In this document: piece after piece, positions 1 to 21,177 of the stretch
Layout of the letters: each line of letters begins with the position of its first letter
Numbering within the stretch: the stretch's first letter is position 1
IMG/VR virus record: IMGVR_UViG_3300049215_000527
Location: 1-21,177 of that record
DNA from: a virus
Strand: one strand, 5' to 3'
DNA length: 21,177 nt
Translations under genes and position numbers: made by a program
Notes under the pieces: model-generated
What the model was told of the DNA's origin: nothing
Seen by the model: the letters and a program-made list of their open reading frames with translations, nothing else
Databases searched by the model: none

Positions 1-249
1 AGGGCTGACGATCCAGGTAGACACGACTGGTATAAGACGACGCAAACCTTGCCTGTGCCTGACTTTCCCCCACAGCTTTCCCGTGTGCAGAAAACACCGA
101 CAGCGTTGACCGCTACACAACGTACCGCCATTGCCACGCTCCGAAATGAAGGGGTATCGGCGCAAGCGATTGCTGCTCAGTATCACCTCCACATCCGAAC
201 AGTCGATGCCATCGTGCGGCGCGTGATGCGCGAAGGGGGTGCGCGATGA
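1..249 (+). CDS. 5'-truncated protein with C-terminal helix-turn-helix
   Basis: Frame is open from base 1. LTATQRTAIATLRNEGVSAQAIAAQYHLHIRTVDAIVRR is an HTH pattern. Confidence 0.65.
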   Translation, partial: RADDPGRHDWYKTTQTLPVPDFPPQLSRVQKTPTALTATQRTAIATLRNEGVSAQAIAAQYHLHIRTVDAIVRRVMREGGAR

Positions 250-251
250 CG

Positions 252-485
252 CTACTCGCTCGCGGCCTCTTTGCGCAGCCGCTCGTTGCGCCGCGCTGCC
301 AAGAATCCATCCAAATCCGCACGCTTGTACAGCGGATTGGGTTGACGATCAAGAGCATCGTTCAAATTAAACGGCACGATTTTGCCAGAACGACGCCAGC
401 GATAAAAAGTGTCTCGACTGATATGCAGATAGGCAATTGCCTCATCTGTGGTCAGTTCCTCTTTTTGGGGTGCCGACACGCTCAT
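252..485 (-). CDS. Excisionase/MerR-like HTH DNA-binding protein (HTH_17 type)
   Basis: LTTDEAIAYLHISRDTFYRWRRSGKI...YKRADLDGFL. GGAGGGG RBS upstream on the - strand. Confidence 0.85.
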   Translation of the reverse strand: MSVSAPQKEELTTDEAIAYLHISRDTFYRWRRSGKIVPFNLNDALDRQPNPLYKRADLDGFLAARRNERLRKEAASE

Positions 486-529
486 CAGTCCCCTCCCTTC
501 ATTTTACTAGCTGTGACGCTTACGGATAG

Positions 530-580
530 TATACGACTTGACAGACCACCTTGACAAGTCGTATAGTGCTGATGTATCGT
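530..580 (+). promoter_or_regulatory. Tandem sigma70-type promoters overlapped by an inverted-repeat operator
   Basis: TTGACA 538-543 with TATAGT 562-567, and TTGACA 551-556 with TATCGT 575-580 (18-nt spacers). Perfect 11-bp IR tatacgacttg 530-540 / caagtcgtata 555-565. Confidence 0.75.
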
Positions 581-624
581 ATTTAGTAGACGGTACATAC
601 TGAAAATACCGAAAGGAACCCATC

Positions 625-936
625 ATGCACGCGATGCAAGCGATTTACCGACAAGGCGATGTCCTGTTCATCCGCATCGAGGCGATGCCAGAAGAAGATC
701 TCACCCCCAAGGGGGATAACGTGATTGTGGAGGGCGAAACCACTGGCCATGCCCACCGCCTCACGGTGGGGCAGATCCTGGTGGACACCAAAACCACCAT
801 GTATCTGGCCTGTCAAACGATGTCGCAGGTGGTGCATGAAGAGCACCTCACCATTGACCTGCCGCCCGGACTCTATCGAGTACAGCGGCAGCGCGAGTAC
901 GTTGCACCAGACATTTCGCGCATGGTCATCGACTGA
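625..936 (+). CDS. Small His-rich beta-strand protein (RQGDV...GExTGHAH...HEEH...QREY family), usual partner of DUF6745 genes
   Basis: Motifs YRQGDV, EGETTGHAH, VHEEH, LPPGLYRVQRQREY. AAGGA RBS. Confidence 0.85.
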   Translation: MHAMQAIYRQGDVLFIRIEAMPEEDLTPKGDNVIVEGETTGHAHRLTVGQILVDTKTTMYLACQTMSQVVHEEHLTIDLPPGLYRVQRQREYVAPDISRMVID

Positions 937-942
937 TCGATC

Positions 943-973
943 AACCTCGGTCTATCAGGGATAGACCGAGGTT
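943..973. repeat. Perfect 14-bp inverted repeat with 3-nt loop
   Basis: aacctcggtctatc-agg-gatagaccgaggtt. No U-tract after it. Confidence 0.9.
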
Positions 974-1005
974 CTCATCATACCAGAAAAGGAAATGGCA
1001 TCATT

Positions 1006-2118
1006 ATGGATATATCCACTCCCAAAATCCGCAAAGGGCAGCGGGAACTCACCCCAGCACAATTGGCGTCGGCGCGCCTTTTTGCCCAGGAACGCATTCA
1101 AGCCATCCTCTCAACAGAGCCAGTCAATGAGTCCAGTGCCGAGGAACATCTGCGTCAAGCCTATCGTGCAGCGGGACTCGAACCGCCGACTACCATTCGT
1201 TGGTTTGACTCGCCACTCGGTTTTTGCCTTGCGCGGTCACTGCTCAATAAAGAGGTGGGGGACAGCGTGCGGGACAGCGTGCGGGACAGCGTGTGGGCCA
1301 GCGTGCGGGCCAGCGTGGGGGCCAGCGTGCGGGACAGCGTGGGGGCCAGCGTGCGGGACAGCGTGTGGGCCAGCGTGTGGGACAGCGTGCGGGCCAGCGT
1401 GGGGGCCAGCGTGGGGGCCAGCGTGCGGGCCAGCGTGGGGGCCAGCGTGGGGGCCAGCGTGCGGGACAGCGTGTGGGCCAGCGTGCGGGACAGCGTGGGG
1501 GACAGCGTGTGGGACAGCGTGTGGGCGTTATGGGACGCAGATGATTGCGCATTCCTCTGGTTCTTCCATACGGCGTTTCGGGAGAATGCCTTTATCCATT
1601 TCGCGCAGATGAATGAAATGATTCACGGTTATTTTCTGGGACGCAATGAGGCGTGGTTAGTGCGCCATGCCACGCGCCTTGAACGTGATGAGCGTGGGCG
1701 ACTCCATAGCGATAATGGGATGGCGATCCAGTACGCTGACGGCTGGGGCTTCTACGCCTGGCACGGCGTGCGTGTACCAGAACCAATCATCCTGCGGCCC
1801 GAAACCCTCACAAAAACGGACTGGTTGGCTGAGTCAAATCTTGAGGTGCGTCGCGTCATGCAAGAGCGACTGAGTCCCGATCAGTTCGTGGCCCTTGTCG
1901 GAGCCACTGCGATCCACGCCGATGAGTGCGGTACGTTGGTCGAAGTCGATCTCGGTGACGATCCGGAGCGTGTCGCGCGCTATGTCCATGTCCATGATAG
2001 CTCGACGCCCCGCGAATACTACCTGCGGGTACCACCGGACACAGAGCGCGCGCGGCAGGGTATCGCGTGGGGATTCGATATCCCTGAGGCAGAGTATTGC
2101 CCAGTGCAGGAAGCATGA
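1006..2118 (+). CDS. DUF6745-type protein with internal tetrapeptide repeat array
   Basis: WFDSP, RLHSDNGMAIQYADGWGFYAWHGVRVP, NLEVRRVM, DSSTPREYYLRVPP motifs, recognised from the DUF6745 family. Confidence 0.8.
   Translation: MDISTPKIRKGQRELTPAQLASARLFAQERIQAILSTEPVNESSAEEHLRQAYRAAGLEPPTTIRWFDSPLGFCLARSLLNKEVGDSVRDSVRDSVWASVRASVGASVRDSVGASVRDSVWASVWDSVRASVGASVGASVRASVGASVGASVRDSVWASVRDSVGDSVWDSVWALWDADDCAFLWFFHTAFRENAFIHFAQMNEMIHGYFLGRNEAWLVRHATRLERDERGRLHSDNGMAIQYADGWGFYAWHGVRVPEPIILRPETLTKTDWLAESNLEVRRVMQERLSPDQFVALVGATAIHADECGTLVEVDLGDDPERVARYVHVHDSSTPREYYLRVPPDTERARQGIAWGFDIPEAEYCPVQEA
1261..1524 (+). repeat. 22 tandem 12-nt units G(A/C)CAGCGTG(C/G/T)GG encoding [D/A]SV[R/G/W]
   Basis: Counted directly: 264 nt, with only 2 of 12 positions variable. 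Confidence 0.97.
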
Positions 2119-2138
2119 GAGAGGCAAGGTAAACGAGT

Positions 2139-2519
2139 ATGACCGAAACACTAGACCGCCTGCATACTGCCGCGAATCGCCGCCCAGATCGTTTCGCGGC
2201 AAACTGGTACGCCGCTATGCAAGAGCGGTGGGCAGCGTACCAAGCCTATGCCAGAGAGGTGGCGGCGCAACTCCCGTTTGCGTGGCATGTGGTGGCGTGC
2301 GATAACCCCACCCAAAATCACACGGGCGCGACCAATGGTCGCAGCCATATCGTGTGTGATGCCCCCGTGGATATGGGGCGGTTACATCGTGCTGCTGGCG
2401 ATGGGCTGTGCGGGCAAAACAGCCCCAACATGTGGTGCAACGCGACCGAGATCACCTGCAAACGGTGTCTCGTGGTGGCAGAACGCATCATTGCCCGCAA
2501 GGGGGAGTCACGATCATGA
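2139..2519 (+). CDS. Hypothetical phage protein with C-terminal Cys/His (Zn-finger-like) module
   Basis: AAGGT RBS. SH...LCG...CKRC. ATGA overlap with the next gene. Confidence 0.75.
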   Translation: MTETLDRLHTAANRRPDRFAANWYAAMQERWAAYQAYAREVAAQLPFAWHVVACDNPTQNHTGATNGRSHIVCDAPVDMGRLHRAAGDGLCGQNSPNMWCNATEITCKRCLVVAERIIARKGESRS

Positions 2520-2869
2520 GCGAGACCACTATCGCGCCGCATGCCGAGGCATTCGCGCTGCAATGTATCAGGACAGACCACAAGCGCAATCGCTTCATAT
2601 TTTACGACGCGATCACCTTCCCAGGTCGAGAGCGCGATGGCATCGGCACGGCAATTCGTCGTTTGCTGGGCAACGTCACAGCCACACCGAACGATGCCAC
2701 CTATGCGGTGCTAAGCATCATCGACCAAAATGAGACTGAGGTCCAGGAACTCTATCTCACTAAGCGTGGTTTTCAGTACCTGCAACGGACGCTCAAGTTT
2801 CGCGTCATTCCTGAAGGCGAGGTAAACGAGCATGAAAACGCGACAAGAAGTAGAAGCACTGAAACTTAA
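2516..2869 (+). CDS. Hypothetical phage protein (MSETTIAPH...)
   Basis: Start re-assigned to the ATGA overlap at 2516, after a GGGGAG RBS. Confidence 0.7.
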   Translation: MSETTIAPHAEAFALQCIRTDHKRNRFIFYDAITFPGRERDGIGTAIRRLLGNVTATPNDATYAVLSIIDQNETEVQELYLTKRGFQYLQRTLKFRVIPEGEVNEHENATRSRSTET

Positions 2870-3005
2870 TTGGATGTCAGATCCCTGCTGGTCTCTTGCC
2901 ACAGCGGGAGGCTTTGAAGAGTACCAAGACGAGTTAGCAGGGTTTGAGATCGAGGTGAATCTGAAGTGGATGCAGCCGCGCCTCTTTGATCTGGAGGCCG
3001 CGTGA
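2832..3005 (+). CDS. 57-aa hypothetical phage protein (MKTRQEVEALKLNWMSDPCWSLATAGGFEEYQDEL...), absent from ORF track
   Basis: Hand translation. GAGGT RBS. Ends in EAA* overlapping the next start. The WxxDPCW...GFE pattern resembles other small phage proteins from memory. Confidence 0.75.
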   Translation: MKTRQEVEALKLNWMSDPCWSLATAGGFEEYQDELAGFEIEVNLKWMQPRLFDLEAA

Positions 3006-3241
3006 TGCGCAAACACCCCACCGCAGCCGTTCAGATGCCCCTCTTTGCCGAGCCAGCGCCACAGGGGTGGGCATTCGCCCTCATCCGCAAGCCGGATGCG
3101 TGGCTGGTCCGGTTCCGCAACGGTGCCACAGGCTATGGCCATTCGTGGCGCTGTGACCCCGCCACGCCACGCGAGGTGCTGGCAGCGCGGGCGCAAGCGG
3201 CGTGCGACCACTACAACGCGGCGCGAGGGGAGGCGGCATGA
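3002..3241 (+). CDS. Hypothetical phage protein
   Basis: GGAGG RBS. Overlaps coupled at both ends. Confidence 0.7.
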   Translation: MMRKHPTAAVQMPLFAEPAPQGWAFALIRKPDAWLVRFRNGATGYGHSWRCDPATPREVLAARAQAACDHYNAARGEAA

Positions 3242-4320
3242 TGCGCTGGGGGATTTTATTCGCGGGCATCGGCGGCGTGGAATGGGGTCTGGAGGCTGCC
3301 GGGCATCAGCCGATATGGGCCGTGGAAATGGACCCAATAGCCGCCGAGTATCATCGGCGCAACCATCCCAACACGCAGATGATCGCGTCGGATGTGCAGC
3401 AGGTCGATGTGTGCGAGTTGCCCAACATTGACGCGCTGCATGCCAGCCCACCCTGTCAAGGGCATAGTCGGGCGCGGAGCAAAGGTCTGTCAGTACGCGA
3501 GGATGTGTGGGTGGGGCGCGATATTCTGCGCTATGCCCGCGAGCTGGCCCCGCGCCTCATCACCGTCGAGAACGTGCCACAGTATGCCCGCCACGCCGTC
3601 TTTCGGGAGATTGTGGCAGGCCTGGACACGCTGGGCTACCACGTCGAATGGCGGGTGCTCAATTGCGCTGATTATGGCATTGCCCAGACCCGTGAGCGGC
3701 TCATTGTCCAGGCCAGACGTGATGGGCAGATAGCGTGGCCAGTGAAAGCCAAACGTCGGGTAGGCTGGTATGAAGTGATTCAGGATATCCTGCCAGCCCC
3801 TGACAGGCCACTTGCCCCGTGGCAGGCATCACGGTGGAACGCCGCATACAACCAGATGAGGCCAGTCTATGTGGACTGGCAATTTGCCGCAGCGCGTACC
3901 CCTGGCCACCAGAAAACCATGATGACCATTCGACAGGAACACGAGCCATCAGCAACCATCACGGCGCATAGCAACCGTCAAGAGGTCGTCTACCCAGTGT
4001 TGCTGGACGGGCAGTTGGTGTTCAATGACGTGCAGCGGCTGCACGTCATTGAACAGCGCGATCCGGCCCCCACCATCATGGCATCGGCCCATAGCGTCAA
4101 TTACATTGTCTATCCTGATGCTGGCCCGATGCGGGCGCGCTTAAATGCGCGGTGCTCAGCACGACTGCAAACGATACCCGATGCCGCGATTCTGCCTGAA
4201 ACACAGAGTCAGGCCATCAGGCTCATTGGCAATGCCGTGCCACCACTACTGATGCAACGCATCGTTGAGGCAAGCGCCACGGTGTGGCAGGGAAGTTTGT
4301 TTCATCAGGAGGCGGCATGA
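3238..4320 (+). CDS. dcm: DNA (cytosine-5)-methyltransferase
   Basis: Motif I LFAGIGG, IV SPPCQGHS, VI VENV, VIII QTRERL, IX ARLQT, X IGNAVPP. Start re-assigned to ATG 3238 after GGAGG. Confidence 0.95.
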   Translation: MMRWGILFAGIGGVEWGLEAAGHQPIWAVEMDPIAAEYHRRNHPNTQMIASDVQQVDVCELPNIDALHASPPCQGHSRARSKGLSVREDVWVGRDILRYARELAPRLITVENVPQYARHAVFREIVAGLDTLGYHVEWRVLNCADYGIAQTRERLIVQARRDGQIAWPVKAKRRVGWYEVIQDILPAPDRPLAPWQASRWNAAYNQMRPVYVDWQFAAARTPGHQKTMMTIRQEHEPSATITAHSNRQEVVYPVLLDGQLVFNDVQRLHVIEQRDPAPTIMASAHSVNYIVYPDAGPMRARLNARCSARLQTIPDAAILPETQSQAIRLIGNAVPPLLMQRIVEASATVWQGSLFHQEAA

Positions 4321-4559
4321 TGGCAACGCGCAAACAGCGCACAATCACCGCCGCCATGCTCACCACGTTAGAGCGGCAGTGCCAAGCGGAATATGACCGC
4401 GAAATAAAACAAGCCGATGAGGCTGCGGGGCGAGGCCGCATCACCCTAGCGCAGCACGAATACAACGAACGGTACCATTTCATCCTGCTGAGCGGCCAAA
4501 CCGATGTCATCCGGCGGCTGCGGGACATGCTGGCAGAGAGCGAGGTAGCGGCATGGTAG
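4317..4559 (+). CDS. Hypothetical phage protein (MMATRKQRT...)
   Basis: GGAGG RBS and ATGA overlap. Confidence 0.7.
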   Translation: MMATRKQRTITAAMLTTLERQCQAEYDREIKQADEAAGRGRITLAQHEYNERYHFILLSGQTDVIRRLRDMLAESEVAAW

Positions 4560-5341
4560 CACGCAAGCGGCAAGCGAACGGGGCCACGGTGCTAGAGGGC
4601 TTGCCCCACAATACGACGGTGTTGGGCTATCGTGGTGGCAAAAGCTATCTCGCCAAATATCTCGTGCCCCTCTTGCCGCCGCATGCGCGTTACCTGGAAA
4701 CCCACTTCGGCGGCGGATCGGTGTTCTTTGCCAAGCCGCCCGCGCCGTATGAAGTGGTTAATGACTTGGATCGCAACGTGACCACCTTCTTTCAGTGCTT
4801 GCGCGACCAGCCCACCGACCTTATCGCGCAACTATGGGCCACGCCGTACAGCCGCGAGGAATTCACCACGGCACTCCAGGAAGCGGATAACCTTTCGCCC
4901 TTGGAAGCCGCGCGGGTGTTCTTTATTCAGCAGAATCAGGGCTTTTCGGGCAAGGCGACCACTGAGGGTAATTGGGGCGTGGGACAAGATGTATCGCGGG
5001 AAATGGCGCAACAGCCCGCCAAATGGCAGACGAAAATCACCTTGCTCGCGGGCGCAGCCGAGCGCCTCCGTAACACGATGATTGAACACCAGGACGCGGC
5101 GCGGGTGATCGCCCGCTATGCCACACCCGAAACGCTTTTATACTGCGATCCGCCGTATCTGCCTGAGACGCGCACGGGTACCGATTATCGCCATGAGATG
5201 ACGGCAGCCGACCATGAGCGCCTGTTGCGCGTGCTGACCACTACCGACGCGATGGTGGCCCTCAGTGGCTACGATAGCGAGATGTATCGGGATATGCTGA
5301 CGGGCCTGGCACCTGACCACCTGGGACGTATCGGCGCATAG
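4553..5341 (+). CDS. dam: DNA adenine methyltransferase (Dam/D12 class), C-terminus frameshifted
   Basis: YRGGKS, YLETHFGGGSV, VVNDLD, YCDPPY, VALSGY. Confidence 0.92.
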   Translation: MVARKRQANGATVLEGLPHNTTVLGYRGGKSYLAKYLVPLLPPHARYLETHFGGGSVFFAKPPAPYEVVNDLDRNVTTFFQCLRDQPTDLIAQLWATPYSREEFTTALQEADNLSPLEAARVFFIQQNQGFSGKATTEGNWGVGQDVSREMAQQPAKWQTKITLLAGAAERLRNTMIEHQDAARVIARYATPETLLYCDPPYLPETRTGTDYRHEMTAADHERLLRVLTTTDAMVALSGYDSEMYRDMLTGLAPDHLGRIGA

Positions 5342-5462
5342 TGCGGGGCGCGTCGGCAAGCGCAAGGGGCAAGCGTCCCCACGGCGGGTTGAGCATTTAT
5401 GGCGCAACCCCGCCGCGATGGCCGCGATCCACCAGCAACGCACGCTATGGGAGGTGGCATAA
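5307..5462 (+). pseudogene. Displaced C-terminus of the adenine methyltransferase (+1 frame)
   Basis: Removing one C at 5305/5306 gives ...MLTGWHLTTWDVSAHSAGR...RRVEHLWRNP...WEVA*, whose TAA overlaps the next ATG (TAATG). Confidence 0.85.
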
Positions 5463-5647
5463 TGCTGACCTATGCAGAGCGCCTCGTCGCGCGCTACCTG
5501 GCCCGATGCCCGGTGTGGCAGGGGCATCCGGTGGCGAGCATCAGGCGGTGCGCGACGGTGACGGGGCTGGCCCAAGGCGAGGTACGCCGGGCAATGGCGA
5601 GACTACTGGCAATGCGAGAATCCGGGCCGGACATGGCGGCGGAATAA
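5462..5647 (+). CDS. Small protein, possible HTH
   Basis: GGAGGT RBS. SIRRCATVTGLAQGEVRRAMARL is HTH-like. Confidence 0.6.
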   Translation: MLTYAERLVARYLARCPVWQGHPVASIRRCATVTGLAQGEVRRAMARLLAMRESGPDMAAE

Positions 5648-5673
5648 TCACGGGTGGATGAAGAGGTAGCGAT

Positions 5674-6492
5674 ATGCGGATGCCCTGGTTGCGGCTTCAC
5701 TCTGAAGCACGCTGCGACCCGAAACTAGAGCTATTGTCGGATGCCCAATTTCGGGTATGGTTCCGCTTACTCTGCTTTGCCAACGATCAGCCAGAGCGTG
5801 GCACCATCGCTTTTCGTTCGATGAAGCTCTTAGCGGTGCAAGTCTCCAAAGGTGATGAGGCGCTGCTTGCTGAGGTCTTGGCCCTCTTAGTCGAACTCAA
5901 TATCATCGACGTGGACGATGAAGATGAATTGGTAGCGTTCGTCCACTGGACGGAGCGCCAGTACGATAAGCCATCCGACGCCCCTCAAGCCACGCGCGAA
6001 CGCAAAGCGCGTCAGCGTGACAAGAGCGATCCGCCACCAACAGATCCACTTACTTCCACCCCGTCACGCGATGTCACGCCGATGTCACGCGATGTCACGC
6101 GATGTCACGGGCAAGAGGAGAAGAGAGAAGAGGAGAAAGAGGAGACGACGAACGCGCGCGCAAGCGCCTCACTGGTACCCGATGTGTCTACATCGTCGTC
6201 ATCCCTTTCCGAGCAATTACAGCGTGAACTCAATATTTACACCCACGCTGTTGATGCAATCGTGGCGGAATATGCCCCACAGCTTGAGGCAATCGGAAAA
6301 ACCCTCTTGGGAGAAGCTGCTAAGTGGCGACAAGACAACCCAACAGGTCGTTTAAAGAATTTTGAAAATTGGCTGAGAATTGCGCTCAAGCCAGATAGTT
6401 TTTCCGCGCAAGCACCACCCCGCGCAAGCCCCACCGCGCCACCTTCCAAGAAATACCGGACCCTTGAAGAAACCCGTAAGAAATCGGCATAG
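5674..6492 (+). CDS. Phage replication initiator / replisome organizer (lambda O-like role)
   Basis: N-terminal WLRLH...DPKL...WFRLLC, ERKARQR, central iterons, EEKREEEKE linker. Lies directly upstream of the helicase. Confidence 0.85.
   Translation: MRMPWLRLHSEARCDPKLELLSDAQFRVWFRLLCFANDQPERGTIAFRSMKLLAVQVSKGDEALLAEVLALLVELNIIDVDDEDELVAFVHWTERQYDKPSDAPQATRERKARQRDKSDPPPTDPLTSTPSRDVTPMSRDVTRCHGQEEKREEEKEETTNARASASLVPDVSTSSSSLSEQLQRELNIYTHAVDAIVAEYAPQLEAIGKTLLGEAAKWRQDNPTGRLKNFENWLRIALKPDSFSAQAPPRASPTAPPSKKYRTLEETRKKSA
6063..6109 (+). repeat. Iteron array (putative phage origin)
   Basis: gtcacgc, then gatgtcacgc x3 and gatgtcacg. Inverted copy gcgtgaca at 6015-6022. Purine-only tract follows. 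Confidence 0.8.
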
Positions 6493-6501
6493 GAGCGCAG
6501 C

Positions 6502-7938
6502 ATGTCAGAGAGAGAAGCCCCGCCGCCATCCAATCTTGAGGCGGAAACGAGCGTTATTGGCGCGGTGTTGCTGGACGCGAGCAACGTTGCCCGGCTATCC
6601 TGGATCACACCAGAGATGTTTACCCATCCGGGGTATGCCCTGGCCTGGCGGGTGATGAACGACCTCACCAGCGAGGGCATTGACGTGGATATATTGACCG
6701 TCACCGAGCGGATGAAGCATATCAAATATGGCGCAGAATATAGCGTCCTGCTGAATCAATCCGTTACGCACACCGCTTCCAGTGAACACGCCCGCCAGTA
6801 TGGCGCGATGGTCCTGAAGGCGTACCAGCAACGCCAATTGCTAGAACTTGCCCAGTATTTTGCCACCCAGGCATATAGCACCACCGATCCGGCGGTGGCG
6901 GGTCAACAGGGCATGACCACGCTCTCGCATCTCTTAGCCCTTTCGCCTGCCCACACCACAGGCCGCAAAACGTATTCCGAGGTGCTTGACCTGTTGCATG
7001 AGGACACGTATACCCGTGCGGAAAAGCCGGATATGACGCTGAAAACGGGTTTTGCTCGCATTGATGCGTGGTCCGGGGGCTTTGAGCCAGGACAATTTAT
7101 CCTCATTGCGGGTCGTCCTGGGAGCGGCAAATCGGCGCTGGCGCTGTCGATGGCGCGGCGTTTCGCTGGGCGCTTTCATCATCAGGGCGCGGGTGCAGTG
7201 GACGTGGTGACAATGGAGATGAGCATGCTCAGTCAGGCACGGCGCATTGTGGCGGCACGCGGCTTGCCCGTCATCGATACCCGCCTCATTCGTACAGGCT
7301 TTCGGGATGAGCAAGATGAGTTTGATGGGCAAGCCTACAGCTATTTTATGGAGATGCTAGAGGCTGACCGCGCCGAAGTGGGTGATGCGCTAGCCTTCCA
7401 CGAGGGCGTTATGACCACCGACCAACTGGCGGTGATTGCGCAAGATGCCAAGACCAACCACGGCATGCAAGTGCTGATCATCGACCAACTGGACTTGTTT
7501 GCGGATACCAACCGTAACGGCGAATATGAGCGGGTCACGAACATCAGCCGGAAACTGAAGCAACTCGCCATGCGTTTGGGTATCATCATCATCTGCTTGG
7601 TGCAACTGAACCGCGAAGTCGAAAAGCGCGGCGACAAACGTCCGCAGCTATCGGATCTGCGGCAATCAGGGCAGCTTGAGCAAGACGCCGATATCGTTAT
7701 GGCGCTCTATCGTCCGGCGTATTATTTCCCGCCGATTGAGGATTGGCCGGAAAAGACCAACGAGGTCTATGCGCAATGGGCCGAATTGTTGACCCTCAAG
7801 TTTCGTGATGGGCAAGCGGACGTATTGACGCCGCTCTGCTTTCAGGGCGCGGCGGCAAGTTACACGGATTGGGACGGTGACGCCTATCCCATCGGCGATA
7901 TCCGCAATTTAGTGGCAGGACGGGAGAAAATGGGATGA
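6502..7938 (+). CDS. dnaB: Replicative DNA helicase, DnaB family
   Basis: AETSVIGAVL, Walker A GRPGSGKS, MEMS, IIDQL, QLNREVEKRGDKRPQLSDLRQSGQLEQDAD, KFRDG. Confidence 0.97.
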   Translation: MSEREAPPPSNLEAETSVIGAVLLDASNVARLSWITPEMFTHPGYALAWRVMNDLTSEGIDVDILTVTERMKHIKYGAEYSVLLNQSVTHTASSEHARQYGAMVLKAYQQRQLLELAQYFATQAYSTTDPAVAGQQGMTTLSHLLALSPAHTTGRKTYSEVLDLLHEDTYTRAEKPDMTLKTGFARIDAWSGGFEPGQFILIAGRPGSGKSALALSMARRFAGRFHHQGAGAVDVVTMEMSMLSQARRIVAARGLPVIDTRLIRTGFRDEQDEFDGQAYSYFMEMLEADRAEVGDALAFHEGVMTTDQLAVIAQDAKTNHGMQVLIIDQLDLFADTNRNGEYERVTNISRKLKQLAMRLGIIIICLVQLNREVEKRGDKRPQLSDLRQSGQLEQDADIVMALYRPAYYFPPIEDWPEKTNEVYAQWAELLTLKFRDGQADVLTPLCFQGAAASYTDWDGDAYPIGDIRNLVAGREKMG

Positions 7939-8276
7939 ACTTGGAAGAACTCATTGACAGTCTTGAAACCCTATTGACGGAGGCCAATCAGGCACAGAAA
8001 GAGTATGAGATGATTGGCTTGACGGCCCAAGAGACCCGTGGCAAGGCGTATATTCGGGTCCGCTCTGCTGCCAGTGAGAGCAACGCCAAAATAACAGAGA
8101 GTTTCATTGATGCGCTCATTGCAATGGATGGCGAAGTCTTGGAAAGCGAGGAATCGCTGATAAACGCCCGCTTTGCTTGGCATGAGGCACAATCCCGCGT
8201 GGAAGTGCAACGGGAGCGCATCAAAGCGAAACGTCTCATAATGCAACAAGAAACCACGTTCAAGGGGATGTACTAA
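7935..8276 (+). CDS. Helical/coiled-coil hypothetical protein (weakly UvsY-like)
   Basis: Coupled overlaps at both ends, helical composition. Family guess is weak. Confidence 0.65.
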   Translation: MNLEELIDSLETLLTEANQAQKEYEMIGLTAQETRGKAYIRVRSAASESNAKITESFIDALIAMDGEVLESEESLINARFAWHEAQSRVEVQRERIKAKRLIMQQETTFKGMY

Positions 8277-9022
8277 TGCCCACCATCCGCAAGGGCCAAC
8301 CCCTCTTGAATCCGCCCCCGCTGTCGGCCTATGACCGTGTGCTCGCCGATAACCCCTGGCTGGTGCGCTACACGCAGTTGGTGCAGGAGAGCATGGCGAT
8401 AGTGCGGCGCTATTACGCCGCCACCACAGCGGTGCAAGCGGCCCGTATCCTGGCCCAGATCGCGGCGAAAGACGCAGAGATCCGGGCGTTGGGGCAAGCG
8501 CAGGGGTTGCGGCCCTACATCCCGCCCCGCCCAGTGCGCGGCGAGCCAGCGATGACGCTGAGCCAGCCTGCAAAGAAGGTCATGCCAGAGGTTGCGCCAC
8601 CATCGCTCTTTGACAGCGCCACACCGCCCGCCACGGCAGCCAGTGACCACGCTATCTATGTTGATGAGATTGTGCGATGGGATATCAAACCCGCCTCTGG
8701 CGCGGAACGCTATTTCGGCAATGGCAAGCCCTCGTGCCACATGAGCACGCCGGACCACTCGCCAGAGGGTCTGGCGGCGTTGCATCGTTTCGCGGAAAAG
8801 CTGGGCATGCGGCGGTCCTGGTTCCAAAATGACAAGGTGATGCCCCACTATGACCTGACTCCAAGCAAAAGGGCGCTGGCATTGAAGGCGGGTGCGGTCG
8901 GTGTAACGGGCCAAGATATTATCCGGCTGTGCGCGCGCTATGACCTGCGCCAAGAATTGCAAGATGGGGATGCACCAGAGCCAGCACGGCCCGTGTTTGG
9001 GCAGAAGGGGCAAGTGGCATGA
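8276..9022 (+). CDS. DUF4031 domain protein with N-terminal extension
   Basis: IYVD...CHM...LHRFAEKLGMRRSWFQ...HYDLTPSKRALALKAGA. Confidence 0.85.
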   Translation: MPTIRKGQPLLNPPPLSAYDRVLADNPWLVRYTQLVQESMAIVRRYYAATTAVQAARILAQIAAKDAEIRALGQAQGLRPYIPPRPVRGEPAMTLSQPAKKVMPEVAPPSLFDSATPPATAASDHAIYVDEIVRWDIKPASGAERYFGNGKPSCHMSTPDHSPEGLAALHRFAEKLGMRRSWFQNDKVMPHYDLTPSKRALALKAGAVGVTGQDIIRLCARYDLRQELQDGDAPEPARPVFGQKGQVA

Positions 9023-9192
9023 TCTATCTCTCTGGCACGAGCCGCCCGTCCGTGATTGCCGCCTGGGAGCGCGTCATGCCAGGGGTGCCGACCATTGCTG
9101 AAGATGCATCTCCGAAGCGCAAGCGCAAGAAACTTTCAGTATCCTCAGCGGATCGAAGAGCAATGAAGCTGGGTGAGTTTGAGGGATTCTGA
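9019..9192 (+). CDS. 57-aa basic hypothetical protein (MIYLSGTSRPS...), absent from ORF track
   Basis: Hand translation. ATGA overlap, fills the gap. Confidence 0.55.
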   Translation: MIYLSGTSRPSVIAAWERVMPGVPTIAEDASPKRKRKKLSVSSADRRAMKLGEFEGF

Positions 9193-9219
9193 GGAAGGCA
9201 GGAAAGGAAGGTAACAGAG

Positions 9220-9426
9220 ATGCCAAAAGGCTATTATCAACGGCGCATCACGCATGTGCCACAGGCACCCGATCCGGTGGTCATTCTCTGGCAACTGATC
9301 CACGAGTTGCCACTGGACACCTGGCAGTGGACAGCCACCAAACGCGAGCAGTGGTTTGCCGCCCTGCACGCATCACTGGATCTGGTCATGGACGTGGTAG
9401 ACGAACCGATAGAGAGTGAGGCATAG
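9220..9426 (+). CDS. Hypothetical phage protein
   Basis: GAAGGT RBS. Abuts the next gene. Confidence 0.7.
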   Translation: MPKGYYQRRITHVPQAPDPVVILWQLIHELPLDTWQWTATKREQWFAALHASLDLVMDVVDEPIESEA

Positions 9427-9918
9427 ATGCGCGTATTATCCTTAACCCAGCCCTGGGCGACGTTGGTGGCCTGTGGCGCGAAAAAGATCGAGACTCGTTC
9501 CTGGCAGCCACCTAAGGCCCTCATCGGCCAACGTATTGGCATCCACGCGAGCAAAGGGCTGGCTGATATGACACAGCGCGATTTCAATGATTTGTGCATG
9601 CGCCCTGTGTTTCGTGCGGCATTGGTTGCTGGGTGGAAGGCGGGCCTCATCAAGAGCGCCAAAGAGCACCTCTATCCGTGGGACTTGCCACGCGGCATGA
9701 TCCTCGCCACCGCACGCATCACGGGGTGTTGGTCAACGAATGATGAGGCATTGGTGGATCGGCTGCCAGATGCAGAGCGGGCGTTTGGGAATTATGCCTA
9801 TGACCGCTACATGTGGGCGCTCGATGAGGTGCATGCGCTGGCTGAGCCGATTGCCGCCAAAGGTGCGCTGGGACTGTGGACGTGGCAGCCCCCTGAAGGA
9901 TGGGAGGTGGCAGCATGA
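9427..9918 (+). CDS. ASCH domain protein
   Basis: LSLTQPWATLVACGAKKIETRSW, IGIHASK, AKGALGLW. Confidence 0.92.
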   Translation: MRVLSLTQPWATLVACGAKKIETRSWQPPKALIGQRIGIHASKGLADMTQRDFNDLCMRPVFRAALVAGWKAGLIKSAKEHLYPWDLPRGMILATARITGCWSTNDEALVDRLPDAERAFGNYAYDRYMWALDEVHALAEPIAAKGALGLWTWQPPEGWEVAA

Positions 9919-10451
9919 CCGAACGTGTAGTGCATGTGATGAAAGACGCATATGATTGCTACATTGGCCGTGCCGACCGCTTCCGCCACCTACCCAAGAG
10001 CAAGTGGCACAACCCCTTCGTCATCGGCAAACATGGCGACCGTGCCGAGGTGCTGGCCCGCTACGAAGCATACATCCGCGAGCGGCCCGACCTCATGGCG
10101 GCGTTGCCGGAATTGCGGGGTCTGACGCTCGCGTGCTGGTGTGCAGAGAAGGGCGGCGTCGGTGTCGATGATGAGTTGGTGTGTCATGGGCAGGTGCTCT
10201 TGCGCCTGCTCAGGGAGACGACGCCGATGCTGACGTTGCCACAGGGTCAGTGGTTCGCCCGCAATGGCCCCGGCACGCGCTGGCACATCACCACAGGGCA
10301 TGGCACAGGCATCTGTGGCAAGGTGTTGCACATTGATGCGAAGGGCATGGGGCAACAGGCAGTGCCAGGCGACGTGTGCAAGCGATGCGCACGGCTGGCA
10401 GGCAAAACGAGTTTGCCACATATTGCAGAAATTGGTGGTACTAGGGCTTGA
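9915..10451 (+). CDS. DUF4326 domain protein with C-terminal Cys/His module
   Basis: YDCYIGR...SKWHNPF...ELRGLTLACWC...CHGQVL, then WH...CGK...CKRC. Start at ATGA 9915. Confidence 0.88.
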   Translation: MTERVVHVMKDAYDCYIGRADRFRHLPKSKWHNPFVIGKHGDRAEVLARYEAYIRERPDLMAALPELRGLTLACWCAEKGGVGVDDELVCHGQVLLRLLRETTPMLTLPQGQWFARNGPGTRWHITTGHGTGICGKVLHIDAKGMGQQAVPGDVCKRCARLAGKTSLPHIAEIGGTRA

Positions 10452-10480
10452 CATTGAATTGATATGGGTGTATAATTCAA
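10448..10480 (+). promoter_or_regulatory. Perfect consensus sigma70 promoter with overlapping inverted repeat
   Basis: TTGACA 10448-10453, 17-nt spacer, TATAAT 10471-10476. IR ttgaatt 10454-10460 / aattcaa 10474-10480. Confidence 0.92.
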
Positions 10481-10520
10481 ATGTCGATAGGGACAAACAA
10501 AACTAAAGAGGAACGAAACA

Positions 10521-10802
10521 GTGATTGACTATGATGACCAGTTGACTTACCACGCCGATCATTCAGCCTATGAGGCGGTAACGCAAGACATAGATGGACG
10601 TGCTGGCATTCTTTCAGTAAATGAAAGCGAATTCGCTGAGGTGGTTGATCGATCTCTCAAGGACGGCGAATTTAGTGACTATGAAGATGCCAAAGAACAT
10701 TATCTGAACATTGCTCTTTGGATCAATCTCGTTGGAGACAATCCTTTTGTATCCTTTGATGTCGATGCTGATGTTGACGAAGAGGATGAAGATAAGGAGT
10801 GA
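10521..10802 (+). CDS. Very acidic 93-aa protein (candidate DNA mimic / anti-defence protein)
   Basis: GAGGA RBS, GTG start. Hand count 17 D + 11 E versus 3 K + 2 R. AT-richer than flanks. Confidence 0.8.
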   Translation: MIDYDDQLTYHADHSAYEAVTQDIDGRAGILSVNESEFAEVVDRSLKDGEFSDYEDAKEHYLNIALWINLVGDNPFVSFDVDADVDEEDEDKE

Positions 10803-11038
10803 GCAATAAACATCGCGGCGCACCCCCAGGCAATCGCAACGCCGCCAAAGAGAAACCAGGCTTGCGCGGCACCTTCTATCTCAATGCCGCCGATCTTGAA
10901 GTTGTCGATGCCGCGCTGGTGGCGCAACTCAACTACCATCCGAGTGATGCCGAGCGGCTAGAATTCGCTCGGCATCTCATGCACATGGCACTTCGTGCGT
11001 TGCGCGACAAGCAGGATAATGAGCCGATCATCCTGTGA
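10799..11038 (+). CDS. Small putative DNA-binding protein (GAPPGNRNAAK arm plus ribbon-helix-helix-like core)
   Basis: AAGGAG RBS, GTGA overlap. RGTFYL strand followed by two amphipathic helices. Confidence 0.7.
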   Translation: MSNKHRGAPPGNRNAAKEKPGLRGTFYLNAADLEVVDAALVAQLNYHPSDAERLEFARHLMHMALRALRDKQDNEPIIL

Positions 11039-11063
11039 TACGGCTGGCAGAGAGGATAGAGCG

Positions 11064-11453
11064 ATGAGCGAACCTGAGACTTTGGGGATGTTGGTGCGGC
11101 ATGTGTGGATAGCCTGGGCAAAAGAGCAACCGGATGTTGCAGAGCACCCGAACTGGCTGACGGAATGGGCGGATCTGGCAGACCGTGACCGTGAGGTTGA
11201 TAGTCGCATCGGTATGGCAGTGGCAGCGACCTATGAATCAGAACTGGCGGCGTTGCGGGCATGGCGTGCGACTGCGGAGCCGTTGCTGCGGACGTTGGGG
11301 AATCAGGACGTACAGATGACCTATGATGAAAACTACGAATGCCCGCTTGCGTGCGGGGCATATGTTGATCATCCCTCGTTCGCCCACGAACACGCCCCCA
11401 CCTGTCCCATCACCCTGGCGCGGGCATTGCTGGCGACGGGAGGGCAGGGATGA
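11064..11453 (+). CDS. Hypothetical phage protein (W-rich N-terminus, C-terminal CxxxC...H...C)
   Basis: GAGGA RBS. LGMLVRHVWIAWAKEQP...WL..W..L...DREVD.RIG pattern. Confidence 0.75.
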   Translation: MSEPETLGMLVRHVWIAWAKEQPDVAEHPNWLTEWADLADRDREVDSRIGMAVAATYESELAALRAWRATAEPLLRTLGNQDVQMTYDENYECPLACGAYVDHPSFAHEHAPTCPITLARALLATGGQG

Positions 11454-11662
11454 GCCAGCGCAAGCTCAAGATCACCAGTGGTGAAAAGGCCCACAGCGCA
11501 CGTGTGCTGGATAGCGAGACGGGGCAAGAAATCGCTGATGTGCTCAGTGTCGATATCCACATGACCGCCGATGGGGTGACGGCGACGATCACCCTCTATC
11601 AGCCTCTCATTGACATTGTGGCTGAGGGCAGCATTCTCAGCATTAAGGACGATCATGACTGA
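11450..11662 (+). CDS. Hypothetical beta-rich phage protein
   Basis: GGAGG RBS. Overlaps at both ends. Confidence 0.7.
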   Translation: MSQRKLKITSGEKAHSARVLDSETGQEIADVLSVDIHMTADGVTATITLYQPLIDIVAEGSILSIKDDHD

Positions 11663-12101
11663 CGTGCAATCGATCTGCCTGATGGTGATCATCCTGGCGA
11701 GCTTCGCGTTCTTCGCATTCGTGGTGTGGATCGATAGCCGTTCTCCAAAACTTACCCAAATAGGACAAGCCTACTCCGTGTTTGGTTCCTGCTTCACCGA
11801 GACTGCCGTTAGTGCAAGCACCATTGGTCTTAGGATCTCTCCACAGGCGTCGATTTCCGCTGAACTAGCGGTATACTCTCCGGACGATCAACGTGCAGTC
11901 CTGCCGAAAGAACGTGGTTTTTGTTCTCTGCGACCAGACCATCTGTTGGTATTCTACCACAAAAGGGGAGATTTGGGTATGGAAATAGGAATTATTTACA
12001 ACCCCCGACGTGAGCCGCGTGGGCATGGGGCATCGCCCACCAAGACGCCACAGTACCCGCCCAAGGGAGGGCGACCCCCACAGAAACGAGGGCAGCCATG
12101 A
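11655..12101 (+). CDS. Small membrane-anchored protein carrying an in-frame 264-bp insertion
   Basis: AAGGA RBS. TM segment ICLMVIILASFAFFAFVVWI. Basic Pro-rich tail ends in an ATGA overlap. Confidence 0.65.
   Translation: MTDVQSICLMVIILASFAFFAFVVWIDSRSPKLTQIGQAYSVFGSCFTETAVSASTIGLRISPQASISAELAVYSPDDQRAVLPKERGFCSLRPDHLLVFYHKRGDLGMEIGIIYNPRREPRGHGASPTKTPQYPPKGGRPPQKRGQP
11718..11944 (-). ncRNA. Putative orphan TnpB omegaRNA (scaffold plus flank-derived guide)
   Basis: Extended -10 TGgTAGAAT at 11959-11951 (-). The retained region is the tnpB 3' tail plus right end, which encodes omegaRNA in these families. The guide would be about ctatcgatccacaccacgaa. Ends are approximate. Confidence 0.55.
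11738..12003 (-). mobile_element. Non-autonomous miniature IS607/IS605-family (tnpB-derived) element
   Basis: - strand 11875-11771 reads YTASSAEIDACGE...SVKQEPNTE*, the typical TnpB C-terminal tail. It ends ...gggtaagttttggagaacGG and has GG at both boundaries. AT-richer than flanks. Confidence 0.75.
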
Positions 12102-12529
12102 GTGAAGATCCCACCAACTATCTCACGCCCCGTGAGGCGCTAGAGATTGTGGCCGCACACAGCGATGATAAGGCCATGCGGGTGCTGGCCGAGACGACGC
12201 TGACCCATGCACCCTACACCATGACCCATGACGCCGCCGTGGCGCTGTGTGAGCGCATCATGGCCACCCGCGCCGCGCCCCTTGTGACAGGCTGGCAAGC
12301 CACCCCCAAGCTGCTCTTGCACGAAACACTGCGCGGCACCTGGGATGGGGATTGGTCCGTGGTAATAGAGCACCCCCGCTCGCGCTGCTCCTACATCATC
12401 GGCGCGTGGGACGATTGGGAAGTGTGGTTGGCGAGCGATGTTCTGGTCGATGAGTTCGATCAGGATGAGCTATCGCTATGGGACGTGACGCTGGCCGATG
12501 GGCTAGAGGAGGATGAGACCGATGACTGA
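12098..12529 (+). CDS. Hypothetical phage protein, acidic C-terminus
   Basis: GAGGGG RBS and ATGA overlap. Confidence 0.7.
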   Translation: MSEDPTNYLTPREALEIVAAHSDDKAMRVLAETTLTHAPYTMTHDAAVALCERIMATRAAPLVTGWQATPKLLLHETLRGTWDGDWSVVIEHPRSRCSYIIGAWDDWEVWLASDVLVDEFDQDELSLWDVTLADGLEEDETDD

Positions 12530-12842
12530 GCAAGAGGCACGCGCGGCGCTGCTACACGTCCTGGCGGCGCGGTCAGGGGGACTGGCGAAGGATGAAGCGG
12601 CGCGACTTGCAGCGCAGGCGATCATCCTTGTGGGAATGCACTTCCAGCAGAAGGTTATTCCAGCCATGCAAATGGTGGGTAATCTGTTCAGTATCGCCAT
12701 TGAGCGCACCGCTGCATCGTTTGCGCAGTTTGGTCGCCTGTATCTCTACAGCGCGGTTATGGCACGCCACCGACGCCGTGCCGAGCAGTTGCGTGTGCTG
12801 GCGTTGCCCGCGCCGCAAGAGAAAGAGCAGGACGACCGATGA
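12522..12842 (+). CDS. Hypothetical phage protein
   Basis: GAGGAGG RBS. Start is 12513 or 12522. Confidence 0.65.
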   Translation: MTEQEARAALLHVLAARSGGLAKDEAARLAAQAIILVGMHFQQKVIPAMQMVGNLFSIAIERTAASFAQFGRLYLYSAVMARHRRRAEQLRVLALPAPQEKEQDDR

Positions 12843-12846
12843 TGAA

Positions 12847-12987
12847 ATGCGTAAGTGGGTACAGATCCTTGCGAACGCGATGGCCATTGCCGCTGGGTAT
12901 AGTTGTCATGGACGTAACTCACGTCCTATCAACCCATTTCAGGTGGGATATCACGGAATAGAAGTACTCAAAGAGCCAACAGAATAG
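12847..12987 (+). CDS. Short hypothetical protein or gene remnant (MRKWVQILANAMAIAAGYSCHG...)
   Basis: Protein-like 3' part of the 12592..12987 ORF. Start uncertain. Confidence 0.45.
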   Translation: MRKWVQILANAMAIAAGYSCHGRNSRPINPFQVGYHGIEVLKEPTE

Positions 12988-13018
12988 CCGTTGATAATGA
13001 GGGTAAACAACGACTATT
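12983..13018. other. Candidate tyrosine-recombinase site (dif/lox-like)
   Basis: aatagccgttgataa-tgaggg-taaacaacgactatt: 15-bp arms with 12/15 inverted match and a 6-bp spacer, 24 bp upstream of the recombinase. Confidence 0.55.
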
Positions 13019-13042
13019 TATCGTCAACTAAAGAAGGAGGCA

Positions 13043-13984
13043 GTGATGGGGACAAAGCTACAAATCGTCGTACCTGAGACGCCCTACACCCCGATCATTC
13101 GGATGGTGCTTGATGGCTTGGATAGTCTGCATTCCCAGCGGGCCTATGAACGGGCCTTAAACGACTTTCTGGCCTGGTATCATGAGGCGGGCCACCGCGA
13201 ATTGAAACGCAGCATTGTTGCGAGTTATATCGCCTATCTGCGCGATAGCCTGGGAATGGCCCCTGCTTATATCAATCTGCGCCTCGTTGCTATCCGGCGT
13301 TTAGTGCGTGAGGCGGCGGAAAATAACCTGCTTGATCAGCAAACGGCTATGGCTATCGAGCGGCTCAAGGGGGTGCGGGATGAGGGGCATCGCACGGGGG
13401 TGTGGCTTACTCGTGGCCAGGCGACCGACCTCATCAATACTCCTGACACGGCAACGGTGAAAGGATTGCGGGATCGGGCCGTGCTGGCAACGCTCATCGG
13501 GGCCGGACTGCGGCGCGAGGAATTAACCAATCTCACGTTTGCCCACATTCAGCAACGTGATGGGCGCTGGGCCATTATCAACATCGTGGGCAAACGGAAT
13601 AAAGTCCGCAGTGTCCCGATTGCCCCGTGGAACAAAGTCTACTTAGATGCGTGGGCCACAGCGGCGCATCTCACGGAAGGGGCCATATTTCGGGCAATGG
13701 ATCGTGGCGACCATGTGACACCCAAACCGCTCTCGCCGCAGAGCATCATGGATATCGTGAAGCAGTACATTGACGAGTCTGGCTTGAGTGGGATCGCCGA
13801 TGCCGCGCCCCACGATCTGCGGCGTACCTTCGCGCAGCTAGCCCGTAAGGGCGGGGCGTCGCTGGAACAGATCTCCATTAACTTAGGTCATGAGAGCATC
13901 GAGACGACGCAACGGTACCTGGGCATCGAGCAAGATTTTATTGATGCACCCTGCGATCACCTAGGGTTACAACTCAGTGCCTAG
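13043..13984 (+). CDS. Tyrosine recombinase (XerC/XerD-like integrase/resolvase)
   Basis: RDRAVL...GLRREE (R), GKRNK (K), HDLRRT (HxxR), LGH, TQRY (Y). N-terminal SAM-like region. AAGGAGG RBS. Confidence 0.95.
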   Translation: MMGTKLQIVVPETPYTPIIRMVLDGLDSLHSQRAYERALNDFLAWYHEAGHRELKRSIVASYIAYLRDSLGMAPAYINLRLVAIRRLVREAAENNLLDQQTAMAIERLKGVRDEGHRTGVWLTRGQATDLINTPDTATVKGLRDRAVLATLIGAGLRREELTNLTFAHIQQRDGRWAIINIVGKRNKVRSVPIAPWNKVYLDAWATAAHLTEGAIFRAMDRGDHVTPKPLSPQSIMDIVKQYIDESGLSGIADAAPHDLRRTFAQLARKGGASLEQISINLGHESIETTQRYLGIEQDFIDAPCDHLGLQLSA

Positions 13985-14076
13985 TCTTGTATATAAGGTA
14001 GGGGCTTGACAGCGTGTAAGGGGAATTAAACGACATTGGAGAGCACTAGCCATTCAGTGCCGCAACCATAACCATA

Positions 14077-14085
14077 TGGTATACT
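14077..14085 (+). promoter_or_regulatory. Extended -10 promoter for the XRE gene
   Basis: TGgTATACT in an AT-rich intergenic region. Confidence 0.5.
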
Positions 14086-14133
14086 ATCCATAAGCAAGCC
14101 TTGTGGTGATGTTGTTGATTGAGGAGCCTCCCC

Positions 14134-14409
14134 ATGACCGATCCCGCTCGCCCCCCCCGCTTTGCCCCAGGTGAAATGAAACGGCTGCGTAAATCGGCGG
14201 GCCTCAGCCAAGAGAAGGTTGCCGAATTGATGCAGTATTCCGTGTGGCAGATTCGCCGCTGGGAAAAGGGTACCCCCATCATCAGCCTAGAGAACGCCGA
14301 ACACTTCTGCCGTATCATCAAAGAACGTGCCATGCGCGAAGACACGTTGCGGAATGACATTGACACCCTCTCCTTCCCCCAGCAACCCCCACTGGAAAAA
14401 GCCTCCTAG
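14134..14409 (+). CDS. XRE-family HTH transcriptional regulator
   Basis: MKRLRKSAGLSQEKVAELMQYSVWQIRRWEKG. GAGGAG RBS. Confidence 0.9.
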   Translation: MTDPARPPRFAPGEMKRLRKSAGLSQEKVAELMQYSVWQIRRWEKGTPIISLENAEHFCRIIKERAMREDTLRNDIDTLSFPQQPPLEKAS

Positions 14410-14537
14410 AACGCCCCAGTATTGTGCGGTGTTCCGCTCTGGTGCCAACGCCCCATCTCCTGTACGCTTGATATGGGTGAGTGTGCGGTGTCTTTTGCCT
14501 TTCTGGCCGTTACGCTCTCCTTATCGGAGGCGACGCC

Positions 14538-15053
14538 GTGGCGAAAGTCCAGAAGCTGCCAGCCAAAACCACCCTGAATACCGATACCCTCACGGGCGAA
14601 CGCTTGAGCTATCGCCCTGGCACCGTGCGCCTGCCCACGCCCGATGACGACCGCATCTGCTATCCCCACGGCGATCCCCAATGGCTCAATGGCTATCGGG
14701 TGGCCCTGCCCCTGCGCCTGCACACTCGCACCCCCGAAGGCCGCTTAGGCGCGCCCACGTTCGGGCGACGCACGATGCAGTATCTGGCCAGCCAAGACCC
14801 CAGAAAAGTCTATCAGGAACACACTGAGTACGAGTTGCGCAACTGGTGGACGCCGCCGTGGGCCGAACGGGAGTTGTACGCTTTCTATGATGCGGAGGCC
14901 GTCGATATCGTGCTGAGTGTGGTGCGTGATGCGCAAACCTGGGAAGAGGCGACCCGTGGTGTGCAGCGCCCGATAGCCGAGTGCAAGGCCATCATGCGCA
15001 ACATGCGGCGCCACTGCCAACGGCTCATCACCGCTGGCCAGCGCGCGGCCTAA
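14538..15053 (+). CDS. Hypothetical protein, possible late-transcription regulator
   Basis: GGAGG RBS with GTG. C-terminal TWEEATRGVQRPIAECKAIMR is HTH-like. Sits at the early/late boundary. Confidence 0.6.
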   Translation: MAKVQKLPAKTTLNTDTLTGERLSYRPGTVRLPTPDDDRICYPHGDPQWLNGYRVALPLRLHTRTPEGRLGAPTFGRRTMQYLASQDPRKVYQEHTEYELRNWWTPPWAERELYAFYDAEAVDIVLSVVRDAQTWEEATRGVQRPIAECKAIMRNMRRHCQRLITAGQRAA

Positions 15054-15151
15054 CAGAATATTGCTACGCCGGGTGCGGATGCCCGATGGTCAGGTCCCAA
15101 TCCACCGCCCGTGCCGCTGCATGGGCAACAACAGAAAGAGAGCAACAAATC

Positions 15152-15607
15152 ATGGGACGCTATCAGCGTAAAGCGGTGGTCGAGATTGCCCGTTTGGGCA
15201 AGGACCTCACCATCGTCACGGAATGGAAAACCGACTGGCAGGGCAACCGCCGCCCCAAGGAATTGGTCACGATTCCCGCAGGGAATGCCCTGGTCATCGA
15301 CGGCGAAGGCGTGGATCAAGAGATCTATGGCATGCCCTGGAACGAGGCGTTGCAGCAGTTTGAGCCGACCGATGAAGTCACCCACCGTACCTCTGGCGGC
15401 AATCGCCAGCAGCAACAGGGCAAACGGAATAACCAACAGGACCCCCGCAGTTATGAGCGCGACGACCGCACCGAACGCCGCCATGACGATGTGCAACCCC
15501 TCATGCTCGATCCTGGCATCAGCGCATGGCGACTGCCGACACAGGCGACGACCGCCCCGGCATGGTCTGACCCCAACCAGCCGACCACGCAGGTAGTCAA
15601 AGCATAG
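15152..15607 (+). CDS. Hypothetical phage protein, low-complexity Q/R/D C-terminus
   Basis: Purine-rich RBS. GNALVID...EIYGM...QQFE weakly resembles PGDYG-type domains. Confidence 0.7.
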   Translation: MGRYQRKAVVEIARLGKDLTIVTEWKTDWQGNRRPKELVTIPAGNALVIDGEGVDQEIYGMPWNEALQQFEPTDEVTHRTSGGNRQQQQGKRNNQQDPRSYERDDRTERRHDDVQPLMLDPGISAWRLPTQATTAPAWSDPNQPTTQVVKA

Positions 15608-15615
15608 TTCCCCCT

Positions 15616-15713
15616 ATCGCTGATCGCCCCCAATGGCAGGGCATGACTGAATGGTCAGTTCGCGGTGGCATGATGCCGCCAGGGTTGGCGGGTTCAAATC
15701 CCCCTCAGCGATG
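15616..15713 (+). tRNA. Aberrant tRNA-like element (anticodon undetermined)
   Basis: Acceptor atcgctga/tcagcgat, D arm gccc-ccaatggca-gggc, arm tgact-gaat-ggtca, long variable arm ggtggca/tgccgcc, T arm gcggg-TTCAAAT-ccccc. Confidence 0.65.
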
Positions 15714-15714
15714 C

Positions 15715-15736
15715 GGCGGCGTTGCAAGACGCCGCC
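15715..15736 (+). other. GC-rich hairpin with GNRA (GCAA) tetraloop
   Basis: ggcggcgtt-gcaa-gacgccgcc, directly after the tRNA-like element. Confidence 0.6.
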
Positions 15737-15761
15737 AGTATTCTCCCCACCGAGGTCTTTT

Positions 15762-15920
15762 ATGCCACGCGACATTTACTATATGGCCATCATGCTCAAA
15801 CTCCGCTATGGTCAGATTCCCCTGCCCTTTGCCCTCGTTGATGTCGCCACTTGGCTCGGCTTGGTCGATGCGACGCCCAATGAGGTGGCCGTGTTCTTTG
15901 GAGACGATGACGATGCGTGA
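15762..15920 (+). CDS. 52-aa hypothetical protein (MPRDIYYM...)
   Basis: GAGGT RBS. Confidence 0.55.
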   Translation: MPRDIYYMAIMLKLRYGQIPLPFALVDVATWLGLVDATPNEVAVFFGDDDDA

Positions 15921-16011
15921 TACCCTGACCGCGCTTCTGCTCATCGTCGCTGGCCTCGCACTGACCTGGGGCATGATCTTCTGGCAAGATGTGCAGATGC
16001 TGGCGCGGTGA
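15913..16011 (+). CDS. 32-aa single-TM peptide
   Basis: GGAG RBS. MRDTLTALLLIVAGLALTWGMIFWQDVQMLAR. Confidence 0.5.
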   Translation: MRDTLTALLLIVAGLALTWGMIFWQDVQMLAR

Positions 16012-16018
16012 GTACGCG

Positions 16019-16177
16019 ATGAAACCCTGGTTTGAGATAGAGTTTGAAGCGGATAACCCACTGTCCGTTAAGCGCATCATTTTTCGGCGCTGGCACCCAG
16101 GTTACTGGGATTATCTTATCACCTGCGTCTGGCCCGACCAGATCGCCTTTTGGTGGCAACGCGCACGGAAGAAGTAG
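16019..16177 (+). CDS. 52-aa Trp-rich hypothetical protein
   Basis: Fills the gap in the operon. GGTGAG RBS. Confidence 0.45.
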   Translation: MKPWFEIEFEADNPLSVKRIIFRRWHPGYWDYLITCVWPDQIAFWWQRARKK

Positions 16178-16185
16178 GCGTCCCC

Positions 16186-16836
16186 ATGTCCCTCTCCCTC
16201 CTTGCCCAGCGCGTGGCGGATCTGCGCCGTCAGTTGACCGCTACCCTCACCACTTTGGCCGAGGCCACGCTCATCCGTGCCTTCAATGCACTGGAATGGG
16301 ATGAGAACCAACACCCCCGTGGCGCGAATGGCAAGTTCATCGGCGGTGATGGGTTGCATGCCGAGCGCGAGTTGGCGCACCTCAATCATGGTCTCAAGAC
16401 CTTTGATGCCCGCACCAAGACGCTCGATCCCGCCGTGGTGCAACAGGCCAAAGAGCGCATGACGTGGCGCGGTGGGTATAAGGGCTATCGCGATGTGCGG
16501 ATGCAGGCGACGACGGACCTTATCACTAAGGCGGAAAACGGTGCCCGGAGCACGGCAGTGGATCGGATGGATCTGATGCGCCTCGCCTATCTCCGTAACC
16601 TCTATCTGCGTGCCGCCGCCAAAGCCACCATCAGTGCCGCCGCCAAAGCTCGTCTGCGCGATGAAGTCGCTATCATCGACCGCTACACCAAACGGTTCGG
16701 GCGTTTGCTCAAACCCACCGATGCGATGAAACTGCCCGCCGATGAGCGCACCATCCTTGATGCCCAAGTGCATGATGCTATTGCCCGTGACGCCACTCAG
16801 CCTAGTCGCGCTGCTACACGGGTCACGGCCCCCTGA
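16186..16836 (+). CDS. Helical protein with WDENQHPRGANGKF motif (possible virion-associated protein)
   Basis: The HPRxxxGxF motif is recurrent in phage head-associated proteins. Confidence 0.7.
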   Translation: MSLSLLAQRVADLRRQLTATLTTLAEATLIRAFNALEWDENQHPRGANGKFIGGDGLHAERELAHLNHGLKTFDARTKTLDPAVVQQAKERMTWRGGYKGYRDVRMQATTDLITKAENGARSTAVDRMDLMRLAYLRNLYLRAAAKATISAAAKARLRDEVAIIDRYTKRFGRLLKPTDAMKLPADERTILDAQVHDAIARDATQPSRAATRVTAP

Positions 16837-17030
16837 GCGGGGCGCACCTGATCCACCCGCAAACGCACGGGTTCGGCCAGGTCGCCCCGCTCGTAGCCCG
16901 ATACCCACCAACCTCCATACGTGCGGCGGATGGTGAGTAGCAACACCTCGACACCATTGAGCGTGACGCAGGTGCCGAGGCGGTCCCGCAGCCAGAAGGC
17001 GCGGGTAACGCTATCCCACGATGTCCACAT
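16797..17030 (-). CDS. 77-aa antisense-oriented beta-rich protein (MWTSWDSV...)
   Basis: GAAAGAGAGG RBS 6 nt before the ATG at 17030. Fills an otherwise empty gap. Confidence 0.55.
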   Translation of the reverse strand: MWTSWDSVTRAFWLRDRLGTCVTLNGVEVLLLTIRRTYGGWWVSGYERGDLAEPVRLRVDQVRPAQGAVTRVAARLG

Positions 17031-17087
17031 ACGATGCCTCTCTTTCCGAGCACACGATACCACAAGACGATAGAGCGAGCCACTGTC

Positions 17088-17627
17088 ATGCCACATATCC
17101 GTAAAGCCGATGAATGGGATGAGGTCAAAGAAAAAGCCCTTGACTACATCTTTGCTGGTCGGTATTCGACGACGAAAGTGGCGGAACTCGTCGGGGTTTC
17201 CTCCCGCTCGATCGAACGCTGGCTCGCCTCACCCATCTTTCAGCAACGCCTCGAAGCCAAGCGTGCCGATTTGGATGCGGCGCTGGCATCTGTTACGTAT
17301 GCCGATAAGGTTCGCCGCATCCTGGCGCTGAACGAGATGGCCGAAATGGCACGCTGCGAATATGAGGTCCACCCCATCCTGTTGGAAACGCGCCCCATGC
17401 CCAAGGGTGGCGAGCCTGCCGTGACCGAACGCTTCAACCGCGATGCCTTTGAGTGCTTTCGTGGAGCATTGGATGATATCGCCAAGGAACTAGGACAGCG
17501 CAAAGTTGACCCAACGACGACGATTAACAACATTCAGCAGATGGAAGTCGTGGTCTATATGCCGCAGATCGGGCAAAGTGAAGTGACCTATGATCCCGTC
17601 GTCATCGATAGCCCCCAAGCGGATTGA
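17088..17627 (+). CDS. terS: Terminase small subunit (N-terminal HTH)
   Basis: STTKVAELVGVSSRSIERWLASPIF HTH, DIAKELGQR. Overlaps terL. Start is 17034 or 17088. Confidence 0.8.
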   Translation: MPHIRKADEWDEVKEKALDYIFAGRYSTTKVAELVGVSSRSIERWLASPIFQQRLEAKRADLDAALASVTYADKVRRILALNEMAEMARCEYEVHPILLETRPMPKGGEPAVTERFNRDAFECFRGALDDIAKELGQRKVDPTTTINNIQQMEVVVYMPQIGQSEVTYDPVVIDSPQAD

Positions 17628-19029
17628 GTTGCGCCCCCAACCCGGCCCCCAAGAAGCGTTCCTTACCAACGAAGCAGACATCCTGATTTACGGGGGAGCT
17701 GCTGGCGGCGGAAAAACGTGGGCGTTGCTCTTTGACATGATGCGCTATGCTGCCATCAATCCGGTCGCAGGGTTTGGCGCCGTCATTTTTCGCCGCACCA
17801 GTCCTCAGGTCTTGCAACAGGGCGGCTTGTGGGATGAGTCCAGCGCCCTGTATCCTCTCGTTGGCGGCAAGCCCAACCTGAACCGCCTTGAATGGTCCTG
17901 GCCGCAGCATAAGACGCGCATCCGCTTCTCGCATCTACAATACGAAAGCGATATGTTCAACTGGCAAGGGAGTCAAATCGCCCGGCTGGGCTTCGATGAA
18001 TTGACCCACTACCCCGAATCGGTCTTCTGGTATCTGTTGTCCCGCAATCGGAGCACCTGCGGAGTGAAGCCGCAGGTGCGTGCCACCACCAACCCTGATG
18101 CTGACAGTTGGGTCAAGACGTTCTTAGCTCCGTGGGTCGATGAGACGTTCCCGTTACCCGCCAAGAGTGGCGAGGTGCGCCGCTTTGTGCGTGATGCGGG
18201 ACAAATCGTCTGGCTGCCCCCTGGTACGCAACACGCCGACAGCAAAAGCGTGTCCTTCATCGCGGCAAGTATCTTTGACAATCCGGCGCTCCTCAAGGCC
18301 AACCCTGACTATCTCGCCAACCTCAAAGCCTTGCCCCTGGTCGAACGCCAACGCCTGTTGTATGGCGACTGGTCGATTCGCCCATCAGGCAATCTCTTTA
18401 AGCGCCACTGGTTTGAGATTATCGACACGCCCCCCGCCCAGTTCGAGCGCACCGTGCGCTACTGGGATTTGGCAGGTACGGCAGTCAATGGCAGCAATGA
18501 CCCCGACTGGACGGCAGGCGTCAAAGTGGGCCTCTTGGATGGCCGCTACTATGTCCTGGACATCCAGCATGTGCGTGAGACGCCCCACACGGTGGAGCAG
18601 TTGGTGAAACAGACGGCGCAGTTGGATGGGCGGCAATGCCACATCTACATGGAGCAAGAGCCAGGCAGCGCGGGCAAGAAGGTCATTGACGATTACCGCA
18701 CGGCGCTGGCAGGCTATATCTTTAACGGTGTGCGGGTGACGGGGGACAAGGTGCTGCGGGCACAATCCACGTCCAGCCAGGCCGAAGGCGGCAATGTCAA
18801 GTTGGTGCGCGCCTACTGGAATGAAGTGTTTCTGAATGAACTGGCCGCCTTCCCCATGGTCGGTATCCACGATGATATGGTCGATGCGGTGAGTGGTGGC
18901 GTCGAGACCTTGATCATGATGAGTGGCGATGCCCTGGCCTGGGTCAACGAAATGGCGGCCCTCGTCGGTCATGACACCCAACACCACGCCACGCAACACA
19001 GCCAGGACTATCCCACGAACGAACGCTAG
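17590..19029 (+). CDS. terL: Terminase large subunit
   Basis: PQPGPQ, Walker A GGAAGGGKT, Walker B GFDELTH, ATTNP, nuclease WDLA...DWTA...EQEPGSAGK...HDDMVDA. Confidence 0.97.
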   Translation: MIPSSSIAPKRIELRPQPGPQEAFLTNEADILIYGGAAGGGKTWALLFDMMRYAAINPVAGFGAVIFRRTSPQVLQQGGLWDESSALYPLVGGKPNLNRLEWSWPQHKTRIRFSHLQYESDMFNWQGSQIARLGFDELTHYPESVFWYLLSRNRSTCGVKPQVRATTNPDADSWVKTFLAPWVDETFPLPAKSGEVRRFVRDAGQIVWLPPGTQHADSKSVSFIAASIFDNPALLKANPDYLANLKALPLVERQRLLYGDWSIRPSGNLFKRHWFEIIDTPPAQFERTVRYWDLAGTAVNGSNDPDWTAGVKVGLLDGRYYVLDIQHVRETPHTVEQLVKQTAQLDGRQCHIYMEQEPGSAGKKVIDDYRTALAGYIFNGVRVTGDKVLRAQSTSSQAEGGNVKLVRAYWNEVFLNELAAFPMVGIHDDMVDAVSGGVETLIMMSGDALAWVNEMAALVGHDTQHHATQHSQDYPTNER

Positions 19030-19044
19030 CAGAAAGAGCAAAAG

Positions 19045-19503
19045 ATGAGTATGGATCTGGTCCCCTATGCGGGCCACGAACTGGTGTTGGCACCCCATGA
19101 GGACGCCGCCTACGATGTGTTGCTAGATGTCGCCCATCATCGTGCCGAGCAGGCCCAGGCAGAGGCACTCTACACCACGTCCCGCGCCCAAGCGGCCCTG
19201 GAACTACACACCTCGGTGCTGGTGAGCGCCTACAACACGAGCATGCGTCGCGCCGACCCCCCCACCCCCGATCTGTGTGTACCGCTGGATGGCAGCGCCC
19301 TCTCTGAGTCGCAGCGCACCGCGTTTCAAGCATGGTTGCAGACGCAAGAGGCATGGCGGGTGGCATCACCCGTTGGTCCCGTTGAGTTGATGCAGGCGGC
19401 GTTGTTAAAGCAAGAGGAATTACAGGCGCGGGTCTATGAGGATCTGCATGCCTTGTACGAGGTGCCCTTAGAGGTGACGGTGCGAGAGGAGCCCGCGTCA
19501 TGA
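19045..19503 (+). CDS. Hypothetical phage protein
   Basis: ORF between terL and portal. ATGA overlap. Confidence 0.7.
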   Translation: MSMDLVPYAGHELVLAPHEDAAYDVLLDVAHHRAEQAQAEALYTTSRAQAALELHTSVLVSAYNTSMRRADPPTPDLCVPLDGSALSESQRTAFQAWLQTQEAWRVASPVGPVELMQAALLKQEELQARVYEDLHALYEVPLEVTVREEPAS

Positions 19504-20015
19504 CGACTTATGTCCCCGCCACGGGCGTGCAACTGCCATCGACCTTTGGCCCTGATGGCAAGACCCGCATGCCGTGCCCCTACTGCACGCACATCATCCC
19601 CGATGTGACGTTGGCACAGCGCACGATCTATGAAGTGACGGGCGTTGCCACGTGGATTGATTGTGCCTGCTTCACGGGGCAAGGGGAATCGCCCTTCAAT
19701 GTCCACCTCTCTGGCTGTAACTGCATCGCTCGCTTTCGTGTGAAACCTGTGGGCGGTGGGCGCTACGAAGTGGATGGGGTGGATTACCCCACGATGGAGG
19801 CGCGGCGGGTGGAGCGCGAGGAGGTCACGTATGCACCTATGGACGATGCGCCATTGCCCGCTGCTCTGCCAGCGCCGCCGACGGAACCCGCAGCGGTTGC
19901 CCCAGAGGAAGCGGCGGATACGCCATTGCCCGCTGGCCATTCACGCCCGATCTTGAGTGATGCGCACTTGGTCGATGAGGCACCCAAGCCGAAACGTTCC
20001 CGCCGCACAAAGTAA
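19500..20015 (+). CDS. Hypothetical protein with Cys cluster and Pro/Ala-rich tail
   Basis: GAGGAG RBS. CPYC...CAC...CNC. Confidence 0.7.
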   Translation: MTTYVPATGVQLPSTFGPDGKTRMPCPYCTHIIPDVTLAQRTIYEVTGVATWIDCACFTGQGESPFNVHLSGCNCIARFRVKPVGGGRYEVDGVDYPTMEARRVEREEVTYAPMDDAPLPAALPAPPTEPAAVAPEEAADTPLPAGHSRPILSDAHLVDEAPKPKRSRRTK

Positions 20016-20051
20016 CTGTATTGCCCTCATCCCCAGCATAGGACACCCCAC

Positions 20052-21177
20052 ATGGCGACAACTGCCCGCATCAAGCGCACTGGACAACCGGATACGACGC
20101 GCGCGGTGCCGCAGGTGCCACAGGGGGCCAAACTGCGCGCGGTGCGCAAAGAGGCGCAGGTGGGGCCCTATCTTGCCAATCAATACGGCAACAACACGAT
20201 CCCAACAGATATCCTGAATGCGCCGCTCTCCATCCAGCAGGCACCGACGACCTTCCTGCCTGGCGATCCGGTACGCGCGACGCCAGGCCTCGATGATGGG
20301 CAGGCGGGACCCCGCACGTGGTCGTATCCGGTCGGCACCAATATCAATCCCCTGCCCCGGCAAACCGAGTTCATCCCCTTTGAGATGTTGCGGGGCTTAG
20401 CCCGCAACTTCTATGGCATTGGCCTTTGCCTCGAAGTCCATAATCGCATCATCCAGCGCCTCGAACCACAGTTTCAGCCCCGCGACGGTATCGTGCCCCC
20501 CGACGAAGACCCCACCGATCCCAAGTGGACGCGGCCTGCTATGCTCATGAATGAGTGGCTCATGGATGGCCCCAATGTAGGCCATGATGGCCGCGATCTG
20601 CATGGCTGGCTCAGTGCCTTGCATCGGGATTTGATGGAGATTGATGCCGCCGCCATCTATCATGTGCAAACCAAGGCAGGTTGGCTCGATGGCCTCCGCC
20701 TCATCGCCGCCGACACCATTCAGACGTTGTATGACACGACGGGTGAACGGCCCCAGCCGCCCTATGCCGCCTTCCGGCAAGTGTTGTATGGTGCCCCGGC
20801 GAAGGCCCTGACGACGGACAACCTCGACTATCTGATGTTCAATCCCCGTAGCGACAGTCCGTATGGTATCAGCCCCGTCGAACGCATGCTCATCAGCGTC
20901 AATGTGGCCCTGCGCAAACAGGACTGGGATCTGCGGCGCTTCACCGATGGCGCAACGCCCGCTGGGCTCTTGCTCAACAACAACACCAACAGCACCAACT
21001 GGACACCAGAGCAGGTGCGGCTCTTTGAGCGGCAATTTAACGAGATCCTGGCGGGCAATACGGCGCTGCGGGTCCGCACCAAAGTGCTGCCCCCCGGCTG
21101 GACGTTCCAACAGAACCAGATGGAGGCGATTGACTCCACCTTTGACCGCTACTTGCTCAACATTGCGGCGGCCATGT
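20052..21177 (+). CDS. Phage portal protein (3'-truncated by window; absent from ORF track)
   Basis: Hand translation: MATTARIK...YPVGTNINP...FEMLRGLA...DLMEIDAAAIY...NPRSDSPYGISPVE...FTDGATPAGLL...WTPEQVRLFERQF. Confidence 0.92.
   Translation, partial: MATTARIKRTGQPDTTRAVPQVPQGAKLRAVRKEAQVGPYLANQYGNNTIPTDILNAPLSIQQAPTTFLPGDPVRATPGLDDGQAGPRTWSYPVGTNINPLPRQTEFIPFEMLRGLARNFYGIGLCLEVHNRIIQRLEPQFQPRDGIVPPDEDPTDPKWTRPAMLMNEWLMDGPNVGHDGRDLHGWLSALHRDLMEIDAAAIYHVQTKAGWLDGLRLIAADTIQTLYDTTGERPQPPYAAFRQVLYGAPAKALTTDNLDYLMFNPRSDSPYGISPVERMLISVNVALRKQDWDLRRFTDGATPAGLLLNNNTNSTNWTPEQVRLFERQFNEILAGNTALRVRTKVLPPGWTFQQNQMEAIDSTFDRYLLNIAAAM

Follow-up and report, generated by a model that had tools for sequence, protein, structure and literature searches.

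A tandem 12-nt repeat array as the putative hypervariable centre of an early phage DUF6745 protein

The DUF6745 protein of an uncultured 85-kb phage, whose host is probably a member of the Ktedonobacteria, was found to carry a central tract of tandem tetrapeptide units encoded by an in-frame 12-nt repeat. Taking the explanatory chain as a whole and loosely, we consider it fairly probable that the array forms a hypervariable centre in a protein that is made early in infection. The window, that is, the whole stretch of DNA that was analyzed (21,177 nt), covers positions 1-21,177 of the IMG/VR record IMGVR_UViG_3300049215_000527, which is linear, 85,269 bp in length and 83% complete. The named homologues of the protein, P0001, were mostly from Ktedonobacteria MAGs. 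The features of the gene and its surroundings are listed in Table 1.

Table 1. Features of the DUF6745 gene and its upstream neighbourhood, in window coordinates.
Feature	Position	Strand	Basis or location
Two overlapping near-consensus sigma-70-type promoter-like sites	538..580	+	upstream of the two-gene module
Gene for the small His-rich partner protein, 103 aa, phrog_27831	625..936	+	PHROGs
Perfect 14-bp stem with a 3-nt loop	943..973	+	between the partner gene and the DUF6745 gene
DUF6745 protein gene, P0001, 370 aa	1006..2118	+	translation; Pfam PF20530
Conserved N-terminal domain, aa 1-85	1006..1260	+	alignment of homologues
22 tandem 12-nt units encoding [D/A]-S-V-[R/G/W]	1261..1524	+	codon-aligned dissection
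C-terminal DUF6745 domain, aa 178-369	1537..2112	+	Pfam
Order of the two-gene module: promoter-like sites, partner gene, hairpin, DUF6745 gene	538-580, 625-936, 943-973, 1006-2118

Overall organization of the DUF6745 protein and its family

As evident from the Pfam search, the C-terminal domain of P0001 matched PF20530 with an E-value of 1.1e-32 and a score of 113.5 bits, against a cut-off of 27, and the match covered profile positions 12-205 of 206. The N-terminal domain was without a family match, and four of its residues (Q19, Y53, W66 and P70) were invariant among 92 homologues. Searches of the protein against PHROGs, NCBIfam and PADLOC gave nothing meaningful; the PADLOC matches reached E-values of only 0.004-0.08 and fell on the repeat. 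The arrangement of a conserved N-terminal domain, a period-4 Val tract and a C-terminal DUF6745 domain was typical of the family, and the gene is an ordinary full member of the huge, little-studied PF20530 family. No paper that mentions DUF6745 or the motif strings turned up in a literature search.

The breadth of the family was evident from a profile search of 1.84 billion representatives, which returned 13,181 clusters (50% identity) at E ≤ 0.001, with 10,437 passing 1e-10 and 4,245 passing 1e-30. At 40-63% identity, many homologues carried [DA]SV[RGW] arrays of 5-50 units, and others carried degenerate xSVx tracts. Among 144 newly returned top representatives (50% level), 44 had at least 5 units and 24 had at least 10, nearly all of the form [DA][SQ]V[RGW]. 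The period-4 tract appears to be an old protein feature, because homologues without a DNA repeat still had V, L or I at each fourth residue, one of them in the form [AD][PQ]V[WRG]; the perfect arrays would then be homogenized versions of this tract.

Cultured carriers of DUF6745 included the Microcystis phage Ma-LMM01 and the Mycobacterium prophage prophiGD102-1, and the genes beside bacterial homologues were often prophage early genes, for example, those for RecT, DUF5131, Lar and endonuclease I. A search of the ESM Atlas returned DUF6745 clusters only, among them cyanobacterial DUF6745-LRR fusions and one in which DUF6745 is joined to the partner fold, and a Pfam search of ten long DUF6745 proteins revealed tandem DUF6745 copies only, with no informative fusion. 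Related DNA was collected as 157 loci from viral, genome and metagenome collections. Within this set, the bacterial or MAG loci L015, L017, L084, L088 and L107 each contained two DUF6745 genes a few kb apart as tandem paralogues. Additionally, the proteins P0131, P0132 and P0139 each carried two to four DUF6745 stretches in a single chain.

The repeat array in the window

Codon-aligned dissection revealed that every unit of the array reads G[A/C]CAGCGTG[C/G/T]GG in the frame of the DUF6745 gene. Base 2 was A in 10 units and C in 12, and base 10 was C in 9, G in 7 and T in 6; no other base varied across the 264 nt, and the array therefore contained zero synonymous changes. The unit types were AR (6 units), DW (5), AG (5), DR (3), DG (2) and AW (1). 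Arg, Gly and Trp are the three residues encoded by NGG codons. Tandem Repeats Finder reported a period of 12, 22.7 copies and a score of 376 at 1255-1526, and a degenerate unit (KEVG) was present just 5' of the array. These results confirmed the sequence-only reading, which had described 22 units that vary at exactly two nucleotides to give D/A and R/G/W, the occurrence of all six combinations in a non-periodic order, and the lack of any synonymous change.

A random shuffle would give a unit order indistinguishable from the one observed; no block of more than 3 units recurred (p=0.56), and the entropy was 2.39 of 2.58 bits. The same reading had spoken of a combinatorial code, a wording that we abandoned, as the order looks random and whole blocks are gained or lost between near-identical genes. 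In the window alone, a purely non-synonymous pattern had a probability of approximately 0.33, given that the array holds just three mutational alleles and that a single-base change would be silent in 31% of cases. The pattern thus appears to be weak from the window by itself and to become significant only through the family comparison given below.

The array had a G+C content of 77%, above the 62% of the gene and the 59% of the window, and a GGG run occurred in 21 of the 22 units. Such runs, repeated each 12 nt, could point to a function of the DNA or RNA rather than the protein, for example, as a recombination hot spot, and the length of the array, 264 nt, exceeds a short read and would be compatible with an assembly artefact. 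We consider this pair of explanations very improbable. The longest exact repeat inside the array was 47 nt, and the array could therefore be resolved by an assembler with k>47 or by ordinary reads of 100-150 nt; a unique assembly is possible, and an artefact is unlikely. A role for the nucleic acid is further opposed by the intact frame between two conserved domains and by the homologues that lack the DNA repeat and nevertheless retain the protein periodicity. The GGG runs themselves arise automatically when NGG codons are followed by D/A codons that start with G, and RNA structure in the array was rejected, as the array RNA folded worse than shuffled sequences (z +5.0). The nearest relative of the window gene was only 63% identical in the homologue search, and the data on array variability hence come from other members of the family.

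Codon comparison within and between arrays

We compared the codons of 72 non-identical arrays of at least 10 units (1434 units), each with its own consensus. Within arrays, 1383 codon differences were non-synonymous and 85 were synonymous, a ratio of 16:1, and the differences peaked at base 2 (486) and base 10 (683). The silent sites behaved differently within and between arrays. In particular, the Val codon was GTC in 36 arrays, GTG in 24, GTT in 7 and GTA in 5, with a within-array purity of 0.97, and Ser was encoded by AGC, TCC, TCG or TCT depending on the array, with AGY and TCN codons mixed in only one of 56 arrays. Arg was encoded solely by AGG in 42 arrays and solely by CGG in 16, including that of the window, and the two codons were mixed in a single array. 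The Asp and Ala codons also differed between arrays, and the D/A polymorphism was present on both GAC/GCC and GAT/GCT backgrounds. Silent sites that are uniform within arrays and different between them bear the signature of concerted evolution.

Against this homogenization, the two-site polymorphism is evidently maintained at the amino-acid level, because D/A and R/G/W are found again whatever the silent background, and two different codons serve for Arg. The residue shares were near even (A 362 and D 344; G 249, R 238 and W 233, in 778 units). Identical neighbouring units were under-represented, with a lag-1 identity of 0.094 versus 0.165 expected and a z-score of -6.7, which, like the other z-scores from the pooled arrays, is inflated because the arrays are phylogenetically related. 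Unit-order periodicity beyond lag 1 was not found in the pooled arrays. Oxidative damage concentrated at G-runs could have produced the variable sites, but this mutational hot-spot explanation was rejected, as the D/A polymorphism persists in GAT/GCT arrays, where that context is missing. It had been proposed from the window that ongoing shuffling or gene conversion homogenizes the units while permuting two surface residues; the homogenization and the two varying residues gained support from the silent-site uniformity and from the variation at bases 2 and 10 across the family.

These data also bear on the explanation that the tract is a neutral, low-complexity, slippage-prone and disordered linker, in which the variable sites are chance survivors of a recent amplification of units. 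The window agrees with such a linker in that its array has three alleles only, with the probability of approximately 0.33 given above, and a random unit order. However, the same two codon positions varied in 72 arrays on different silent backgrounds with a 16:1 non-synonymous excess, Arg was reached through two different codons, residue use was balanced, and identical neighbours were avoided. Furthermore, the non-repetitive homologues conserve a hydrophobic residue at each fourth position, and the AlphaFold2 model is confident and helical. We therefore regard a neutral linker as improbable.

Length and order variation among relatives

In six clusters at 90% identity, the N-terminal flanks (77-94 aa) and C-terminal flanks (196-220 aa) departed from identity in two proteins only, by at most one residue per flank, and the arrays of proteins in the same cluster differed by 1-6 whole units, sometimes with rearranged ends. 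At the DNA level, the loci L117 (23 units) and L131 (47 units) had 600-nt flanks that were 100% identical and arrays that differed by one clean indel of 288 nt (24 units) with 27 nt of junction homology. The loci L098 (33 units) and L122 (51 units) were identical over 200 nt on both sides, and their arrays were wholly different but drawn from the same codon set; L098 and L100 differed by a 156-nt indel with a 9-nt junction overlap. Across the comparisons, flanks of 99.8-100% identity stood beside arrays that differed by 1-24 units or in their entire unit order. The alignment of homologues, run on the family loci and on the 90% clusters, thus revealed variation in both unit number and unit order, and the earlier proposal of a hypervariable module between conserved domains was borne out for the family.

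Every indel seen in the DUF6745 arrays left the frame intact, in keeping with a 12-nt unit. A phase-variable, simple-sequence contingency locus was excluded, as the unit is divisible by three and the indels seen keep the frame. All data on array variation come from metagenome or MAG assemblies, in which repeats can be mis-assembled; some of the differences could be of this origin, yet the junction homologies, at 9-27 nt, fall short of the k-mer lengths with which assemblies usually end. The short, degenerate tracts of 7 units were almost unchanged at a flank divergence of 1-5%. This contrast between variable long arrays and stable short degenerate tracts agrees with the prediction of homology-dependent slippage or unequal recombination.

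Unequal recombination or slippage, combined with selection, is the likely mechanism, because neither a reverse transcriptase nor a donor copy was found in the record. A dedicated diversifier, whether a diversity-generating retroelement or a set of silent donor cassettes acting by gene conversion, would account for variation that is limited to defined nucleotide positions, and Pham et al. likened the repeat of the Tweety protein gp54 to VR2 of the Bordetella phage BMP-1 (PMC2884959). Nevertheless, a search for RVT_1 reverse transcriptases found none in the 85-kb record (83% complete), in a test in which control genomes gave matches, and the repeat occurred only once in the same record. Variation at the two sites is A/C and C/G/T rather than adenine-specific, and at site 10 most arrays use only three bases, with a single Arg codon, which argues against hypermutation. 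Within the limits of a record that is 83% complete, the array was rejected as a retroelement target for want of a reverse transcriptase, a template repeat and adenine-specific change; a dedicated diversifier is largely refuted and has only the slightest probability of being correct.

Predicted structure

AlphaFold2, supplied with a 92-sequence alignment, predicted the whole of P0001 with a mean pLDDT of 90 and a pTM of 0.83. The N-terminal domain was predicted to be helical with one short strand (pLDDT 83-98), and the repeat tract was predicted to form helices at residues 89-111, 114-153 and 157-171 (pLDDT of about 74-91), a model that is provisional as the alignment is ambiguous inside the repeat. 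If the tract is helical, simple helix geometry, rather than any tool output, indicates that the invariant Ser-Val pair would lie opposite the variable pair and that the two stripes would precess by 40 degrees per unit. A period of 4.0 is ill-suited to ordinary coiled-coil packing.

The DUF6745 domain folded alone gave a pLDDT of 89. Foldseek found no significant match of the whole model in the PDB, and the DUF6745 domain was likewise without a solved-structure match, with a best E-value of 0.07 in Foldseek and a best Z-score of 3.9 in the wide VIA-align search. Sequence searches against the PDB also returned nothing significant. In BFVD, the domain matched other phage DUF6745 proteins only, for example, that of Microcystis phage LMM01 (E 1e-9).

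We also considered whether the DUF6745 protein is an immunity- or antitoxin-like helical partner of a toxin, as in a polymorphic toxin or TA-type module, rather than a counter-defence adaptor. In favour of this, VIA-align placed the helical half near 8ows_A, from the polymorphic toxin PT1-PIM1 complex (Z 7.5, rmsd 3.4, 107 residues), and returned 9t38_B, from an Rhs2-CT/RhsI2 complex (Z 5.7), but Z-scores of 7.5 and 5.7 are below the stated noise of the tool for helical bundles. The weak contact of the C-domain profile with AvrRxo1-ORF2, at an E-value of 0.047, was not significant. The gene does belong to a conserved two-gene module; however, no toxin family was found in its partner by the Pfam, PHROGs, PADLOC, NCBIfam and PDB searches. 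An immunity function of this kind is therefore quite improbable in our judgement.

The small His-rich partner and the early region

The partner protein had no Pfam family and no solved-structure match. A homologue of it was adjacent to the DUF6745 gene in 97 of the 157 fetched loci, usually directly upstream and sometimes downstream, and these loci were from Chloroflexota, Acidobacteriota, Melainabacteria, Actinomycetota and proteobacterial MAGs. The window contains the same two-gene module, with the neighbouring small protein and its GE.TGH.H / H.EH motif directly upstream. Over the family, the conserved motif was RQGDVL..P..GE.TGH.H..H.EH..QREY, in which four His residues and the acidic residues are conserved; judging from this motif, the partner may be a mini metal-binding beta protein that is loosely cupin-like. 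Additionally, a viral cluster of 366-aa DUF6745 proteins in the ESM Atlas included a part with the partner fold (TM 0.77), which suggests a fusion of the two proteins.

Upstream of the module, the promoter-like sites were TTGACA-18-TATAGT at 538-567 (11/12) and TTGACA-18-TATCGT at 551-580 (10/12), both identified as consensus matches only. The region of the intergenic hairpin (930-1010) had a minimum free energy of -26.8 kcal/mol and a z-score of -3.3, and none of 200 shuffles folded as well. There is no T-run after the stem-loop, which could be a processing or attenuation site.

On the 3' side of the module, Pfam and PHROGs revealed genes for C5 and N6 DNA methyltransferases, a DnaD-like loader and a DnaB helicase, and the DUF6745 gene sits in the early region of the phage. 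The C5-cytosine and D12-class N6-adenine methyltransferase genes were found back to back at 3202-5341, just downstream of the module (Pfam), an arrangement that fits an anti-restriction early region. We also observed a 10-nt unit, GTCACGCGAT, repeated 4.6 times at 6063-6109 within a DnaD-like, replication-initiator-like gene at 5674-6492 (Tandem Repeats Finder, PHROGs); its position inside this gene is reminiscent of origin iterons within an initiator gene.

Proposed mechanism and significance

We propose that the DUF6745 protein would be made early in infection together with the small His-rich partner, and that its array would be shaped by two opposing processes. Unequal recombination or replication slippage of the 12-nt units would keep the silent sites identical within an array and would change the number and order of the units far faster than point substitutions change the flanks. 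Selection on the protein would at the same time keep two sites polymorphic against homogenization, D/A at position 1 and R/G/W at position 4, with the residues in nearly equal shares and identical adjacent units avoided. From the comparisons of related arrays, we consider this combination of unit recombination and a selected two-site polymorphism highly probable. In the next step, the tract would form helical segments between the N-terminal and DUF6745 domains, with Ser-Val and the variable pair on opposite sides of the helix; on the strength of the model, the chances for and against this step are evenly balanced.

Finally, changes in the length and surface of the tract may retune the engagement of a host or rival-phage target by the two domains beside it and possibly by the partner. 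The tract would then serve phage-host conflict as an evolvable adaptor, which is the role demonstrated for gp54, an unrelated tetrapeptide-repeat protein. This arms-race reading, for which the sequence-only reading had suggested a recognition, decoy or polymer-forming protein, draws on the Tweety gp54 analogy (PMC2884959, PMC9262239), the early-operon context and the hypervariability. The context of conflict is that the DUF6745 gene lies in an early operon beside two DNA methyltransferases and that homologues have the RecT, DUF5131, Lar and endonuclease I genes as neighbours. A counter-defence role for DUF6745 proteins would follow only from the analogy with gp54, and we put this last step forward tentatively, as somewhat less than an even prospect.

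A still broader reading would take DUF6745 as a very widespread evolvable adaptor platform of phages and prophages, a tunable class with a new fold, in which the tract would be an interaction surface open to rapid rewriting and the number and order of the units set which defence or rival-phage protein is engaged. The protein would act with the His-rich partner, and some phages would supply the tract as detached mini-genes. We regard this platform as rather unlikely; if it were true, tunable counter-defence or exclusion proteins would grow from the single case of Tweety gp54 into a major class. Should the gp54 analogy hold, tunable repeat proteins would be a general strategy in phages of many phyla, beyond the mycobacteriophages, and very few generations of ordinary recombination in a 12-nt array would suffice for retuning. 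A further point of interest is that the array offers a clean natural case, measurable from sequence, of selection that holds two codon positions polymorphic against concerted evolution. The DUF6745 domain and the partner are good targets for structural and functional work, as neither resembles a known fold.

Comparison with known repeat systems

P0001 shows no essential difference from the other phage, prophage and bacterial DUF6745 (PF20530) proteins; it shares the three-part architecture and the [DA][SQ]V[RGW] tract with many of them, and also the adjoining small partner. Among unrelated proteins, the Plasmodium circumsporozoite arrays of the NANP/NVDP type are also built from tetrapeptides, with few unit variants, a variable copy number and conserved flanks. 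These circumsporozoite repeats (described in PMC8795123) differ from the DUF6745 arrays in that they belong to a eukaryotic surface antigen under antibody selection, with an unrelated sequence and setting, and the comparison is one of analogy only. VR2 of bbp36 from the Bordetella phage BMP-1 is, like the window array, repeated in tandem and in frame within a phage gene; bbp36 is non-essential, and the copy number of VR2 varies from 9 to 20 among isolates, but it has a 24-bp unit with spacer variants and lies in a different protein; this comparison was made by description (PMC2884959).

Tweety gp54 was reported to contain 48 tetrapeptide repeats, with 26 in Che8 gp57 and 15 in PMC gp51 (Pham et al. 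2007, PMC2884959). Each gp54 repeat begins with two unchanging alanines, and no variation occurs at third codon positions; the authors inferred selection for variation (PMC2884959). According to Hatfull 2022 (PMC9262239), which cites Dedrick et al. 2017 for this, the mutations by which phages escape the Phrann gp29/gp30 defence map to gene 54 and alter its repeat number, and the protein was accordingly described as 'tunable'. We re-measured the gp54 array in Tweety gene 54 (L159:1145-2269) and found 49 units by pattern, with the consensus GCC GCA GGG AGC and variation almost entirely at bases 7, 8, 10 and 11.

Like P0001, gp54 is a phage protein (non-structural, of about 375 aa) with a long in-frame 12-nt array between conserved termini. 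In both arrays, each unit keeps two residues constant and varies the other two, and the variation is at first and second codon positions, whereas the third positions are fixed. Both the gp54 and the window arrays coincide with a G+C peak, and the repeat number differs between close relatives of gp54 and, in the assembled loci, between near-identical DUF6745 family members other than P0001. We also observed that the alternation of Gly and Trp (GGG/TGG, one first-base change) recurs in these two non-homologous repeat proteins.

In contrast, the motifs are different (AA[G/W/Q][S/Y] in gp54 and [D/A]SV[R/G/W] in DUF6745), the C-terminal part of gp54 is only about 45 aa compared with the 195-aa DUF6745 domain, and gp54 has no His-rich partner gene nearby. 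There was no Pfam family in gp54, hhalign gave a probability of 0.3% against the DUF6745 alignment, and a tblastn search with P0001 of 50,697 phage records did not find Tweety. By these sequence comparisons, Tweety gp54 is an analogue rather than a homologue of the DUF6745 protein, and it is the closest case that has been described.

Follow-up and report, generated by a model that had tools for sequence, protein, structure and literature searches.

Locus anatomy and gene composition

We analysed a 21,177-nt window of an 85-kb phage genome, in which a perfect sigma-70-type promoter is followed by an A-rich leader, a gene for a highly acidic 93-aa protein and a gene for a 79-aa protein (Table 1). 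A sequence-only reading of this DNA had proposed that the promoter, with hexamers TTGACA and TATAAT set 17 nt apart, begins within the stop codon of the upstream gene. Our inspection bore this out: the site matches the consensus at 12 of 12 positions, and the TGA stop codon of the upstream DUF4326 gene (9900-10451) occupies positions 10449-10451, within the -35 hexamer. This is the one 12/12 site in the window. When both strands of the 85-kb genome were searched, two such sites were found, against approximately 0.002 expected. The 17-nt spacer between the hexamers (10454-10470) reads TTGAATTGATATGGGTG.

The inverted repeat that the earlier reading placed across the spacer and the -10 hexamer is present as well, with 7-bp arms (TTGAATT at 10454-10460 pairing with AATTCAA at 10474-10480) that extend imperfectly to 15-nt arms (10450-10464 and 10471-10485). 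Since 7-nt arms were reached in 73 of 2000 shuffles, an inverted repeat with arms of this length is only moderately unusual. Downstream of the promoter, a Shine-Dalgarno sequence (AAGAGGA, 10506-10512) lies 8 nt 5' of the GTG start codon of the acidic gene. The leader RNA gave no fold better than those of shuffled sequences and no match in Rfam. A leader 19-mer (viral, metagenome and genome collections) and a degenerate leader 16-mer (viral contigs) found only chance matches in coding regions, with no promoter upstream.

Table 1. Features of the promoter, leader and genes, with positions in the window
Feature	Position	Strand	Remarks
Upstream hairpin GGCAAA-acgag-TTTGCC	10401..10417	+	About 30 nt 5' of the -35 hexamer, inside the 3' end of the DUF4326 ORF
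Conserved upstream element GGTAC..GGGC	10437..10447	+	Adjoins the -35 hexamer
Perfect sigma-70-type promoter	10448..10476	+	TTGACA 10448-10453, spacer 10454-10470, TATAAT 10471-10476
Inverted repeat TTGAATT-N13-AATTCAA, candidate operator	10454..10480	.	Across the spacer and the -10 hexamer
A-rich leader AATGTCGATAGGGACAAAC...AAAGAGGAA	10480..10520	+	Conserved, unstructured
Acidic orphan gene, 93 aa	10521..10802	+	ORF with GTG start
79-aa gene, RHH-like	10799..11038	+	GTG start, 4-nt overlap with the stop of the acidic gene
Exact 12-mer TTGATATGGGTG, matching the right part of the spacer	14467..14478	+	Sequence copy

The 93-aa product contains 28 Asp and Glu residues versus 5 Lys and Arg residues, exactly as had been counted before, and the "several" aromatic residues noted at that time number ten. 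Its pI is 4.05 and its net charge -23 (about -0.25 per residue), and the C-terminal tail reads DVDADVDEEDEDKE. With a GC content of 0.436 and a GC3 of 0.383, versus genome medians of 0.59 and 0.655, respectively, the gene has the lowest GC3 and the most negative product charge among the approximately 116 genes of the phage. The sequence-only reading had described the whole block as AT-rich; this holds for the promoter, the leader and the acidic gene, but not for the 79-aa gene, whose composition (GC 0.575, GC3 0.625) resembles that of the flanks. The acidic gene alone is the compositionally foreign unit. The proposed coupling of the two genes was confirmed at the level of their codons: the TGA stop of the acidic gene and the GTG start of the 79-aa gene overlap as GTGA.

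We obtained no credible homologue of the 93-aa protein from a word-indexed search of 5.8 billion clusters, from a full HMMER search of 1.84 billion representatives, or by tblastn against phages and plasmids; these homologue searches returned the protein itself and two repeat-driven artefacts, and nothing else. The protein matched no Pfam family at E values up to 10, no PHROG (E up to 0.1), no NCBIfam model (E up to 1), no PADLOC model, and no known anti-restriction or anti-CRISPR DNA-mimic family in Pfam or PHROGs. Its AF2 model reached a pLDDT of 62.8, with a disordered tail, a confidence at which charges are not mappable onto the surface. This low-confidence model gave no meaningful match by Foldseek against the PDB or in a VIA wide search, and the ESM Atlas yielded nothing usable for the protein.

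The 79-aa gene family and related promoters

The N-terminal arm of the 79-aa protein is basic (GAPPGNRNAAK) and leads into a predicted strand-helix-helix; the AF2 model (pLDDT 66, monomer) has an extended stretch at residues 24-29 and then two helices. The earlier description of this protein as RHH-like thus fits its predicted secondary structure, but family profiles lend it sub-threshold support: the Pfam RHH_1 model matches one family member, the homologue P0008, in register at an E value of 0.047 and 14.1 bits, versus a cut-off of 20.5. Neither a PDB profile search nor Foldseek gave a significant match to the 79-aa protein, the nearest RHH-type chain being the TraM N-terminal domain (E = 3), and the ESM Atlas returned no usable result.

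Profile searches of 5.8 billion clusters brought the family to four members in total, none of which bears a name. The three homologues (53-61% identity) lie on other phage-like contigs (L016, L017 and L001), each as the last gene of an SNF2/IbrA-like/ParB-like operon that has no acidic gene. In these three contigs, the gene overlaps stop to start with a ParB_N-domain gene or with the adjacent 186-aa gene, and in L017 and L001 a terminator follows it and closes the long operon. Guilt-by-association among the neighbours of the 79-aa gene, which had been suggested as a check on an anti-defence role, gave a divided answer: small low-GC cargo was found in L016, but the three homologues sit at the ends of SNF2/IbrA-like/ParB-like operons, and no known acr gene lies beside any family member. 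No related IMG/VR loci were found with the 79-aa protein, its family profile or the neighbouring 129-aa protein, and a search for relatives in 401 Chloroflexota genomes returned a single weak, distant one, adjoining a Tn3-type transposase. The DUF4326 gene upstream is unrelated to the gene upstream of the L001 homologue, and the 129-aa gene downstream is unrelated to the 132-aa gene of L016, which ruled out a simple comparison of insertion sites.

The second perfect promoter of the phage lies at approximately 44 kb. The 20 nt located 5' of the -35 hexamer are identical to those of the window promoter at 17 positions, and the 44 nt following the -10 hexamer (10477-10520) at 36 positions, in an alignment with genome positions 44018-43975 (minus strand). 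The spacer of the second copy, by contrast, is a different palindrome of 9-1-9 structure, ATACATTGCAGCAATGTAT, and is identical to that of the window at 6 out of 17 positions. This second cassette likewise carries a small acidic first gene, followed by a second gene with a different RHH-like domain; its 180-aa protein matches VAPB_antitox (E = 0.0025, residues 141-174), and no IMG/VR loci related by this protein were found.

Two further related promoters were found beside homologues of the 79-aa gene. In L016, a perfect promoter lies 30 nt downstream of the 80-aa homologue, and 13 out of 17 positions of its spacer are identical to those of the window spacer, an identity reached by 0.00012 of shuffles. 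In L017, a promoter heads the operon that ends in the 79-aa homologue, and its spacer is identical to that of the window at 11 out of 17 positions. GGGTAC precedes both promoters, the hairpin upstream of the window promoter has AACGAGTTT in common with a 13-nt inverted repeat upstream of the L017 promoter, and the related leader in L017 reads ATTGTCGTTAGGGACA. The inverted repeat of the window promoter is not kept as such in L016 and L017, where the spacer sequence is conserved instead. When the modules are aligned, the GTG of the acidic gene falls on the ATG of each of the other three. The L016 promoter drives three small low-GC genes (132, 85 and 65 aa), two of them acidic; this cargo is unrelated to the 93-aa cargo of the window, so the cargo varies. 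Comparing the two cassettes' first genes with each other, and all cargo proteins with one another, revealed no homology.

Across these four promoters and two regulator types, the sequence comparison showed that spacer type tracks regulator family: the spacer is largely retained (13/17 and 11/17) with the 79-aa family and replaced where the regulator differs. That spacer type follows regulator type supports a cognate regulator. Judged by the second copy in the same genome and by the others in L016 and L017, the promoter and leader are native to the phage lineage and were not imported. The 12-mer copy in the window lies after an XRE-type gene and just 5' of an ORF at 14481-15053, and is a possible second binding site.

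Proposed regulation and alternative explanations

Starting from the observed anatomy and base composition of the locus and from the match between spacer and regulator, we tentatively favour, at a little under even chances, an accessory cassette that regulates itself and makes use of a promoter-leader module native to the phage lineage. The module (approximately 10400-10520) comprises the hairpin, GGTAC..GGGC, a consensus -35 hexamer, the 17-nt spacer, a consensus -10 hexamer, the A-rich leader and a strong Shine-Dalgarno sequence; it would give strong sigma-70-type transcription and efficient translation, and its specificity would reside in the 17-nt spacer. The spacer and the -10 region would be bound by the 79-aa protein, which probably forms an RHH dimer or tetramer bearing a basic N-terminal arm. 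Because its translation from the same mRNA is stop/start-coupled, it would damp its own operon, as Aca repressors do. The first gene may have been acquired horizontally from a low-GC source and set exactly at the start codon of the module. Its acidic product, with a net charge of -23 and a D/E tail, would most likely block the basic nucleic-acid-binding surface of a protein of the host or of a rival element, and would then serve in counter-defence or host takeover, perhaps by mimicking DNA. An anti-defence or DNA-mimic role is no more than a plausible guess.

A bolder version of this proposal, which we hold to be unlikely, treats the module as a portable "expression socket" of approximately 120 nt with an exchangeable spacer matched to a small cognate RHH regulator, foreign orphans being plugged in precisely at the start codon, and the acidic protein as the founder of a counter-defence family. 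Such a socket would be a conserved block of hairpin, GGGTAC, consensus -35 and -10 hexamers and A-rich leader, with a fixed start codon at its end. Different copies within a genome would have equal transcription and translation strength, yet each would be under separate control.

A somewhat unlikely alternative to the self-regulated cassette is a general developmental promoter serving the whole downstream block (genes for 79, 129, 70, 163, 143 and 109 aa, and perhaps the integrase gene at 13043-13984). The 79-aa protein would then regulate phage timing at several promoters, and the acidic gene would be a recently inserted passenger unrelated in function to its regulator. No terminator was found between 11038 and approximately 14088, so the operon behind the promoter may extend as far as the integrase. 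A DNA-metabolism operon of 6 kb stands behind the homologous promoter in L017, the L016 promoter and regulator gene belong to different transcription units, the spacer 12-mer recurs near lysogeny genes, and the 79-aa gene has the composition of the backbone. However, just two promoters in the 85 kb bear the leader, and the second has another spacer and its own RHH-like gene; moreover, the cargo behind the promoter is variable, low in GC and small in two phages, which is the signature of accessory and not of core genes. Considerably less probable is a toxin-antitoxin-like, abortive-infection or superinfection-exclusion module of a prophage, with the RHH protein as an autorepressing regulator of the antitoxin type and the 93-aa or the 129-aa protein as effector. 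RHH autorepressors on strong promoters are typical of toxin-antitoxin loci, RelB being an example (PMC2812701). In addition, the phage is temperate, as its integrase gene indicates, and the RHH-like domain of the second cassette weakly matches an antitoxin family. These points stand against the strong acidity of the candidate effectors, unlike most small toxins, and the want of a conserved partner gene beside the homologues of the 79-aa gene; furthermore, neither partner matches any toxin, antitoxin or defence model, the 93-, 79-, 129- and 70-aa products all being without such a match in Pfam, NCBIfam and PADLOC.

Other explanations reinterpret one gene rather than the locus. We regard it as improbable that the 79-aa protein is a centromere-binding or DNA-handling accessory of the ParG/omega type, working with ParB-like/IbrB-like proteins, and not a dedicated transcription regulator. 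With a disordered basic arm ahead of the strand-helix-helix, its predicted architecture resembles that of ParG; three contigs place the gene directly after a ParB_N-domain gene or its 186-aa neighbour, and the N-terminal GNRNA resembles terminase small-subunit motifs (a weak Atlas lead, PF10668). The window, however, has no ParA-type or ParB_N gene beside the 79-aa gene, and the spacer match ties the family to promoters. It is very improbable that the acidic protein consists of an isolated calcium-binding beta domain of the cadherin-like type, a known non-defence fold, and is not a DNA mimic. HMMER matched it to a 3143-aa RTX/cadherin adhesin with an E value of 5e-7, it aligns in register with the 94-aa repeats (DxDG, F.V, DYE, L.I) at 35-43% identity over 46-63 residues, and a profile built from the repeats scored it at 21 bits versus at most 11 bits for 5000 shuffles. 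That E value, however, arises by summation over seven near-identical repeats, a single repeat having an E value of approximately 35 at database scale. Although the library contains many cadherin-repeat proteins, this was the one such match; at E values up to 10, Pfam gave no hit to cadherin, Big or PKD models, and AF2, at low confidence, puts two helices where cadherin domains have strands. After pairwise, Pfam and repeat-profile comparisons, we rejected the cadherin-like identity as statistically unsupported at database scale. We give the least credence to the notion that the 93-codon frame is not a real gene, in which case the promoter and leader would act on the 79-aa gene across a long untranslated stretch. 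The frame has no homologues, and its known copies do not differ from one another, which leaves nothing on which to test selection. Nevertheless, an open frame of 93 codons is unlikely to occur by chance in 42%-GC DNA, a strong Shine-Dalgarno sequence precedes it at the spacing given above, its GTG stands where three homologous modules have ATG, and its stop exactly overlaps the start of the next gene.

Relation to known systems and significance

Ocr, ArdA, AcrIIA4, AcrIF2, Arn and Ugi are small, highly negative proteins with an early or accessory placement in phages, and in these respects the 93-aa protein is like them; it differs in having no sequence or fold similarity to these DNA mimics (Foldseek/VIA, with the low-confidence model). 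Morons, as Hendrix and colleagues reportedly defined them, are promoter-gene-terminator insertions in phage genomes. The sequence-only reading had called the locus a moron, and part of that label can be kept: the acidic gene is an extra gene of deviant composition (GC3 of 0.383 against a median of 0.655) that lies directly behind a promoter and between backbone genes. Unlike a moron, however, it has no terminator of its own and is translationally coupled to the next backbone gene, and its promoter is a lineage-native module that is used at least twice in the genome and was not imported with the gene.

The acr-aca-like layout that had also been proposed is likewise retained in part. A strong promoter, an operator-like spacer, a small orphan gene and then a small RHH-like gene do follow one another, but the promoter is native and the 79-aa gene has the base composition of the backbone. 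The closest precedent for the putative 79-aa regulator is the RHH regulator Aca14, an experimentally shown RHH-type Aca from the csx20-aca14 operon of Pasteurella multocida (NAR 2026; PMC13551039), which has an inverted repeat over the -10 hexamer and also controls a neighbouring operon. Alike in both cases are a strong promoter whose -10 hexamer lies within a repeat, a small cargo gene placed first and a small RHH-type gene (here RHH-like) placed last in one operon, a neighbouring operon with other small cargo whose promoter has a similar site (here in L016), and cargo that differs between elements. In contrast to the Aca14 operons, the 79-aa family has only four members, none beside a known acr gene. 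Its genes end long SNF2/IbrA-like/ParB-like operons in three out of four loci, and the inverted repeat here is not conserved across related promoters. HTH-type Aca repressors (Aca1, Aca2 and others) act on acr promoters (PMC9410906, PMC8633003); they share with the present locus a very strong promoter for fast early expression that is damped, here putatively, by a repressor whose gene comes last in the transcript. The fold here is predicted to be RHH-like and not HTH, and a structured leader RNA, as reported for Aca1 and Aca2, was not found.

If the self-regulated cassette is the correct explanation, this new small, highly acidic phage protein without relatives would be a good candidate for a new inhibitor of a nucleic-acid-binding defence or housekeeping protein of the host, and the 79-aa family would be another RHH-type family of Aca-like regulators with a recognisable promoter signature. 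That signature could then be used as bait for more accessory and anti-defence cargo in environmental phages that are poorly sampled and in which searching by homology fails. If the explanation is wrong, the locus would amount to no more than a strong internal promoter and a passenger orphan behind it. What is new here is the acidic gene as the sole foreign unit, the native and duplicated promoter-leader, and a 79-aa family tied to spacer type. The two promoters of one genome, with the same scaffold and different spacers, constitute a natural experiment on operator specificity.

A consensus promoter and an acidic orphan gene

TTGACA and TATAAT, separated by a 17-nt spacer, form the only site in the window that fits the promoter consensus at 12/12 positions; base composition predicts about 0.002 sites of this kind per whole genome, both strands counted. 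The TGA stop codon of the DUF4326 gene (10449-10451) falls within the -35 hexamer, and an inverted repeat (TTGAATT/AATTCAA, extending imperfectly to 15-nt arms) covers the spacer and -10. Both the perfect promoter starting in the upstream stop codon and the inverted repeat, which the sequence-only reading had described, were thus confirmed. Taken alone, the repeat is only moderately unusual, its arm length being equalled in 73 of 2000 shuffles.

The 93-aa product carries 28 D+E against 5 K+R residues, with 10 aromatic residues and a pI of 4.05, and the stop codon of its gene shares the tetranucleotide GTGA with the GTG start of the 79-aa gene; the earlier description of an extremely acidic protein coupled to the next gene was correct. 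Among about 116 crudely called genes of the genome, the acidic gene has the lowest GC3, and its product carries the densest negative charge (-0.247 per residue; runner-up, -0.147). The whole block had been called AT-richer than its flanks, which held for the promoter, leader and acidic gene (GC 0.436, GC3 0.383) but not for the 79-aa gene, whose composition is backbone-like (GC 0.575, GC3 0.625). Because the acidic ORF stays open for 93 codons in 42%-GC DNA, has a strong Shine-Dalgarno sequence 8 nt upstream and starts where three homologous promoter modules have their ATG, it is likely real.

Database comparisons indicate that the acidic protein is an orphan. It matched nothing in Pfam, even at E 10, or in PHROG, NCBIfam and PADLOC. 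Neither 50,697 phage records nor 72,556 plasmids yielded a tblastn match, and in a word-indexed search of 5.8 billion clusters the protein found nothing but itself. A single-sequence AF2 model (pLDDT 62.8) combined three strands with two helices and ended in a disordered D/E tail; neither Foldseek nor a VIA wide search found a match to it. Among 1.84 billion representatives, full HMMER matched, besides the protein itself, a 3143-aa RTX/cadherin adhesin in seven stretches (E 5e-7) and, in five stretches (E 7.8e-5), a repeat protein of 384 aa without a Pfam family. We took the latter as a repeat-summed artefact. The acidic protein aligns in register with the 94-aa cadherin-type repeats of the adhesin, at motif positions, and one domain scored 21 bits with a profile of these repeats, well clear of the maximum of 11 bits among 5000 shuffles but equivalent to an E of about 35 at the library size of the HMMER search. 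We regard this link as an unsupported lead, because the score sums near-identical repeats, no further cadherin-repeat protein matched in the HMMER search and the Pfam cadherin and Big models did not respond.

Related promoters and the 79-aa family

Searching the source genome (G000) revealed a second promoter-leader copy at 44047-43997 on the minus strand. The two copies share 17 of 20 nt upstream of -35, both perfect hexamers and 36 of 44 leader nt, AATGTCGATAGGGACAAAC and the Shine-Dalgarno sequence among them. The spacers are unrelated (6/17 identical); in the second copy the spacer forms a 9-1-9 palindrome without mismatches, ATACATTGC-A-GCAATGTAT, reached in 4 of 2000 shuffles. This cassette encodes three proteins: one is acidic (101 aa, pI 4.17), the next (180 aa) weakly matches VAPB_antitox, an RHH antitoxin family, at its C-terminus (141-174, E 0.0025), and the last is again acidic (94 aa), with a weak DinI match.

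Two other phage-like contigs carry related promoters. On L016, a perfect TTGACA-17-TATAAT lies 30 nt past the stop of an 80-aa homologue of the 79-aa protein, behind a hairpin; its spacer is identical to the window's at 13 of 17 positions, as high a count as a fraction of 0.00012 of shuffles attained. A related A-rich leader follows, then three low-GC small genes. Two of these cargo proteins are acidic, and none of the three is similar to the window's cargo. On L017, an 11/12 promoter (spacer 11/17 identical) with the leader ATTGTCGTTAGGGACA heads the operon ending in the 79-aa homologue, and the upstream AACGAGTTT hairpin is shared with the window's promoter. Inverted repeats in the related promoters were not significant (best perfect arm 5 nt, reached in 795-901 of 2000 shuffles). 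The leaders were unstructured and had no Rfam match, and exact and degenerate leader searches of three large collections gave chance matches only.

AF2 with two sequences modelled the 79-aa protein as a disordered basic arm (residues 1-23, with GAPPGNRNAAK), an extended segment (24-29, GTFYLN) and helices at 30-44 and 50-73, a predicted layout that is that of a ribbon-helix-helix monomer. Pfam RHH_1 matched one homologue in register, below threshold (E 0.047), and a PDB profile search and Foldseek were uninformative. The RHH-like assignment is therefore probable. All three homologues (53-61% identity) are last in their operon, overlap the preceding stop and are followed by a terminator hairpin. 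The order is SNF2 helicase, small ORF, PAPS-reductase/DUF3440 (IbrA-like), ParB_N (IbrB-like), in two cases a 186-aa ORF, and the homologue; the short L001 contig shows just ParB_N, a 185-aa ORF and the homologue. In the proposed neighbour search, then, the L016 promoter drives low-GC small genes, and the homologues end SNF2/IbrA-like/ParB_N operons, in which no acidic gene occurs. The ~186-aa ORFs of L016 and L001 are 56% identical. A weak match (E 1.4e-5 per genome) is a 94-aa protein that has an RHH-like pattern and shares the N-terminal arm, here KGNRNAAK (contig L048, 1435-1719, minus; genome G360, Chloroflexota sample); its gene immediately precedes a long ORF that resembles a Tn3-type transposase at its N-terminus.

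Coordinates of the locus, its neighbours and related loci
Feature	Location	Strand	Remarks
-35 / -10 hexamers	10448-10453 / 10471-10476	+	
Inverted repeat	10454-10460 / 10474-10480		
Acidic gene	10521-10802	+	93 aa
79-aa gene	10799-11038	+	
Two DNA methyltransferase genes	window, near the locus	+	
DnaD-like gene, DnaB helicase	6502-7938 (DnaB)	+	
DUF4031, ASCH, DUF4326 genes	9900-10451 (DUF4326)	+	
Several genes without assigned function	between 79-aa gene and integrase	+	
Tyrosine integrase	13043-13984	+	
XRE-type HTH gene	14135-14409	+	
Terminase small and large subunits, portal	window	+	
Second cassette	G000 44047-42870 (= L005 385-1562)	-	perfect TTGACA-17-TATAAT, same upstream element and leader; outside window
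Orphan cargo candidates	L016 (JGI 3300062134) 6250-7293		132 aa, zinc-ribbon-like C-terminus; 85 aa, pI 4.6; 65 aa, pI 4.3
SNF2/IbrA-like/IbrB-like operon	L016 3397-6004; L017 3975-6004; L001 35-1275		always ends in 79-aa family gene

Proposed regulation and function of the cassette

The promoter comparison indicates that the promoter-leader is a native, reusable module of the phage lineage. Its flanks are common to both copies within the genome whichever regulator follows, its spacer is common across genomes wherever a 79-aa family gene adjoins, and the spacer is swapped where a different RHH-like gene comes next. Such a mosaic supports, as its expected signature, a spacer acting as operator with the small RHH-like protein as cognate binder, on thin evidence from four promoters and two regulator types. 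For the suggested autorepressor, spacer type following regulator family is stronger support than the inverted repeat, as no significant one persists in the related promoters. The pattern matches the recently established precedent of Aca14: this RHH protein recognizes an inverted repeat covering the -10, both in its own operon and in an adjacent anti-defence operon (PMC13551039).

The moron reading calls for revision: the acidic ORF alone appears to be foreign DNA, placed exactly at the start codon of the native module and joined through the GTGA overlap to a backbone gene. As no terminator follows the 79-aa gene, the promoter may also feed downstream genes, possibly to the integrase. That the promoter serves development in general, with the orphan gene as a passenger, is an unlikely reading, if one with some weight. 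Little probability attaches to a TA-like or exclusion module, given the lack of family matches and the acidity of the effector candidates. The ParB_N neighbours of its homologues elsewhere suggest that the 79-aa protein could handle DNA in the manner of ParG/omega, for which the chance is similarly small. That the acidic protein is a cadherin-like calcium-binding domain is very improbable, and a non-coding 93-codon frame scarcely credible.

Overall, the initial observation was confirmed and its interpretation upheld in part. The locus is best placed, as a new candidate member, among acr-aca-like accessory operons that regulate themselves, its regulator being probably of RHH type; it adds to them a lineage-native promoter-leader scaffold whose spacer appears to be swapped to suit the regulator. 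We hold this autoregulated accessory-cassette model tentatively, at somewhat less than an even chance. Its extreme charge density and D/E tail, foreign composition, place behind the strongest kind of promoter and pairing with an Aca-like regulator make the acidic protein a reasonable candidate blocker of a basic, nucleic-acid-binding surface, for counter-defence or host takeover; DNA mimicry as in Ocr, ArdA and AcrIIA4 would be one version. True anti-defence activity is rather doubtful. The cassette is a clean candidate, though many comparable ones exist.

Genomic setting

The window comprises the opening 21,177 nt of the source record, which is linear (85,269 nt, estimated completeness 83%, GC 0.59; IMG/VR), and the region is present in two Logan assemblies (ERR9963788 and SRR24565814) as identical copies with zero variation. 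All convincing genes around 10448-11038 lie on the plus strand. The gene content makes this a temperate-type tailed phage, and the integrase and XRE-type genes look like a lysogeny module.

After the 79-aa gene lies a 129-aa acidic protein (11064-11453) without a family match, whose N-terminus (HVWIAWAKEQ...NW...REVD) we take to resemble RyR-type domains of phages. GGGCTTGACA, the -35 context common to both perfect promoters, recurs at 14002-14011, 18 nt past the integrase stop, without a good -10; TATACT and a hairpin come next, ahead of the XRE-type gene (13985-14134). Past that gene and immediately before an ORF at 14481-15053, an exact copy of the 12-mer TTGATATGGGTG, the right part of the promoter spacer, occupies 14467-14478 (about 0.01 such matches expected per genome) and may also be bound by the factor that recognizes the spacer, whichever it is. 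Near-consensus (11/12) promoters cluster on both strands outside the window, at G000 ~73459-75710, probably a regulatory switch region. Small low-GC genes at 73815-74078 and 75655-75810 have the lowest GC3 after the acidic gene, and one of the clustered promoters precedes an ORF starting MARLRVKEIAE, presumably the beginning of an XRE-type HTH protein.

Follow-up and report, generated by a model that had tools for sequence, protein, structure and literature searches.

A protein-less IS607 mini-element with a complete guide-RNA scaffold and a conserved tnpB hairpin inside a phage gene

What is a short, AT-richer block doing inside a phage gene, and how could it persist with no protein of its own? 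The window analyzed here (the whole stretch of 21,177 nucleotides) covers the start, 21 kb, of a linear virus record of 85 kb, which is estimated to be 83% complete and is present in moss metagenomes and metatranscriptomes. The record encodes integrase, DnaB, DNA methylase, and terminase, which indicates a temperate tailed phage. Its terminase is 60% identical to a terminase in a Ktedonobacteria genome, and the host is probably a member of the Ktedonobacteria, judging from this protein and from the nearest relatives of the inserted element. Ktedonobacteria genome G154 (C1) has two equally scoring terminase copies 40 kb apart (5057970 and 5098157), 60% identical to the phage protein.

The block at 11738-12001 is 264 bp long, with CC at 11738-39 and 12002-03. 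Its GC content is 48.1%, compared to 59.1% for the genome, and equally low GC occurs in 2.4% of windows. It is single copy in the phage. The original prediction took it for an IS607 derivative that had lost its protein genes by deletion and had kept both ends, a promoter, and a guide-RNA scaffold. The composition, the CC borders, and the other sequence features that it described were all found at the positions given, and the parts are listed here together with further features, among them a hairpin and the open host ORF across the insert, which it had not noted.

12002..12006, minus strand: TAM of five G, target-derived (flanks of 34 relatives, consensus G(G/A)GGG)
12003-12002, minus strand: recombination core at the left junction, the last two G of the TAM (register from locus L024)
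11951..12001, minus strand: IS607 left end, 51 bp (45/51 identical to L167, 42/51 to L168)
11951..11959, minus strand: extended -10 box (TG 11959-58, TAGAAT 11956-51); in full elements, the tnpA promoter
~11944, minus strand: transcription start predicted from the -10 box
11904..11932, minus strand: conserved hairpin with a 9-nt loop (11922-11914) closed by C-G (sister mini, covariation, tnpB genes)
11877..11903, minus strand: spacer, read by eye as probable decayed tnpB codons near the RuvC-III motif
11876/11877, minus strand: junction to parent-like sequence (parents diverge at 11875-11876)
11738..11876, minus strand: right end and omegaRNA scaffold, 139 bp (RF03064, covariation, L164 identity)
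11871-11857, minus strand: first stem-loop of the scaffold
11847-11786, minus strand: RAGATH-18-like part of the scaffold (Rfam RF03064)
~11785-11745, minus strand: last stem of the scaffold
11743-11740, minus strand: pseudoknot partner
11739-11738, minus strand: terminal GG
11771..11875, minus strand: last 34 tnpB codons and stop, overlapping the scaffold, with no start of their own
11718..11737, minus strand: predicted guide, taken from phage DNA next to the right end (placed as in CboIStron and ISXfa1, where the scaffold includes the terminal G)
11655..12101, plus strand: interrupted phage gene, its ORF open through the insert

The closest full elements, L116 and L167, are about 1950 bp long and carry a resolvase-type tnpA (PF00239) and a tnpB of 433-436 aa (PF01385/PF07282/PF12323); tnpA is broken in both copies. 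Their ends match the left end and the 139-bp right end of the mini-element (hereafter mini) at 82-91% identity. A contig from run X1 leaves the left end at 11950 into the start of tnpA (our own translation), and a contig from the likely source metagenome departs at 11876, where it continues into codons that we interpret as the last part of the RuvC-III motif. An autonomous IS607 element has its own TnpA and TnpB; the mini has only 34 C-terminal tnpB codons, and no tnpA is present in the phage. A search for tnpA and tnpB across the 85-kb record likewise gave no match except this relic. By the similarity of its ends, the block at 11738-12001 belongs to IS607, as originally predicted, and is a non-autonomous member of a Ktedonobacteria-type subfamily.

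Both borders can be placed exactly. A 19-base right-end pattern matched 157 metagenome and genome loci, many from Ktedonobacterales, and family conservation ends right after the terminal GG (158 loci). In the likely source metagenome, three contigs with the same right end diverge at 11738. Both junctions have a GG core, without terminal inverted repeats or target duplication. The register was fixed by L024 (2135-2410), where a mini lies in the catalytic tyrosine motif of a tyrosine recombinase (integrase) gene and its scarless removal restores the motif exactly. This register gives an element length of 264 bp and rules out a 265-bp boundary, and the scarless insertion indicates that such minis move. 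No match was found when two right-end patterns were searched in viral contigs, and phage and plasmid BLAST with the element as query returned no useful match. The short motifs that the original prediction noted near both ends are real: a 9-mer shared by the ends is inverted (11979-71 and 11753-61), and an 8-mer is direct. These repeats are partly conserved in relatives and are plausible candidate TnpA sites.

A G-rich TAM and a guide taken from the flank had also been anticipated, and the target motif agrees: among 34 relatives, G occurs at -3 in 32 and a purine at -4 in 33, giving the consensus G(G/A)GGG, and the phage site has five G at the left junction. The predicted guide has no second close match in the phage genome.

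The tnpB relic and the -10 box match their earlier description. The 34 codons (11875-11774) are 82% identical to residues 400-433 of full TnpB (E 2e-11) and end in a stop at 11773-71; an in-frame stop lies five codons upstream, and the RuvC-III motif is missing. In full elements, the tnpA ATG lies 6 nt past the extended -10 box. Our promoter scanner requires a -35 element and missed this box, which is predicted from its sequence as a candidate promoter.

RAGATH-18 RNAs mark IS607 guide RNAs: IS607 TnpB with a RAGATH-18-derived reRNA has been characterized, and the GAGGG class of TAM was measured (PMC11061315). Rfam model RF03064 (RAGATH-18) aligns over its full length at 11847-11786 with 30.6 bits, below the gathering cut-off of 44.9 (E 3e-5 per genome). 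Related minis score 26-30 bits, and we file the scaffold as RAGATH-18-like, below the Rfam gathering cut-off. Among 35 relatives, 92.6% of scaffold cells are paired compared to 75.4% in shuffles, with 27 pairs changed on both sides. The loop-to-terminus pseudoknot in this set is 99.3% complementary yet invariant, so it counts as complementarity only. Our covariance model R1 gives the window 100.1 bits (it is in the training set) and the untrained L164 and L167 100.5 and 103.2 bits. Single-sequence folding of the scaffold is uninformative (z 0.8). Judged by covariation in its three stem-loop regions, the omegaRNA scaffold is complete, in line with the original prediction, and its arrangement matches that of CboIStron and ISXfa1.

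Contig L164 contains an intact tnpB whose end is identical to 11875-11738 at 138/138 positions, and an intact tnpB of the cognate type is present in the same moss data sets. In L164 (1248-2237), the same phage flank is joined to that tnpB, which is open for 318 aa up to the point where the contig stops; the join reflects either a full-length element occupying this site in another allele or a chimeric assembly through the 138 bp that both share.

Comparison of loci sharing this right end indicated that the mini has relatives of the same design. Same-ended copies and tnpA/tnpB-bearing parents, which the original prediction led us to seek, were found (L116, L167, and a sister mini). Upstream DNA was long enough for this comparison at 117 loci, and 51 of them lack any tnpA or tnpB match, a figure that includes some fragments and chance matches. 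About 19 have a left end that could be mapped, at 260-450 bp from the right end. The sister mini, in a Ktedonobacteria genome, is collinear, also 264 bp, 77% identical, and intergenic; its -10 box is degenerate. By these comparisons, the mini is a member of a dispersed family, not a one-off deletion. The deletion origin proposed earlier therefore stands in part: the ends, the box, and the scaffold were kept, but a single deletion does not fit a dispersed family of the same length or a conserved hairpin module unlike the tnpB of the closest parent.

That hairpin (11932-11904) is formed by the 74-bp middle of the element and has a conserved 9-nt loop with the core AAAACCA. The middle has no DNA match to the phage or the parents. 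Capture from the phage was rejected for want of a match; copying from the closest parent was rejected on the same ground and because the parent loop differs. Compared to the sister mini, the loop is identical at 9/9 positions and the stem arms at about 50%. The loop is kept in 20 of 43 tnpB-less loci, 197-238 bp from the right end, and is missing from some minis (L175, L178) and some tnpB genes. In 18 minis, 97 of 108 stem cells are paired compared to 66 in shuffles, and a mixed alignment that includes minis (A2) gives 86.7% paired compared to 59.4% in shuffles. A promoter-like box lies just upstream of the hairpin in 10 of the 18 minis (1.3 in shuffles), often 28-29 nt before the loop. All hairpin comparisons use related sequences, so the counts are non-independent and significance is overstated.

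The same loop occurs inside tnpB genes, about 450 bp from the right end and 5-12 codons before the RuvC-II glutamate. In IS607-type tnpB genes with the peptide (n=37), the loop is read as A-K-T-K, and each codon is the same in 35-37 of the 37 genes. A mostly cyanobacterial set uses a different frame for the loop bases and reads them as K-N-H or E-N-Q. There, AAC encodes Asn in 26/27 (background 44%) and CAC encodes His in 17/17 (background 39%); a nearby control motif is unbiased. Conservation in two reading frames with fixed synonymous sites indicates constraint at the nucleotide level. The tnpB stem is more stable than synonymous shuffles in 60/62 sequences and is weaker in the mostly cyanobacterial set, and covariation in the stem points to RNA as the constrained molecule. 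The loop is found across phyla in IS607 and IS605 elements, including tnpB genes on plasmids of E. coli, Salmonella, Klebsiella, Bacillus, and Enterococcus, several of them annotated as IS200/IS605. Because the hairpin accompanies both unrelated transposase types, its distribution points to a link with TnpB, not TnpA. A DNA site for TnpA was rejected on the same ground and because some minis dispense with the hairpin; pairing of the loop with the right end was rejected because the best duplex is only 4 bp. A literature search, mostly without subscription papers, found no description of a conserved tnpB loop or hairpin; the closest published feature was the inhibitory stretch next to RuvC-II in AmaTnpB mRNA (PMC10278001).

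Published short guide RNAs work without such a module (PMC11061315, PMC10711439), so the hairpin is not essential for cutting. We tentatively favor a TnpB-linked recognition site for guide-RNA loading or processing, with slightly less than even confidence; a role in stability, in inhibition, or as a host-factor site ranks lower. With similar reserve, we suggest that many IS605 and IS607 TnpB systems might use a second RNA module, a 9-nt-loop hairpin within tnpB before RuvC-II that would serve as a loading or processing signal or as half of a two-module guide RNA. The minis would then be minimal fusions of module and scaffold, and the K-N-H/E-N-Q motif would be partly a shadow of RNA constraint.

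The interrupted gene (ORF 11655-12101, plus strand) encodes a 148-aa read-through product when filled and a 60-aa protein with an N-terminal hydrophobic helix when empty. It overlaps both neighboring genes, and the downstream overlap is kept with the insert. No homologue was found, including with the 60-aa empty protein as query. The sister mini has the same length and the same open reverse frame at its intergenic site, and the reverse frames of other minis are open in 8 of 48; read-through thus needs no adaptation. Trimming of the length in the phage to hold the frame was rejected, since the sister is also 264 bp. Read-through of the host gene is best described, from these comparisons, as a tolerated insertion for which a special mechanism seems unnecessary.

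The small-gene operon holding the mini appears to be transcribed. Two metatranscriptome contigs start at 10491, owing to a perfect sigma-70 promoter on the plus strand at 10448-10476. Metatranscriptome contigs also span the element, but contigs do not reveal RNA strand or ends, and the strong promoter upstream reads on the plus strand. For this reason we set aside two features of run X3: a contig depth that changes from 37-51 on the left of about 11930 to 8 on the right of 11945, and a contig that runs into adapter at 11928.

IS607 homing has been shown in cis (bioRxiv 2023.11.20.567912), and action in trans has been proposed for PATE-like elements (PMC10055086). CboIStron and ISXfa1 guide RNA works from a separate promoter (bioRxiv 2023.11.20.567912, PMC10711439). 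By analogy, the mini likely borrows host TnpA and TnpB for its own retention. We consider it somewhat probable that it is a selfish, protein-less IS607 mini that depends for both enzymes on full-length copies in its host, probably a member of the Ktedonobacteria lysogenized or infected by the temperate phage. First, the host TnpA serine recombinase, recognizing the ends present here, would insert the mini at a G-rich site through the GG core, and scarless excision would be possible. Second, the -10 box at the left end would drive an RNA of about 220 nt consisting of hairpin, spacer, scaffold, and flank guide. Third, host TnpB would load this RNA and, as in characterized IS607 systems, cut the empty site, in which TAM and guide match are adjacent. 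A filled allele would be spared, its own end occupying the place of the TAM, and repair from a filled copy would restore the element. Fourth, the conserved 5' hairpin may act as a cis-acting signal, which in full elements would lie inside the tnpB mRNA just before RuvC-II. The occurrence of minis at chromosomal sites also fits selfish retention.

A passive mini, mobile through TnpA but with its RNA unmade or unloaded, and with scaffold and hairpin inherited or kept by recombination with full elements, is unlikely but has some observations in its favor. The promoter box of the sister is decayed, and the sister (118/139) is less similar to the right end of the phage copy than full elements are (138/138 for L164, 127/139 for L167), which suggests that minis recombine with resident full parents and have done so recently. 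Against passivity, compensatory changes occur in both scaffold and hairpin in alignments that include minis, different promoter-like boxes lie at a similar distance from the hairpin, and the loop is fixed where its flanks drift.

It is improbable that the RNA is instead a regulator or decoy whose hairpin inhibits or titrates TnpB, in the manner of the AmaTnpB mRNA stretch that inhibits cleavage in vitro. Nety et al. (2023, PMC10278001) mapped that inhibitory region adjoining RuvC-II, in the same neighborhood as the hairpin, so in both cases a functional RNA feature lies in tnpB by RuvC-II. However, AmaTnpB is a single IS605-type orthologue for which no conserved hairpin or loop is described, and the position differs slightly: its key 50 nt apparently lie just after the catalytic Glu (our estimate from the protein sequence), whereas the loop lies 5-12 codons before it. 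The authors propose pairing with the guide RNA (PMC10278001), but the best loop-scaffold duplex here is only 4 bp, and the loop stays fixed where right ends differ (L198).

Exclusion of related phages that carry the empty site, by a homing device domesticated by the phage, had been put forward earlier and is very improbable as a selected function: it would follow mechanically in co-infection if transcription and TnpB loading hold, the host gene is left in frame, and L198, a different viral contig, also contains a mini, but no empty allele or homologous gene was found, the same design occurs at chromosomal sites, and the length and open reverse frame are common to the intergenic sister, with 8/48 other reverse frames open. 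The empty site expected in related phages was sought by an exact IMG/VR scan, flanking-protein scans, a 60-aa protein search, and reads, and no empty-site joint was found in four runs; this is absence of data, not evidence of absence.

The closest known systems share some of these features. The ISFba1 reRNA (PMC11061315) has a RAGATH-18-like core, a 5' stem-loop able to form a pseudoknot with the last bases, a GAGGG-class TAM, and a right-flank guide, as here; unlike ISFba1, the mini has no protein, its scaffold overlaps the tnpB 3' end whereas the reRNA of that paper is separate from the ORF, and it has an extra upstream hairpin. CboIStron (bioRxiv 2023.11.20.567912) and ISXfa1 (PMC10711439) share the GG core, the lack of inverted repeats and target duplication, a scaffold ending in GG, and a G-rich TAM, but the mini lacks intron, tnpA, and tnpB, and natural use in trans is our inference here. 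PATE-like IS200/IS605 derivatives (Meers et al., PMC10055086) are also protein-less, keep both ends, and often carry omegaRNA. In contrast, the mini has IS607 ends (serine recombinase, GG core) instead of palindromic HUH ends, and a retained internal tnpB hairpin is undescribed there. Its parents encode a resolvase-type TnpA and HUH Y1 ends are lacking, so it is PATE-like in its working but is not a PATE. Protein-less guide-RNA minis are a known kind of element; the retained hairpin is the new part.

The mini offers a clean example, bacterial and phage-borne, of a known idea: a transposon that has nothing but a guide RNA and would depend on the enzymes of its host. The steps by which TnpB locates its guide within its own mRNA and matures it are understood only in part. 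Because most editing constructs are codon-optimized and contain a short guide, they would erase such a hairpin unnoticed. At 220 nt, the minis are convenient substrates for tests, with synonymous changes to tnpB as a clean control.

Other loci in the collection show further arrangements. Shorter minis at L175 and L178 (both 1501-1730) consist of a left end, a -35/-10 promoter, and a scaffold, without the hairpin, and so serve as natural controls. At L198 (1782-2100), the terminase large-subunit gene of a provirus fragment is split by a mini that belongs to another subfamily but has this hairpin loop; the gene apparently also has an endonuclease-like insertion upstream. At L169 (1501-1780) and L075, elements are inserted a few bases ahead of an ATG, in a run of G-rich sequence that resembles a Shine-Dalgarno site, and the guide would span the start of the downstream gene. 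Locus L020 (4750-5067) keeps both ends around an interior of simple 4-base repeats, and L090 (8190-8558) apparently has two tandem left ends. One Ktedonobacterales genome contains tnpA-less tnpB elements (L117, L118, L134-L146) in which the left end is followed by a new -35/-10 promoter and a leader ahead of tnpB. A close tnpB relative (L221, 2844-4302) lies directly upstream of a methyltransferase-Mrr fusion gene.
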